Source: Escherichia coli (lineage in GTDB: Bacteria > Pseudomonadota > Gammaproteobacteria > Enterobacterales > Enterobacteriaceae). From it: a stretch of DNA of 64,000 nucleotides. The DNA lies in NCBI RefSeq assembly GCF_044324785.1, contig NZ_CP172127.1; one strand, 5' to 3'. Of this stretch, positions 1 to 64,000 are shown piece by piece (the stretch's first letter is position 1; each line of letters starts with the position of its first letter). Under the pieces are notes generated by a model. That model had not been told where the DNA came from, made no database searches, and worked only from the letters and a program-made list of their open reading frames with translations. Both the position numbers and the translations under genes were made by a program.

Positions 1-1554
1 AGGAAACATCAACGGACAACAGATTCATGCATTCTGTACTTCCTTTTACCGACAGGTGCACGAGCGTATTACTGAACGTAATCACACGGCCAGTCCAGCA
101 CCACCGGTGGTATTACGCTGGTTGCGGGAACAACATGGAGGAGCAACAATGCGATGCCTGTTGCTGCTCAGCCAGACGAGCATTTGCCATCCACGGGTCA
201 GTGCCACGGTTGATGAAGAATGTTCGCAACGGGTGGATTTATTGCAACAGACATGGCGGGTGATAAGTGCTGACGGACAATGCCGGGTGGAAAGGTGTTT
301 TCAGGCTGCCCGGGGTGATACATCCGGCCAGTATATTGCGTTAAAAACAGTTGCATTGTCTCTGGGGTTACCGGTTGTGACCGGTATTACCCATCGCCCG
401 GTACAGCGCTGTACATTGATTACAGCTCAGTGAACAGCGCTGTTGTGCAGTCAACGAGGTTTTCTGTCTTTTCGTCGGTCATTCAGCATCATTAAACGGG
501 TCTCTGCCTCTTTCTGTTCCTGTGGTGTCACTTCCCCGCACGGCTGACCGTTCAGGTTGTAACGGGCGCCACCTGCTATTAACGCACGGTAATAGCGCGG
601 AGACTGCACATAAGACGCCACTGCTGCATGTAATGTACCAGCGCCAAACGCCAGTTCTCGGATGGCGATATCCTGTATCAGGTCGTCAGGTATCCCCACT
701 TTAAGTGGTTTTGTTTTTTTCCCGGTTGAATGACTCAGGCCAGAGTTCCACAAGACGAATAATGCGCTTACGGTTTTTGCTCTGGCGTTTTGTCATGTCG
801 CCACGGTGTTTTATCAGCAGGTTTCTGTTTATCGTTCAACTGTGGTATCTGGTCACCGGCCTTCATTTTGTATGCTGTGTCCGTTTTATTCTGCAGCGGC
901 GTTGCCGGTGATTTACTGAAAATACCCTGCGGTTTACGGTTAATGGTCAGAGTTACCATCAATTTTGTTACCTCGCGCTGTCAATGGAAGTAGTACCTCA
1001 TCCGATATCTGAAAATGTTTTCCGGTGGATGTTACAGCGAATTTCATGTAAGACATGTTGTTGTCGGTATTGTTCAGTACTGTGCGTTGTGAGCGTATTC
1101 GTTATCAGACAGAGGGGCAGGGAACAAACGTCAGAGGTTAAGGATATCCGGGAACAAATGGCGTAAACGGACATCTCAGTGCCTGAGAAACAGTACAGGT
1201 CAGGCCATCATGGCCTGCAAACAGAGCCCTGGCGACCCCGTGGCCGAAAACGAAACAATAACCCGCGCGCAGTGCGAGGAATCCGGATGTGAAGCAATCA
1301 GCAGGTAATATTAATGGCAGGACCAGCAGGTTCTTTAAACAAACGAACATGCTGTAATTGATATTTTGCTTATTGTATTTTCTTTTTAGTTATTAAATTA
1401 ATTTATTTACGAAAAATTTTCTGCAGATACAGGATGGGAATTCAGGGTGTCATCACGCCTTATGATGACACCCTTCCCCTGGTTGTGGAAAACCGAAGGA
1501 TATATCAGGTTCAGCAACAAAATCAGTGAGCTGAAAGATACCAGTCCCCCAGCT

Positions 1555-2574
1555 TCAGCAGCTTTCACGTAAACATAAACAGGGCTCAATGAATATCTGA
1601 TTGCTCCAGTTACCTTCTTTAATTCGTTCCAGCAAAACATTTCCTGCTTCCAGACCAATTTTCCTGTGAGGAACGGCCATTGTTGTTAATGATGGTTGGC
1701 AAACTTTGCTGACGTCACTGTCACCAAATCCTACTACGGCGAGCTCGTCTGGAACTTTGATCCGTCTTCGTTGACATTCATAGAGAACACCGCAGGCTAA
1801 CTCATCTGACACACATACCAGGGCATCCAGTTCCGGCCATGCGAGCAAAAATTCCGGTAGTTGTGATGCTCCGGTGGAAAAAACAGGTGGCAGAGCAGCG
1901 TTAATAACACGGTTGGGAGACATATGATGGCGTAACATAGCTTTATACCATCCCTGTAAATGCTGCTGAAAGATCCACTGTTCCTGGTTAGCGCATAGCA
2001 AACCGATATTCTGATAACCACGTTGTACCAGCATATCCGTCAGCTCGAACATTGCTGCAACATTATCAATACCAATGTTGATATCTATCGGATCAGTACG
2101 AATGGCACCGATTTCTATAACAGGAATCGAGGCATTTTTGAGCAAGTGACGCACGGTACTATTATGCTCAACACTAAGCAAAATTGCTGCAGCGATATTA
2201 GAAGCCAGCAGGGTTTCCAGCAGTTTTTCTTCTTGTTCCAGACGATGGCGTGACTCAGCCAGGATTATTTGATACCCCGCTGGTTGTAGCACATGTTGCA
2301 GCCCGGCAAACATTTCCGTGCATCCCGCTTCAGCCAGGTTTGGCACGACCATTGCGATCGTGTGTGAAGATGCCGATGCCAGTGCGCTTGCAGTGAGGTT
2401 GGGCATATACCCTAATTCATTAACTGCGGCTTCAATCTTCTCCCTCAATTTATCTGAAACTTGTTCGGGAGTGCGTAACGCTCTGGATACAGTCATTGTG
2501 CCAACTCCCGCGAGTTGCGCGACATCAGCAATAGTGACTTTACCTGTACTACGACGTTTTCGGGTTATTGCCAT
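1555..2574 (-). CDS. LacI-family transcriptional regulator
   Basis: 339-aa ORF; N-terminus KVTIADVAQLAGVGTMTVSRAL is a LacI/GalR-type HTH, followed by a sugar-binding-type core; divergent from the PTS operon with palindromic operator-like sites between them. Confidence 0.85.
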   Translation of the reverse strand: MAITRKRRSTGKVTIADVAQLAGVGTMTVSRALRTPEQVSDKLREKIEAAVNELGYMPNLTASALASASSHTIAMVVPNLAEAGCTEMFAGLQHVLQPAGYQIILAESRHRLEQEEKLLETLLASNIAAAILLSVEHNSTVRHLLKNASIPVIEIGAIRTDPIDINIGIDNVAAMFELTDMLVQRGYQNIGLLCANQEQWIFQQHLQGWYKAMLRHHMSPNRVINAALPPVFSTGASQLPEFLLAWPELDALVCVSDELACGVLYECQRRRIKVPDELAVVGFGDSDVSKVCQPSLTTMAVPHRKIGLEAGNVLLERIKEGNWSNQIFIEPCLCLRESC

Positions 2575-2706
2575 ACAAAATCCTGCTCAGCGACTACATA
2601 TGGAGATCTTTTATTACTTATCATCAACGGCTTCCTGCACTGCCAGTAGCAGAGTATACCTCTTAATATCTGCCATAAGTCTGGATTTAATCAGTGAAAT
2701 CTATTT

Positions 2707-2720
2707 TGATAGCGCTATCA
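2707..2720. promoter_or_regulatory. Putative LacI-type operator, perfect 14-bp palindrome TGATAGCGCTATCA
   Basis: Perfect inverted repeat with central CG, in the divergent intergenic region between the LacI-family gene and the PTS operon. Confidence 0.55.
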
Positions 2721-2740
2721 CAAATTCGAACAATACCTCC

Positions 2741-2754
2741 TGATAGCGCTATCT
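2741..2754. promoter_or_regulatory. Second operator-like site TGATAGCGCTATCT (13/14 match to first)
   Basis: Near-identical copy 34 bp downstream of the first palindrome. Confidence 0.5.
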
Positions 2755-2825
2755 TTGTGATATTGATCGCAGATATACCGTCGTTACTTGAATACATTCT
2801 GGTCATATAAATAAGAAATTAGGGG

Positions 2826-3275
2826 GTGGGAGTGCTTAATATCTGGCTTTCTGATTCAACAATCGCATTACGAAAGAATGCCGCAACCTGGCAGCAGGCA
2901 TTAGATATCTGTGCCAGACCGTTACTGGATGCAGAGATAATTACGACGGATTATCTCAGTGCGATAAAGACACAACATGAAAAACTGGGGCCTTATTATG
3001 TCCTGGCACCCGGGCTGGCCATGCCGCATGCCCGACCAGAAGAAGGGGCAAAAGGATTAGGTTTATCATTATTAAAACTTGAAGAAGGTGTCAGTTTTCA
3101 TACAGAGGAATTTGATCCTGTAGATGTTATCATTTTACTTGCCGCACCAGACAAACACAGTCATATCGAAATGATATCTGCACTGGCTGAGTTATTCTCC
3201 AGCGAAAAAGATTTACATGAATTGCATCAGGCTCGCAATGTGGAGGAAATAAAAAAGATAATTTCACGGTTCTGA
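2826..3275 (+). CDS. PTS EIIA component (ascorbate/mannitol-type IIA)
   Basis: 149-aa ORF with the conserved phosphorylatable His region (LAMPHARPEEG) typical of PTS EIIA-2 domains; first gene of PTS operon; GTG start assumed. Confidence 0.8.
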   Translation: MGVLNIWLSDSTIALRKNAATWQQALDICARPLLDAEIITTDYLSAIKTQHEKLGPYYVLAPGLAMPHARPEEGAKGLGLSLLKLEEGVSFHTEEFDPVDVIILLAAPDKHSHIEMISALAELFSSEKDLHELHQARNVEEIKKIISRF

Positions 3276-3353
3276 TTACATTATAAATTCAGTCTTTTCA
3301 CAACATTGCGCCGTTGCGTGATGGGACTTCTTCAACTTAAAATGGTGAATATA

Positions 3354-3626
3354 ATGAAAATTATGGCTATTTGTGGCTCAGGGCTTGGTAGTAGTTTTAT
3401 GGTCGAAATGAATATTAAAAAAGTTCTGAAAAAAATGGATATAGAGGCGGAAGTGGAACATTCCGATCTCTCATCAGCAACGCCAGGGGCTGCCGATTTA
3501 TTTGTGATGGCCAAAGATATTGCTGCCAGTGCCAGCGTACCGGAAAGTCAGTTGGTGGTTATCAACAACATCATTGATATTAATGAACTCGAAACGCAAC
3601 TGCGTAACTGGTTAGCAAAACAATAA
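3354..3626 (+). CDS. PTS EIIB component (ascorbate family)
   Basis: About 90 aa from internal ATG; N-terminal MKIMAICGSGLGSS matches the IIB active-site Cys loop (compare UlaB/SgcB); the longer track ORF starts at a TTG. Confidence 0.75.
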   Translation: MKIMAICGSGLGSSFMVEMNIKKVLKKMDIEAEVEHSDLSSATPGAADLFVMAKDIAASASVPESQLVVINNIIDINELETQLRNWLAKQ

Positions 3627-3648
3627 CCTTAATTGAAGCGAGGTGGAT

Positions 3649-5037
3649 ATGTTTATCCTTGAAACGCTGAATTTTGTTGTTGATATACTTAAAGTGCCCG
3701 CGATACTGGTCGGCTTGATTGCCTTAATTGGTCTGGTTGCCCAGAAAAAATCTTTTTCAGATGTTGTTAAAGGTACAATTAAAACTATTCTCGGCTTTAT
3801 TGTACTGGGCGGTGGTGCCACTGTTTTGGTTGGTTCGTTAAATCCTCTTGGGAGTATGTTTGAACATGCCTTTAATATTCAGGGCATCATTCCGAATAAT
3901 GAGGCTATTGTTTCTATTGCGCTGGAAAAATATGGCGCATCGACGGCCCTTATTATGGCATTTGGTATGGTGGCGAATATTATTGTTGCCCGCTTTACCC
4001 GCCTTAAATATATCTTCCTGACCGGACACCACACATTTTACATGGCCTGCATGATTGGTGTGATTCTGACAGTGGCTGGTTTTGAAGGTATATCACTGGT
4101 CTTTACCGGTTCTCTTATTCTGGGACTTGTGATGGCATTTTTCCCGGCATTAGCACAACGCTATATGAAGCGTATTACGGGGAATGATGACATTGCTTTT
4201 GGTCACTTTGGCACTCTGGGATATGTACTTTCTGGCTGGATTGGCAGCGTGTGCGGTAAAGGTTCCCGCTCCACCGAAGAGATGAATTTGCCCAAAAATC
4301 TGAGCTTCCTGCGCGACAGTTCCATCTCTATTTCTCTTACGATGATGGTGATTTATCTGATCATGGCGATCAGTGCTGGTCGTGAGTTCGTTGAAAGCCA
4401 GTTCAGTGGTGGTCAAAACTACCTTGTCTACGCCATCATAATGGCCATCACCTTCGCTGCTGGTGTATTTATTATTCTGCAAGGCGTGCGTTTAATCCTT
4501 GCTGAAATAGTTCCGGCATTTACCGGGTTTTCAGAAAAGCTGGTGCCGAATGCCCGTCCGGCCCTCGATTGCCCGGTTGTGTATCCGTATGCGCCAAACG
4601 CAGTGTTAGTTGGTTTCTTGTTTAGCTTTTTTGGCGGTCTGGTAGGGCTATTTTTGTTGGGACAGATGAAACTGGTGTTGATTCTTCCGGGTGTCGTTCC
4701 TCACTTTTTTACCGGGGCGGCTGCTGGCGTATTTGGTAACGCTACGGGGGGACGTCGTGGCGCAATGATTGGTGCTTTTGCGAATGGCTTATTGATTACC
4801 TTCCTGCCAGTACTGTTATTGCCGGTTCTTGGGGCGATAGGCTTTGCTAATACGACCTTTTCCGATGCAGATTTTGGTGCTGTCGGCATCGTCCTCGGAA
4901 ACCTGGCACGTTATCTCTCACCTTTTGCCATCACCGGACTTGTAGTAGCGCTATTTGTGCTGCTGGTTGCCTGGAACATTTTCGCCAGTAACAAAATCGC
5001 TGCCAAAGCGCAGAAGAAGAGTGGAGCCAAATCATGA
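3649..5037 (+). CDS. PTS EIIC permease (ascorbate family, UlaA/SgaT-like)
   Basis: About 460-aa polytopic membrane protein with Gly-rich hydrophobic segments; RBS GAGGTGG upstream; stop overlaps next start (ATGA). Confidence 0.85.
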   Translation: MFILETLNFVVDILKVPAILVGLIALIGLVAQKKSFSDVVKGTIKTILGFIVLGGGATVLVGSLNPLGSMFEHAFNIQGIIPNNEAIVSIALEKYGASTALIMAFGMVANIIVARFTRLKYIFLTGHHTFYMACMIGVILTVAGFEGISLVFTGSLILGLVMAFFPALAQRYMKRITGNDDIAFGHFGTLGYVLSGWIGSVCGKGSRSTEEMNLPKNLSFLRDSSISISLTMMVIYLIMAISAGREFVESQFSGGQNYLVYAIIMAITFAAGVFIILQGVRLILAEIVPAFTGFSEKLVPNARPALDCPVVYPYAPNAVLVGFLFSFFGGLVGLFLLGQMKLVLILPGVVPHFFTGAAAGVFGNATGGRRGAMIGAFANGLLITFLPVLLLPVLGAIGFANTTFSDADFGAVGIVLGNLARYLSPFAITGLVVALFVLLVAWNIFASNKIAAKAQKKSGAKS

Positions 5038-5864
5038 ATGTTAAAGAATTGACTCAATTTGCACGGGATATACGTATCCAGACGCTTAAATCATTAACTC
5101 ATCTCGGCTTCGGTCATTATGGTGGCAGCATGTCGGTTGTGGAAACGCTGGCAGTGCTTTATGGCGCTGTAATGAAAATTGATCCTGCTGCTCCCGACTG
5201 GCCTGAGCGTGACTATTTTATCCTGTCCAAAGGACATGCCGGACCTGCTCTCTACAGTACTCTGGCGCTGAAAGGCTACTTTCCACTGGAAGAATTAAGC
5301 ACCTTAAATCAGAACGGAACCCGCTTACCAAGTCATCCGGATCGGCTAAAAACGTGTGGTGTTGATAGCACCACAGGATCGCTGGGGCAGGGGATATCCA
5401 TTGCCGGAGGGATGGCGCTGTCGCATAAACTGGCGGGGCGCAAGAATCGGGTTTTTTGTATTGTCGGCGATGGCGAACTTAATGAAGGCCAATGTTGGGA
5501 AGCTTTCCAGTTTATCGCGCATCATCGTTTGAATAACCTCACTGTGTTTGTGGACTGGAACAAACAGCAGCTTGATGGTCAACTGGATGAAATTATTAAT
5601 CCATTTGATTTGGAAGGAAAATTCCGGGCTTTCGGTTTTGATGTCGTGACAGTGAAGGGCGATGATATTGAGGGCTTGTTGAATGTAGTTAAACCTGTCC
5701 TGCCAGCTGAGGCCAGACCGAGAGTGGTCATTCTCGATAGCATTAAAGGGCAGGGGGTGCCGTGTCTCGAGCAACTCAGTAATTCTCATCACTTACGCCT
5801 CACAGAAGAGATGAAGGGGACGCTAAACGAAACAATTCGCCAACTGGAGGCTATGCATGATTAA
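5034..5864 (+). CDS. Transketolase, N-terminal (TPP-binding) subunit
   Basis: 276 aa; motifs GHYGGSMSVVE and GSLGQGISIAGGMA are the split-transketolase N-terminal subunit signature; translationally coupled to the PTS IIC gene. Confidence 0.85.
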   Translation: MNVKELTQFARDIRIQTLKSLTHLGFGHYGGSMSVVETLAVLYGAVMKIDPAAPDWPERDYFILSKGHAGPALYSTLALKGYFPLEELSTLNQNGTRLPSHPDRLKTCGVDSTTGSLGQGISIAGGMALSHKLAGRKNRVFCIVGDGELNEGQCWEAFQFIAHHRLNNLTVFVDWNKQQLDGQLDEIINPFDLEGKFRAFGFDVVTVKGDDIEGLLNVVKPVLPAEARPRVVILDSIKGQGVPCLEQLSNSHHLRLTEEMKGTLNETIRQLEAMHD

Positions 5865-6810
5865 TCTCGCACCGGCAGGACAAAAAGACAGCATTGAAAT
5901 GCGCAAAGTTTATGCAGATTTTATCGCGCAACAGAGTAAAAACGTCAGTTCTGTCATTGCTCTTGAGGCTGATTTAATGAGTTCCATGGCAATGGACAGC
6001 GTGGCGCAGGATTATCCAGATCACGTCATTAATTGCGGCATTATGGAAGCCAATGTTATCGGCACAGCTGCAGGGCTGGCCTTAACCGGGCGCAAGCCAT
6101 TCGTGCATACCTTTACCGCATTTGCCAGTCGTCGCTGTTTTGATCAACTCTTTATGTCGCTTGATTACCAGGGCGCTAACGTCAAAGTTATAGCTTCTGA
6201 TGCGGGTGTTGCTGCTTGCCACAATGGCGGAACACATATGTCATTTGAAGATATGGGAATTGTGCGCGGGCTGGCGCATTCGGTGGTGATGGAGATGACA
6301 GATGCCGTAATGTTCAGCGATATCTTGCGTCAACTCGTTGCACTGGAAGGATTTTATTGGATTCGTACCATTCGGAAGCAAGCAGCGAGTATTTACGCAC
6401 CAGGTACAACCTTTACAATTGGCAAAGGGCAGGTATTACGTGAAGGTACGGATGTCACCTTAATTGCTAATGGCATTATGGTGGTGGAAGCCCTGGAGGC
6501 CGCACGTCAACTTGAGCTGGCTGGGGTAAGTGTAGCGGTGATTGATATGTTTACGCTCAAACCCGTTGATCGGATGTTAATTAAAAATTATGCCGAAAAA
6601 ACAGGACGGATCGTAACATGTGAAAACCATAGTATTCATAATGGATTAGGTTCAGCGGTTGCTGAAGTGCTTGTAGAAACTTGTCCTGTGCCCATGCGTC
6701 GGGTGGGGGTTAAAGAGCGGTATGGCCAGGTTGGAGCTCAGGACTTTTTACAGAGAGAGTACGGGTTAACCGCGCAAGATATTGTGGCGGCAGCCAGAGA
6801 GCTATTGTAA
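5857..6810 (+). CDS. Transketolase, C-terminal subunit
   Basis: 317 aa; pyrimidine-binding/C-terminal transketolase domain; overlaps upstream gene by 8 nt. Confidence 0.85.
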   Translation: MINLAPAGQKDSIEMRKVYADFIAQQSKNVSSVIALEADLMSSMAMDSVAQDYPDHVINCGIMEANVIGTAAGLALTGRKPFVHTFTAFASRRCFDQLFMSLDYQGANVKVIASDAGVAACHNGGTHMSFEDMGIVRGLAHSVVMEMTDAVMFSDILRQLVALEGFYWIRTIRKQAASIYAPGTTFTIGKGQVLREGTDVTLIANGIMVVEALEAARQLELAGVSVAVIDMFTLKPVDRMLIKNYAEKTGRIVTCENHSIHNGLGSAVAEVLVETCPVPMRRVGVKERYGQVGAQDFLQREYGLTAQDIVAAARELL

Positions 6811-6928
6811 TTCATGGAGTTTGTTTACCATTCTGTTTTTCTTAAAAGTGAGTGTCTGTGCGGTCACTAAACTCGGTAATAAAGCAGTTCATTGCAGGAT
6901 AAGAAGCGTTTGGTTGTGTCGTTTTACC

Positions 6929-7185
6929 GTAAGAACCGACCGCCGTATGTAGCCATTAAGCCAGTATTGGTAACGTAGGTGCCCACCTTTTCAAACTGGT
7001 GGACGCCTGTTATGGAGCAAAAACATTATCCGCAGAACCCCGCAGATCATTTTCAAATGAGTTAAACTTCAAATGGTTAAACTGGTTTTGCAACCAGGAG
7101 CCTCTGTTGCCCGTATTGCCCGGGAACACGATATCAATGATAACCTCCTGTTCAAATGGCTCAGACTCTGGCAGAACGTAAGGTA
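6929..7185 (+). mobile_element. IS66-family left-end remnant (IR plus frameshifted 5' part of tnpA)
   Basis: Terminal sequence GTAAGAACCGACCGCCGTATGTAGCCAT resembles the IS66 IR at 27504; translated fragment ...INDNLLFKWLRLWQN matches IS66 TnpA at 26994-27419. Confidence 0.6.
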
Positions 7186-8036
7186 AAGGGAGATGAAAAA
7201 GGCAATAGCAGAACTGAGTGACAGTGAAACCATTCTGGCGTACAGGGTTGGATGGTGAAACTGATAAAAAACCCCCTCTGAAATTCTGTCAGAGGGGCTA
7301 GTCAATAAGGGAATAATATTCAACATGAAGATGTCTTCTGGGAATGTTTATATAGCAAATGCTTTCACTCCGGTAATTAATTTCCGTGATTAACTGCTTT
7401 CGATCAATAAAGGAATTGCAAAAGTGTGATCTTGTTCACGACATCGTGGATAATAATATGCCTGATGTCTGAATCCGGAAACAGTGCTCTGGCGGGTTTC
7501 ATGTGAAGTTGACGGATAAAAAATCCGCACGACCAGACAGACGTGCGGTTTACGAAATTCGTAACAAGAGGCTTTTCTACGGATCACGTGGTGCGTGCCA
7601 CGTGAAATTTTTGTAGCGCAAAATGTGTGATGTGTAAATACAAGGAAGGAAAAAAGTTAAATCGGTGGAAGTCCATACCTGCCACGTGTACGTCTGCATT
7701 CCTCGTTTTGAACAGAATTCTCACCAGACATCGTGAATTTCTCATTCAATCATCAGAGATATTAACCAGGATTTTTATTGTTTTGTGATATCAGCAGTGC
7801 AGGTATACAGACATTAAAGTAATCAGGTTTATTATAACCACCTTTACAAAGTTGTATGTGTTTATAATTTAAGGATTTTAATGCCAGTCGTTTTCTGCTG
7901 CTTAAATTGAGGTCGCATATTATACACAATAATATTCCTGGCATTATTAAATTAATAAAAGAGGATTCTTATCACTGTATTTTTGCTCCGCACTACCGTT
8001 CTGGCTGGTGAAGTAATAATACAGGAGAATAACAGA

Positions 8037-9233
<1,197 letters not shown>

Positions 9234-9255
9234 CAGGTCAGGATTTAGATATCTG

Positions 9256-9277
9256 TCCCGGGGGGAGTCCCCCGGGA
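9256..9277. terminator. GC-rich hairpin downstream of the adhesin gene (TCCCGGGGGGAGTCCCCCGGGA)
   Basis: Perfect 10-bp inverted repeat 23 nt after the stop; no clear U-tract, so it may instead be a regulatory hairpin. Confidence 0.4.
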
Positions 9278-9294
9278 TATAATGAGGTACAGAG

Positions 9295-9750
9295 ATGCTG
9301 GATATAATCCTGGCGACGAGAGATATTTATTTTGAAAAAGCCCTGCGAGAGATATTTGGAACCGTAAGCAGTCGAATCAGATATATAGAAGATGCCATAT
9401 CAGACAGAAGAAGGGTGCAGTCAGGCAGGTCATTCAGATATTATTTTGTATTCTGTGATGATGAGTATACAGATATTGTTCGTATTCTTTTTACCGGAGA
9501 GGCCTGCTGTATTCTGAATAAGTCGATGCTGAATCTGAGAGCGGCCGGAGGTGTGTTGACGCTGGAAGAGCGCAGAGCGGTACTGAACCGGTATTACAGA
9601 GGTTTAAGTATTGCGGAGATTACAGAAGAGACGGGGCAGAATGACAAGACGGTATACGGTCATCTTCGTCGTGCACTGCAGCGGTCTGGATTCCGGAAGG
9701 GGCGTTTTATAAAGGGGAGAGAAGCGGCGGGGGATTCAGGTGTTGAATAA
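9295..9750 (+). CDS. Small HTH transcriptional regulator (sigma-70 region-4/LuxR-type HTH at C-terminus)
   Basis: 151 aa; C-terminal LTLEERRAVLNRYYRGLSIAEITEETGQNDKTVYGHLRRAL resembles a region-4-type HTH; immediately downstream of the adhesin. Confidence 0.5.
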   Translation: MLDIILATRDIYFEKALREIFGTVSSRIRYIEDAISDRRRVQSGRSFRYYFVFCDDEYTDIVRILFTGEACCILNKSMLNLRAAGGVLTLEERRAVLNRYYRGLSIAEITEETGQNDKTVYGHLRRALQRSGFRKGRFIKGREAAGDSGVE

Positions 9751-10106
9751 TGTATCTTATATTGTGATATCGGTGCTGCTGCTGTTATTTTTTGTTGTAT
9801 TTGTGACGAATGGTTAAGAATAAAACATGAGCTGGTGATTATCAGGACAGGTTGCTTGTATATGAAGATAACAAAGGTGGCATTTATTTTTGCGCTGTCA
9901 GTGTGGAGTGTTGCTGTGATATGTCTTTTATTATTTGTACTGGTTGTTCTGGGATAGCCATAGTGAAATAAAAAGCTGTCTGAATTAAATTATTTTGCAC
10001 ACATGTTTTAATTCTGCACTGAATTCAGAATGGGTAATCAGTGACCGTCCTGACGGTCACTTTAAAGAAAAGGCATTTACACAGAATTACTGACAGGCTC
10101 TGGCTG

Positions 10107-10445
10107 TCATTCGGCCGATGAACAGTTGCTTAAGACAGGATTATCATTCCCTTCCACCAGATTGGCTTTTTTACCTTTTGTGTACAGTTTATATGAGTAT
10201 CTTTTATTGATGGCTTCGTAATTGGCTCCGGAGGCCATTTTCATTAGCTGCATAGGTATCATCTCATCCATCTGATTAATCACTGCATATGAGTTCCCAG
10301 CAGTGGTGTTGATATAGACCACCTCCATTGTCTTATTTCCATTACAGACATAAGCTGTTTTTGAGATTTCTTTTGTGGCAGCGGAGGATACCATACTGTT
10401 GCTAACAAGAATGAGTGCAAGGACGGGAGAAGAGTATTTTTTCAT
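10107..10445 (-). CDS. MliC/PliC-family lysozyme inhibitor (secreted)
   Basis: 112 aa with signal peptide; two conserved Cys and spacing (YVCNGNK...SYAVINQ...ASGANYEA...NPVLSNC) parallel E. coli MliC. Confidence 0.6.
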   Translation of the reverse strand: MKKYSSPVLALILVSNSMVSSAATKEISKTAYVCNGNKTMEVVYINTTAGNSYAVINQMDEMIPMQLMKMASGANYEAINKRYSYKLYTKGKKANLVEGNDNPVLSNCSSAE

Positions 10446-10895
10446 AATAACTCCTTCTGTAGGTTAAAAAAACAGGTGTTTGATCAGAATTATATTAATA
10501 ATTCATTCATCAGAAAAAAAGGTTTTTGTTATAGCAATAATAATGAGCACAATTGCTTGTGAAACTGGTGCCATTTTACGGTTGCTTAGGAGTGCTGAAA
10601 CTGTGCCTGTTAGGGCACAGCTGGTGTGGTGGTCTCAGTACGGAACAATTTGAAAACCAGAACATCACTTAGGCTTGTGTCCACATTACATGGGGTAGGA
10701 TCAGTATTCCTCTATCAGGGGTAACTCGACCAGGCTGGCTGAGCTCTCGTTTTACTGCGAGTATCTATGCCCATTCAGCCAGTGTCAGCGCGAGAGTGTT
10801 AAATTCCGAGCGATTATCCATGCGCAGCATGACCGGATAACCATGATTTAGCCCCTGCCGAGCTAATCGGGAACTGCATAGCACTCTCAATATGG

Positions 10896-10919
10896 AATAA
10901 GCGATAATTATCGCTTATT
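10896..10919. terminator. Hairpin downstream of nanE-like gene (AATAAGCGATAATTATCGCTTATT)
   Basis: Perfect 12-bp inverted repeat just 3' of the minus-strand operon. Confidence 0.5.
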
Positions 10920-10949
10920 CCCAGCAAAATATCATGCCTCATCGGTGCT

Positions 10950-11639
10950 TTACGAGGCGATCGCTGCAATAAAGCGTGTCGTTATCTGCTGCGGACGAGT
11001 GATTGCCCCCCCAACCACCACGGTATGAGCGCCTAATGTCAGGCAACGTGCGGCGCACTCCGGGGTGTCGACATTCCCTTCCGCCACGACCGGAACGCTG
11101 ACCGCTTTCAGGACCTCACGTAAGAATCCACAGTCATTTTCCGCCAGCACATGCCTGGCAGTTTCTGCGGTATAGCCGTAGAGCGTAGTGCCCACACAGT
11201 CAAAACCCAGACGTTCAGCTGTCACTGCCTCTTCTACTGTTGCTATATCTGCCATCAGAAGTATGGACGGGTAGCGAGCGCGGATCTGCGTGACCAGTTC
11301 TTCCAGCGTCTGACCACCAGGGCGCGGGCGCGCAGTAGCATCCAGGGCAATAATTTCCGGCTCAACGGTCATCAGCTCATCCACTTCCCGGAGAGTGGCC
11401 GTGATAAACACCTCACTGCCAGGGTAATCGCGTTTGATAATCCCTATCATCGGAAGGGAGACAATCTCTTTGATAGCACTAATATCCGCCACGCTGTTGG
11501 CACGGATACCTGCAGCACCACCTTGTGCTGCCGCCAGCGCCATACGTGACATAATAAACGGACTATGTAGAGGCTCATTTTCCAGAGCCTGACAGGAGAC
11601 GATTAATTTACCTTTCAGGGAATCCAGTACAGTTTTCAT
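10950..11639 (-). CDS. nanE: N-acetylmannosamine-6-phosphate 2-epimerase (NanE family)
   Basis: 229 aa; N-terminal [20 protein letters not shown] and overall TIM-barrel NanE-like sequence; start overlaps stop of upstream PTS gene. Confidence 0.85.
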
Positions 11640-13195
11640 TACGATAAAATCTCTTCGACTTCGTTTTTAATGATGGTGACATGAGGGCCATAAATCACCT
11701 GAACGCCGTTGCCGCGAATAATCACGCCACGCGCTCCGGCCACTTTCAGCGCAGCTTCATCTACCTTACTGCTCTCTTTAACCGTCACGCGCAGGCGCGT
11801 GGCGCAACAGTCCACCTCTTCCAGATTCTCTTTGCCTCCCAGCCCGGCAATGACTGCCGCTGCGCGTTCACTCTGAGGCTGGCCGGATTCAACCTGGGTT
11901 ACGTTCTCACGCCCCGGCGTCAGCCAGCCAAAGCGGTTAATCAAATAGCGGAAAGTAAAGTAGTAAAGGAAGAACCACGGTATTCCCACTATGGGGACAT
12001 ACATCCAGTTTGTTTTAGCTTCCCCCTGCAACACGCCGAAGAGAAGGAAATCGATAAGCCCGCCCGAAAAGGTTTGCCCAATAGTGATATGTAAAATATG
12101 GGCGACCATAAACGCCAGACCATCGAAGAAGGCGTGAATTACGTATAATACGGGCGCGACAAACAGGAAGGAGAACTCAACAGGCTCAGTGATTCCCGTC
12201 AGGAAAGAGGTCAGGGCTGCCGACAAAAGTAGTCCGGCGACAACCTTTCTATTCTCCGGCTTTGCAGTATGGTACATTGCCAGACATGCGCCAAGCAGGC
12301 CAAACATCATGGTGATAAAGCGCCCGGACATAAAGCGAGCGGTACCCGCGTAGAACTGCTGCGTATTCGGATCGGCAAGTTGGGCAAAGAAAATCCGCTG
12401 CGTACCTTCAACCAACTGGCCGTTGACGATTTCACTGCCGCCCAGCGCCGTCGTCCAGAACGGCAAATAAAAGATATGGTGTAAACCCAGTGGACCGAGC
12501 ATACGCAGGATGAAGCCGTACAACAGCGTCCCCAGATAGCCCGTCGCATCCACCAGGTCGCCCAGTCCAAAAATGAGTTTCTGGAAATGCGGCCACACCA
12601 CCGTCATAACCGCACCCACTACTATCGCGGCAAGGGAGCTGATAATGGGTACAAAACGAGAACCACTAAAAAAACCGAGAAACTGAGGTAGTGAGACTTT
12701 ATTGAAACGGCTATGTAAAGTGCAGGTGACGAGACCAATCACCACCCCACCAAACACACCAGTTTCCAGTGTCTGAATACCAAGCGTCATCCCCTGGCCA
12801 ACTGAAGCGGGGTTCTTGTGCGCCAGCGTTCCGTTGAGCGTTAATAAGGCGTTGATGGTGGCATTCATCACCAGAAACGCCAGCAATGACGCAAGCCCGG
12901 CAGTGCCTTTATCCGATTTCGCCAGCCCCACGGCGACGCCGACTGCAAAGAGTACCGACAGGTTGGCAAACACAATAGAACCTGCGCTGGTCATGATTGT
13001 GAATATTGCCTGCAACCAGTCGGCATCTAAAAACGGATAAGCCGTCAACGTGTTTGGATTTGACAACGCGCCACCAATCCCTAATAACAGCCCTGCTGCG
13101 GGCAATACCGCAATCGGCAGCATGAAGGATTTTCCGAACCGCTGCGCTTTTTCAAACCATCCCCCCGATGAAGCGCCGCTAAACATTTGCATCAT
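11639..13195 (-). CDS. PTS EIICB component (glucose/maltose/N-acetylglucosamine family)
   Basis: 518 aa; N-terminal EIIC membrane domain with GITEPxEF motif, C-terminal EIIB domain with CATRLR active-site Cys. Confidence 0.85.
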
Positions 13196-13360
13196 TTTAT
13201 CATCTCCTCGATTTTTGATGAAAATTTTTACTATAATTATTCTTATAAATAAAAATCACCATCAAAATCTAAGAAGTCGATCATACTTTTTTAAAATGTC
13301 TGGCATCAATCCCCTCCTTTCCGTCACACTATCAACAGATAAACGCATTAAGGATTTTAC

Positions 13361-14185
13361 ATGTCAGAAAATGAAAACCTGCTGCTGAGATTGCGCCAGA
13401 GCGTTGATGGATATAGCCGAACACAACAGAAGCTGGGAGAGTTTGTACTTAGCGATCCGGCAAAAGTTGTCTACCTGACGATTACCGAACTTGCGCGTGA
13501 AAGCGGCACCAGCGAGGCTAGCGTCACACGTCTGTGCCGAACGCTTGGGTGTAAGGGCTATAACGAATTCAAAATGGCGCTGGCACTCGATCTCCGACAA
13601 GTACAGTTTGTAGAGCACGGCGGTGATGAGATTGACAATGTGGTCAATGAATCCGTGCAAGCAATACAGGACACAGCAAAATTACTCGACAGAGCCTTGC
13701 TGGAAGCAGCCGCGCTTGCACTGCATCAGGCTCAGTCAGTGCAGATTTATGGCGTAGCAGCCAGTGCCATTCTGGGGGAGTATTTACATTATAAACTCCT
13801 GCGTCTGGGGAAACCCGCACAATTGTTCAGCGATATGCATCGTGCTGCCATGAACGCCACAACACTTAGTAAAAACACGTTCGTGGTGGCGATTTCCAGT
13901 TCTGGATCCACGCGCGATCTGCTGCATGTCGTAAAACTAGCGCGTAAGCAAGGTGTGCGTGTACTGGCGCTGAGTAATACACCGCGCAGTCCGTTAGCTT
14001 CGCTGAGTGATATTCAACTGGTCGCGGCCAAACCGGAAGGACCCTTGAGTGCCGGCGCGCTGACTGCCAAAGTGGGAGTGATGCTGTTGGTAGAGCTACT
14101 CACCACATCGCTGATTGCGCTGGATGACCAGTACAGCGAGGTGAGCCAGAAAACAGCCAGCGCGACCCTACCGCTACTGCTTTAA
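13361..14185 (+). CDS. RpiR/MurR-family transcriptional regulator (HTH plus SIS domain)
   Basis: 274 aa; N-terminal HTH (TITELARESGTSEASVTRLCRTLG) and C-terminal SIS sugar-phosphate-binding domain; divergent from the PTS-nanE operon. Confidence 0.85.
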   Translation: MSENENLLLRLRQSVDGYSRTQQKLGEFVLSDPAKVVYLTITELARESGTSEASVTRLCRTLGCKGYNEFKMALALDLRQVQFVEHGGDEIDNVVNESVQAIQDTAKLLDRALLEAAALALHQAQSVQIYGVAASAILGEYLHYKLLRLGKPAQLFSDMHRAAMNATTLSKNTFVVAISSSGSTRDLLHVVKLARKQGVRVLALSNTPRSPLASLSDIQLVAAKPEGPLSAGALTAKVGVMLLVELLTTSLIALDDQYSEVSQKTASATLPLLL

Positions 14186-14276
14186 AGACATAAAAAACCG
14201 CCGAAGCGCTGGGTGCTCCCCATGAATCAGTGATAATAAACCAACATCATATTCTGGTAGGTTCTGGCGAGGTGAT

Positions 14277-14307
14277 TAAAAACGGTGCTCAGCACCGTTC
14301 GTTTTTA
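14277..14307. terminator. Bidirectional rho-independent terminator
   Basis: Hairpin AACGGTGCT/AGCACCGTT flanked by A-tract upstream and T-tract downstream, between convergent genes. Confidence 0.7.
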
Positions 14308-14341
14308 AATTAGCGAGGAGTATCGTAAGATGCTCTTCCCC

Positions 14342-15685
14342 CTACTTCAGAAAATCCTTCACATCCAGTAGAATAAACTCGTTGTCATCCGCCATATTAG
14401 GCCAGCGGCTGGAGGAAAACGGGAAGTTATTATCGTTGCCTACGATGATGTGGTTAGTGTCAACCACATCCACGTTCTCGATGGTGAAGAACGGGAAGGT
14501 CAGCACACCGTCGTTCAGCGGCTTGCGTGCCAGCTTGTTCGGATCCTGAATCTTCATCAGGTCAATATAGCCCAGTTTTTCGACAGGTTTTCCGACGTTA
14601 GTGTCCGAGAAAGCAATTTTATACACCCGTTTGAACCTGGCTACTTGACTGAAGCAGTTGTTGGTCGGCGCGCCGGCGACGCAGGCTTTATCCGCCGTGC
14701 CTTCGCCGTTATCACGCTCGATCACCAGTCCGTGGGTATCATCTATCATATTGAAGTCGCCGATGGCGTTCTGGTTGTCTTCCAGCACGTACTGCCAGCT
14801 GCGACCAGTCCAGGCCTGCTGTTTGGCATCGAACTCCAGCACACGCAGGTAGCGTTTTCCGTCAACGTTCTCGAACTGCTCACCGTCCCACAATGCCCCT
14901 TCCAGCAGCGGATACAGCTTACTGCCGTCCGGCGAGATGGCCATGCCTTCAAAGCCTTTGGAACGCGCCACCTGGAAGTTCAGCTTACCGTCCGGAGCGC
15001 TAGGTAGAGTCAGCGTCGGGTTGTCCGGCGATTTAACCACCTTACCGTCCACTTCTGTGTCGAACACCGCCAGCACCTTGCCGTTCAGGTCGGTCTTGAT
15101 CAGGTAAGGACCGAACTCATCACCGATCCATAAGGCATCGTCGGAAAACTGGAAGCTTTCCGGATCAAAATCGCTGCCGGTCAGATAGCGTAGTTCGGTG
15201 CTCTCGTTGATGATGTGGAACGGCACCTTTTTATCCGGATCATGCAGGAACAGCGTCTTCAGCGGTACTACCGAGCCGTCTTTGAAATCTATCTTGTATT
15301 GGTTGAGGTACAGCATGGCGTCCGGGGAGTTGGCTTTGCTGCCGAAGCCATTGTCAGTCAGCACCCAATAGGTACCGTCGGGCATGTGTTTGATACCTGA
15401 GTGGCCCTGCAACGGCTGACCATTGATCGGCAGGCTGAGTCCTGTCAGGCGTTCTGCGGATTTGCCCGCCACGCTGCCCAGCTCGGTGACGCGTTTGCCG
15501 CTGGTGTATTTGCCGCTCTGTTGCAAATCGCCCGGCGCATCCTTCGGTGTTGAAACAGCGGATTTTGCCGGCAGAATTGCATGCCCGGCCAGCGTTGCCT
15601 GCACCGGCTGCGCTTTGGCCCACAGGTTGGCGCTCAGAGCCATGCAGCCAACCAGTATAGCCAGCCGGATTTTGGAGTTGTGCAT
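14342..15685 (-). CDS. Secreted protein, esterase-like/phytase-like (beta-propeller) family
   Basis: 447 aa with N-terminal signal peptide; repeated motifs (DNGFG, DEFGP) recalled from the phytase-like family; function uncertain. Confidence 0.5.
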   Translation of the reverse strand: MHNSKIRLAILVGCMALSANLWAKAQPVQATLAGHAILPAKSAVSTPKDAPGDLQQSGKYTSGKRVTELGSVAGKSAERLTGLSLPINGQPLQGHSGIKHMPDGTYWVLTDNGFGSKANSPDAMLYLNQYKIDFKDGSVVPLKTLFLHDPDKKVPFHIINESTELRYLTGSDFDPESFQFSDDALWIGDEFGPYLIKTDLNGKVLAVFDTEVDGKVVKSPDNPTLTLPSAPDGKLNFQVARSKGFEGMAISPDGSKLYPLLEGALWDGEQFENVDGKRYLRVLEFDAKQQAWTGRSWQYVLEDNQNAIGDFNMIDDTHGLVIERDNGEGTADKACVAGAPTNNCFSQVARFKRVYKIAFSDTNVGKPVEKLGYIDLMKIQDPNKLARKPLNDGVLTFPFFTIENVDVVDTNHIIVGNDNNFPFSSSRWPNMADDNEFILLDVKDFLK

Positions 15686-16179
15686 GTCATACTCTCCTTT
15701 CGTTGTTATCGCCCAGAAGTAAAACTAACGTCATTGTAGGGAGCAGAAATGACAGAAATATTATGATTACGGTAGGGATAGCCGTTGCCGGCTTCCCCGC
15801 CATGTCAACGCCGGTATTTATGGTTTCTGTTTGCTTTTCTGTAAAAATAAAGGGGAGAGACGACGGTACTATAAACAACCATGATGAATCTCATCTATTC
15901 GGCCCAGATGAAAGACGCGCGTGAGGCTCTTGTTCGTTAAGCGGATACGTATATCCTGTACAATAATCAGATATACCTCACAGGGTCTAACACTTTATCA
16001 TCAACGAGTTGCAGATCAGATAGTCATACGGTTGCTGCGTGCTTTAGCTGGCTGAATACAGCCTGAAATCATCACCGTAATGACATGATGCCCAGCACAG
16101 CCTTACCTTTCTGGCGGCGATGGCCACAACAGCGCGTCAGTATTCTCTGCGTTCAACCAGTGAACAGACCCAACGACTG

Positions 16180-17010
16180 AATGAGTCAGTCCTTTTCTCA
16201 GCACCAATCAGTACTGAACGAGCCCCCTGAACCAGAAGCATTCGCAGATACGAATCACCGGCTTTTGTTATCCTGCCCAGCTTCGACATTCAGCCGCTGC
16301 TGTATTGTGATAGCGTCAGCCCAGCCAGGCTGCCAGTTGCCGTCCCTTTTTAAAATCATGTGCATTACCGATACAGGCAACCAGCGCACAGGCTGTTGTG
16401 GGACCAACTCCTTTTAGCTCCATCAGCTGTTTAATACGGATATCATCCCTTGCAGCCTCATGAAGACGGTGGTCATGAGACGATATGAGTTCATTTTACT
16501 CTGACAGTTCGCACAACAAACGGATGAAGGGTCATTCCACTGCCCCTGGGCAGTATTCCCTGCTGGATTTTACGCACGTGCCTTATCCCCACAGGCAGCA
16601 GCAGACCAAATTCACTCAACAGCCCCCGGATTTCATTACGCAACGCCGTTCGCTCGCGGATGATTCTGGCCCGGACCCGGTATTCTTCCTGTAACGTCTG
16701 CTGGGATTCCGATATGAAAACAACAAATCGCATGCCGGGCCTGCTGACGGCCTCACAGATGGCAGCTGCATTATTAGCGTCGTTTTTGTTACCTTTGAGA
16801 TAAGATTTGACAAGTTTCTACGGAATAATGCGCACGGTAGGCCCCATACGGAATGAGTTCCCGTGCCCAGAATGGGAAGAGCCACAGACTTCGATGCTGA
16901 TGAGGCAGGGAGAAAGCCCGGAGAAAAACGTCATCATGTGGGGAGGGCTCAGCGTTTTTCTCCGTACCACTATTCATTGTGATCAACGCCGTGGATTTGA
17001 AAAACATTTT
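16180..17010 (-). mobile_element. IS110-family transposase remnant (frameshifted)
   Basis: Minus-strand translations ...NKNDANNAAAICEAVSRPGMRFVVFISESQQ...ALRNEIRGLLSEFGL and ...ELKGVGPTTACALVACIGNAHDFKKGRQLAAWLGL match IS110-family motifs, split across frames. Confidence 0.6.
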
Positions 17011-17179
17011 TCGGCAAGATCGAAACCAATACGATTAATATTCATGACTGACTTCTCCACCAGGGAACTGGGTACATCTCAGTCTGGAACGTTGATGCCG
17101 TAAGGAGGAAGATGTCAATCACATCGGCCTACACGCGATGTTAGCTCAGATAGGCGAAACGTATCCGACATTACACTGG

Positions 17180-18496
17180 TTAAGACTTCGTCGATTTCTC
17201 AAAGCGGCGTAGTAACTGATTCCCACGCTCAACGGCGGTATCCAGCGCCTGCTGTGGCGTCTTCTTACCGGTCCACACGCTCTCAAGCTCTTCATCCACA
17301 ATCGCTCTGATCTGCGGCATGTTGCCCAGACGTAGTCCTTTGGTGAACGGTAACGACGGTTTGTTCAGCATCTGACGTGTCGCGATATCCGCCCCTGGGT
17401 TTTTCTCGTAAAAGCCCTGCTCACGGGTCAGGTCATACGCCGCTTTGGTGATTGGCAGATAACCGGTTTTCTGGTGCCACTCGGCAGCATTTTCTGGCTT
17501 CGCGAGGAAGTCGAGGAACTTCGCCACGCCGGTATACGTTTCTTTATCTTTGCCCTGCATCACCCACAGGCTGGCTCCGCCGATAATGGCGTTTTGTGGT
17601 GCATCTTTCGCGTCAGCGTCGTAAGGCATCATGCCTACGCCGTAGTTGAATTTGGCGTACTCGCGAATGCTGGCAAGAGAACCAGAAGAGGCAGTCGTCA
17701 TTGCGCAATCACCGTTATAGAACTTCTCGGTGGATTCATCCTTACGCCCGACGTAGCTGAAATCGCCTTTCTTGTTCATCTCTTCGAGCATGGCGATGTG
17801 TTTCACCTGCTCCGGCTTGTTGAACTCCAGCACCGCATCTGTGCCGTCAAAGCCGTTGTTTTTGCTGGCAAACGGCAGACCGTTCCAGGCGCTAAAGTTT
17901 TCCAGTTGGATCCAGCCCTGCCAGCCGCTGGAGTAGCCGCACTTCATACCGGAGGCTTTCAGTTTCGCGGCATAGTCCGCCAGATCCTGCCAGGTTTTCG
18001 GCGGCTGTTCCGGGTCTAATCCTGCTTTCTTGAAAGCATCTTTGTTGTAATAGAGAACAGGAGTCGAGCTGTTGAACGGCTGGGAGAGTAAGTGTCCGGT
18101 TTTACTGTCGGAGTAGTAGCCTGAAACCGTCGGCACAAACTGCGACTCATCAAAGTTAATCCCCGCCTCTTTAAACACGTCATACACCGGTTTAATGGCT
18201 TTCGACGCCATCATGGTGGCGGTGCCAACTTCATAAACCTGCAAAATAGCCGGAGCGTTACCGGTACGAAATGCTGCGATCCCCGCACTTAAACTCTCTT
18301 CGTAGTTGCCTTTATAAGTCGGTATAATTTTGTAATCCGGGTTTTCGGCGTTAAAACGTTGGACCAGAGAATTCACCTCTTTACCCAGTTCCCCTTCCAT
18401 AGAGTGCCAGAACGGAATGGTCGTCACTGCCTGTGCATTCCCCATTAACGTCAGTCCGAGCACTAGTGCTGAAGCTGTATAATGTAACGGTTTCAT
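17180..18496 (-). CDS. ugpB: sn-glycerol-3-phosphate ABC transporter periplasmic binding protein UgpB (orphan copy)
   Basis: 438 aa with signal peptide; sequence matches my recollection of E. coli UgpB along its length; no ugpAEC downstream, IS remnants on both sides. Confidence 0.8.
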
Positions 18497-18633
18497 CGTT
18501 TATCTCTCTTGCTTGTTGTACCTGATGAGCGAATTCACACGTTTCATGCTCGTGGGATTAAATATCATGCCCGAATTGCAGAAAAATAACTTTTTTATTA
18601 CATGTGTTAGACAGTAAAGTGTTAGAAAGATGA

Positions 18634-18969
18634 CAGAGCAGTGACGGCACAGGTGAGACGTGGTGGATTGAATTTGATCCTGCTGTTGACAGTGAAATCC
18701 GCAAGACATGTCCGGCAGTGATCGTGAGCAATGACGCAGCAAACAGGAACCTCGCTCGAGTAGTCGTCGTTCCTCTGACCAGTAACACAGAGCGAGTGTA
18801 TCCAAGTGAGGCTGTTGTGACCGTAGGTGTCAGAGCAGCAAAGCGATTGTAGAGCAGATTATGGCGGCGGATAAGTCCTGTCTCAAAACACATATTGGCT
18901 CGTTGTCCAAAGCAGATATGTTGTCTGTTGAGGACGCAATCAAGATCCATCTTGGTTTACTGCGGTAAC
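18634..18969 (+). pseudogene. MazF/PemK-family toxin pseudogene (no in-frame start, internal frameshift)
   Basis: Translation ...GETWWIEFDPAVDSEIRKTCPAVIVSNDAANRNLARVVVVPLTSNTERVYPSEAVV aligns with the PemK/MazF core; C-terminal part is in another frame; no antitoxin ORF upstream. Confidence 0.5.
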
Positions 18970-19559
18970 GCCATGTGAATCTGTCGGCTACCGCCATTAG
19001 TGACGGAATTTTCTGTGGGGCAGCGTACCAATGGCATTCGGTTAAGTTCTTGCTGGAGCATCAAAAGAGTTCCAGCGCGTTCTGGGCCGTACATATTTTC
19101 GTGGGTAACACCTCCCTGGCCTTACTCGCTGAGTCATACAACTGCGATCGATTCAGATGCCATTTTGCAATCAGCCTCTCAGAAAGAGCGCAACAGAATG
19201 ATTTTAAATGTTTTCCTGTTACCCGAATCAGTAAAGACAAGTACCTCACTACGAGAAACAAGCAGTTTTTGAAATTAAAATTTTGTTTATTTCTACTACT
19301 ACCGATGAAAACGTTATTATCTTAATAATTAATGTCATTTCAGGATATCCATGTAAGGTTAAGTAATAATATATGAGCCTGTATTTTTATTTTACATCTT
19401 TCTCACTCTGTGAATGAAAATCTTCAATAGAAAATTTGATTTGAATAATTTATATAACTCTTCTATATTACATCAATGCCGATAGAAATCGTAAAAAGCT
19501 TCGTTTTCATAAAAATCTCTTTCAATAATATTTGTAGCTGGACCAGCCCCTTGAAACGC

Positions 19560-20720
19560 CAGATAGTGGATGTATCTTAAAATAAGAGACAGGCTTGGAT
19601 ATATGTCTGACACTGGTTCTAATTTTGAGATGACTGGAACTTTGCCGGGGCTGGAGCTTCGTAAACGTAAAACTCCTCAGGAAAAAATTGGCATTATTCA
19701 GCAGACAATGGAGCCTGGCATGGCGGTGTCACATGTGGCGCGTTTGCGTTGTATTCAGCCCTGCCTGTTGTTTAAGTGGAAAAACAATCTCTGGAAGGAA
19801 GTCTCACTGCTGTTGCTTCAGGAGAGGGTGTCGTTCCTGCCTCAGAACTGCCTGCCGCTATAAAACAAATAAAAGAGTTACAGCTCTTGCTGGGTAAAAA
19901 ACCATGGAAGTTTAGATCCTCAAAGAAGTGGGTGGTGGAGTATGCGCAATCGCGAAAATGGATAGCGCATGTGCCCTTGTTACCTTCGGACAAGGAATAG
20001 CCCCGGTAAGCCGTGTTCTGGGCGATACTCAGGCGGCAGTCCCTAAATGAAGGACTACCGTTAGTGAATGCAAAGCGCGTTTACCGGATAATGAGCGAAA
20101 ATATCCTGTTGTTACATGACAAACCATCACGACTGCAGCGGGAACATAAAGGCCGAATATCGGTAAGGAAAGCGACCAGCGTTGATGTTCTGATGGCTTT
20201 GAGTTCGGTTGCGATGATGGCGAAAAAGTCCGGGTTACGTTCGCCCTGGACTGTTGCGATCGTGAAGCTATCGACTGGGCATCCAATACGGGAGGTTACA
20301 ATAAAGCGACAGTGCAGGATGTGATGTTAGGAGCGATAGAAAAACTCTTTGGCGATAAAGTACCGGAACAGTCCATCCGGTGGTTGACAGATAACGGTTC
20401 AGCGTATAGAGCGCATGAAACACGGCAGTTCGCCAGAGAGTTGGATCTGGAGCCCTGCACAACGGCAATCAGCAGCTCTCAGAGTAATGGAATGGCAGAA
20501 AGGTTAGTGAAAACGATGAAGGAAGACTACATTGCGTTCATACCGAAACCGAATGTAATAACGGCATTGCATAACCTTGCATAGGCGTTCGAGAATTACA
20601 ATGAGAACCACCCGCATAGTGCGTTAGGTTATCTCTCACCACGGGAATATCGATGTCAGCGGATAACGTCACCTTAGATGTAGCAGTTGCCAAACAGTGA
20701 CTCAAGGGCAGGCTTACCGC
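19560..20720 (+). mobile_element. IS2-like (IS3-family) element remnant with degraded orfA/orfB
   Basis: Fragments RKRKTPQEKIGIIQQTMEPGMAVSHVARL...[28 protein letters not shown] (InsC-like) and ...NAKRVYRIM...[14 protein letters not shown]...[25 protein letters not shown] (InsD-like), broken by stops and frameshifts. Confidence 0.7.
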
Positions 20721-20794
20721 ATACGCTGACACTTAGCTGATCGACAGAATATTATTAACAGTTCATCACTGAACGCTACATAATCAGAGTTGCA

Positions 20795-20820
20795 TAAATA
20801 AAATGTTATGTTATAACATT
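20795..20820. promoter_or_regulatory. Possible Fur-box-like AT-rich hexamer repeats upstream of the TonB-dependent receptor
   Basis: ATAAATAAAATGTTATGTTATAACATT contains partially palindromic NATWAT-like hexamers; weak match. Confidence 0.25.
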
Positions 20821-20843
20821 TTAATACCAACATATGTTTTCGA

Positions 20844-22814
20844 ATGTATATGAATGTAATCAGAACTGTCATTTGTACATTAATTATAGTCCCGGTGGGA
20901 CTACAGGCAGCGACCAGTCATTCTTCTATGGCTAAAGATACAATCACCATTGTCGCGACAGGAAATCAGAACACGGTATTTGAAACGCCGTCGATGGTCA
21001 GTGTCGTCACGAATGACACACCGTGGAGTCAGAATGCGGTTACATCGGCCGGCATGCTGAAAGGTGTTGCCGGTCTCAGCCAGACTGGTGCAGGACGGAC
21101 CAATGGGCAGACCTTTAATCTACGCGGCTATGACAAAAGCGGGGTACTTGTTCTTGTTGACGGCGTCCGCCAACTCAGTGACATGGCAAAAAGCAGTGGC
21201 ACTTATCTGGATCCGGCTCTTGTCAAACGTATCGAAGTTGTCCGCGGGCCAAACTCCAGTCTGTACGGCAGTGGCGGGCTGGGAGGTGTAGTGGACTTCA
21301 GAACTGCCGATGCAGCAGATTTCCTTCCCCCCGGAGAGACAAACGGTTTAAGTCTGTGGGGAAATATTGCCAGTGGTGACCACAGCACAGGCTCGGGGCT
21401 CACCTGGTTCGGTAAAACCGGAAAAACAGATGCGCTCCTTTCTGTCATTATGCGTAAAAGAGGTAATATCTATCAAAGTGATGGTGAGCGCGCACCTAAC
21501 AAGGAAAAACCTGCAGCCCTGTTTGCGAAAGGCTCTGTCGGTATAACAGACAGTAACAAAGCAGGTGCCAGCTTGCGTCTCTACCGGAATAACACCACTG
21601 AACCGGGCAATCCCACTCAGACACATGGTGACAGCGGCCTGCGTGACAGAAAAACAGTACAAAATGACGTACAGTTCTGGTACCAGTACGCTCCTGTGGA
21701 TAACAGCCTCATCAATGTAAAGTCAACGTTATATCTCAGTGATATCACTATCAAGACAAACGGTCACAACAAAACGGCAGAATGGAGAAACAACAGAACC
21801 TCCGGTGTTAATGTTGTCAACAGGAGTCATACTCTGATTTTTCCGGGAGCCCATCAGTTAAGTTATGGCGCTGAATATTACCGTCAGCAGCAGAAGCCAG
21901 AAGGCTCTGCCACACTATATCCGGAAGGAAATATTGACTTTACATCGTTGTATTTCCAGGATGAAATGACAATGAAAAGCTACCCTGTTAACATTATCGT
22001 CGGTTCCCGCTATGACCGGTACAAGAGCTTCAATCCCCGTGCCGGAGAACTGAAAGCCGAACGCCTGTCCCCAAGGGCGGCGATTTCAGTCTCACCGACA
22101 GACTGGCTGATGATGTACGGCTCCATATCCTCTGCATTCCGAGCGCCCACAATGGCAGAAATGTACAGGGATGATGTACATTTTTACCGCAAGGGTAAAC
22201 CCAATTACTGGGTTCCTAACCTTAATCTGAAACCAGAAAATAACATCACCCGTGAGATTGGCGCAGGTATTCAACTGGATGGCCTGCTTACAGACAATGA
22301 CCGGCTGCAGTTAAAAGGCGGATATTTCGGAACGGATGCCAGAAACTATATTGCCACACGCGTGGATATGAAACGGATGCGTTCTTATTCTTATAATGTA
22401 TCCCGGGCCCGTATCTGGGGATGGGATATGCAGGGAAATTACCAGTCTGATTATGTTGACTGGGTGCTTTCTTATAACCGGACGGAAAGTATGGATGCCA
22501 GCAGCAGGGAATGGCTGGGCTCCGGCAATCCTGACACACTTATCAGTGACATCAGCATACCTGTTGGTCATAGAGGCGTTTATGCCGGATGGCGTGCTGA
22601 ACTTTCAGCATCAGCCACGCATGTGAAAAAAGGCGACTCCTATCAGGCTGGCTATGCCATACATTCCTTTTCACTGTCTTATAAGCCTGTAAGTGTTAAA
22701 GGCTTTGAGGCGTCAGTAACTCTGGATAATGCCTTCAACAAGCTTGCCATGAATGGCAAAGGTGTGCCGCTTTCAGGCCGAACTGTCAGTCTTTATACCC
22801 GTTATCAGTGGTAA
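20844..22814 (+). CDS. TonB-dependent outer-membrane heme/hemoglobin receptor (ChuA/ShuA/HmuR family)
   Basis: 656 aa; signal peptide, TonB box DTITIVATG, plug and barrel motifs (GRTNGQTFNLRGYD, LVLVDGVRQ), C-terminal YQW; collinear with ChuA but clearly divergent. Confidence 0.85.
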   Translation: MYMNVIRTVICTLIIVPVGLQAATSHSSMAKDTITIVATGNQNTVFETPSMVSVVTNDTPWSQNAVTSAGMLKGVAGLSQTGAGRTNGQTFNLRGYDKSGVLVLVDGVRQLSDMAKSSGTYLDPALVKRIEVVRGPNSSLYGSGGLGGVVDFRTADAADFLPPGETNGLSLWGNIASGDHSTGSGLTWFGKTGKTDALLSVIMRKRGNIYQSDGERAPNKEKPAALFAKGSVGITDSNKAGASLRLYRNNTTEPGNPTQTHGDSGLRDRKTVQNDVQFWYQYAPVDNSLINVKSTLYLSDITIKTNGHNKTAEWRNNRTSGVNVVNRSHTLIFPGAHQLSYGAEYYRQQQKPEGSATLYPEGNIDFTSLYFQDEMTMKSYPVNIIVGSRYDRYKSFNPRAGELKAERLSPRAAISVSPTDWLMMYGSISSAFRAPTMAEMYRDDVHFYRKGKPNYWVPNLNLKPENNITREIGAGIQLDGLLTDNDRLQLKGGYFGTDARNYIATRVDMKRMRSYSYNVSRARIWGWDMQGNYQSDYVDWVLSYNRTESMDASSREWLGSGNPDTLISDISIPVGHRGVYAGWRAELSASATHVKKGDSYQAGYAIHSFSLSYKPVSVKGFEASVTLDNAFNKLAMNGKGVPLSGRTVSLYTRYQW

Positions 22815-22832
22815 CCTCTCAGGAAATAAATC

Positions 22833-23624
22833 ATGATGAAAAATACAGGCTATATCTTAGCTCTTTGTCTGACAGCATCGGGGCATGTCCTGGCCCATGA
22901 TGTCTGGATTACCGGCAAACAGGCAGAGAACAACGTTATCGCAGAGATTGGTTATGGTCATAATTTCCCCTCAAAGGGCACGATTCCTGACAGAAGGGAT
23001 TTCTTTGAAACTCCCCGGCTTTATAACGGGAAAGAGACAATAACGCTGAAGCCAACATCCACGGATTATGTCTATAAAATTGAGTCTGCAGGCAACGGTA
23101 ATAGCTACGTTCTGTCAACGAAAATGAAACCGGGATACTGGTCGAGAACCTCGTCAGGATGGAAGCCTGTCAGCCGGGAGGGCAGAAATGATGTGGCATA
23201 CTGTGAGTTTGTGACTAAATATGCAAAATCTTTTATTCCTGGTGAACAGCAGATGCCAGCACAACTCTATCAGTATCCAATAGGGGATGAGCTTGAAATC
23301 ATTCCGTTATCCGATATCAGTCGTTTCGGTGAAGATGTGAAGCTGAAAGTTCTGTATAAAACTTCCCCGCTTGCCGGAGCCACTCTGGAGCTTGACTCTG
23401 TCAGTTATCTGAAATCATCCCGCCATACTCATGCGGCAGAGCATAAACATTCGGCTCATAAAGCAGAACTTACCTTTGTAAGTAATGAGGACGGTATCAT
23501 CACTGTACCCTCCCTTCATGTCGGGCAATGGCTAGCTAAAGTCAAAAATAAGAAAGTATTTCAGGACAAAAACCTGTGTGATGAAACTGTCGATGTGGCA
23601 ACCTTAAGCTTCTCCCGAAATTAA
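22833..23624 (+). CDS. Periplasmic DUF4198-like protein co-transcribed with the TonB-dependent receptor
   Basis: 263 aa; signal peptide then HDVWI start of the mature protein, as in DUF4198 proteins; 18 bp after the receptor gene. Confidence 0.5.
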   Translation: MMKNTGYILALCLTASGHVLAHDVWITGKQAENNVIAEIGYGHNFPSKGTIPDRRDFFETPRLYNGKETITLKPTSTDYVYKIESAGNGNSYVLSTKMKPGYWSRTSSGWKPVSREGRNDVAYCEFVTKYAKSFIPGEQQMPAQLYQYPIGDELEIIPLSDISRFGEDVKLKVLYKTSPLAGATLELDSVSYLKSSRHTHAAEHKHSAHKAELTFVSNEDGIITVPSLHVGQWLAKVKNKKVFQDKNLCDETVDVATLSFSRN

Positions 23625-24038
23625 TAATACTATTCCTGCCCTGTAATTTACGGGCAGGGTATATCAACCGGAAATAGCCTACTGACATCCATGTATAAAG
23701 CCACATAATTATTTTGTTGATGTATCTTACCTAATACGTAAGCGTAAAGCCAATGCCGTCTGTAACTCCTGATCCTTGCAGACTAAATGTAAGCGCTCCT
23801 TCTGTGCCGTCTTGTGGTGGTTGTCCTGTCTGGCAACAATCGCGTCCATCTATTGATGGACACGAATGATGAATTCTCAGACAACAAAAGATATCACCGG
23901 CTTTCGCTCTTATTTTCCAGATGTATTGCGACTAATATTCGAAGAGCAATTATCTGTTCGGGCTATCGCACTGGAGCAGTTAGGCCTCAGTCATTCCACC
24001 GTTCATAATATCTTTCAACGGTTTAATGCCTCTGGCAT

Positions 24039-24111
24039 GTAAGCGTAAACCGACCGTTGTATTGACGCTTATTTATAGGGGAGAACTACGTTCCATGGCA
24101 GGAGTTCGTCA
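24039..24111 (-). mobile_element. IS66-family terminal fragment (duplicate of the 24994-25066 tip)
   Basis: GTAAGCGTAAACCGACCG... plus about 55 bp identical or near-identical to the end of the IS66 copy at 24994. Confidence 0.55.
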
Positions 24112-24182
24112 GTAAGCGTACAGCCTGAACCGTCTGGTCAGAATCTGACGCATTAGACAAAGTGGTGTCCACAAAATAAGTA

Positions 24183-24584
24183 GTGGGAACCAAAGTGTCA
24201 GATATGCAGAAAAATGTGACTCCCGGCAGGCGAAAAGGCTGCCCTAATTATCCTCCCGAATTTAAACAGCTGCTCGTTGCTGCCTCCTGTGAACCCGGGA
24301 TATCCATCTCAAAACTTGCTCTTGAAAATGGCATTAACGCCAATCTGTTGTTCAAATGGCGACAACAATGGCGCGAGGGAAAGCTGCTATTACCTTCTTC
24401 AGAGAGCCCCCAGCTACTTCCTGTGACTCTCGATGCAGCTGCCGAACAGCCAGAATCGCTCGCAGAGGACCCGGAAACCCTCAGTATCAGCTGTGAGGTA
24501 ACGTTCCGGCACGGGACGCTCCGCTTCAATGGCAATGTCAGCGAAAAGCTCCTGACTCTGCTGATACAGGAACTGAAACGATGA
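24183..24584 (+). CDS. tnpA: IS66-family accessory protein TnpA (orfA)
   Basis: 133 aa; ...ISKLALENGINANLLFKWRQQW motif; preceded by IS66 IR GTAAGCGTACAGCC at 24112. Confidence 0.8.
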   Translation: MGTKVSDMQKNVTPGRRKGCPNYPPEFKQLLVAASCEPGISISKLALENGINANLLFKWRQQWREGKLLLPSSESPQLLPVTLDAAAEQPESLAEDPETLSISCEVTFRHGTLRFNGNVSEKLLTLLIQELKR

Positions 24585-24928
24585 TCCCGTTACCTTCCGG
24601 GACCAAAATTTGGCTGGTTGCCGGTATCACCGATATGAGAAATGGCTTCAACGGCCTGGCTGCGAAAGTACAGACGGCGCTGAAAGACGATCCCATATCC
24701 GGCCATGTTTTCATTTTCCGGGGCCGCAGCGGCAGTCAGGTTAAACTGCTGTGGTCCACCGGTGACGGGCTGTGCCTCCTGACCAAGCGGCTGGAGCGTG
24801 GGCGCTTCGCCTGGCCGTCAGCCCGTGATGGCAAAGTGTTCCTTACGCAGGCGCAGCTGGCGATGCTGCTGGAAGGTATCGACTGGCGACAGCCTAAGCG
24901 GCTGCTGACCTCCCTGACCATGCTGTAA
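24581..24928 (+). CDS. tnpB: IS66-family TnpB (orfB)
   Basis: 115 aa; MIPLPSGTKIWLVAGITDMRNGFNGLAAKV typical of IS66 orfB; the transposase orfC is missing. Confidence 0.8.
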   Translation: MIPLPSGTKIWLVAGITDMRNGFNGLAAKVQTALKDDPISGHVFIFRGRSGSQVKLLWSTGDGLCLLTKRLERGRFAWPSARDGKVFLTQAQLAMLLEGIDWRQPKRLLTSLTML

Positions 24929-25023
24929 ATCTCTTTATCCTGGTTGTCACAGAATAAGCCCGGTAAAATACGGGCTTATGAACGACATCTCTTGTAAGCG
25001 TCAACGGAGCACCGTATTGACGC

Positions 25024-26616
25024 TTATTTATTGGTGAGTACTACGTTCCATGGCAGGAGTTCGTCAACACAGTTGGAGGGCCATTCCGGCAGTACGCTCA
25101 GAATATGGCGCAGATACGCTTCCGGATCGATACCGTTCAGACGGCAGGTGCCGATCAGCCCGTACAGCAGTGCTCCACGCTCGCCGCCGTGATCGCTACC
25201 GAAGAACACGTAATTTTTCTTTCCGAGACAGACTGCACGAAGCGCTCTTTCCGCTGTGTTATTGTCCGCTTCTGCCAAACCATCATCACTGTAATAACAG
25301 AGGGCGTCCCACTGATTCAGTACATAGCTGAACGCTTCGCCCAGTCTGGATTTTTTCGACAGCGTGCCATTCTTCTCCACCATCCATTCATGCAGCGACG
25401 TCAGTAACGCTTTGCTTCGCTGCTGCCTGGCTGCAAGACGCTCTGACTCTGGTAATCCCCGTATTTCATCCTCGATGGCGTACAGTTCACTGATTCACTT
25501 CAGGGCTTCTTCTGCCGTCGCACTTTTGCTGCTGATGTATACATCGTGGATTTTTCGCCGGGCATGGGCCCAGCACGCAACTTCTGTCAGTGCACCACCT
25601 TCACGTTCTGCACTGAACAACCTGTCGTAACCTGTGAACGCATCCGCCTGCAGGATACCCCGGAAGGGGCGAAGGTGTTGCTCCGGGTGTTTCCCCTGCC
25701 GGTTCGGCGAGTACGCGAACCAGACCGCTGGAGGAGATGACGAACCCACATTGCGATCATCCCGGACATACGTCCAGATACGCCCTGTTTTCGCCTTTTT
25801 CTGACCCGGTGCCAGTACCTTTACCGGTGTGTCATCAGTGTGAACCTTGCGGGTGTTCATTACATAACGGTACAGGGCATCATTCACCGGTGTCATTAAC
25901 TGGCAGCACGCGTCAACCCAGTTGGAGAGTAAGGCCCGGCTCAGTTCGACACCCTGGCGGGCAAAGATTTCACTCTGACGATACAGTGGCAGATGTTCGC
26001 AGTATTTTCCCGTTAACACGCGGGCAAGTAATCCGGGGCCCGCGATACCACGCTCTATCGGGCGGGACGGCGCCGGTGCTTCAACAATACAGTCACATTT
26101 TGTACAGGCTTTTTTTACCCGTTCTGTGCGGATCACTTTCAGGGCACTGCTCACCAGTTCCAGCTGTTCAGCGCTGACTTCCCCCAGATAATCCAGCTCA
26201 CCGCCACACTCCGGGCAACAGCTTTCTTCTGGCTCCAGGCGGTGTATTTCACGGGGAAGGTGTGCCGGTAACGGACGACGATGGCGCGACTGTCGCAACT
26301 GGCGGGGAACCTGAGGATCGTCTTCCCGCCCACTGTAACGATCGCTGTCCTGTTCACGTTGTTTCAGCAGAGCCTCAGCCAGTTCAACTTCACGACGCAG
26401 TTTTTCAGAACGGGTACCGAACAGCATCCGGTGCAGTTTTTCTATCTGAGCCCGCAGATGTTCTATTTCCCGTTCATCTTCTTCGATCTTTTCTTCGGCA
26501 CGTGCCAGTGCAGAGCGCAGGAAGGCCTCCGTCTCTTCAACCAGACTCAGTTGCTGGTCTTTCTGACGGAGCTGGCTTTCCAGTTCTGCAATGCGAATGA
26601 GGTATTTCTGACTCAT
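25024..26616 (-). pseudogene. tnpC: IS66-family transposase orfC, split into two ORFs
   Basis: 373-aa N-terminal and 119-aa C-terminal ORFs in different frames, both with IS66 transposase sequence (coiled-coil N-terminus, CxxC zinc motifs, DDE region). Confidence 0.7.
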
Positions 26617-26646
26617 GGCCGTTTTTATAATGCGGCCAGGCGTTTT

Positions 26647-26997
26647 TTACAACATTGTCAGTGCGTTAAGGCGGAATGTTTTTGGCTGACGCCAGTCCAG
26701 CTTATCGAGGAGCATTGCCAGTTGCGAGCGGGTAATGGATACCTTGCCGTCACGTACCGCAGGCCAGATAAACTGGCCTTCCTCCAGGCGTTTGGTGAAC
26801 AGGCACAGACCATCAGCATCAGCCCAAAGAATTTTGACGGTGTCACCCCGTCGGCCACGGAAGATAAACAGGTGACCGGAGAAGGGATTATCATTCAGCA
26901 CATGTTGTACCTGTTCTCCCAGTCCGTTGAAGGATTTACGCATATCGGTAACGCCGGCAACGAGCCAGATACGGGTACCTGATGGGAGTGAGATCAT
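26647..26997 (-). CDS. tnpB: IS66-family TnpB (orfB)
   Basis: 115 aa; paralog of 24581-24928 (MISLPSGTRIWLVAGVTDMRKSFNGL). Confidence 0.8.
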   Translation of the reverse strand: MISLPSGTRIWLVAGVTDMRKSFNGLGEQVQHVLNDNPFSGHLFIFRGRRGDTVKILWADADGLCLFTKRLEEGQFIWPAVRDGKVSITRSQLAMLLDKLDWRQPKTFRLNALTML

Positions 26998-27419
26998 CTT
27001 CCCCTCCCGGTCAGTTCACGGATCAACACTGTGAGCAGCTCTGGCGATGGATTTTCCAGCGTCATGTTACCGTGACGGAATTCCACCTTGCAGGAACTGG
27101 CACTGACTCTGGTCTGAGTGGAAGTGGATAAAGACGGCGCAATGGCCGCCACAGGTTCTTTCTGCTCATCCGGCGTTATTTCTACAGGTAATAATTCAAC
27201 GCCAGTGTCAGAAGAGGTCGTTACCGGAAGACGCCGCGAAACACGCCCTTCGTTCTGCCAGAGCCTGAGCCATTTGAAAATAACATTATCATTGACGCCA
27301 TTTTCACGTGCAATCTGTGCAACACAAGCTCCAGGTTGTGATGCCAGTTCCACCATACGAAGTTTGAATTCATTCGAATAGTTTTTACGAGGTTCTTTTC
27401 GCCAGTCCTGTAATTCCAT
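26994..27419 (-). CDS. tnpA: IS66-family TnpA (orfA)
   Basis: 141 aa; ...FKLRMVELASQPGACVAQIARENGVNDNVIFKWLRLWQNEGR. Confidence 0.8.
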   Translation of the reverse strand: MELQDWRKEPRKNYSNEFKLRMVELASQPGACVAQIARENGVNDNVIFKWLRLWQNEGRVSRRLPVTTSSDTGVELLPVEITPDEQKEPVAAIAPSLSTSTQTRVSASSCKVEFRHGNMTLENPSPELLTVLIRELTGRGR

Positions 27420-27504
27420 ACTTAGATGTCCGTCTATATCAGATGGGCGTCTAAGTTACCAATTCTCGTCTGATGGCTACATACGGCGGTCAGTTTACGC
27501 TTAC

Positions 27505-28740
27505 CTTTATCCCGACAGACGACGTATATTTACCAGTAAGGCCAACCCGGTTGCGCCCTTTGAACCAGAAGTCAAACGTCAGGCTGTCATGGCACTCTGT
27601 ACACGACAAGTATCAGCCAGTGAAATCGCCAGGCGTATTGGTGTCAGTCGTGCGGTATTGTATAAATGGAAAGATAAAATTATCGGCAACAGTGCTTACC
27701 AGACTATGCGTAAACATAACGAACCTTCCCTGGAGGCAGAACGCGATGCGTTGCGGGAGGAAGTCGCCCGACTGAATCAGGAAATACGCCGCCGGCAGAT
27801 GGAGCTGGATATTCTGAAAAAGGCGGAGGAAATCATAAAAAAAGACCCGGGCATCAGTATCAGTCACCTGAACAACAGAGAGAAAACGAAGATCGCTGAT
27901 GCCCTGAGACAAACATATCCCCTGACAGAATTACTGCATGTTCTGGGCCTTGCCCGTAGCAGTTATTTTTATCACCGGGCTGCACTGAAAGCCGGTGATA
28001 AATACGCCACGATACGTACGATGCTGACAGATATATTTAACAGTAATTACCAGTGTTATGGCTATCGTCGCCTGCATGCGATGCTCAGGCATGAGGGGGG
28101 GCGGCTATCAGAAAAGGTTGTACGCAGACTTATGGTGGAAGAACAGCTTGTCGTCAGCCGTAACCGTCGTCGCCGCTACAGCTCATATTGCGGAGAAATC
28201 GGACCGGCTCCGGATAACCTTATCGCCAGAGATTTTAAGGCGGAGCAACCTAATCAGAAATGGCTGACAGATATCACGGAGTTCCACCTCCCTGCAGGTA
28301 AAGTCTGGCTATCATCGGTGGTGGACTGCTTCGATGGAAAAGTTGTGAGCTGGTCTCTCAGTACACGCCCCGATGCTGAACTGGTCAACACTATGCTGGA
28401 TAGCGCTGTCGAAACGTTAAATGCTGGCGAACGACCGGTGATACACAGTGACAGAGGTGGGCATTATCGCTGGTCAGGCTGGCTGGAAAGAGTGAATGCA
28501 GAAGGTCTTATTCGCTCAATGTCCCGCAAAGGATGTTCACCTGATAATGCGGCATGCGAAGGCTTTTTCGGCAGACTGAAAACGGAAATGTATCATGGGC
28601 GTAAATGGTCGGGCATCACGCCAGAAAAGTTCATGCAGCAAGTGGATACTTACATCAGATGGTATAACGAGCGGCGTATAAAATTATCGCCGGGTGCAGT
28701 CAGCCCCAAAATGTACCGCCAACAATGCGGGCTGGAATGA
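27505..28740 (+). mobile_element. IS3-family transposase gene, 5'-truncated by the IS66 insertion
   Basis: Reading frame opens right at the IS66 end without the usual N-terminal HTH start; contains a DDE integrase core (WLTDITEF, HSDRGGHYRW, CSPDNAACEGFFGRLKTE); longest Met-initiated ORF 27589-28740. Confidence 0.7.
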
Positions 28741-29047
28741 TAAAGCAGTCCAGGAAATCGTCCGCATCCCCAGAACGGTCAAACATCGTGGCGTTGACAA
28801 CGGGTTCCTGAGTCCGGTGAAGCGCCGGTTACTGGAAAATGTTGTGTACGTCATAACAGAAACGGAGAGAAAAACGGCGATGCAAATCAGGCGGAGAAGG
28901 GTGTATCAGCGGTTACTGAAGGTTGACCCGCTGAAGTGCATCCTGTGCGGAGGTCAGATGCGGTTTACGGGGCTGAAGCGGGGCTACCGTCTGGCAGAGC
29001 TGGTCATGATGCATGAGCCACTGGCACGACAGCGGGTATACAGCTGA
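28694..29047 (+). other. Possible transposase C-terminal fragment (CxxC zinc motif), family uncertain
   Basis: 117-aa ORF ...CILCGGQMRF... lying among IS debris; no confident family assignment. Confidence 0.25.
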
Positions 29048-29631
29048 GAGCCGCAGAGGGGAAGTTGCGTCCATTTTTTGAGGAATGGAGCAAAAAATCA
29101 TCACAGATATAAAAAATCAATCAATGAAAGCCATTTAATTGCCGGTGCATTGTGGATGCAGTCCTCATGGTACGTAACCAGAGTTGAATAAACATCCATT
29201 TTTTTGTGTTTTTTTAACCTCCCCGGGTTTTTAATTCCTGTCGATTAAAAGTGTTAGATTATTTGGTTAAGAGTTCTCTCGTCCTATTTATTCAGGCGTT
29301 ATCACGGATATGCAGATCGCTAAGTCAGTTGTAAGAAAACCAGACAGTGCACATCATTATACCTAGGTCTTCTCTGGAAAAATACTTAGGAATAATTTAT
29401 GTAAAACAGGTTGTCGTCTTCATGATTTAAACGCAGTACATATATATACTCTATAATAAATACAGGGAGTATCACGAGACGTCTGGATAAGAGGAATAAC
29501 CAGAATAAATTGGTAAGGAATAAAGACACTTATTTCTATTGAGAAAAAACATTCATCCTGATGTGATTAGTATCAATGAAATAATGTGCTTGTATGGTTG
29601 ATAAAAAATGCATCACTAAAGAAAAAACAGT

Positions 29632-32600
29632 ATGAATAAGAATATACGAATTTTACAATTTCTGGTCAGTATACTTTATTCTGTGCAGTCTCATTTTTCT
29701 GGTGCGCAAACAATACAACTGAATGGTAATGGTATACCTGAAAGTATAACCAGGAGTATTACAGGTGTTGATGGAAACGCGGCGCTTAATATCAGCGTGC
29801 CGTATAAAACAAGTTATACTCAAAATATACTATCTGTTGAAAGCAGTATTAACATCAAAGGAGGAACAAGCAATACATCAATCGGTGGTGCAGGTGTCTA
29901 CGGTGAAAACTTTACGCTAAATAATAATGGTAGTGTTTGGGGAGGAGATGGATATAATGGTGGAATTGCTGTTAGTGGCAACAAAATATCTATAAACAAT
30001 TACAGAAATGTATATGGGGGTAATGGTCTTGGTGGCTCAGGAAGTAGCGGAGGTGCAGGGTTAAGCGGGGATGATATTATAGTTGATAATTACAGAAGTA
30101 TATACGGAGGTGATGATGTAGGTGGGACAGGTGGTTCCGGTGTAACCGGTAGCAATATTACAGTGCATAATTCCGGAGGAATATTGGGCGGTAATGGCGT
30201 AAACGGTGGTGATGGTATTAATGGTAGTAATCTTTTCATTACTAACGACAACATGATATCTGGAGGATATGGAATAAAACAAGGGGGAGATGCTATTTCT
30301 GGAAATCAAATCACTTTGAATAATAACGGTATTGTTCAGGGGGGATATGGCCCCGACGGTGGTTGCTCTGTTTATGGAGAAGATATCCATATTAATAATC
30401 ATGGTAATCTTTCAGGATTATATAATAGCCAAAAAGATGCTTATAATACATCAATAATTTTTTCTGGCGGGTATAATTCATTAGATATTTATTCAGATTC
30501 TGTGATTAATGGTGATATTAAACTAGCTAGTATACCTGTTAATGGTACAAATGAATTAATTATTAAAAACATCAATAACGCAACAGCAATTAATGGTGGG
30601 CTAATGATTGGGAATGGCTCATCTGTTTATCTGTCAGGCAAGAACTCCATTTTTAACGGAAATATAAGTATTGATGAAGACGCATCTATGAACCTGTCTG
30701 TAGGAAATGCTAATGTTCACGCAAATACTATTACATTAAAAAGTGATTCATGGCTTAATATAGACACATCAATTAAGAACTGGACTCAGGACTATTACAC
30801 ATTATTGTCGTCAGACACAGGTATCTCGATCGCTGATAATAGTCACATTGTACAATACAATGTATTACTGACAGAAGGTGCTGAAAGTTATGTTTATACG
30901 TCTTTAAATGACGACGATAACAAACTGATATCCATGCTGAGATGGAATAATACAAAAGGGATGGGATATGGAACCTTTAATATAGAAAAAGATGCCACTC
31001 TGAACATAGGCGTTTCTCTTTCCGATAATCTTTCACCTTTATTATATGATGGCTGGGACGGCAAAAGTCTGACAAAATCAGGTAATGGTACTCTTATACT
31101 TTCTGCAACAAACAATTATACAGGAAATACAGAGGTTAAATCTGGCGTATTAATTCTTGCTGCACCTGATGCTCTTGGTCGGACTGAGTATTTATATTTA
31201 TCCCGTGGCGCAGAACTGGATATGAATGGGTATCCTCAGACAATAAGCAAACTACTGACGGCTGCAGGCTCTGTGCTGAACATTCATGGCGGAAGTCTGA
31301 TACTGAATAATGGAGGAGAATCTGCAGGTACTATTGCAGGGGATGGTTCTCTGAACATAAATGGGGGAATGCTTGATATAACGGGTAATAATCGTAATTT
31401 TTCCGGTGTTTTTACCGTGAATAAGGGGGCTCATTTGGCTGTATCCACGGCTGATAATCTGGGGACAGCCTTTGTTGATAACTATGGCACATTAACTCTG
31501 AACAGTACATCAGCATGGCAGCTTACCAACAATATCAGTGGTTATGGTAATGTTCGCAAGACGGGAGCAGGTGCACTGAACATTAGCGATAACGCAAAAT
31601 GGACCGGGATGACAGATATTATTCAGGGGACAGTGATACTGGGGAACGCAGATTCACCGGTGATGCTCGGCAGTAACCAGGTCATTGTTGAAGAGCAGGG
31701 CAAACTCTCCGGGTTTGGGGGCGTTGCAGGAAATCTGAGCAATAGTGGTATAGTCGATCTCACTACATATATGCCGGGTAATATACTGACTGTCGGAGGG
31801 AATTACACTGGCAGAAATGGACTTATTCTCCTCCAGACAGAAACAGGTGGTGACAATTCGAAAACAGATCGTCTGGTGATTAAAGGTAATGCCAGTGGCC
31901 GTACCCGTGTCGCTGTTACTCAGGCCGGTGGTACTGGTGCAGAGACACTTAATGGGATTGAAGTGATTCACGTCAGTGGCAATGCTGATAATGCTGAATT
32001 CATTCAGACGGAACGTATTACAGCCGGAGCTTATGATTACATACTGAAACGTGGTCAGGGGATTAACAGCACTAACTGGTATCTGATTAGCAGAAAAGAC
32101 ATTCCTGTACCACAACCTGAAGCTGTACCGGAAAGCCATGATAATAATTTGCGTCCTGAGGCAGGTAGCTATGTTGCCAGTATTGCTGCTGCAAATAATC
32201 TGTTTGTAACGAATCTGTATGAACGACAGGGACAGGAGTTGTATATCAGCCACATGACAGGAGAAGAAAATGAAGCAGGTATCTGGATGTATAATAAAGG
32301 AAAACATAATCGCTGGCGTGACAACAGTAGTCAGCTGAGAACCCGGGGGAATAGCTACGTTGTGTTAATAGGGGGAGATATAGCTCAGTGGAGCCTGAAT
32401 GGTACCGATCGCTGGCATACAGGTATGATGGCTGGCTATGGTCATAATAATAACAGTACGAATGCCCTGAGCACCGGATACCATTCGGAAGGAAGAATGA
32501 ATGGATACACAGCGGGTCTTTATGCAACATGGTATGCCAATGATGAAACACACAATGGTTCTTATCTTGATAGCTGGCTGCAATACAGCTGGTTTGATAA

Positions 32601-33129
32601 TCATATAAATGGAGAACGGCTGCCTGCTGAGTCATGGAAGTCAAAAGGGTTTACGGTATCTCTGGAAGCAGGATATTCATGGAAGGCTGGAGAGTTTACC
32701 GACAATTACAAGGGAAGTCATGAATGGTATGTTCAGCCGCAGCTTCAGGTTGTCCGGATGAATGTAAAATCAGACAAATATCATGAAAGTAACGGAACCA
32801 GTATTGAAAATACCGGTAACGGAAATATTCTCACCCGCCTGGGAGCAAGAACATGGCTTACCAGCAAAAACGGTAAAAATACGCGGTATGCGGTTCCGTT
32901 CAGACCATTTGTGGAGGCACACTGGTTGCACAATAGTCGTGTTTTCGGCACCAGTATGAATGGTGTAAGTATATACCAGGATGGTGCGCGTGATATCGGA
33001 GAAATAAATGGTGGTGTTGTGGGAATGATAACACCAGAAGTAGCATTCCGGGCTGATGCAGGCATTCAACTTGGAGAACATGGATACCATAATACATCTG
33101 CCATGTTGAGTGTGGAATATCGTTTCTGA
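29632..33129 (+). CDS. Classical (type Va) autotransporter, AIDA-I-like passenger with Gly-rich beta-helix repeats
   Basis: 1165 aa; N-terminal leader, long passenger with repeated GG(x)G(x)G beta-strand repeats, C-terminal beta-barrel translocator ending ...SVEYRF; gene and upstream region visibly AT-rich. Confidence 0.85.
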   Translation: MNKNIRILQFLVSILYSVQSHFSGAQTIQLNGNGIPESITRSITGVDGNAALNISVPYKTSYTQNILSVESSINIKGGTSNTSIGGAGVYGENFTLNNNGSVWGGDGYNGGIAVSGNKISINNYRNVYGGNGLGGSGSSGGAGLSGDDIIVDNYRSIYGGDDVGGTGGSGVTGSNITVHNSGGILGGNGVNGGDGINGSNLFITNDNMISGGYGIKQGGDAISGNQITLNNNGIVQGGYGPDGGCSVYGEDIHINNHGNLSGLYNSQKDAYNTSIIFSGGYNSLDIYSDSVINGDIKLASIPVNGTNELIIKNINNATAINGGLMIGNGSSVYLSGKNSIFNGNISIDEDASMNLSVGNANVHANTITLKSDSWLNIDTSIKNWTQDYYTLLSSDTGISIADNSHIVQYNVLLTEGAESYVYTSLNDDDNKLISMLRWNNTKGMGYGTFNIEKDATLNIGVSLSDNLSPLLYDGWDGKSLTKSGNGTLILSATNNYTGNTEVKSGVLILAAPDALGRTEYLYLSRGAELDMNGYPQTISKLLTAAGSVLNIHGGSLILNNGGESAGTIAGDGSLNINGGMLDITGNNRNFSGVFTVNKGAHLAVSTADNLGTAFVDNYGTLTLNSTSAWQLTNNISGYGNVRKTGAGALNISDNAKWTGMTDIIQGTVILGNADSPVMLGSNQVIVEEQGKLSGFGGVAGNLSNSGIVDLTTYMPGNILTVGGNYTGRNGLILLQTETGGDNSKTDRLVIKGNASGRTRVAVTQAGGTGAETLNGIEVIHVSGNADNAEFIQTERITAGAYDYILKRGQGINSTNWYLISRKDIPVPQPEAVPESHDNNLRPEAGSYVASIAAANNLFVTNLYERQGQELYISHMTGEENEAGIWMYNKGKHNRWRDNSSQLRTRGNSYVVLIGGDIAQWSLNGTDRWHTGMMAGYGHNNNSTNALSTGYHSEGRMNGYTAGLYATWYANDETHNGSYLDSWLQYSWFDNHINGERLPAESWKSKGFTVSLEAGYSWKAGEFTDNYKGSHEWYVQPQLQVVRMNVKSDKYHESNGTSIENTGNGNILTRLGARTWLTSKNGKNTRYAVPFRPFVEAHWLHNSRVFGTSMNGVSIYQDGARDIGEINGGVVGMITPEVAFRADAGIQLGEHGYHNTSAMLSVEYRF

Positions 33130-33150
33130 TGTGTCGGTAATGACTCCAAC

Positions 33151-33654
33151 TTATTGATAGTGTTTTATGTTCAGATAATGCCCGATGACTTTGTCATGCA
33201 GCTCCACCGATTTTGAGAACGACAGCGACTTCCGTCCCAGCCGTGCCAGGTGCTGCCTCAGATTCAGGTTATGCCGCTCAATTCGCTGCGTATATCGCTT
33301 GCTGATTACGTGCAGCTTTCCCTTCAGGCGGGATTCATACAGCGGCCAGCCATCCGTCATCCATATCACCACGTCAAAGGGTGACAGCAGGCTCATAAGA
33401 CGCCCCAGCGTCGCCATAGTGCGTTCACCGAATACGTGCGCAACAACCGTCTTCCGGAGCCTGTCATACGCGTAAAACAGCCAGCGCTGGCGCGATTTAG
33501 CCCCGACATAGCCCCACTGTTCGTCCATTTCCGCGCAGACGATGACGTCACTGCCCGGCTGTATGCGCGAGGTTACCGACTGCGGCCTGAGTTTTTTAAG
33601 TGACGTAAAATCGTGTTGAGGCCAACGCCCATAATGCGGGCTGTTGCCCGGCAT
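33151..33654 (-). CDS. insB: IS1 InsB (made as InsAB by frameshift)
   Basis: 167-aa ORF with IS1 InsB sequence; overlaps insA as in IS1. Confidence 0.85.
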
Positions 33655-33848
33655 CCAACGCCATTCATGGCCATATCAATGATTTTCTGGTGCGTACCGG
33701 GTTGAGAAGCGGTGTAAGTGAACTGCAGTTGCCATGTTTTACGGCAGTGAGAGCAGAGATAGCGCTGATGTCCGGCGGTGCTTTTGCCGTTACGCACCAC
33801 CCCGTCAGTAGCTGAACAGGAGGGACAGCTGATAGAAACAGAAGCCAC
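33573..33848 (-). CDS. insA: IS1 InsA
   Basis: 91 aa [43 protein letters not shown]... Confidence 0.9.
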
Positions 33849-34320
33849 TGGAGCACCTCAAAAACACCATCATACACTAAATCAGTAAGTTGGCAGCATC
33901 ACCCGTTCATTTTCTGAGCCTGTAAAACATGTGGTGATATAGTCTGAGAGCATAAAAGTTGAGATTCTGTGTATCAAGTCCTGTCTTGGCACCGAATGAA
34001 TATTGCTTACGAAGCCCCTTCATGCTTTCCTTGAGAACAATAATTTTATCTTTATGTGAATCTCATTTTTTATAATGATGTCAGATGATTGAAATGCTAA
34101 ATTATATCTGAATCAACTTTTCCTTTGCTAAAGGTATAGAAATAACTGCAAGGCTGTATTTTGTAATTGCCAATTTAAAAATGTCAATTTGTTTTTAATT
34201 ATGTTTTTGTAATAAGTTTGAAGACACAAAAAATAATATAATAACAAAAATCCTCCAGCCTTGTAGGCCAGAGGATAAAATACTTAATTGAGGAAAACAT
34301 CAGGGAAAAGTATTTCTGAC

Positions 34321-35505
34321 TTAACTTTCCCGGCTGGAGAGTGAATCAATGTAATCAGCGTACCATTGCATCATTTCACGGCGGCCATCGAGATACAGGG
34401 CATGATTATAGGTACCCCTGATGGAATTTTTATCCACATGAGCTAACTGCATTTCAATCCAGGCAGAATTAAAGCCCTGTTCGTGCAGAATGGTACTCAT
34501 GGTGTGACGAAAACCATGACCGGTTGCCCTGCCATCGTAACCGATACGTTTGAGCACCATATTGATGCTGGCTTCGCTCATTGGCTTGTTGATATCACAA
34601 CGTCCCGGAAAAACCAGCCGGTATTGCCCGGAGAAAGTTTTGAGCTGCAGCAGAATGTCAGTGGCCTGTCGTGACAGTGGTACGACATGTTTACGTCGCA
34701 TTTTCATGCGGCTTTCAGGGATTGTCCACAGTGCATTATCAAAATCAATTTCTGACCATTCAGCGGACCGTAGCTCAATGGTTCTGAGACCTGTCAGAAG
34801 CAGCAGATTTGTCGCCATGCGGGTAACAGGACTGCCATGATACTCAGCGAGCTTCCGGAGAAAAACAGGGAGCTCATCTGCTCTCAGGTGGGGGAAATGT
34901 GCAGCTTTTGGCGCCGCCAGCGTACTGGTCAGTTCAGATGCCGGATTGACAGTGGCTCGTCCGGTGGCGATGGCATAACGAAAAATCTGATTACAGTATT
35001 GACGCACCTTACGAAGTTTTTCCAGCGAGCCACGTTTTTCTATGCGGCGCAGAATTTCCAGCATTTCCAGCGGGAGGATATCCGTAACGCTTCGTTTGCC
35101 CAGATACGGGAAAATATCTTTATCCAGCGCTTCCAGTACGCTTCTGGCGTAACTTTCAGACCATGACAAAGATTTATGCTGGTGCCATTCCGTAGCGAGG
35201 GCATGGAACGTATTGGTGGCAGAGATTTTCTGAGTGAGTTTTTCCTTTCGCTTCTTTTCGCCCGGGTCACCACCTTCGGAGATGATTTTTCGGGCATCGT
35301 CGCGTTTGATTCTGGCCTCAGCAAGGGAGACGTCGGGATAGACGCCGAGGGCCAGTTTTTTCTCTTTTCCTGCTATCCGGTATTTAAGCCGCCAGTAGCG
35401 GGCACCCGTGGTTTTTACCAGCAGATATAAACCACGTTCGTCAGAGAGTTTATAGTCTTTTTCTTTAGGTCTGGCTGTTTCGACCTGTCTGGCTGTAAGT
35501 GCCAT
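34321..35505 (-). CDS. int: P4-type tyrosine integrase
   Basis: About 394 aa from MALTARQVETARPKEKDYKLSDERGLYLLVK (P4-int N-terminus); C-terminal catalytic region with GHGFRHT and Tyr; next to the tRNA-Phe 3' fragment. Confidence 0.9.
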   Translation of the reverse strand: MALTARQVETARPKEKDYKLSDERGLYLLVKTTGARYWRLKYRIAGKEKKLALGVYPDVSLAEARIKRDDARKIISEGGDPGEKKRKEKLTQKISATNTFHALATEWHQHKSLSWSESYARSVLEALDKDIFPYLGKRSVTDILPLEMLEILRRIEKRGSLEKLRKVRQYCNQIFRYAIATGRATVNPASELTSTLAAPKAAHFPHLRADELPVFLRKLAEYHGSPVTRMATNLLLLTGLRTIELRSAEWSEIDFDNALWTIPESRMKMRRKHVVPLSRQATDILLQLKTFSGQYRLVFPGRCDINKPMSEASINMVLKRIGYDGRATGHGFRHTMSTILHEQGFNSAWIEMQLAHVDKNSIRGTYNHALYLDGRREMMQWYADYIDSLSSRES

Positions 35506-35680
35506 ATGGGGGCTCCTGAAACTGACTGAACACAATGAGCCCCCACCGGGGCCCCCAATGAACGCTTGATTGAGAGAGAGTTCAGTAGAGTCTGGTGGAG
35601 TTCAGAATGTTCAGATTGCTTGTAACGATGTGATTATACTTGAGTTTCGTGGAGTTCGGGAGATGAATCTGGAAGTGAAA

Positions 35681-35730
35681 GTGGTGCCCGGACTCGGAAT
35701 CGAACCAAGGACACGGGGATTTTCAATCCC
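35681..35730 (-). other. Partial tRNA-Phe gene, 3' 50 nt only (displaced attachment-site copy)
   Basis: Minus-strand sequence equals the 3' 50 nt of E. coli tRNA-Phe (as I recall it) including anticodon loop and CCA; identity stops where the 5' half should be. Confidence 0.8.
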
Positions 35731-35782
35731 CGTGCCATAATTGGCTGTGTCAGTTGGTTACACACCATTGAGGTGTGTACTA

Positions 35783-36661
35783 ATGAAAATACTGCCCGTT
35801 GTCTCCACAAAAGGTGGCGAAGGTAAATCAACACAATCCGCAAACCTGGCTGGTTTTCTCGCCGATGCAGGTATCCGTACCCTGCTGATTGACGGAGATC
35901 ATGCTCAGCCCACGGCAAGCAACATCTTTCCGCTGACATATGAAGCGTCAGCCGGTCTTTTTGAGTTGCTGATGCGCACGGCTGACCTCAGTCATCCCGA
36001 TAACATCATTTCCCGCACGGCTATCGACGGACTCGATCTGATAGTCTCCAATGACCCTCATGAGCAGTTAAAAACTGCGATGCTTCACGCCCCGGATGGT
36101 CGTCTGCGCCTCCGGAATGTCCTGCAGCATCCGCTTTTTCTGAACAACTACGATGTCATTGTAGTTGATTCTCAGGGAGCACGTTCTGTCATGCTCGAAA
36201 TGATTATGCTGTCGGCCACTGATTCGGTTGTCGGGATGGTCAATCCGGTACTCCCTGATGTGCGCGAGTTTATTCGGGGCACTGTCAATGTTATGGAGAA
36301 CCTGCTGCCTTACCGGGAGCTGGGGATACCCCTGCCGAAAGTACGCACGCTGGTTAACTGCATGGATTATACGGCACTGGCCAGGAAGACGCTGGATGAG
36401 CTGGCCGGAATTATTCAGACCGGTCGTTACAGCAGACAGTTACCTGAAGGTGCGGTTTCCCTTCTTTCCACACAGATTTACGACCTGAATATTTACAAGC
36501 AGGGGCATGCGGCTGGTCAACCCGTACATCGTCTCGAAAAAGAATCCACACGTCGCAGTGATTCCGCGCTTGTCACGATGCACAGCCTGGCCTGTGAACT
36601 CTTTCCTGAGTGGAAACAGGCGTTTGACGGGCTGCTGGCGAACGGGGGAATACGTCAGTGA
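35783..36661 (+). CDS. parA: ParA/Soj-family partition ATPase
   Basis: MKILPVVSTKGGEGKSTQSANLA deviant Walker A; first gene inside the ICE boundary. Confidence 0.9.
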   Translation: MKILPVVSTKGGEGKSTQSANLAGFLADAGIRTLLIDGDHAQPTASNIFPLTYEASAGLFELLMRTADLSHPDNIISRTAIDGLDLIVSNDPHEQLKTAMLHAPDGRLRLRNVLQHPLFLNNYDVIVVDSQGARSVMLEMIMLSATDSVVGMVNPVLPDVREFIRGTVNVMENLLPYRELGIPLPKVRTLVNCMDYTALARKTLDELAGIIQTGRYSRQLPEGAVSLLSTQIYDLNIYKQGHAAGQPVHRLEKESTRRSDSALVTMHSLACELFPEWKQAFDGLLANGGIRQ

Positions 36662-36749
36662 TTCAGGTTAAGCGAGAACCATGCAGCTCCGTTACCCTGG
36701 CTTATGGACGTTATCAATACCGGACAATATGACGAGAAGGATTAACCCT

Positions 36750-37244
36750 ATGAATAACAGCAGCAATACCACAACCCGTAATACGCTTTCACCCGTTGAG
36801 TCAGCCTGTCATGCCTTACTGGATTTTATTGCCCGGGAAGTTTTTGAGAATAAAGCACCGGAAGAGGACGTCAGGGAACGTTGCAAAGTATTTACAGCGC
36901 TGCTTAACGAAGGATTTAAAGCCCTGCTTGATGAGGCAGGGCTGAATCTGTCAAACCTTCGTAAACAGTGTGAGGAACTGGAATCTCAGATAACCAGACT
37001 TGATTCTCAGTCCGATGCTATTTGTCGCAGAGGTGCTCAAATTGAACGCTTCATTGGTCACCATTTACCTTTTTTCGATTTGAACAAAGTTTTTGATACT
37101 GCCAGTCAGTCATGTGAACCAGCGCCTTCTCCGGCTCAGTCGGCTGTGTCCAGTAGTCAGCCCAGTAATCTGTCAGAGCAAGGGACATCTCAGCGGGTGT
37201 CATCTGTTCAACCGTTGCAGGGAGCCAGTGATGTTGATGAATAA
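36750..37244 (+). CDS. Hypothetical ICE protein (coiled-coil)
   Basis: ORF with RBS GAAGGA before ATG 36750; 3' third overlaps a convergent ORF and may be over-extended. Confidence 0.45.
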   Translation: MNNSSNTTTRNTLSPVESACHALLDFIAREVFENKAPEEDVRERCKVFTALLNEGFKALLDEAGLNLSNLRKQCEELESQITRLDSQSDAICRRGAQIERFIGHHLPFFDLNKVFDTASQSCEPAPSPAQSAVSSSQPSNLSEQGTSQRVSSVQPLQGASDVDE

Positions 37245-37527
37245 GAGCAAACTTAACGGCTTGTTGAACGCTGATACTGTTATCGTCCAGAAAAAACCAG
37301 CGGCGGCTGTTAATCAGCCAGTGTCCGAGCCAGCAAAGTCGGTAAGCGAGCTTCCGGTCAGCTCCGGGAAAGATTTCTGTTCCCTGGTCAAAGAAGGTTT
37401 TGCACCGTTCCACATCGTCGGTGCTCATACCTCCGACTTTCCAGTTTTCATAATATTTTGCCATGTTGCCATCCTCATCATGGTTGTTATCAATGCCGGA
37501 CGGCAGTTGCTGATGATTTGTGTTCAT
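37051..37527 (-). CDS. Hypothetical protein (Trp-rich), antisense to the ICE operon direction
   Basis: About 158-aa ORF with protein-like composition (YWADYW, HQHHW); overlaps the 3' end of 36750-37244. Confidence 0.4.
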   Translation of the reverse strand: MNTNHQQLPSGIDNNHDEDGNMAKYYENWKVGGMSTDDVERCKTFFDQGTEIFPGADRKLAYRLCWLGHWLINSRRWFFLDDNSISVQQAVKFALIHQHHWLPATVEQMTPAEMSLALTDYWADYWTQPTEPEKALVHMTDWQYQKLCSNRKKVNGDQ

Positions 37528-37735
37528 AAGGTATTTCTCTTCGTAAACATGTTGATTATGAGCGCAAATATGCTGTACGTACCTTCTGACCGGGGTCGGC
37601 AAACTTACCGGTCGGAAAATGTACAGACAGTTATGGGCCTTTTATGCCCTGCAACTGTTCGTCCGGCACCCGTTTTCGTTTTTTTGCATGGTGGGTTTGC
37701 TGTGAAACAGGCTCCGTTTGCCCGGGAGGTGGCGT

Positions 37736-39124
37736 ATGTCTGAACGCTATATTCCACGCTCCGTTGATGCAGAGCAGGCCGTGCTGGGCGGCCTGATGCT
37801 CGATAATGAACGCTGGGATGAGGTGGTACTGATGCTCCGGGGGGAGGATTTTTCTCTGGCCGCACACCGGGTGATATTCCGCACCATGTCAGAGCTGGCA
37901 ACCAGCGGTCAGCCGTTCGACCTCATCACGCTGAGTGAGCATATTGAGAAAACAAACAATATTGAGGCACTGGGTGGTTTCGCTTATCTGGCTGAACTCA
38001 GCAAAAATACGCCTTCTGCAGCCAATATTATCGCTTATGCCCGTATTGTTGCTGAAAAGAGCATGCTGCGTCAGTTGCAGGAGACGGGGAATGCGCTGAT
38101 TACGGATGTGGCCGCACCGGATGCGACACCACGCACTGTTCTTGAATCCGCTGAACGTCGGCTCTTTTCACTTTCACAGACTGGCATGTTGCATGAGCGA
38201 TGTGAAGTCAGTCTCACCTCGGCTATGGAGCTGGCGCTGCGTCAACTGGAAGAGGGACTGAACGCCGGCGGGATGACGGGCACGCCCACGGGATTTGATG
38301 AACTGGATAAGATGACCTGTGGTCTGCAGCCCGGCGACCTCATTCTTCTGGCTGCACGCCCGTCTATGGGGAAAACAGCGCTGGGCCTTACCTTCTGTCT
38401 TAATGCCCTGTGTAACCGGACCGATGAAACGGTATTTCTTTTCAGTATCGAAATGTCCCGGGAGCAGCTGATTCTGCGTGTCCTGTCAATGCTCTCCAGG
38501 GTGGAGCTGACACGTCTTCGCAGCAGCATGATGAATGATGAAGAGTGGGCGAGAGTCACGGCAACCATGGGACGCTTCATGAATGAAGCGTCATTCATCG
38601 GAGATGGAAACCGCCTGATAATTGATGACACCTCCTTCCAGACGCCGTCATCGCTGCGTGCCAGCGCCCGTCGTTATGTCCGTCTGTATGGCAGACCTTC
38701 CCTGATAATGGTTGATTACCTCCAGCTGATTCGTTCTCCGGACCAGGAGAACCGAACGCAGGAAATTGCGGAAATATCCCGCGCCCTTAAGGCGTTAGGT
38801 AAAGAGCTGGGATGCCCGGTACTGGCACTGTCTCAGCTTAACCGTCAGGTGGAGCAGCGGGCGGATAAGCGCCCCAATAACGGTGACCTGCGTGATTCCG
38901 GGGCGCTGGAGCAGGATGCTGACCTCATTATGTTTATTTACCGTGATGAGGTTTATAACTCTGGCACGCTGGATAAGGGCGTTGCTGAAATCATTGTGAG
39001 CAAACAGCGGCAGGGGCCAACCGGAACGATACGGGTGAACTTCGACGGCCGCTACACCCTGTTTTCACCGTTTGAACGTGGATGGAATTTTGACCGTGCC
39101 GGAGGAAATGCGTATGTCAATTAA
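37736..39124 (+). CDS. DnaB-like replicative helicase (ICE-encoded)
   Basis: N-terminal DnaB domain (EQAVLGGLMLDNERWDEV), Walker A ARPSMGKTALGL, C-terminal RecA-like motifs; RBS GGAGG. Confidence 0.9.
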   Translation: MSERYIPRSVDAEQAVLGGLMLDNERWDEVVLMLRGEDFSLAAHRVIFRTMSELATSGQPFDLITLSEHIEKTNNIEALGGFAYLAELSKNTPSAANIIAYARIVAEKSMLRQLQETGNALITDVAAPDATPRTVLESAERRLFSLSQTGMLHERCEVSLTSAMELALRQLEEGLNAGGMTGTPTGFDELDKMTCGLQPGDLILLAARPSMGKTALGLTFCLNALCNRTDETVFLFSIEMSREQLILRVLSMLSRVELTRLRSSMMNDEEWARVTATMGRFMNEASFIGDGNRLIIDDTSFQTPSSLRASARRYVRLYGRPSLIMVDYLQLIRSPDQENRTQEIAEISRALKALGKELGCPVLALSQLNRQVEQRADKRPNNGDLRDSGALEQDADLIMFIYRDEVYNSGTLDKGVAEIIVSKQRQGPTGTIRVNFDGRYTLFSPFERGWNFDRAGGNAYVN

Positions 39125-40766
39125 ACGAAATCATTCCGTTGATCTGGGAGCTGCCATCATGCAACCGGGCCGTCAGGCCAGCACGACGGGTAACGTGGTG
39201 GCGCTGGGGGAAACACCGATGATTCTGACGCTGGATCAACTGCGCCCCAACCCGGATAACCCGAGGACCACGCGTAATCCCCGGTACGACGATATTAAAA
39301 GTTCAATTTTCTCCCGTGGACTGGATACGGTGCCCAAAGTCACCCGGATACCTGAGAGTGAGCCGGATATCTATATTTTCAGCGATGGTGGTAACACGCG
39401 ATATCAGATCCTGAAAGAGCTGTGGGAGGAGACCGGCGATCAGCGTTTCTATCGTATTCATGTGCTTTTCAAGCCATGGCCGGGACGGCTTCAGTGCGTC
39501 ATTGGTCACCTGGCTGAGAATGAAGTCAGGGGCGAACTGACGTTTATTGAAAAGGCCCGGGGTATCCATAACGCCCGGATGATTTATGAGGAGTCGATGC
39601 AGCGAACCGTGACGATCAGGGAACTGGCGTCACTGCTGACGGATGAAGGACTTCCGGTAAGCCACTCATCTGTCAGCAGGATGGAGCATACTCTGAAATA
39701 TCTGTATCCGTGGATCCCCGATCTTCTGGAATCAGGATTAGGAAGACCGCAGATCAATTCACTGTTGTCTCTCCGGCAGGATGCGGAACGCATCTGGGGA
39801 CAGTTTGCGGTGGCAACAGAGAACGGGGCGGATTTTGACCGCGTGTTTGGTGAATGCTGCAGCAAATTCAATTCACCGGAGCTCTGGTCACTGGAGATGT
39901 TCCGGGATGAGCTGATTGGTGATCTGCTGAAAGCGTTACCACATCCGGTGCTGGATTATGACCGCTGGTTGCTTGAACTGGATCCGCGGGAGCGTAACCG
40001 ACGTCACCATTTTGGCGAACCTGAGCCGGTGCTCATTCCCGCAGACAGTGATGCGATGCCAGAGCCTGCGACTGACGGTGTGTCGGCAGTGACGGCGGAG
40101 AAGAACAGCGGAAGGGAGCAGTCTGTGATTTCCGCACCGGCTGACCATGACACCGTCATGAATACGGAGCAATCCCCGGCTGGAAAGGCGGAGAGTTCAG
40201 TTATCGAACAACGCGAAGAACGCCGTAGAAAGGAAGTCCAGCCGGATATGTATGGTGGTGAAGAAACATACAGCGGCGATTACGAAGAGGATGGCGATAC
40301 CCGTGATGCTGCGGATCTGCCGGTAACGTCACCGGAAGAGGGGGCTCAGCAGAGCAGCGGTGAAATATTCAGTGAGCCGGTATTCAGTGTTGGTGAACTG
40401 GATGATATCGAATATCTGCAGAATGAGGCATTTCACCTGGCATGGGAGCTGGCGTCACACACAGGCTGTGTCGATGAGCTGGCTATGGACAGGGAAAGCG
40501 AACTGTCTGCGGGATTCGGCGCGGCAGAGGCGAATTGTTCTCCGGTCATGGCATTTCTTGTCAGACTGACCGGTGAGGAGGTTCTGCGGGTCAATCCGGT
40601 TTCCCTTGATGCACTGCTGATAGGCGGCAGTACTGAAGAAGACCTGCCGTTGCTTGATGATGAACATGCAGGAAAGTTGCTTCGCCTGCTGGGTGTGTTG
40701 CGTCGTCTGCGGGGGCTGCAGCGTATGGTGGAAGACGAGAGTGAGGAAGGGCGCGATGAATGCTGA
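39114..40766 (+). CDS. ParB-like nuclease-domain protein (ICE ParB family)
   Basis: N-terminal ParB/Srx-like domain followed by a long acidic low-complexity C-terminal region. Confidence 0.75.
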   Translation: MSIKRNHSVDLGAAIMQPGRQASTTGNVVALGETPMILTLDQLRPNPDNPRTTRNPRYDDIKSSIFSRGLDTVPKVTRIPESEPDIYIFSDGGNTRYQILKELWEETGDQRFYRIHVLFKPWPGRLQCVIGHLAENEVRGELTFIEKARGIHNARMIYEESMQRTVTIRELASLLTDEGLPVSHSSVSRMEHTLKYLYPWIPDLLESGLGRPQINSLLSLRQDAERIWGQFAVATENGADFDRVFGECCSKFNSPELWSLEMFRDELIGDLLKALPHPVLDYDRWLLELDPRERNRRHHFGEPEPVLIPADSDAMPEPATDGVSAVTAEKNSGREQSVISAPADHDTVMNTEQSPAGKAESSVIEQREERRRKEVQPDMYGGEETYSGDYEEDGDTRDAADLPVTSPEEGAQQSSGEIFSEPVFSVGELDDIEYLQNEAFHLAWELASHTGCVDELAMDRESELSAGFGAAEANCSPVMAFLVRLTGEEVLRVNPVSLDALLIGGSTEEDLPLLDDEHAGKLLRLLGVLRRLRGLQRMVEDESEEGRDEC

Positions 40767-41487
40767 TGCCGCACGTCAGGATCAACTGATTAAACGGATA
40801 AGAAAACTGCTGGCGCTGAGCCGGAATAACAGTAACCCCCATGAGGCAGGCCAGGCACTTTCCCGTGCTCAGGCGCTGATGCGCAAGCACGGTATCACTG
40901 AACTGGATACTGATATTTCGGTGATAAAGACCTCGTCATCAAAGGGGGCCCCGTCAGAAGCGGAAAAAGTTCCGGTATGGATGGGGCGCCTTATGCATGT
41001 TGTTGCAGAGGCATTCGGATGCCATACATACCTGGACTGGCGTATCACAACCGGAAGGTACTGGCGGCGGGTTGTCATATTTTATGGCTTTGGGGAGCGC
41101 CCGGTTGTGGCGGCGTATGCCTTTGATGTTCTCTGCCGGCAGATGCAAAAGGCAACAAAGGCGTATCTTTCAACCCAGAGCCGGACATTAAAATTGTCAA
41201 CCCGAAGGGCAAGAGCAGCCATGTTTCGTGACGGCTGGGTTTATGGGGTGCGTGATGTGGTGGATGCATTCCCGCTCACGGAAGATGAGACGCGTGTAAT
41301 GAAGACGTGGCTGAAGAGACAGCAATTTGAGGGAATGGCTGCCTTCCGGAATGTTAAGGACTGTAATGGTGGTGATCGTGCACGCTGGCAGGGATACAAC
41401 GAGGGGAAAAAGGCAACGCTGAATCACGGTGTTGGTTCCCGGGATCTGAGACCGGAAAGCCTGATATCGGGCGGAGGTGAGGTATGA
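40756..41487 (+). CDS. Conserved ICE hypothetical protein (DUF2786-like N-terminus)
   Basis: N-terminal LIKRIRKLLALSRNNSNPHEAGQALSRAQALMRKHGI resembles the DUF2786 motif; overlaps parB-like stop. Confidence 0.5.
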   Translation: MNADAARQDQLIKRIRKLLALSRNNSNPHEAGQALSRAQALMRKHGITELDTDISVIKTSSSKGAPSEAEKVPVWMGRLMHVVAEAFGCHTYLDWRITTGRYWRRVVIFYGFGERPVVAAYAFDVLCRQMQKATKAYLSTQSRTLKLSTRRARAAMFRDGWVYGVRDVVDAFPLTEDETRVMKTWLKRQQFEGMAAFRNVKDCNGGDRARWQGYNEGKKATLNHGVGSRDLRPESLISGGGEV

Positions 41488-42062
41488 GTAACAACTTATC
41501 ACAGGCCACCAACGGGCTGTTGATGCAACTGGTGATGGATCTCAAGAGTGGCTATCTGCGGCGATGTGAAGCGCTGGGGCTTTCCCGGGAAGAAATGCAG
41601 ATGCTGCAGGGGCTGAGCATTGAAGAAATTCACTATCTGTCAAATTCAGAAGTGTCGGTGCTGCGGCTGGATATTAACCACAACAATCTTGTGCGCATGT
41701 TGCAGCAGGCGCGGACTGAACAGAAACGTCTGCAGCGAATCGATCGCGCTCTGGCGCTGGGTGGGTCTATCGAACTCATGGCGTTTTATTTTGGTCTTTC
41801 CAGCGTGGATGTGGCTGCGCGGCGTCGTATCTCCGGTATTGATGTTCGTCCCGGAAGGGGGATCACCCTGAGTGACGATGAGAATTCTGAACTCTGGCGG
41901 TTGTGGCAGAAAGCCGGGATCAATGATGTGGAGAGTGTGGATGGGCTGGATGTCATGATGCTTTGTGCTGAACAGATGAACATTCCACTGACGGCCATCT
42001 GGCATGCCGTCAGAGGGTGGCATACAACCGGAAATCCGGATCAGGTAAGGAGTGCGTCATGA
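41484..42062 (+). CDS. Hypothetical ICE protein
   Basis: 192-aa ORF translationally coupled to flanking genes. Confidence 0.5.
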   Translation: MSNNLSQATNGLLMQLVMDLKSGYLRRCEALGLSREEMQMLQGLSIEEIHYLSNSEVSVLRLDINHNNLVRMLQQARTEQKRLQRIDRALALGGSIELMAFYFGLSSVDVAARRRISGIDVRPGRGITLSDDENSELWRLWQKAGINDVESVDGLDVMMLCAEQMNIPLTAIWHAVRGWHTTGNPDQVRSAS

Positions 42063-42307
42063 AGATGACAGAACTGGTTCCCGGAGTGCTGACAAGTCCG
42101 GGCGTCCCTCCCACCAGTCAGCGTAAGGCGGTTGAACTGGTCAATCGCTTCCGTCGTGGAGAGCGGAATTATCATGAACTGAAGGAAAGGGGATTTGGTT
42201 ATTTCAAGATTGATGTTGGTCCTGGCTGGCGGTTACTGAGCCGGAATAAAGGGCTGACCTGGGCCCTGTTGAGTCATGAACGATACAACAACATGAGACT
42301 GAAGTGA
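42059..42307 (+). CDS. Small hypothetical protein (82 aa)
   Basis: RBS AAGGAG before ATG; start overlaps upstream stop. Confidence 0.5.
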   Translation: MKMTELVPGVLTSPGVPPTSQRKAVELVNRFRRGERNYHELKERGFGYFKIDVGPGWRLLSRNKGLTWALLSHERYNNMRLK

Positions 42308-42316
42308 GGTGGAAAG

Positions 42317-42574
42317 ATGAGTAATGCAGCAAGACTCCAGCTGGGTTTTTCTCCGTTTTCAAAAACTATCGTGCTGGCAAAAATGCGTAATCTTGACGAC
42401 GGAACCAGTCTTCGTGTCGGTAATGATCCCGGTCGCGATGTAACCAATGAGGCGGCTCAGCTTGTCTGGCATCTGGTCATGGCAGAAGGTGGTGAAATTA
42501 TGTGGGAAATGGACGATGGCTCCCGCATGGTGCTGAAGGCTGAAAGTCAGGAGGCAACCAGTGAGCAAGATTAA
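42317..42574 (+). CDS. Small hypothetical protein (85 aa)
   Basis: RBS GAGGTGG; operon context. Confidence 0.5.
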   Translation: MSNAARLQLGFSPFSKTIVLAKMRNLDDGTSLRVGNDPGRDVTNEAAQLVWHLVMAEGGEIMWEMDDGSRMVLKAESQEATSEQD

Positions 42575-42776
42575 CTACCAGGCACTGCGTGAGGCGGCAG
42601 AGAAAGCACCGTGGGGAGACTGGGACTCATATAAACCGCACCGTGGCGCACGAGGTTATGAGGTCCGACTAAGTAAGACGAGTGAGGTTGACGGGGTGTT
42701 GCGGGGTGATGGGGCACAGTTGTTGCAAAAAGCCCAGCGCGGCGCAAAACCGCTGGAAAAACCACTTGCGCACTAA
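42561..42776 (+). CDS. Small hypothetical protein (71 aa)
   Basis: Overlapping start-stop with upstream ORF. Confidence 0.45.
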   Translation: MSKINYQALREAAEKAPWGDWDSYKPHRGARGYEVRLSKTSEVDGVLRGDGAQLLQKAQRGAKPLEKPLAH

Positions 42777-42787
42777 AGGAGATTGAT

Positions 42788-43153
42788 ATGGCACTGACGA
42801 AAAAACAACGTGCAGAACTGCGCATGAAGTTCGGCGGTCGCTGCGCTTATTGCGGCTGCGAGCTTGGCGAAAAGTGGCATGCAGACCATGTAAAACCGGT
42901 CATTCGTTTTGCTGGAAATATGCTTCACCAGGACCGTGACGATATATCCAACATGGTTCCGGCATGCCACCCATGCAATCTGCACAAGCATTGCAGTAGC
43001 CTGGAAGATTATCGGCGAATTATCAGTGATGGTCGTCGTGAATTCCTTGCGTCCGGGAAAGGCAAGGCGCTGGTTCGTATGGGATTGGTTGAAATGAAAT
43101 CTGACCCGGTTGTGTTCTGGTTTGAAAAATATCAAGAAGGGGCTACGGCATGA
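42788..43153 (+). CDS. HNH endonuclease (small, stand-alone)
   Basis: 121 aa; CAYCGC...HADHVKP...N...ACHPCNLHKH is an HNH motif with zinc-binding Cys pairs; RBS AAGGAG. Confidence 0.8.
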   Translation: MALTKKQRAELRMKFGGRCAYCGCELGEKWHADHVKPVIRFAGNMLHQDRDDISNMVPACHPCNLHKHCSSLEDYRRIISDGRREFLASGKGKALVRMGLVEMKSDPVVFWFEKYQEGATA

Positions 43154-43536
43154 CCACTATTACCAAAGAGCGACTGCTGACAATCAAACAGTGGCGCGAA
43201 ACATACGGACCGGGTAGCAACGTTGTCCTTCCAGCAGAAGAAGCGGAAGAACTGGCACGAATTGCTCTGGCATCGCTGGAAGCAAAACCAATAGGTGCAT
43301 TCCACATTGCAGAACAGCAAGTTGACGGCACAAGTGACTACCTCAAGGATGGAGAATGGCCTATTGATAATGGAATTATTGAGGTCTACGCCGCTCCCCC
43401 CGTTCCAGTAGTACCGGAAGAAAAACCAATGCCTAATCCTCTTAGCATGTACGCGGTCGATGCTGTTGCCGCTATTGCAGAGGTGAGAGGCTGGAACGCC
43501 TGTCGTGCCGCCATGCTTCATGGTAAAGGAGAGTGA
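43150..43536 (+). CDS. Hypothetical protein, paralog of 43744-44250 (N-terminal half)
   Basis: Starts MTTITKERLL and contains ARIALASLEAKP; the downstream paralog starts MTTITRENAE and contains FRIALASLEAEP. Confidence 0.5.
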   Translation: MTTITKERLLTIKQWRETYGPGSNVVLPAEEAEELARIALASLEAKPIGAFHIAEQQVDGTSDYLKDGEWPIDNGIIEVYAAPPVPVVPEEKPMPNPLSMYAVDAVAAIAEVRGWNACRAAMLHGKGE

Positions 43537-43537
43537 T

Positions 43538-51769: not shown

Positions 51770-52714
51770 GTGAGTGAAAAAGTTAACAAAATCACTATGA
51801 TTCATGACGGGGCGTTAAAGAAGACGCTTGAAGATCCCGCAGCAGTAAGGGACTTTCTTGAACAGGTCTTGACACACGATCAGATATCCCGCTGTAATCT
51901 TGATACAATAGAAGTTGAAAAGAATTCGTTCGTGACGGAAAGTTTGCGTCAGCATGCCTGTGATGTTTTGATCAGCATGAAGACAAACGACGGCAGGGAC
52001 GGATACATTTATACCTTAATCGAGCACCAGAGTTCGCCGGATAAATTCATCCCGCTGCGTATGATGCGATATATCCTGGCTGTAATGGAGCAACATGTTG
52101 AAAAGCATAAGTGTGCACCTGTGGTGATCCCCGTGCTGTTTTATCATGGTGCAGTGCGGCCATATCCGTATCCGCTGAACTGGGTGGATTGTCTGGATGA
52201 CCCGGAGTACGGACGTGAGATTTATGGCGAGTCAAAGCCATTCAGTCTGGTGGATGTCAGTACGCTTGATGATGATGAAATTGAGCAGTATCGCCGGATG
52301 GCGGCGCTGATGTACACCATGAAGTCCGGAACTCAGGGTGATTTGATTGAGCTGATTGGTAAATCGATCACACTGACGGATAAGTATGGCAGCAGCGTTC
52401 ACCTGAATACGGTGCTTACTTATCTGATGGAACTTTACCAGATGGATGTTGCTGAACTTTTTGAAGCAATATCCACACACTATCCCAGCCACAAGGGGGT
52501 GATTATGACGATAGCGGAACAACTGGAAGAGAAAGGCCTTGAGAAAGGCCGTGCTGAAGGTCTTGCTGAAGGCCGTGCTGAAGAGCGTCAAAAAGCGCTT
52601 GCAGAAACCTATGCATCTGTCCGTCGCATGAGTGATATGGGGATGTCAACAGAAGTTATTAAGCAAGCTCTTCAGCTTTCTGATGAACAGATTCAGGAAG
52701 CGCTTAATAATTAA
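51770..52714 (+). CDS. Rpn-family recombination-promoting nuclease (YhgA-like, PD-(D/E)xK)
   Basis: About 315 aa from GTG after RBS GGAGG; motifs IHDGALKKTL, DVLISMKTNDGRDGYIYTLIEHQSSPDKFIPLRMMRY, VIPVLFYHG are collinear with E. coli YhgA-like proteins. Confidence 0.75.
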   Translation: MSEKVNKITMIHDGALKKTLEDPAAVRDFLEQVLTHDQISRCNLDTIEVEKNSFVTESLRQHACDVLISMKTNDGRDGYIYTLIEHQSSPDKFIPLRMMRYILAVMEQHVEKHKCAPVVIPVLFYHGAVRPYPYPLNWVDCLDDPEYGREIYGESKPFSLVDVSTLDDDEIEQYRRMAALMYTMKSGTQGDLIELIGKSITLTDKYGSSVHLNTVLTYLMELYQMDVAELFEAISTHYPSHKGVIMTIAEQLEEKGLEKGRAEGLAEGRAEERQKALAETYASVRRMSDMGMSTEVIKQALQLSDEQIQEALNN

Positions 52715-52781
52715 CCTCACATCGTAATGATGTGGCAGAGCGCGACTGATGCGTCAGAATGCGTGATGCCCTGTGAACACA

Positions 52782-52810
52782 GCGCCTGCCATTGTGCAGG
52801 CGTTTTTTTT
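52782..52810. terminator. Strong rho-independent terminator after the Rpn gene
   Basis: CGCCTGC-CATTGT-GCAGGCG followed by T8. Confidence 0.75.
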
Positions 52811-52904
52811 GTCAACCGGAAATCAGTTGTTCATTGAGCCTCCCCTCACTTCTTCTGCAAATTGACCTCTGACTTTATCACTTCACTGCAGAGGTAATTC
52901 CCTG

Positions 52905-53483
52905 ATGAAAATATCCCTTCTTTTTTCCGCGCTGTCTGCCTGTGTGTTGCTGGCGGGGTGCCAGAGTCCGCAAAAACTGCAGCAGAGGGCGGCTGCCGTC
53001 CCGGTACCGTCGGTGACAGTCAGCAACAATGTCCGTCCGGCAAATCCGGATGTGTACGCCGGTGCGGCGACACCGGAGGTGGTGCGTTATGACCGCTATC
53101 TGCTGGTTAACACGGCACCGGATACGGTACAGCGTGACCCGCTTTCCCAGGTGATTGACATCCGCATTCCGGCATCACTGAAGCCGACGGTGGCGGATGC
53201 GATGCGTTATGCCCTGAAACAGTCCGGCTACACACTCTGCGCCACGGGGCCTGCCAACGGTGTGCTCTACCGTCAGCCGCTACCGGCCGTGCAGTACCAG
53301 ACCGGGCCGGTCAGACTGCGGAGCGCGCTGCAGATGATGGCGGGGCCGGCATGGCAGCTTGAGGTGGATGATGTGCAGCGCGTGGTCTGTCACAGTCTGC
53401 GTGAGGGTTATCAGTTACCGGCACGCCAGCTGGCGCCGGTACCGGCGGTGGTGAAGGTATCCGGTGCGGAGCAGAAAAAATGA
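52905..53483 (+). CDS. pilL: PilL-like lipoprotein (first gene of the GI-type T4SS module)
   Basis: 192 aa; lipoprotein signal with lipobox LLAGC; position and size match the PilL-like gene of PAPI-1/SPI-7-type elements. Confidence 0.6.
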   Translation: MKISLLFSALSACVLLAGCQSPQKLQQRAAAVPVPSVTVSNNVRPANPDVYAGAATPEVVRYDRYLLVNTAPDTVQRDPLSQVIDIRIPASLKPTVADAMRYALKQSGYTLCATGPANGVLYRQPLPAVQYQTGPVRLRSALQMMAGPAWQLEVDDVQRVVCHSLREGYQLPARQLAPVPAVVKVSGAEQKK

Positions 53484-54259
53484 GTGAAAAGCAACAGGAG
53501 ATATCAGCCGCTGCAGGTGGTTCAGGTGGCACCACACCGTCAGGAAGGGCGAAACGGCGTCCCTCTCCCGGTCTGTTCGCAGGGCTGGTGACGGTGGTGA
53601 TGATGGCGATCGCGGTTGCCGGTCTGGTTCGTTATACGGGAGAGCAGGACAGGCGAATGACTGCGCTGGCGGTGCAGATGAAGGCGTATTCTGATGCGCT
53701 CGCCTTGTCCGGAACGGAACTGGTACCACTGAGGGAGAGGCTGGCTGAGACCGAAAAACAGCTGAAGAGTGTGGCGGAACGTATTTCTCAGCTGGAAAAG
53801 CGTCCTGCACTGACGGAGGAAGAGCATGCGCGTACGGGAGAGATGGCCGCCAGCCTGGCATCACTGCAGACCTCACTGGCGCAACAGGGAGAAACGCTTC
53901 GCACGTATGAGCAGCGACTGGAGAAGGTGGAGAAGACTTCAGTCACCCCGGTATCACCGTCATCTGCGAAAGGCGCGGGCGGGACGATGAAGGGCACAGC
54001 GGCGGTTGCGCCACAGAAGAAACGAATGTCTGCCGGCGTGCCGGTGGTCAGTCGTACCGCGCCGTTTGTTCTGACCGGGACAGAGCAGCGGGGAGGCCGT
54101 ACGTATGCGGCAGTGGCCCCCCGTGGATTCAGCAGTCTTGCTGATGTGACGTTACTGGGTGAAGGGGAGAGCACGACAGGCTGGGTGCTTGAGCGTGCAG
54201 GACGTGGCGAGGCCACGTTCCGGGTGAATGGTCGTCAGGTCCGGGTCATGGTGGAGTGA
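53480..54259 (+). CDS. Conserved ICE T4SS-region protein (coiled-coil, one TM segment)
   Basis: 259 aa; TM helix LFAGLVTVVMMAIAVAGLV then coiled-coil; translationally coupled. Confidence 0.5.
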   Translation: MSEKQQEISAAAGGSGGTTPSGRAKRRPSPGLFAGLVTVVMMAIAVAGLVRYTGEQDRRMTALAVQMKAYSDALALSGTELVPLRERLAETEKQLKSVAERISQLEKRPALTEEEHARTGEMAASLASLQTSLAQQGETLRTYEQRLEKVEKTSVTPVSPSSAKGAGGTMKGTAAVAPQKKRMSAGVPVVSRTAPFVLTGTEQRGGRTYAAVAPRGFSSLADVTLLGEGESTTGWVLERAGRGEATFRVNGRQVRVMVE

Positions 54260-54263
54260 GAAA

Positions 54264-54983
54264 ATGAAGCTGAAAAGTCTGTCACTGGCGCTCATGCTGC
54301 TGTCCCTGCAGGCGATGGCCGCCGTACAGGAGAGTACGCAGCAGGGAACGCGCACCTCCTCATCCTCTCAGGTCAGTACCACCACACAGGAACTGCAGCA
54401 GCAGGCCGGGCAGTGGGGACTCAGTGAGGAAGATTACCGGCGTTACCGTACCCTGATGGAAGGTCCCCGCGGTATTCAGTCTCCGGGGCTGGACCCGCTG
54501 ACGGTACTGGGGATTGAAGCGCGGACGGATGCAGAGCGCAGGGTGCTGGCCGAAAAATGGGTTAAAGCTGAGTATGAACGCACTGAGAAGGAACTGGCTT
54601 TCCAGCGTGAAGTGAATGCCGCCTGGAAACGGTTGTATCCGGGGGTGATGCCGGTCAGCCTGGGGAATTCTGCCGGCATCGCCCGTGACACCGGGGGACG
54701 TCTTGCCCTGTTTGTCAGGTCGAAAGACTGCAGTACCTGTGATGCGCGGCTGGCCGCCGTGCTTTCATCCGGTCGTCAGGTGGATATTTACCTGGTCGAC
54801 AGTCAGGGAAATGATGAAAAGCTGAGGCAGTGGGCCCGGGAGCACAGTATCCCGGCAGACCGTGTGCGCAGTCGCCACATCACGCTGAACCATGACGGCG
54901 GTCGCTGGCTGCGGTTTGGGGAGGGGAGAATGCCGGTGGTACTTCAGCAGGGGGCTGACGGATGGCGCGTGGCAGCCTTCTGA
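54264..54983 (+). CDS. Conserved ICE periplasmic protein (signal peptide; CxxC thioredoxin-like motif)
   Basis: Signal peptide MKLKSLSLALMLLSLQAMAA; CSTC motif; RBS GGAGTG. Confidence 0.5.
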   Translation: MKLKSLSLALMLLSLQAMAAVQESTQQGTRTSSSSQVSTTTQELQQQAGQWGLSEEDYRRYRTLMEGPRGIQSPGLDPLTVLGIEARTDAERRVLAEKWVKAEYERTEKELAFQREVNAAWKRLYPGVMPVSLGNSAGIARDTGGRLALFVRSKDCSTCDARLAAVLSSGRQVDIYLVDSQGNDEKLRQWAREHSIPADRVRSRHITLNHDGGRWLRFGEGRMPVVLQQGADGWRVAAF

Positions 54984-55618
54984 TGTCGCTGCTGCTGATG
55001 GCAGTCAGCATTCCGGCGGGGGCGGCGCTGCATGATATCCCGGAGGGATACGTGCGTGTGGCGGAACAGCATGGTGTTCCGGCAGAAGTACTCTATGCCG
55101 TCTCGCTGACCGAGACGGCCATGGTCCCCTCCGCCATTGGTGCTGTAATGAAAAAACGGAATGAGGATTACAGGGTACCAGCAGTGGCACGTCCCTGGCC
55201 CTGGACCATCAATGTGGCGGGCCGGGGATACCGCTATGCCAGTCGACTGGAGGCCTGGCAGGCCCTCCAGGTTTTTCTGAAACGATATCCGGCCCGACGG
55301 ATTGATGTGGGGATAGCCCAGGTCAATCTGGGCTGGAACGGGCACCGTTTTGCGTCCACATGGGCGGCATTTGACCCGTACACCAGTCTGAACACGGCGG
55401 CGGTCATCCTGAGAGAATGTCGCCGTCGCCATCCTGACAGCTGGCTGCAGGCTGCCGGCTGTTATCACCATCCGGCAGGCGGCGCACCCGCAGTACGCTA
55501 CATCGCGCTGGTGAGGCGGCATATTGACCGCCTCCACCGTGATGCGGTCAGTACGTCAGGTGTGACTGCCATGAATCCCCGTTATATCCGGACAGAACCC
55601 CGGGAGTTAACCCCATGA
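54962..55618 (+). CDS. Lytic transglycosylase (SLT domain, VirB1-like)
   Basis: 218 aa with signal peptide; SLT-type motifs (EVLYAVSLTETAM, PWPWTINV, IAQVNLGW). Confidence 0.7.
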   Translation: MARGSLLMSLLLMAVSIPAGAALHDIPEGYVRVAEQHGVPAEVLYAVSLTETAMVPSAIGAVMKKRNEDYRVPAVARPWPWTINVAGRGYRYASRLEAWQALQVFLKRYPARRIDVGIAQVNLGWNGHRFASTWAAFDPYTSLNTAAVILRECRRRHPDSWLQAAGCYHHPAGGAPAVRYIALVRRHIDRLHRDAVSTSGVTAMNPRYIRTEPRELTP

Positions 55619-56142
55619 AACGATTTAAACGATATGTCATGACGACCGCAACGGGTCTGTTGCTGTGCGCGGCTCAGGCCGGCGCGGAGCTCAGGGTGAT
55701 TGCTGACCTTGGTGGCAGTGATGCCGGCAGGTTTTATGAAGCAATAAACCGCCAGGCGGACAGCGGAACGTCGTCGCCTGTCACGGCGCTGCTGCCGCAG
55801 GGGGAGAGTGCGATGCTGCCTGTTTCCACGCCGGAAATGTCTCCCGGAGAGGTGACGCCGAGGCCACTGCAGTTACCGGGGCTGGGGGCACTGTTCCTCG
55901 TGGGGGATGATGCACTCTCCCGTCAGTGGCTGCAGGCGAATGCGGCCGCGCTGCTTGAAAGGAAGGCTGCCGGTATGGTGGTGAGCGTGACGAATGAGAG
56001 CGGTCTGCAGGCGCTGCGGGCGCTGGCTCCCGGTGTGATGATGGTACCGGCTTCCGGTTCAGCACTGGCCCGCCGTCTGCAGCTTGACCACTGGCCGGTG
56101 CTGATAACGGACAGTGGTATCAGCAGTGTGGTGATGCCGTGA
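55615..56142 (+). CDS. Conserved ICE secreted protein
   Basis: 175 aa with signal peptide (LLLCAAQAGA); operon context. Confidence 0.5.
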   Translation: MKRFKRYVMTTATGLLLCAAQAGAELRVIADLGGSDAGRFYEAINRQADSGTSSPVTALLPQGESAMLPVSTPEMSPGEVTPRPLQLPGLGALFLVGDDALSRQWLQANAAALLERKAAGMVVSVTNESGLQALRALAPGVMMVPASGSALARRLQLDHWPVLITDSGISSVVMP

Positions 56143-56732
56143 TGCAGAGACAACTGACGGACCTGTTACAGGAAGGCGCGTGGCACGGCATTCTGCTGTG
56201 CGTTCTGGTCGTGCTGTTTCTGTTTTTTCCGCGCCTGTGGGGGCGATGCAGGCATCGTGAACGCGCCAGTGAGCGTCGTCACCGCCGTTACCGCGCTGCG
56301 GCTGAACGTGTGCTGACAAAGCTGCCGGAAGGTGGGGCGGGTGTGAAATACCTGCGAAAAATTAACCCGTATGTGTTTGAAGAACTGCTGCTTCTGGCGT
56401 TTGAACGCAGGGGGATGGCGGTCATCCGTAACACACGTTACAGCGGAGATGGTGGCCTGGATGGTCAGGTGCTGATTGACGGCGAGCGGTGGCTGATTCA
56501 GGCCAAACGTTACGGACGGACCATCCGTCCGTCGCATATTGATGATTTTGGTGACCTGCTGCGCCGTGAAGGCTGCCGTGGATTTTTTATTCACACCGGT
56601 CGTACGGGACCTGCCAGCCGGGCACGGCTGGCGCTGTGGCCGGATATTGAGCTGGTCAGCGGGCAGCGTCTGCTGAAACTGCTGAACGGGGCATTGCTGC
56701 CGGATGAACTTACCAGAGGAGCGCGGAGATGA
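56139..56732 (+). CDS. Membrane-anchored restriction-endonuclease-like (Mrr-cat, PD-(D/E)xK) protein
   Basis: 197 aa; N-terminal TM helix (ILLCVLVVLFLFF), then Mrr-catalytic-like motifs YVFEELLLLAFERRGM, SGDGGLDGQVL, LIQAKRY. Confidence 0.6.
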   Translation: MMQRQLTDLLQEGAWHGILLCVLVVLFLFFPRLWGRCRHRERASERRHRRYRAAAERVLTKLPEGGAGVKYLRKINPYVFEELLLLAFERRGMAVIRNTRYSGDGGLDGQVLIDGERWLIQAKRYGRTIRPSHIDDFGDLLRREGCRGFFIHTGRTGPASRARLALWPDIELVSGQRLLKLLNGALLPDELTRGARR

Positions 56733-57241
56733 TGACGGTAAAACGGATGTTTATGTTTTTATTCAGAATAACGATTGTCTGGCCATCCGTGCTGACAGGA
56801 TGCGTGATGATGCTGTATTTCGCGAAGGTCGCCGGCGGTGGTGTGGCGGGACTGGAGCAGCGTTACGGGGTGGAATCCGCCCGCTGGCGTGATGCGCCGG
56901 AAGGGATGGTGATGACAGTGCAGTGCCCGTCGCGTCCCTTTATGGCGTCTGTGAGCACCGGGGAGTGGCGTGCACTGGCTGCATCTGATGATGAATGCAG
57001 CCAGGTTTCGCGCTCTTTCAGAGAAGCTGCAGAGGGCGATGCGCAGTCGCTGCGCAGAGTGGCAGTGACACTGCTGCTGGCATCCGTGGTTCTGGAAGCG
57101 TTTTCAGCCTGCATTCTGCGCCGGGTAACGGCATCCGTCCGGGTATCACCACACTGTGGATATGGCTGCGGACGTGGTGCGGTGGCGCACTGGCCAGAGA
57201 GCAGCGTTCACACTGCACCGGAGAAAGGAGAGCGGGTGTGA
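56729..57241 (+). CDS. Conserved ICE lipoprotein
   Basis: 170 aa; signal peptide with lipobox-like LTGC. Confidence 0.5.
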   Translation: MMTVKRMFMFLFRITIVWPSVLTGCVMMLYFAKVAGGGVAGLEQRYGVESARWRDAPEGMVMTVQCPSRPFMASVSTGEWRALAASDDECSQVSRSFREAAEGDAQSLRRVAVTLLLASVVLEAFSACILRRVTASVRVSPHCGYGCGRGAVAHWPESSVHTAPEKGERV

Positions 57242-58023
57242 ACGTTTCATTTACTGAACAGGTGCAGAGGGATATGCCGCAATGGGCGAATGACCCGTTA
57301 CTGGCATGGGATGCCACCGCGTTTGCGGCAATGTCGGATTTTATTACAGAGCACTACTGGACGGGACAGGGCAGCATCAATGTGTTCCGCATTGTGGGAA
57401 CTGACCATCCACAGTATGCCGGAATGACCTGGCTGGAGCTGCTGGAGCGCGGTAACCGTATGGACATCAATATCCCGTTACTGGAAAAAAATCCGGGATA
57501 CTACACGCAGGCAGAGCAACAGCATGCCGGGATGAGTTTTGTCAGCACGGATGGCGTTGACTGGTATGTCAGTGCAGACGGCAATCACCGCAGTTGCCTG
57601 GCACGCTTTCTGTTTCACCTGCAGGGGGAGGAGCGCACACAGCTTCACAACGTGGCACAGAGTATTTATCACACAGACCGGGCGTTCTGGTCTGCCTGCC
57701 GGGAAATCCACAACCTGACTGACGCGCTGTCCCGGCATGGTGTGTATATCCGTCTGCAGACCCGACGGCAGTGTGTTGCCCGCGAAGACCTGGCCTGCTG
57801 GAAAGTGGACCGTTTCAGCACAGAGGCGCAGCTGACAGTGGATGACGTGCGTGCCGGCGGACATGATATGCCTGCGGTGTATAAGACGTTGCTGCTGAAT
57901 GCAGCAGACGCATGGCGTGAGGTGATGGTATTACAGCGCAGACTGGAGGCGCTGTCTGCATCACCGGGGAACGATTTGCCACGCACATGGTGGCGACGTC
58001 TTTTACGGAAGGGGGACATGTAA
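57238..58023 (+). CDS. Conserved ICE T4SS-region protein
   Basis: About 261 aa from GTG overlapping upstream stop; RBS AGGAGA. Confidence 0.5.
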   Translation: MNVSFTEQVQRDMPQWANDPLLAWDATAFAAMSDFITEHYWTGQGSINVFRIVGTDHPQYAGMTWLELLERGNRMDINIPLLEKNPGYYTQAEQQHAGMSFVSTDGVDWYVSADGNHRSCLARFLFHLQGEERTQLHNVAQSIYHTDRAFWSACREIHNLTDALSRHGVYIRLQTRRQCVAREDLACWKVDRFSTEAQLTVDDVRAGGHDMPAVYKTLLLNAADAWREVMVLQRRLEALSASPGNDLPRTWWRRLLRKGDM

Positions 58024-60140
58024 TGAGCAACCGCTATGTCATTGAGGCATTGCTGAGACCGGCTGTGGAGTTCAATACGGCAGTGGTGGCAGCAACAGCA
58101 GCATGTATCTGTGTGACAGCCCCCTGGGCGGTGGCGCTGGCACCCACCGTCAGTTACGCCACTGCCGGTGGATTTGCCCTGCTGGCCGTGGTGCGTTTCC
58201 GGCAGGGGATGAACATCATCCGGTATCGCCGTAATCTGCGCCGGCTGCCCCGCTATGTGATGAGTACACGGCAGATCCCGCTCAGCCGTCAGCGGCTGTT
58301 TCTGGGGCGGGGATTTCGCTGGACCCAGAAGCATACCCAGCGTCTCCAGGATACGCTGCGACCGGAGGTGGCACACTATCTGCAGCCGGGCGGACTTTAC
58401 CGGCTGGCGCGCTGGCTGGAAATGAAAACGGAACACCGTCTGCCCGCGCTGGGGAAACTGCTCCGGCATGAGTCGTCGCTGAATCCTGTGCGTCCTCTGC
58501 CGCCGGTGGGGGGAAATCCCGCCCTGCATGGTATTGAGCCGGATGAACAGGATGTGACGCTGGCTCTGGGGGAGCGTGTGGGGCATACCATTGTCTACGG
58601 CACCACCCGTGTCGGTAAAACCCGCCTGGCAGAACTGCTGGTCACTCAGGATATCCGCAGGGGAGAGGTGACCATTGTGTTTGATCCCAAAGGTGATGCT
58701 GATCTGCTGCTGCGTGTCTGGGCGGAAGCACACCGTGCCGGGCGGGGTGATGAACTGTATATTTTCCATCTGGGATGGCCGGAAATTTCGGCCCGATATA
58801 ATGCGGTGGGACGCTTCGGGCGTGTTTCGGAAGTGGCTTCCCGTGTGGCCGGTCAGTTGTCCGGTGAAGGGAACTCGGCGGCTTTCCGCGAGTTCGCCTG
58901 GCGGTTCGTCAACATCATTTCCCGCGCCCTGGTGGCACTCGGTGAGCGCCCGGACTACCTGCTGATTGTGCGGTATGTGAACAACATAGCCGATCTCTAT
59001 ATCCGCTATGCCGGAAAGGTGATCCGCGAGCGCATGCCGGAACTGGAGCAGGCGATTGCGAATAACCAGAATGTGATCAGCGAGGAGGATGTTCCCCGCA
59101 CCATGCAGAACCAGCCGGATGCGGTACGTATCTGGTCCATCGAGATGGCCCTGAGCAGTGAGGAGGGTAAAAAAATTTACGATCCGATCCTGGACGGGCT
59201 TCGCAGTGCGGTCCGCTATGACCGTACCTATTTTGACAAAATCGTGGCGTCCCTGCTGCCGCTGCTGGAAAAACTCACCACGGGCAGGATCGCAGAGCTG
59301 CTGGCACCGGACTATCTGGACATGAACGATGCGCGACCGATTTTTGACTGGGAACAGGTGATCCGTAAAAAGGCGGTGGTCTATATCGGCCTGGATGCAC
59401 TCAGCGACAGTGTGGTAGCCAGTGCTGTGGGGAATTCGATGTTTGCGGACCTGGTGAGCGTGGCGGGGCATATCTACAAGCACGGCATGCATGCCGGTCT
59501 GCCCGGTAAGGGGGAAGGCAAAAATGTGGTGAACCTGCACTGCGATGAGTTTAACGAACTGATGGGGGATGAGTTTATTCCGCTCATTAACAAGGGGGGC
59601 GGTGCCGGTATGCAGGTCACCGCGTACACCCAGACATCGTCAGATATTGAAGCGCGTATCGGTAATGCAGCCAAAACGGCGCAGGTTCAGGGAAACTTCA
59701 ACAACATGATCATGCTGCGTGTCAGGGAGAACAGGACGGCAGAGCTGCTGACCACACAACTGCCTCAGGTGGAGATCTACACCAAGACGCTGGTCTCCGG
59801 TCACCAGGATACGGCGGACGTGTCTGCCGGTCAGGATTTCACGTCCAGCACCCAGGATCGTGTCGGCACGGTGAAGGTACCTCTGCTGGAGCCGTCAGAT
59901 ATTGTCACCCTGCCCAAGGGACAGGCGTTTGCCCTGCTGGAAGGGGGGCAGTTGTGGAAAATCCGGATGCCGCTGCCGGCAGGGGATACGGATGACGTGC
60001 TGATGCCGGAGAACATTGCCCGGGTGGCAGAGGCGATGAGACAGAACTATCACACCGGTGAAGGATGGTGGAATGAGCCGCCGTCAGCGCAGGCCGCCGG
60101 AACAGATGAAGGAGGCGGATATGGCGGAAGCGCGTCGTGA
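58023..60140 (+). CDS. traD: Conjugative coupling protein TraD (VirD4-like, PAPI-1/PFGI-1 class)
   Basis: About 705 aa; N-terminal TM segments, Walker A GTTRVGKT, large cytoplasmic ATPase domain; ATG overlaps upstream stop (TAATG). Confidence 0.85.
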   Translation: MSNRYVIEALLRPAVEFNTAVVAATAACICVTAPWAVALAPTVSYATAGGFALLAVVRFRQGMNIIRYRRNLRRLPRYVMSTRQIPLSRQRLFLGRGFRWTQKHTQRLQDTLRPEVAHYLQPGGLYRLARWLEMKTEHRLPALGKLLRHESSLNPVRPLPPVGGNPALHGIEPDEQDVTLALGERVGHTIVYGTTRVGKTRLAELLVTQDIRRGEVTIVFDPKGDADLLLRVWAEAHRAGRGDELYIFHLGWPEISARYNAVGRFGRVSEVASRVAGQLSGEGNSAAFREFAWRFVNIISRALVALGERPDYLLIVRYVNNIADLYIRYAGKVIRERMPELEQAIANNQNVISEEDVPRTMQNQPDAVRIWSIEMALSSEEGKKIYDPILDGLRSAVRYDRTYFDKIVASLLPLLEKLTTGRIAELLAPDYLDMNDARPIFDWEQVIRKKAVVYIGLDALSDSVVASAVGNSMFADLVSVAGHIYKHGMHAGLPGKGEGKNVVNLHCDEFNELMGDEFIPLINKGGGAGMQVTAYTQTSSDIEARIGNAAKTAQVQGNFNNMIMLRVRENRTAELLTTQLPQVEIYTKTLVSGHQDTADVSAGQDFTSSTQDRVGTVKVPLLEPSDIVTLPKGQAFALLEGGQLWKIRMPLPAGDTDDVLMPENIARVAEAMRQNYHTGEGWWNEPPSAQAAGTDEGGGYGGSAS

Positions 60141-60882
60141 TGCGGAACGCAGCCCGCAGTCCCGGGCGCCCCGTCAGCATGGTCTGCTGTACAATCTGGT
60201 GTGGGGCTGGCCGTGGGCACTGGTGGGGCTGATTTTATCCTCCCTGCTGCTGAGTCTGTTGATTGAGTATGCCGGTATGACGTTTTTCTGGAGTGAGGAG
60301 GGGGCGGCGCACAGCCGCGCTGTCATGAACACGGAGCTGGGCTGGCTGTCAACGGAGTTCACCCGCAGTCTGCTGCTTTCCGCGCCGGCAGAAACGGTGC
60401 CGGCGTGGATTTCCGCCGCGTATCAGTGGCTGTTTGTGGACAGTGGCATGCAGACATGGCTGCATGCACAGCAGGCGGGGACGGCGGCAGGCAGAAGCGT
60501 GTCTGAATTCAGCAGTGAGCTGAGTCAGTGGCTGGCTTATCATCTTCATGACTACCTGCTGGCGACGGTGTATGTGACGGTGGTGACGATGGTCAGGGTG
60601 GTTATTCTCGTCCTGTCCGTTCCGTTGTTTGTGATGGTGGTTCTGGTGGCCGTTGTGGAGGGGCTGGGGCGCCGTGATTTGCGGCGTTACGGCGCGGCTT
60701 ATGAGTCCAGCTTTGTCTATCATCATGCAAAAAAATCAGTCAGACCGGCGATTTATGTCCCCTGCATTATTTACCTTTCCTGGCCCGGCGCGGTATATCC
60801 GAACCTGCTGATATGGCCGGCGGCCATGCTGCTGGGACTGGCGGTTACCGTGACTGTGGCATCGTTCAAAAAATATCTCTGA
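60121..60882 (+). CDS. Conserved ICE integral membrane protein
   Basis: About 253 aa; RBS GGAGG; several TM helices (WPWALVGLILSSLLLSLLIEYAG..., VVILVLSVPLFVMVVLVAVV). Confidence 0.6.
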   Translation: MAEARRDAERSPQSRAPRQHGLLYNLVWGWPWALVGLILSSLLLSLLIEYAGMTFFWSEEGAAHSRAVMNTELGWLSTEFTRSLLLSAPAETVPAWISAAYQWLFVDSGMQTWLHAQQAGTAAGRSVSEFSSELSQWLAYHLHDYLLATVYVTVVTMVRVVILVLSVPLFVMVVLVAVVEGLGRRDLRRYGAAYESSFVYHHAKKSVRPAIYVPCIIYLSWPGAVYPNLLIWPAAMLLGLAVTVTVASFKKYL

Positions 60883-60965
60883 TTCATGCGCCGGACACCC
60901 CGGTGCAAAACGTGTTTTGTGGCGGGGTGTCGGCAGACAAGCCACGTACTGACTGTCACAGCGCG

Positions 60966-61157
60966 TCAGCGTAAGAGCACCGGCAGCAAGGGAATGACAA
61001 CAATGGTGATGACGATGATGAGCAGGTTGATGCCCCTGATGACGTCATATAACCAGACAGGGCACTGTGGCTCTTCCCTGACGATATATAACACAACAAA
61101 AAACCAGGTAAGACTGAACAGGGCCCGGTACGGAAGGGCGGTGAGGAGAAATTCCAT
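60966..61157 (-). CDS. Possible small two-TM membrane protein, antisense to the T4SS operon
   Basis: 63-aa ORF with two hydrophobic helices in the gap between operon genes; no clear RBS. Confidence 0.2.
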   Translation of the reverse strand: MEFLLTALPYRALFSLTWFFVVLYIVREEPQCPVWLYDVIRGINLLIIVITIVVIPLLPVLLR

Positions 61158-61400
61158 GCTGATGTTTCCTCTTTACGGGGGGTCATTAGCGGGAAACTGT
61201 AGTGATGACCTGTTTCAGTAAACAGAAAAAATCATTAAAGATGGAATAAAATTGCGCCCCGGCGCGGGGATATGTTCCGGCATTCAGCCATGTCCGTTTT
61301 CCCTTAAAAATTTTCAGTTTTACAAATAGAGTTTATCGCTGACCGGCACACCTGCCTTCTTCATGCTGTACGCACCCACAGATTCTTAACGGAGGTGCGT

Positions 61401-61742
61401 ATGTTTTCTCTTCCCGCATTTCCCCGGCGTGCCGCTGCCCTGGCAGGTACTACCGGGATGATGCTTCTTGCCATTGTGGCTGTGCCGGTTCAGGCCGCCG
61501 AAAAGGATGAGCTGGCAACGGCCATGCGCCAGCTTGACCAGGTACGGGCGGCGCTTGACCGTGCCAGAACGGCATCCCTTCAGGCCACGCCTCATGACGG
61601 GCGTTATTTCTTCGACTACCCGCGCGCACAGGCTGACATTCAGACCATGCAGGCGGGTATTGACCGTTATCTCACGCCGTCCCGTGCCCAGCCCCGAAAC
61701 GGCAGTGCCGTGACCGGTGAATACCGGCGGGAGCGTCCCTGA
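61401..61742 (+). CDS. ICE protein, RAQPRD family
   Basis: Signal peptide then motif SRAQPRN near the C-terminus matching the RAQPRD signature; RBS GGAGG. Confidence 0.7.
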   Translation: MFSLPAFPRRAAALAGTTGMMLLAIVAVPVQAAEKDELATAMRQLDQVRAALDRARTASLQATPHDGRYFFDYPRAQADIQTMQAGIDRYLTPSRAQPRNGSAVTGEYRRERP

Positions 61743-61984
61743 TGGCGCTGACGTCGGCACAGATCACGGCCTTTAAGGTGGCATCCGGTGATGTGGATCT
61801 GAATGTGGTGCATCTGACATCGGTGGGAATGCTGGTTGCCGTTCTCTTTCTCTGGGCCGCCTGGGGACTGTCGGATGCATGGTCCGGGTGGCGTAACGGT
61901 GACGTCAGGGAATCTGCGTTTATCTGGTTTACCGTCCGTACCGCACTGCTGCTTGTCAGCAGTATCTGGATGTTTGCGGGCTGA
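61742..61984 (+). CDS. Small ICE membrane protein
   Basis: 80 aa, two hydrophobic helices; start overlaps upstream stop (TGATG). Confidence 0.55.
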   Translation: MALTSAQITAFKVASGDVDLNVVHLTSVGMLVAVLFLWAAWGLSDAWSGWRNGDVRESAFIWFTVRTALLLVSSIWMFAG

Positions 61985-62011
61985 TTTTCCGTTTTCTTTA
62001 AGGAGACATAT

Positions 62012-62377
62012 ATGTTTAAAAACGCTTTTACTTTCCGTCACCTGCGTCTGGCGGGAATGGGGCTGATTGCTTTTCTGCTGGGCAGTCTGACCCCGGCACT
62101 GGCCGATTTGCCCAAAATTGAGCCGCCATCATCCGGTGGGGGTGGTGGTTTTTTTAATCAACTCAAAGGCTATATCCAGGATGGCATTGTGCTGTTTGGT
62201 CTGGTAGTTGCAGCGGCGGCCTTTGTGAAGGTGGCGGAGGCTGCCGTTACCACTTTTTCTGAGGTGCGTGACGGCAAGACGGGCTGGGGACAGTTCGGGG
62301 CCATTATCGTGGTCGGGGTGGTGCTGCTGGTTGCGGTTATCTGGCTGCTCGGCAAATCCGCGAACATCATCCTGTAA
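62012..62377 (+). CDS. Conjugative pilin-like membrane protein (VirB2-like)
   Basis: 121 aa; signal peptide, Gly-rich linker, two hydrophobic helices; RBS AAGGAG. Confidence 0.55.
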   Translation: MFKNAFTFRHLRLAGMGLIAFLLGSLTPALADLPKIEPPSSGGGGGFFNQLKGYIQDGIVLFGLVVAAAAFVKVAEAAVTTFSEVRDGKTGWGQFGAIIVVGVVLLVAVIWLLGKSANIIL

Positions 62378-62396
62378 TCCACCAGGAGGGCTGTTT

Positions 62397-62762
62397 ATGG
62401 AAACCATTCGTTTTCTGCCCGATCGTCTGAATGCCGAACCGACGGTGTTCCGGGGATTCACCACGCCAGAGCTGGGTCTGGCCGCACTGAGCGGTGTCTT
62501 TCTCGGTCTTCTCTGGACACTGCCACTGATACCGCTGTTCGGCTGGGTGATTATTCCCACCGGTGCCCTGCTCACTCCACTGCTTCTGGTCTGGACCGGC
62601 GGCGTGTGGATCACCCGGCTGAAACGGGGCAAACCGGATAACTGGCTCTGGCAGCGTATTGAAGAGAAAAAAGCGGCGCTGGGTGTGGGGCGCCCTGCAT
62701 TTATCAGGGAAGCACAGGGCTGGTCCCTGCGTCGTTCCCGCGTCAGGGGAGGAAAAGGATGA
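62397..62762 (+). CDS. Small T4SS membrane protein (VirB3-like)
   Basis: 121 aa; RBS AGGAGG; two TM helices. Confidence 0.55.
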   Translation: METIRFLPDRLNAEPTVFRGFTTPELGLAALSGVFLGLLWTLPLIPLFGWVIIPTGALLTPLLLVWTGGVWITRLKRGKPDNWLWQRIEEKKAALGVGRPAFIREAQGWSLRRSRVRGGKG

Positions 62763-63406
62763 GTCGTTTTCGTCATGCCCTGCAGGATCGTGACCAGCAT
62801 ATTCTGACGCTTCGTGTGTTCAGTGGTGTGCTGGCGGGGCTGCTTCTGATGGTCACCCTCGGCTGGATGTCTGCACCTGACCGGCTGACCATCCATAATC
62901 CACCTGATTTACGTTCCGGCAGTACCCGTCCGTGGTGGGAGGTTCCGCCTTCCACTGTCTATTCCTTTGCGTATTACATTTTCCAGCAACTGAATGCCTG
63001 GCCGAAAAACGGTGAGGTGGATTATCCGGCAAAAATTCATGCCCTGTCGGCCTATCTGACACCGTCGTGCCGGGAAATCCTTGAAACGGATGCACGACGC
63101 CGTAAGGACGCGGGGGAACTGCTGGATCGTGTTCGTGTGGTGTATGAGATCCCTGAGCACGGTTACGGCGGACGTTACAACCGTAATCCGGTCACGGTGG
63201 AAGGCCGGGACAACTGGCAGGTTCGTCTCGACCTGGTGGTGGATGAGTATTTTCATGCTGAGCCGGTCAAACGGGCGCTGGTCCGCTATCCGATGAAGGT
63301 GGTGCGTATGGAGGGCGATCCGGAACTTAATCCGTTTGCTCTGGCGCTGGACTGTTACAGCTCCACGCCGCAGCGTCTGGAAGCCGTGAAGGGAGGTGGT
63401 GAATGA
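62759..63406 (+). CDS. Conserved ICE T4SS protein (N-terminal TM anchor)
   Basis: 215 aa; translationally coupled. Confidence 0.55.
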   Translation: MSRFRHALQDRDQHILTLRVFSGVLAGLLLMVTLGWMSAPDRLTIHNPPDLRSGSTRPWWEVPPSTVYSFAYYIFQQLNAWPKNGEVDYPAKIHALSAYLTPSCREILETDARRRKDAGELLDRVRVVYEIPEHGYGGRYNRNPVTVEGRDNWQVRLDLVVDEYFHAEPVKRALVRYPMKVVRMEGDPELNPFALALDCYSSTPQRLEAVKGGGE

Positions 63407-64000
63407 GAACCTGTGTACTGCGCAACCTGCTGCGTCCTGCCGCTGTGATGTTGTCGCTGTCAGTGATGTCCCTGACGGCGCAGGCAGATGAACTGATGAA
63501 GTGGGAGCGTATTCCGCTGGATGTCCCGCTGATGGTGGGGCAGGAGCGGGTCATTTTTGCCGATAAAAACGTGAGGGTGGGCTTTCCGCCGGCACTGAAC
63601 GGCAGGCTGCGGGTGCAGAGCACCGGCGGTGCCGTTTACCTGAAAGCGGACAGCGCGTTTCCGAAAACGCGGATCCAGCTGCAGGATGTGGAAAGCGGGG
63701 AGATGATCCTGCTGGATGTGACGGCCGCAGAAAAGGGGCCCACTGAGCCTGTCCGGATTGTGTATGACGGGGAGGTGAACACGGTGAGCCGTGCCGGCGG
63801 CAGCGCTCCGGAGAGCGCGAAGGCGGGCAGCAGTGACGGACGTCCCGGGAAAGTCGGTGCGGATGACGGCACGCAGGCCCGCCGGACCGCCCCCCGTTAT
63901 GACGAGCCCTTGCCGGTTCTGCTGACCCGGTATGCGGCACAGTCCCTGTATGCTCCGCTGCGCACCCTTGAACCGGTTGCGGGGATCAGACCGGTGGTGC
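63403..64000 (+). CDS. Conserved ICE T4SS periplasmic protein (partial; runs off window)
   Basis: RBS GGGAGGTGG before ATG 63403; signal peptide; frame stays open to the window end. Confidence 0.55.
   Translation, partial: MRTCVLRNLLRPAAVMLSLSVMSLTAQADELMKWERIPLDVPLMVGQERVIFADKNVRVGFPPALNGRLRVQSTGGAVYLKADSAFPKTRIQLQDVESGEMILLDVTAAEKGPTEPVRIVYDGEVNTVSRAGGSAPESAKAGSSDGRPGKVGADDGTQARRTAPRYDEPLPVLLTRYAAQSLYAPLRTLEPVAGIRPVV

Follow-up and report, generated by a model that had tools for sequence, protein, structure and literature searches.

A small Mrr-type protein with a predicted inner-membrane anchor is encoded in the transfer operon of a SPI-7-type ICE and across a family of conjugative elements

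What would a restriction-type nuclease with a membrane anchor do inside a conjugation operon? The question is raised by a gene in a 64,000-nucleotide stretch of Escherichia coli DNA (contig NZ_CP172127.1; the window), where an earlier note, made from the letters alone, had placed a 197-aa product starting at position 56139, with an N-terminal transmembrane (TM) helix and an Mrr-like nuclease domain. The gene was confirmed and codes for a small Mrr-type protein with a predicted inner-membrane anchor. Its open reading frame ran on the plus strand from a GTG at 56139 to 56732 (197 aa), and RefSeq annotated the same gene from an ATG at 56142 (196 aa, WP_001189536.1, labelled 'restriction endonuclease'). 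The reading frame of the earlier note thus stands, but the true start is probably the ATG; residue numbers given here follow the 197-aa version. This ATG shared one base with the TGA of the upstream PFL_4695-family gene (TGATG), and the stop codon overlapped the ATG of the next reading frame (ATGA, 56729-56732), so that translational coupling was visible in the sequence on both sides, in agreement with the coupling to type IV secretion system (T4SS) genes read from it earlier. The ratio dN/dS was 0.225 for the whole gene (against an E. coli allele 83% identical to it) and 0.10 for the Mrr_cat domain, and the gene is under purifying selection.

The surrounding operon is the transfer operon of a SPI-7-type (MPF_G) ICE (Table 1), and its genes overlapped or abutted from end to end. 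A strong, terminator-like hairpin was found at 52781-52804, 5' of pilL, and no hairpin of comparable strength was found within the operon. The ICEclc homologue of the PFL_4695 gene, orf71178, encodes a signal-peptide-bearing protein described as thioredoxin-like. Two variable reading frames separated the Mrr gene from traD. hyp170 had no match in NCBIfam, PADLOC, Pfam or PHROG and was missing from most related ICE loci; it was rejected as a conserved partner of the Mrr protein, showing no similarity to Orf17 of pOXA-48. Only a subset of the related ICEs had hyp249 in the interval from Mrr to TraD, and its 31 homologues all came from Enterobacterales where the source was named. Its AlphaFold (AF2) model had a pLDDT below 50 across the region of the DGNHR motif, and it was discarded as an Osa-like ParB/Srx candidate, with no match in Pfam, NCBIfam, PADLOC, PHROG or the PDB.

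Table 1. Coordinates in the window of the putative Mrr-type nuclease gene, its predicted parts and its operon.
Feature	Position	Strand	Basis or description
Surrounding operon	52905..60882	+	pilL-N, hypothetical gene, TIGR03759, SLT transglycosylase, PFL_4695, Mrr, hyp170, hyp249, traD, TIGR03747
Upstream gene, PFL_4695/TIGR03765 (DUF2859) family, periplasmic ICE protein	55615..56142	+	NCBIfam TIGR03765, E 2.1e-38
Putative membrane-tethered Mrr-type nuclease gene	56142..56732	+	ORF list, RefSeq CDS, Pfam Mrr_cat
Predicted N-terminal TM helix, about residues 14-33	56178..56237	+	Hydropathy, AF2 helix, charge pattern
Polybasic juxtamembrane segment and linker helix, residues 32-71	56232..56351	+	Conserved R46-R47-H48, helix 43-61
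Mrr_cat PD-(D/E)xK core, residues 72-182	56352..56684	+	Pfam, hhalign, Foldseek, conservation
Putative active-site E81	56379-56381	+	
Putative active-site D104	56448-56450	+	
Putative active-site D108	56460-56462	+	
Putative active-site Q121	56499-56501	+	
Putative active-site K123	56505-56507	+	
hyp170, variable ORF, 170 aa, hydrophobic segments	56729..57241	+	ATG overlaps Mrr stop
hyp249, variable ORF, 249 aa, invariant DGNHR motif	57274..58023	+	RefSeq CDS
traD, type IV coupling protein (TOL/PFGI-1 class)	58023..60140	+	NCBIfam TIGR03754, 1086.7 bits; RefSeq

The nuclease domain claimed in the earlier note was borne out, well above chance, by profile search, with Pfam Mrr_cat (PF04471) aligning to residues 72-182 over its entire length (1-115/115; hmmscan E 2.4e-19); beyond it, no second Pfam domain was found apart from a weak match to NA-iREase1 (E 0.0055). 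Both motifs that the note had picked out, SGDGGLDGQVL and LIQAKRY, were present, and the residues D104, D108, Q121 and K123 within them, together with E81, were invariant or at least 90% conserved in 108 homologues that were 33-81% identical to the query. Among 148 family representatives DxGxD was kept in 147 and QxK in 140. These residues also align with the active-site motif of EcoKMrr, the type IV methyl-directed restriction enzyme of E. coli K-12, where a misalignment would have spoken against the Mrr assignment: hhalign (probability 98.7%, E 3.6e-16) paired D104 with D199, D108 with D203 and QAK121-123 with QAK219-221, and E81 with the Glu of the FE helix. The AF2 model of the protein had a mean pLDDT of 94.1, and its Foldseek matches were all PD-(D/E)xK nucleases, the top PDB matches being the FokI cleavage domain, EcoT38I, Cdn1, Hjc resolvases and Ecl18kI; their E values were modest (7.5e-4 to 1e-2), and the agreement among them is consistent with an alpha/beta restriction-endonuclease-like fold in the predicted structure. 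At the sequence level phmmer found no match in the PDB, and a profile search there returned LlaBIII (4xqk) alone, a weak match (E 0.16) of about 50 residues. No NCBIfam model matched the protein, and PADLOC gave two domain-level matches, to mREase_IV (E 3.5e-5) and to the candidate system PDC-S02 (E 8.8e-7), both spanning only the catalytic domain of far longer models.

Comparison with EcoKMrr and LlaBIII indicates what the ICE protein has kept and what it has replaced. The catalytic domain is homologous to that of EcoKMrr, with the FE helix, the GDGGxDG loop and QAK identical. EcoKMrr, however, has 304 aa, of which the alignment covers residues 126-287; its residues 1-125 have no counterpart in the ICE protein. 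The N-terminal domain of EcoKMrr serves DNA binding. In the ICE protein a TM helix and a polybasic linker (residues 1-61, TM and basic helices) take its place, and hhalign and Pfam found no EcoKMrr-like DNA-binding or modification-sensing domain. The genomic settings differ as well, as the EcoKMrr gene lies beside hsdR in the chromosomal immigration-control region, whereas the protein described here is encoded in conjugative elements. The D-x-G-x-D ... I-Q-A-K motif of the ICE protein also occurs in LlaBIII, a type ISP enzyme, within the Mrr-like nuclease domain at its N-terminus. The match is the weak one given above, and LlaBIII is a 1578-aa soluble fusion of helicase and methyltransferase. 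LlaBIII cleaves DNA, which suggests that the Q-x-K variant of the motif is compatible with cleavage.

Hydropathy and the basic flank supported the TM helix proposed in the earlier note. A hydrophobic segment at about residues 13-35 reached a Kyte-Doolittle 19-residue mean of 2.26 and was followed by a run of R and H, and in the AF2 model residues 2-38 formed a single long continuous helix. The N-terminal tail was neutral or acidic, and beyond the helix the sequence was strongly basic. This pattern of TM helix and basic flank was kept in 130 of the 148 family representatives, and the median net charge on the C-terminal side of the helix was +8. R47 and H48 were invariant in our alignment (A1), and hhalign placed the linker stretch on residues 126-150 of EcoKMrr, the linker ahead of the catalytic core. 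In one natural E. coli allele, found on 6 contigs, a signal-peptide/DUF2859 periplasmic protein is fused directly to the Mrr TM helix, which fits a topology with the N-terminus outside. From hydropathy, charge distribution and this one fusion, we predict an N-out/C-in orientation that would leave the nuclease domain in the cytoplasm.

The earlier note had been unable to say whether the gene belongs to the conserved backbone of its ICE family, and the answer depends on how widely that family is drawn. A fixed order of PFL_4695, Mrr, zero to two variable reading frames and TraD was found in 24 further ICE loci from Enterobacterales and one Shewanella (loci of the genome contigs searched, with a TraD match longer than 400 aa, excluding the reference E. 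coli locus and a plasmid-borne ICE of Serratia), with a gap between Mrr and TraD of less than 80 nt in 13 of them. Mrr identity across ICE loci tracked that of the neighbouring PFL_4695 gene (Spearman rho 0.71) and did not track that of TraD (rho 0.11), so that co-evolution with TraD is unsupported. In ICEclc no Mrr gene was found, TraD (orf68987) directly adjoining the DUF2859 gene orf71178, and none was found in the ICEs of E. coli LF82 and D7, which belong to the same family. On E. coli chromosomes, blastn placed TraD at 221 sites and Mrr at 139, counts from two queries that differ in sensitivity. The gene is therefore conserved and syntenic within one sub-lineage, Enterobacterales and Shewanella, and is not a backbone gene of the MPF_G family as a whole. 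It is an accessory gene and not a core component of the MPF_G (ICEclc/PFGI-1/SPI-7 type) T4SS; its absence from ICEclc and from the LF82 and D7 ICEs also argues against a known structural T4SS component with a degenerate fold, which the earlier note had named as the other possibility.

The family extends well beyond these ICEs. A word-indexed search found 1434 homologues at E<=1e-5, 5561 representative clusters had homologues at E<=0.001, and the architecture of TM helix, basic segment and Mrr_cat domain was present in 473 clusters at 50% identity. In PLSDB a homologue was carried by 2608 plasmids, 2026 of them conjugative. Sphingomonads had the order F-type TraD, MOBF TraI, Mrr (15 loci); in Micavibrio the Mrr gene overlapped the VirD4 gene; in Crocinitomix it followed a Bacteroidetes MobC; and in spirochaetes topoisomerase III lay upstream, adjacent or within a few kilobases (8 loci), one of these loci sitting at the integrase-bounded end of an element. 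Two peptide patterns served to retrieve the loci, which cluster phylogenetically, so that the associations with conjugation that are truly independent number about five, not dozens. Five of the loci had no recognizable conjugation genes nearby. A literature search found no description of a membrane anchor, function or phenotype for any member, and matches to plasmid 'mrr' mostly stood for 'multiple resistance region'. The family as a whole is large and uncharacterized; its carriers are conjugative plasmids and ICEs, in which the gene often lies beside that for the DNA-coupling ATPase.

The plasmid members closest to hand were the IncN gene already annotated 'mrr' (N3, R46, pKOX105, pMUR050) and Orf16 of pOXA-48, which were 51-55% identical to the ICE protein over aligned residues 59-183, similar to it in size, and shared its TM helix, basic segment and Mrr_cat domain. 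Their neighbourhoods differ: in IncN plasmids the gene belongs to the backbone, beside kikA and traL at the edge of the T4SS cluster, whereas in IncL/M plasmids its place is the maintenance region, after an XRE regulator gene and away from the tra genes, and in the ICE it is part of the T4SS operon, between PFL_4695 and TraD. Adjacency to a coupling-protein gene is hence not universal in the family. The sole functional data on the IncN and pOXA-48 homologues come from Tn-seq of pOXA-48, in which orf16 (55% identical to the ICE protein) was dispensable for maintenance and insertions in it left transfer unchanged (log2FC 0.71, adjusted p 0.25). Two assignments were set aside here: orf35/orf36 of pCTX-M3, putative transfer regulators, are unrelated to the Mrr gene (Orf35 resembles YggA, and Orf36, encoded between traL and traM, has 3 TM segments), and control of the homologue by the essential XRE regulator Orf20 of pOXA-48 was dropped as an idea, the homologue being Orf16, which is preceded by a different XRE gene, orf15.

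Together, the neutrality of orf16 and the sister ICEs that lack the gene argue against a role needed for self-transfer. The protein is probably not a building block of the mating machine but an enzyme that cuts DNA at the membrane, and it may serve competition or defence. The nuclease activity, target DNA, topology and biological role that we infer would fit together as follows. The protein would be a single-pass inner-membrane protein with a short periplasmic N-terminus, and its polybasic linker and putatively competent Mrr-type PD-(D/E)xK domain would face the cytoplasm. Since it lacks a DNA-recognition domain, the site of cutting would be set by location, at the cytoplasmic face of the membrane, and the tether would keep the enzyme off the nucleoid. 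The protein is produced along with the T4SS and the coupling protein TraD, and it may cut whatever DNA appears at the membrane/T4SS interface, except for the protected substrate that belongs to the element itself. Such DNA could come from a rival or hitch-hiking element that shares the cell and has docked at the coupling protein (fertility inhibition), could be arriving through a mating pore (exclusion at the DNA level) or could be phage DNA injected into the cell. A spatially confined nuclease of this kind, acting in element competition, exclusion or defence, is a reading that we regard as about evenly balanced between true and false. Against it count the homologues placed away from tra or other conjugation genes, and two further considerations. 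DNA transferred by conjugation is single-stranded and relaxase-capped, and the cleavage for which Mrr-type enzymes are known is that of double-stranded DNA; moreover, the element's own DNA docks at the same coupling protein, and its sparing lacks an explanation. More tentative is the generalization that proteins with this architecture form a dedicated and widespread class of coupling-protein-associated nucleases, spanning at least five T4SS types, that would destroy competitors' DNA at the membrane and provide fertility inhibition or exclusion at the DNA level by telling self from non-self through T4SS location and not through sequence or modification; we consider this possible, though doubtful.

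An alternative is that the gene is plain cargo, for type IV (modification-dependent) restriction or for defence against phages, and that its operon position has no mechanistic meaning. This would agree with the labels 'restriction endonuclease' and 'mrr' given by RefSeq and plasmid annotators, with the 'host defense' class under which the pOXA-48 authors file Orf16, and with the PADLOC matches; defence genes are also common on mobile elements, and a homologue is dispensable for transfer. We nevertheless think it unlikely, as the protein lacks the winged-helix N-terminal domain that gives EcoKMrr its recognition of DNA and modification and has a conserved membrane anchor instead, and the PADLOC matches are limited to the catalytic domain of much longer models. 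The same small architecture, moreover, is found again next to genes for coupling proteins, relaxases or topoisomerase III in five or more unrelated types of element, and one fixed ICE backbone slot is held in 24 loci of many genera with no cargo-like movement. A part in the element's own transfer, in which the protein would trim or resolve DNA at the donor coupling protein or aid establishment in the recipient, would account for the translational coupling within a T4SS/TraD operon, for genes directly adjoining those for coupling proteins or relaxases in MPF_G, F-type, VirD4 and Bacteroidetes systems, and for long-term retention under purifying selection. It is distinctly improbable, however, given that ICEclc transfers by the same T4SS family with no such gene, that the LF82 and D7 ICEs also lack it, and that relaxases already perform the known cleavage steps of conjugation.

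We hold it very unlikely that the domain is a catalytically dead fold serving as a membrane scaffold or DNA-binding tether. The match to NA-iREase1, an inactive restriction-endonuclease family, and the missing specificity domain point that way, but the Mrr_cat match is 17 orders of magnitude stronger, and the five putative active-site residues, of a kind normally lost in inactive derivatives, are conserved throughout the 108 sequences and agree with EcoKMrr and LlaBIII. Least probable of all is an addiction-module toxin acting in post-segregational killing and restrained by a neighbouring regulator or immunity protein, an idea that draws on the XRE-family regulator gene overlapping the start of the homologue in IncL/M plasmids and on the toxicity that a specificity-free cytoplasmic nuclease could have. 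Against it, both orf15 and orf16 of pOXA-48 tolerate Tn-seq insertions and are classed non-essential, which would be unexpected of orf15 if it guarded against a toxic orf16, and the ICE has no regulator beside the Mrr gene, the downstream reading frames being variable and no partner conserved in the ICE loci.

The confined nuclease has a precedent in SNIPE, a TM protein oriented N-out, with its nuclease in the cytoplasm, that cuts phage DNA during injection and is kept from self-cleavage by its tether (bioRxiv 10.1101/2025.11.03.685801). The layout predicted for the ICE protein resembles that of SNIPE: a short N-terminus in the periplasm, a single TM helix, then a positively charged element for DNA binding and a nuclease in the cytoplasm. 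The logic would also be alike, in that a tether takes the place of sequence or modification recognition as the filter between self and non-self. The two are not homologous: SNIPE, a much larger protein encoded by a chromosomal anti-phage gene, combines DUF4041 with a GIY-YIG nuclease (same source), whereas the protein described here has a PD-(D/E)xK Mrr domain and neither DUF4041 nor GIY-YIG by Pfam, and is encoded in conjugation gene clusters. Among plasmid-borne fertility-inhibition factors, Osa (IncW), PifC (F) and FipA (pKM101) act at the coupling proteins of rivals. Osa, a member of the ParB/Srx superfamily, is reportedly a DNase that degrades the transfer DNA of its rival. The folds of these factors are unrelated to that of the Mrr protein, the likeness rests on genomic association with coupling-protein genes, and a published study describes the factors as recent, fast-moving acquisitions, whereas the Mrr gene has kept a stable position within its ICE lineage.

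The family rides on clinically important vehicles of resistance and virulence, namely pOXA-48/IncL-M and IncN plasmids and SPI-7-type ICEs, the last in E. coli, Salmonella (including Typhi) and Serratia. Should the protein be a plain defence nuclease, the finding would be an ordinary one. If a membrane-confined nuclease does act in conflicts between elements, it would represent a new type of barrier shaping the coexistence and spread of plasmids and, after SNIPE, a second and unrelated example of immunity that depends on where DNA is and not on what it is.

The window holds a SPI-7-type integrating conjugative element (ICE) of the MPF_G (ICEclc/PFGI-1) family, with annotated genes including dnaB-PI, the STY4528 and STY4534 replication proteins and topoisomerase III. 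Its transfer operon runs in the order pilL-N, hypothetical gene, TIGR03759, SLT transglycosylase, PFL_4695/TIGR03765, Mrr, two unannotated ORFs (hyp170 and hyp249), traD and TIGR03747, and its genes abut or overlap one another. The Mrr ORF reported in the earlier note was present in the sequence, and the observation was confirmed by an Mrr_cat match and a hydrophobic segment. In E. coli chromosomes matching at 100%, RefSeq has this very gene under WP_001189536.1 ('restriction endonuclease') and starts it at an ATG three bases downstream of the ORF start, giving 196 aa. The A of this ATG is also the A of the TGA ending the upstream PFL_4695-family gene, and the TGA of the Mrr gene overlaps the ATG of the following ORF, so that the proposed translational coupling is visible on both sides. 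Of 5426 complete E. coli genomes, 104 carry the surrounding 3-kb stretch. A strong intrinsic-terminator-like hairpin directly upstream of pilL probably separates the replication/ssb module from the transfer operon, within which no hairpin of comparable strength was found. The ORF between ssb and pilL, whose true start is probably later than 51491, has the same position as a gene of the related E. coli ICE L001 annotated 'Rpn family recombination-promoting nuclease/putative transposase' and as a Transposase_31 (Pfam) gene in comparison locus L077; it would be a further PD-(D/E)xK-type protein within the ICE.

Features of the window and of the comparison loci
Feature	Sequence	Coordinates	Remarks
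Tandem repeat	window	49955-50134	61-bp unit x 2.9, 90% matches; upstream of STY4534-like gene
STY4534-like gene	window	50386-50850	
ORF between ssb and pilL	window	51491-52714	
Terminator-like hairpin	window	52781-52804	9 pairs then T8
Mrr gene	window (+)	56139-56732	RefSeq start at 56142
hyp170	window	56729-57241	
hyp249	window	57274-58023	
iha siderophore-receptor/adhesin gene	L001	34602-36689	past 3' end of window; inserted mid T4SS cluster, between conjugative ATPase region and TIGR03757 gene
P0010 fusion gene	L077	4001-5023	
XRE regulator and Mrr homologue, IncL/M plasmids	L002	6625-7453	pOXA-48-type
XRE regulator and Mrr homologue, IncL/M-type arrangement	L051	7667-8495	
Mrr-like gene and multidomain protein, Treponema	L070	115-7890	

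By domain the product is a member of Mrr_cat, with residues 72-182 matching the full length of the Pfam model (E 2.4e-19). A profile of 108 homologues matched E. coli K-12 EcoKMrr (98.7% probability, E 3.6e-16) across EcoKMrr residues 126-287 only, pairing the EcoKMrr FE helix with E81, D199 and D203 (GDGGIDG) with D104 and D108, and Q219-A-K221 with Q121-A-K123 (numbering of the 197-aa product). The LlaBIII nuclease domain has the same D-x-G-x-D...IQAK motif, and the putative active-site residues were invariant or at least 90% conserved among homologues merely 33-81% identical to the query. The AlphaFold model was confident (pLDDT 94.1), comprising a single long helix (2-38), a second helix (43-61) and then an alpha/beta core, and its structural neighbours in the PDB were all PD-(D/E)xK nucleases (FokI cleavage domain, EcoT38I, Cdn1, Hjc and Ecl18kI). 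Against one E. coli allele (83% identical), dN/dS was 0.10 in the domain and 0.48 across the N-terminal 65 columns, compared to 0.06 for TraD and 0.21 for the PFL_4695 gene. The protein shares its catalytic domain with EcoKMrr but has no counterpart of the EcoKMrr N-terminal part, in place of which stand a membrane helix and polybasic linker.

Residues ~13-35 are strongly hydrophobic and followed by a run of Arg/His, with an acidic or neutral tail ahead of the helix and a strongly basic stretch behind. A helix of the same type was found in 130 of 148 family representatives (mutual identity no more than 50%), which had a median net charge of +8 in the 25 residues past it. The positive-inside rule would place the nuclease domain on the cytoplasmic side. 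In P0010, a natural 340-aa E. coli allele read on six contigs of E. coli assemblies, the upstream signal-peptide/DUF2859 protein is fused in frame to the Mrr helix and domain; the DUF2859 homologue of ICEclc is likewise given as having a signal peptide in the ICEclc paper. Such a fusion would be topologically sensible only with the N-terminus of the Mrr protein in the periplasm, and it is a hint that the PFL_4695/DUF2859 and Mrr genes are functionally connected. Another variant, P0004 (276 aa), is without the helix and looks like a deletion. In the family member P0247 (383 aa, a metagenomic representative), the second TM helix and Mrr domain are preceded by an additional TM segment at the N-terminus and by ~150 aa forming a Cys-containing domain, which could be periplasmic; its sole Pfam match was Mrr_cat.

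Among related ICEs, the Mrr gene is a backbone gene of one sub-lineage only. Twenty-four ICE loci of genome_contigs, each with a full TraD match, share the order PFL_4695, Mrr, zero to two variable ORFs, TraD; their genera include Serratia, Pantoea, Citrobacter, Erwinia, Photorhabdus, Morganella, Pectobacterium and Hafnia, and in Shewanella the gene adjoins a TraD merely 43% identical. Median identity across loci was 55% for PFL_4695, 64% for Mrr and 78% for TraD; Mrr identity correlated with that of PFL_4695 (rho 0.71) but not TraD (rho 0.11). The Mrr-TraD gap was below 80 nt in 13 of the 24 loci, while the other 11 carry an insert of 0.4-2.5 kb made up of variable ORFs, as in the window. This slot behaves like a small insertion hotspot, occupied here by hyp170, which is hydrophobic and for which no homologous families were found, and hyp249. 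The latter has an invariant DGNHR motif, across which its AlphaFold model is poor, and 31 homologues, of which all those of named source are from Enterobacterales; it had no match in Pfam, NCBIfam, PADLOC, PHROG or PDB. In ICEclc, TraD directly adjoins the DUF2859 gene, and the Mrr gene is likewise missing from the ICEs of E. coli LF82 and D7 (TraD ~69% identical at the nucleotide level). The gene thus lacks the ubiquity of a core component and does not encode a structural part of the T4SS.

The architecture of TM helix, basic stretch and Mrr_cat in ~190 aa is very common, with 5561 representative clusters at E<=0.001 (473 at E<=1e-30), and homologues occurred on 2608 PLSDB plasmids, 2026 of them predicted conjugative. 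The IncN member is the gene annotated 'mrr' adjoining kikA, and that of pOXA-48 is Orf16, which lies in the maintenance region and is preceded by an XRE regulator. On IncL/M plasmids this small XRE-family gene and the start of the homologue overlap, and two small ORFs and the tyrosine recombinase gene resD follow, a five-gene arrangement recurring in a Pluralibacter contig. Elsewhere, homologues lie immediately downstream of F-type TraD and MOBF relaxase (sphingomonads, 15 loci), overlap the VirD4 start (Micavibrio), directly follow the Bacteroidetes coupling protein MobC (Crocinitomix), sit near a MobB relaxase (a flavobacterium), or have topoisomerase III upstream, next to them or no more than a few kb away (spirochaetes, eight loci, one at an integrase-bounded element end). 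The gene directly ahead of an Mrr-like gene in a Treponema contig encodes a 2591-aa protein with RadC-like and DEDD-exonuclease regions; such multidomain proteins are typical of conjugative elements. The family loci, which were fetched by two peptide patterns, are clustered by lineage, and the number of independent linkages to DNA-transfer genes is put at about five; in a minority of loci no conjugation genes were seen.

The most serious rival explanation is that the gene is plain type IV restriction cargo, in keeping with the family's known annotation as 'restriction endonuclease' or 'mrr'. Against this, the protein does not have the architecture of an EcoKMrr-type restriction enzyme, and even five or so associations with DNA transfer are far above expectation for a free-moving defence gene. 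We also considered an inactive scaffold. The earlier note had named a known structural T4SS component with a degenerate fold as grounds for rejecting its nuclease reading; such a fold is unlikely, because the gene is under selection, as the low dN/dS of the domain indicates, with a conserved and intact predicted active site. Two other roles considered, a DNA-processing factor for self-transfer and an addiction toxin, can be set beside data for pOXA-48 orf16, a 55%-identical homologue. In Tn-seq, both orf16 and the upstream orf15 were 'non-essential', which argues against a toxin/antidote pair, and orf16 insertions left transconjugant representation unchanged (log2FC 0.71, adjusted p 0.25; PMC12365149, supplementary tables); nor was orf16 among the genes with effects in a plasmid-wide CRISPRi study. 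Neither plasmid maintenance nor transfer between laboratory E. coli thus requires the homologue.

No description of the membrane anchor, the missing recognition domain or the recurrent coupling-protein linkage was found in the literature searched. Whereas architecture and distribution are solid, for function we hypothesize a nuclease confined by its location, because of the intact predicted active site, conserved tether, signals of co-expression with T4SS/TraD, recurrent DNA-transfer linkage and accessory status. Precedents make this plausible: SNIPE, unrelated and alike in layout only, is an N-out TM protein whose cytoplasmic GIY-YIG nuclease cuts phage DNA at entry and is toxic if untethered (bioRxiv 10.1101/2025.11.03.685801), and the coupling proteins of rival elements are the site of action of fertility-inhibition factors such as Osa, PifC and FipA. 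Placement at the cytoplasmic membrane face would limit the access of the predicted nuclease to DNA, and, without a recognition domain, it would act on DNA arriving at the membrane or T4SS, which may be a rival element's substrate, DNA entering via a pore, or phage DNA.

What the first reader, a model, noticed from the sequence alone, without database searches (positions are those of the whole stretch)
60883..61400. Non-coding gap in the T4SS operon with a possible antisense small membrane ORF
Otherwise tightly coupled T4SS genes are interrupted by about 500 bp before the RAQPRD gene. The gap holds a minus-strand 63-aa two-helix ORF (60966-61157) and probably an internal promoter for the downstream sub-operon.
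Basis: inference. Interest (0 to 1): 0.25.

Follow-up and report, generated by a model that had tools for sequence, protein, structure and literature searches.

The report
Operon boundary inside an ICE conjugation cluster
The 518-bp gap is the boundary between two transcription units of an E. coli integrative conjugative element: it holds a conserved RNA-type hairpin, a small antisense membrane-protein gene and a conserved promoter for the pilus/secretion genes, an arrangement already described experimentally in the related Pseudomonas element ICEclc.

Summary
A 518-bp gap (60883-61400) separates the TIGR03747/DUF4400 gene from the RAQPRD gene. It contains a 63-aa minus-strand ORF (60966-61157) that NCBI's PGAP pipeline already annotates as a hypothetical protein.

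The same junction is never tightly coupled in 25 Enterobacterales ICEs (gaps of 195-1649 bp) and carries variable, mostly antisense cargo.

I see four functional parts:
- A 20-bp hairpin plus conserved tail after the DUF4400 stop. It has 9 covarying pairs, wobble pairs only on the + strand, and one copy per ICE.
- The 63-aa ORF. It belongs to a small family of two-helix membrane proteins found only in this slot and orientation. It is weakly constrained and often broken.
- A promoter module, AAATTTTCAG-N11-GARTTWAT followed by CTGACC-17 bp-CATGCT. The bipartite motif recurs only upstream of two other conjugation operons of the near-identical ICE.
- A possible stem in the 5' untranslated region (5' UTR) that overlaps the ribosome-binding site.

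This matches the ICEclc junction orf68241 / antisense orf67800 / BisDC-dependent promoter P67231, and Pseudomonas "GI-Hotspot 8". It is ordinary in kind, with some new detail for the enterobacterial lineage. Interest is about 0.3.

The parts
60890..60934 (+). Conserved 20-bp hairpin (GCCG-G-ACACCCCGGTGCAAAAC...GTTTTGTGGCGGGGTGT-CGGC) starting 8 nt after the DUF4400 stop codon
   Evidence: RNAalifold on 14 Enterobacterales loci gives 20 pairs, 9 of them with compensatory double changes, about 29 G-U cells and no A-C cells, which implies folding of the + strand. MFE is -34.3 kcal/mol, z = -2.7. Covariance model R1 scores 72 bits here and finds no other copy in the window or in the 50 kb that follow in the near-identical ICE. 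No Rfam family matches.
60935..60969 (+). Conserved single-stranded tail AGACAAGCC and second block GCGCGTCAG; left boundary of the variable cargo slot
   Evidence: AGCAG[AG]CAAGCC follows the hairpin in 19 loci, always on the + strand. GCGCGTCAG(T) recurs 10-25 nt further on in the E. coli, Serratia, Morganella, Xenorhabdus and Pantoea loci. No T-run follows, so this is not a canonical intrinsic terminator.
60966..61157 (-). 63-aa small membrane protein gene (two hydrophobic helices, loop motif EEPxxPxW), convergent with DUF4400 and divergent from RAQPRD
   Evidence: ORF and SD. PGAP CDS WP_000394957.1. Family members: KY174 version, P0015, P0011-P0014 and P0017, plus a paralogue-like 62-aa ORF; W18, E29, P33, W35, I43, I48 and P56 are invariant in the 4-sequence alignment A6. 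P0011 lies in the same slot and orientation. Weak constraint: dN/dS 0.62, codon-position differences 14/13/17. Broken or deleted in G1/2, S19-651, NCTC9112 and NC101. No hit in Pfam, NCBIfam, PHROGs or PADLOC.
61158..61250 (-). Conserved upstream region of the small gene (SD at 61166-61173; palindrome CTGTTTCAGTAAACAG at 61210-61225); presumed promoter and 5' UTR of the small gene
   Evidence: 81-82% identical to the diverged E. coli lineages, against 72-76% for the ORF body and 49-51% for the next segment. CTGT-N8-ACAG match. No sigma-70 consensus promoter was found by the scan.
61251..61299 (.). Variable spacer (lineage-specific; GC hairpin CCCCGGCGCGGGG at 61256-61268); the place where relatives carry insertions
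   Evidence: 49-51% identity with 29-119 gap columns against the three lineages that keep the ORF (67% and no gap columns against NC101, which lacks it). Relatives hold 9-bp tandem repeats, a 188-aa ORF and other insertions here.
61308..61336 (+). Bipartite upstream motif AAATTTTCAG-N11-GAGTTTAT, a candidate binding site for the ICE's transfer activator
   Evidence: One match in the window, 0.01 expected. Exactly two more matches in the following 50 kb of the near-identical ICE (L042 5727-5755 on +, 92 nt before the TIGR03757 gene; L042 41171-41199 on -, upstream of the type IV pilus operon), 0 expected. Also kept upstream of TIGR03757 in the diverged NC101 lineage. Conserved across genera upstream of RAQPRD.
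61339..61367 (+). Core promoter candidate: -35-like CTGACC (61339-44), 17-bp variable spacer, -10-like CATGCT (61362-67)
   Evidence: CTG and CAnnCT are invariant in 19 loci from about 12 genera, with constant spacing while the spacer sequence varies freely. The same geometry is seen at the TIGR03757 promoter copies. It falls below the scan's consensus threshold, as expected for an activator-dependent promoter.
61369..61401 (+). Possible 5' UTR stem TACGCACC / GGTGCGTA overlapping the SD GGAGG (61391-95) and the first base of the start codon
   Evidence: 74% of cells are paired, against 28-58% when the partner is slid. Two pairs covary (A-U/C-G, G-C/A-U). 5-14 of 500 shuffles reach the observed values. 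Support is moderate only.

Best explanation
The gap is the junction between two transcription units of the conjugation (MPF_G / GI-type T4SS) gene cluster of an SPI-7/PAPI-1/ICEclc-family ICE of E. coli.

Reading left to right:
1. The long upstream unit (...traD-DUF4400) ends at a conserved, strand-specific 20-bp hairpin with a conserved tail. This most likely acts in the mRNA as a 3'-end, processing or stability structure.
2. A small accessory gene lies on the opposite strand and encodes a 63-aa two-helix inner-membrane protein. It has its own upstream region and belongs to the variable cargo that this slot collects. Its function is unknown. My best guess is a maintenance- or exclusion-type accessory protein expressed independently of transfer.
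3. A weak sigma-70-type promoter (CTGACC-17-CATGCT) is preceded by the bipartite site AAATTTTCAG-N11-GARTTWAT. It drives the RAQPRD-TIGR03758-pilin (TIGR03745)-VirB-like operon. The same site precedes the TIGR03757/TraU/TraG operon and the type IV pilus operon, so the three units form one regulon. The likely activator is the ICE's ParB-like (TIGR03764) and DUF2857 proteins, the counterparts of BisD and BisC of ICEclc.
4. The 5' UTR may fold over the ribosome-binding site.

Shown here: the sequence features, their conservation, the covariation and the motif distribution. Inferred: transcription start, termination, activator identity and protein function.
For: Context:
- The window's T4SS part is 99.96% identical to an annotated E. 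coli ICE.
- The gap is universal and of variable length.
- The cargo is diverse and mostly antisense: Hok/Gef, ParE+PaaA2, a ParA-like ATPase, DUF4225 and DUF5710.

Hairpin: 9 covarying pairs, wobble pairs on the + strand only, single copy.

Termination at this point is a recurrent need: Chimaeribacter and Pantoea carry a canonical hairpin plus T-run right after the DUF4400 stop.

Promoter:
- Invariant CTG-N20-CAnnCT.
- A weight matrix built only from RAQPRD-upstream orthologues finds two further sites, both upstream of and co-oriented with conjugation operons.
- The exact bipartite pattern occurs 3 times in 114 kb and nowhere else.
- It is conserved at the paralogous promoter in NC101.

Activator genes are present and intact in the window: TIGR03764 ParB at 39072-40766 (2.5e-113) and DUF2857 at 41484-42062 (8.7e-66).

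Precedent in ICEclc:
- orf68241 is TIGR03747 and orf67231 is RAQPRD (PMC10018362 Table 1).
- 68241-81655 and 66625-67231 are separate transcripts, and ORF67800 is transcribed from the opposite strand (PMC2892462 Table 1).
- BisC is DUF2857 and BisD is ParB-like (PMC7423338).

Small gene: family members in the same slot and orientation.
Against: - There are no transcript data for this element.
- The consensus scan finds no sigma-70 promoter or terminator in the gap.
- The -10-like hexamer starts with C, and the predicted start site would fall inside the 5' arm of the proposed UTR stem.
- The hairpin lacks a U-tract. In Pantoea and Chimaeribacter it lies about 90-120 nt downstream of a canonical terminator, which argues that it is not simply a terminator.
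- The ICEclc 27-bp MEME motif has no recognisable counterpart here, so the shared regulation is an analogy, not a shown homology of sites.
- The small ORF shows little purifying selection between lineages (dN/dS 0.62, against 0.2 for its neighbours). It is frameshifted, interrupted or deleted in several lineages.
Confidence: 0.7

Rival explanations
1. The conserved hairpin and tail act as single-stranded DNA rather than in RNA. They could be an origin-of-transfer-type relaxase hairpin with a nick or termination site in the conserved tail, or a single-strand initiation site for complementary-strand synthesis after transfer or rolling-circle replication. This rival concerns only the left part of the gap and is compatible with the promoter reading.
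For: - There is one copy per ICE, always in one orientation.
- The stem sequence varies freely but pairing is kept, and a conserved unpaired tail lies 3' of the stem. This is the usual architecture of relaxase or single-strand-origin hairpins (own knowledge).
- The hairpin is retained about 90-120 nt behind a canonical terminator in Pantoea and Chimaeribacter, where transcription from upstream should be low.
- ICEclc has two oriTs whose positions I could not retrieve.
Against: - It is not next to the relaxase gene; traI lies about 44 kb away in the near-identical ICE.
- The many G-T wobble pairs fit RNA better than DNA.
- In most loci it directly abuts the stop codon of the last + strand gene, as a 3'-end RNA element would.
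- It is absent, at the sequence level, from the three Pseudomonas plasmids tested.
Confidence: 0.2
2. The 63-aa ORF is not a functional gene. It would be a decaying remnant or a chance ORF, and its region matters only as spacer or as non-coding DNA/RNA.
For: - dN/dS is 0.62 and substitutions are spread evenly over codon positions (14/13/17), against 0.20-0.22 for the flanking genes.
- By my rough estimate (not computed with a tool), an ORF of this size staying open over about 44 substitutions has a chance of the order of 0.1.
- It is frameshifted in G1/2, interrupted by 72 bp in S19-651, both in NCTC9112, and deleted in NC101.
- Several database entries are frame-switched fragments.
- There is no homologue outside Escherichia-type ICEs by tblastn in 34 loci.
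Against: - A conserved SD and start codon.
- No indels over 61 codons at 24% nucleotide divergence.
- KY174 against S19-651 gives dN/dS 0.21.
- A 41%-identical 73-aa homologue keeps the two helices and the EEPxxPxW loop in the same slot and orientation, next to a paralogue-like 62-aa ORF.
- P0015 is intact on 190 contigs.
Confidence: 0.2
3. The small protein is a membrane toxin of a type I toxin-antitoxin (addiction) module, possibly SOS-controlled, like hok or tisB.
For: - It is a small, very hydrophobic protein on a mobile element.
- The same slot holds a Hok/Gef gene in K. oxytoca and ParE/PaaA2 in S. oryzae, both antisense to the T4SS genes.
- A CTGT-N8-ACAG (LexA-box-like) palindrome lies 52 nt upstream of its ATG. 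The window has 3 such matches against 0.94 expected, and two of them are in the gap.
- Frequent inactivation is typical of toxin genes (own knowledge).
Against: - No Hok or other toxin family hit.
- It has two helices and 63 aa, whereas type I toxins usually have one helix and fewer than 55 aa (own knowledge).
- No antisense RNA promoter was identified.
- The LexA-like box is not conserved in the sister lineages, which read GTGT....
Confidence: 0.1
4. There is no internal promoter. The downstream genes are read through from the traD-DUF4400 transcript, and the conserved block upstream of RAQPRD serves another purpose, for example translational control only.
For: No consensus promoter was found by the scan. 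A candidate UTR stem over the SD exists. The hairpin has no U-tract, so read-through is possible.
Against: - Fixed 17-bp spacing between invariant hexamer cores across genera.
- The same module precedes two other operons.
- Canonical terminators follow DUF4400 in some lineages.
- Kilobase-sized antisense cargo lies in the slot of many relatives.
- There is direct evidence for a promoter at the homologous ICEclc position.
Confidence: 0.08

Closest known systems
ICEclc junction orf68241 (TIGR03747/DUF4400) - orf67800 - P67231/orf67231 (RAQPRD) in Pseudomonas knackmussii B13
   Same: - Same flanking gene families in the same order (PMC10018362 Table 1).
- Separate transcripts on either side, and an ORF on the opposite strand between them that is not induced with transfer competence and is not needed for transfer (PMC2892462, PMC10018362).
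- The promoter in front of the RAQPRD gene belongs to a regulon whose promoters share a motif and depend on BisDC (PMC9286271).
- The E. coli ICE encodes the BisD-like (TIGR03764) and BisC-like (DUF2857) proteins.
   Different: - The antisense gene is unrelated: 134 aa with no predicted membrane helices in ICEclc, 63 aa with two helices here.
- The shared motif differs in sequence, and I could not align it to the ICEclc 27-mer.
- The hairpin element was not found in the Pseudomonas relatives tested.
- Nothing has been measured in E. coli.
[quoted passage not shown]
   Same: It is the same slot in the conjugation cluster, with variable cargo among related elements (PMC12629846; PMC10732049). 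The Enterobacterales loci show the same variability and include toxin-antitoxin genes.
   Different: In this window the slot is almost empty: one 63-aa gene and no recognisable defence system (PADLOC gave no hit). The boundary elements defined here (hairpin and tail on the left, promoter module on the right) are not mentioned in the passages of those papers that I read.
Activator-dependent transfer promoters of other conjugative elements (SetCD of SXT/R391, AcaCD of IncC, FlhDC class II promoters)
   Same: It works like them. A weak core promoter is preceded by a conserved activator box that is repeated in front of several transfer operons. BisC resembles FlhC (PMC7423338). The rest of this comparison is from my own knowledge.
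   Different: The box sequence is different, the activator pair is ParB-like plus DUF2857, and no binding or activation has been tested.

Membership tests
ICEclc-type transfer-competence promoter (P67231 counterpart) | Lies directly upstream of the RAQPRD-family gene that opens the RAQPRD-TIGR03758-TIGR03745 (pilin) operon, downstream of the traD-TIGR03747 unit | tested here: met
   Gene order and families. ICEclc Table 1.
ICEclc-type transfer-competence promoter (P67231 counterpart) | The element encodes the activator pair BisD (ParB-like) and BisC (DUF2857) | tested here: met
   TIGR03764 ParB family at 39072-40766, 2.5e-113. DUF2857 at 41484-42062, 8.7e-66. Domain definitions: PMC7423338.
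ICEclc-type transfer-competence promoter (P67231 counterpart) | A common sequence motif shared with the other promoters of the transfer regulon of the same element | tested here: met
   AAATTTTCAG-N11-GARTTWAT occurs at three conjugation operons and nowhere else in 114 kb. It is conserved in NC101.
ICEclc-type transfer-competence promoter (P67231 counterpart) | Carries the ICEclc 27-bp MEME motif itself (for example GTCACTGCGGGTTCCTATTGTTTGCA) | tested here: not met
   By visual comparison with S3 Fig there is no convincing alignment. Only a TTTGCA-like hexamer appears in some E. coli lineages, at a different distance.
ICEclc-type transfer-competence promoter (P67231 counterpart) | Transcription start, activation by BisDC, expression only in a subpopulation | not testable with these tools
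   Needs 5'-end mapping and reporter assays.
Cargo hotspot between traD/DUF4400 and RAQPRD (GI-Hotspot 8) | Conserved flanking genes with variable content between related elements | tested here: met
   Gaps of 195-1649 bp with unrelated ORFs in 25 loci. Definition: PMC12629846.
Cargo hotspot between traD/DUF4400 and RAQPRD (GI-Hotspot 8) | [quoted passage not shown] | tested here: not met
   The ORF63 family has no PADLOC, Pfam or PHROGs hit. Only TA-type genes were seen in relatives.
Intrinsic (Rho-independent) terminator | GC-rich hairpin immediately followed by a U-tract | tested here: not met
   The hairpin is present, but it is followed by AGACAAGCCACG. The scan finds no terminator in the gap.
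Type I toxin (Hok/Gef and similar) | Match to a toxin family, one transmembrane helix, and an overlapping antisense RNA | tested here: not met
   No family hit. There are two hydrophobic stretches. An antisense RNA could not be tested.
Origin of transfer (oriT) | Inverted repeat next to a nick site recognised by the cognate relaxase; supports mobilisation in cis | not testable with these tools
   A hairpin with a conserved 3' tail exists, but function needs a mobilisation assay. It is not adjacent to traI.
Known RNA families (Rfam 15) | Covariance-model match | tested here: not met
   No match with E <= 1 in 60000-62200.

The most novel reading that the evidence does not exclude
The single-copy, strand-specific hairpin with its conserved tail (60890-60969) is not an mRNA end. 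It would be a DNA-processing site of the ICE that works in single-stranded form: an oriT-type relaxase site, or a single-strand initiation site used after transfer or rolling-circle replication. It sits at the edge of the cargo hotspot inside the T4SS cluster. This would locate a so-far unmapped cis-acting transfer or replication site for the enterobacterial SPI-7/ICEEc2-type elements.
Probability: 0.18. Interest if true: 0.55.

Novelty: new member of a known kind. Interest (0 to 1): 0.3.

Why it matters
The gap shows where the conjugation genes of the E. coli/Salmonella SPI-7-type ICEs are divided into separately controlled units. It gives a concrete, testable cis-element (AAATTTTCAG-N11-GARTTWAT plus CTGACC-17-CATGCT) for the transfer regulon of these elements, which carry virulence and resistance genes in ExPEC/APEC strains.

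It also defines the two conserved boundaries of a cargo slot that is known as a defence hotspot in Pseudomonas. It adds a small family of two-helix membrane proteins and a strongly covarying hairpin, both of unknown role. None of this changes the current picture of ICE biology. It extends the ICEclc model to Enterobacterales.

Tried and rejected
- Rfam search of 60000-62200 at E <= 1: nothing.
- Pfam, NCBIfam, PHROGs and PADLOC on the 63-aa protein: nothing.
- Consensus promoter/terminator scan of the gap: nothing usable.
- BLASTN of the gap against the window for repeated motifs: only the hairpin's self-complementarity. The regulon motif appeared only with a weight matrix built from orthologues.
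- First protein search with the single ORF: only near-identical or frame-switched fragments. The distant homologue came from the profile search of representatives.
- tblastn of the ORF in 34 Enterobacterales loci: no homologue.
- LexA-box idea: the pattern is present but not conserved in sister lineages, so it is kept only as a lead.
- Alignment of the ICEclc MEME motif to the E. coli promoter: no convincing match.
- Search for the hairpin model elsewhere in the ICE and in three Pseudomonas plasmids (pUM505, KBS0802, P. veronii): none.
- Attempts to find the positions of the ICEclc oriTs, or to read the ICEEc2 paper: the papers are not held.
- I first assumed the window was identical to NZ_CP070071.1 throughout. 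It is not: left of about 54700 it is 95% identical and shifted, so coordinates from that record were re-derived for the window.

Full report
**Observation**

- The TIGR03747/DUF4400 gene (Pfam PF14348, 1.8e-68) stops at 60880-60882.
- The RAQPRD gene (PF09686, 4.5e-25) starts at 61401.
- Between them lie 518 bp.
- The neighbouring conjugation genes overlap or abut.
- The minus-strand ORF 60966-61157 encodes 63 aa with two hydrophobic stretches.
- It has a Shine-Dalgarno AAGAGGAA about 10 nt before its ATG.
- In E. coli genomes that carry a 100% identical copy of this stretch, PGAP already annotates it as hypothetical protein WP_000394957.1.

**Context**

- The window carries an SPI-7/PAPI-1/ICEclc-family integrative conjugative element.
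- Its genes include parA, an SPI-7-type dnaB, a TIGR03764 ParB-family gene, a DUF2857 gene, traD and the TIGR037xx conjugation genes.
- In the near-identical copy of strain FDAARGOS_1287 the element ends at tRNA-Phe.
- It looks like the pheV/pheU ICEs of the ICEEc2 type (PMC11537424). I could not read the ICEEc2 paper itself.
- The window equals that record only from about 54700 onwards (99.96%). Further left it is 95% identical and shifted.

**The gap is a constant feature with variable content**

- In five diverged E. coli ICE lineages the junction measures 338-1133 bp.
- In 20 further Enterobacterales loci where both flanking genes were found it measures 195-1649 bp, and it is never closed.
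- Its content is unrelated from lineage to lineage and mostly lies on the strand opposite to the T4SS genes.
- Examples are a Hok/Gef toxin (K. oxytoca), ParE plus PaaA2 (S. oryzae), a ParA-like ATPase, DUF4225 and DUF5710 proteins, and other small membrane ORFs.
- It also corresponds to the place where CBASS/TA cargo replaces orf67800 in P. aeruginosa ICEclc-like elements (PMC10732049).

**Left boundary: a hairpin element**

- Eight nucleotides after the DUF4400 stop begins a 20-bp hairpin (60890-60934). The conserved AGACAAGCC follows it, and a second block, GCGCGTCAG, lies 10-25 nt further on.
- An alignment of 14 loci from Escherichia, Serratia, Pantoea, Enterobacter, Morganella, Xenorhabdus, Erwinia and Pectobacterium gives 20 consensus pairs.
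- Nine of these pairs show compensatory double changes. About 29 cells are G-U and none is A-C, so the + strand (the sense strand of the T4SS genes) is the one that folds.
- A covariance model scores 72 bits here. It finds one copy per ICE, always on the + strand, and none elsewhere in the window or in the next 50 kb of the near-identical ICE. It finds none in three Pseudomonas plasmids of the family.
- The element matches no Rfam family and has no U-tract.
- In most loci it abuts the stop codon of the last + strand gene, which fits an mRNA 3'-end, processing or stability element.
- In Chimaeribacter and Pantoea a canonical terminator follows the stop, and the hairpin lies about 90-120 nt behind it.
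- A role as single-stranded DNA (oriT-like or a single-strand initiation site) therefore cannot be excluded. I rate it at about 0.2.

**The small antisense gene**

Evidence against a gene:
- Between the window and the KY174 lineage (76% nucleotide identity), substitutions are spread evenly over codon positions (14/13/17). dN/dS is 0.62, against 0.20-0.22 for the two flanking genes.
- The ORF is frameshifted in G1/2, interrupted by a 72-bp insertion in S19-651, both in NCTC9112, and deleted in NC101.
- Several database entries are frame-switched fragments.

Evidence for a gene:
- The SD and start codon are conserved.
- There is no indel over 61 codons.
- KY174 against S19-651 gives dN/dS 0.21.
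- The profile search of 1.8 billion representatives found P0011 (73 aa; 41% identity over 39 aa; profile E = 2e-5).
- P0011 lies in the same slot, antisense to the T4SS genes, in an NC101-like ICE. It is preceded by a paralogue-like 62-aa two-helix ORF.
- A further profile search added intact variants: P0015 (63 aa, on 190 contigs), P0012-14 and P0017, and a truncated copy of the 62-aa type from S. Typhi.
- W18, E29, P33, W35, I43, I48 and P56 are invariant in the 4-sequence alignment A6.

I conclude, at about 0.75-0.8, that this is a real but dispensable accessory gene for a two-helix inner-membrane protein of a family confined to this slot. Its function is unknown. There are no hits in Pfam, NCBIfam, PHROGs or PADLOC.

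The 93 bp upstream of its ATG are better conserved (81-82%) than the ORF body (72-76%). They hold a CTGT-N8-ACAG palindrome that is not kept in sister lineages.

**Right boundary: the promoter module**

- The last ~100 bp before RAQPRD are conserved across genera.
- In 19 loci the trinucleotide CTG (61339-41) and the hexamer CAnnCT (61362-67) are invariant, and the 17 bp between the hexamers CTGACC and CATGCT vary freely. This is the signature of a -35/-10 pair, here a weak one (cTGACc / cATgcT) that the consensus scan does not report.
- Immediately upstream lie GAGTTTAT and AAATTTTCAG.
- A weight matrix built only from the RAQPRD-upstream orthologues picked out two further sites in the ICE. 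One is 92 nt before the TIGR03757 gene (L042 5727-5755). The other is upstream of the type IV pilus operon (L042 41171-41199, minus strand). Both are co-oriented with the operon they precede.
- The exact pattern AAATTTTCAG-N11-GARTTWAT occurs three times in 114 kb and nowhere else, with 0-0.01 matches expected in shuffles.
- The TIGR03757 copy repeats the whole architecture (CTGCTA-17-CACGCT, then ACGGAGG). It is retained in the diverged NC101 lineage.

I read this as one regulon of at least three conjugation promoters.

**5' UTR**

TACGCACC (61369-76) can pair with GGTGCGTA (61394-61401), covering part of the SD and the first base of the start codon. Across 19 loci, 74% of cells pair, against 28-58% for slid controls, and two pairs covary. 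This is suggestive, not proven. The start site predicted from the -10-like hexamer would fall inside the 5' arm.

**Comparison with what is known**

In ICEclc:
- orf68241 is TIGR03747/DUF4400 and orf67231 is the RAQPRD gene. orf67800 lies between them, has no database match and is not needed for transfer (PMC10018362 Table 1).
- Northern and RT-PCR analysis separate a 68241-81655 transcript from a 66625-67231 transcript. ORF67800 is placed on the opposite strand and is not induced in stationary phase (PMC2892462 Table 1).
[quoted passage not shown] It shares a motif with seven other promoters (PMC9286271). It is used as the standard transfer-competence promoter (PMC10018362).
- BisC is a DUF2857 protein and BisD is ParB-like (PMC7423338). 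Both counterparts are intact in the window.

The E. coli gap is therefore the counterpart of a junction that has been characterised experimentally. The motif sequence, the antisense gene and the hairpin differ.

**Verdict**

In kind this is known: an operon boundary with an internal, activator-dependent promoter and antisense cargo in an ICE hotspot.

New at the level of detail are:
- the enterobacterial regulon motif;
- the covarying, strand-specific hairpin;
- the small two-helix protein family.

Interest is about 0.3. The most novel reading left open is that the hairpin is a single-stranded-DNA processing site of the ICE (probability about 0.18).

Noticed in passing
L030 3380-3535 (-), Klebsiella oxytoca; L028 3781-4382 (-), Serratia oryzae: The same DUF4400/RAQPRD slot holds a Hok/Gef type I toxin gene (Pfam 1.7e-20) in K. 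oxytoca. In S. oryzae it holds a ParE toxin plus a PaaA2 antitoxin. Both are antisense to the T4SS genes.
   Followed up: partly
window 61210-61225 and 61366-61381: There are two CTGT-N8-ACAG (LexA-box-like) matches inside the gap; the window has 3 against 0.94 expected. The first lies 52 nt upstream of the small gene's ATG but reads GTGT... in sister lineages. The second has a GC-rich centre.
   Followed up: partly
window 39072-40766 and 41484-42062: The BisD-like (TIGR03764 ParB family) and BisC-like (DUF2857) genes are intact in the window. The ParB-family gene is annotated as frameshifted in the otherwise closely related record NZ_CP070071.1. The window and that record are only 95% identical and shifted left of about 54700.
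   Followed up: partly
L043 3040-5620 (NC101-like ICE lineage): A 316-aa secreted, adhesin-like gene is inserted after the hairpin. It is followed by a remnant 3' end of a second DUF4400 gene with a truncated hairpin and an intact tail. This suggests cargo exchange by recombination between ICE copies at this boundary.
   Followed up: partly
L004 about 2045-2105; L003 and L005 inside the ORF homologue: KY174 carries a 9-bp tandem repeat (GCCCGTATT x7) in the variable spacer. S19-651 and NCTC9112 carry a 72-bp insertion with an internal direct repeat that interrupts the small ORF in frame but introduces a stop codon.
   Followed up: no
L008 3284-3312 and L009 3287-3309: A canonical intrinsic terminator directly follows the DUF4400 stop in Pantoea anthophila and Chimaeribacter coloradensis, and the conserved hairpin element lies about 90-120 nt further downstream. 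L013 has a second, weak hairpin copy at 4979-5043.
   Followed up: partly
window 61256-61268 (read on the minus strand): A window-specific GC hairpin CCCCGCGCCGGGG is followed, on the minus strand, by CGCAATTTTATT. It resembles a terminator and lies between the RAQPRD promoter module and the small gene's upstream region. It is absent from the other lineages.
   Followed up: no
L010 and L011 3482-3668 (+), Serratia: A different 61-aa two-helix ORF lies in the same slot, on the T4SS strand, and is unrelated in sequence to the E. coli family. Small membrane ORFs recur in this hotspot.
   Followed up: no
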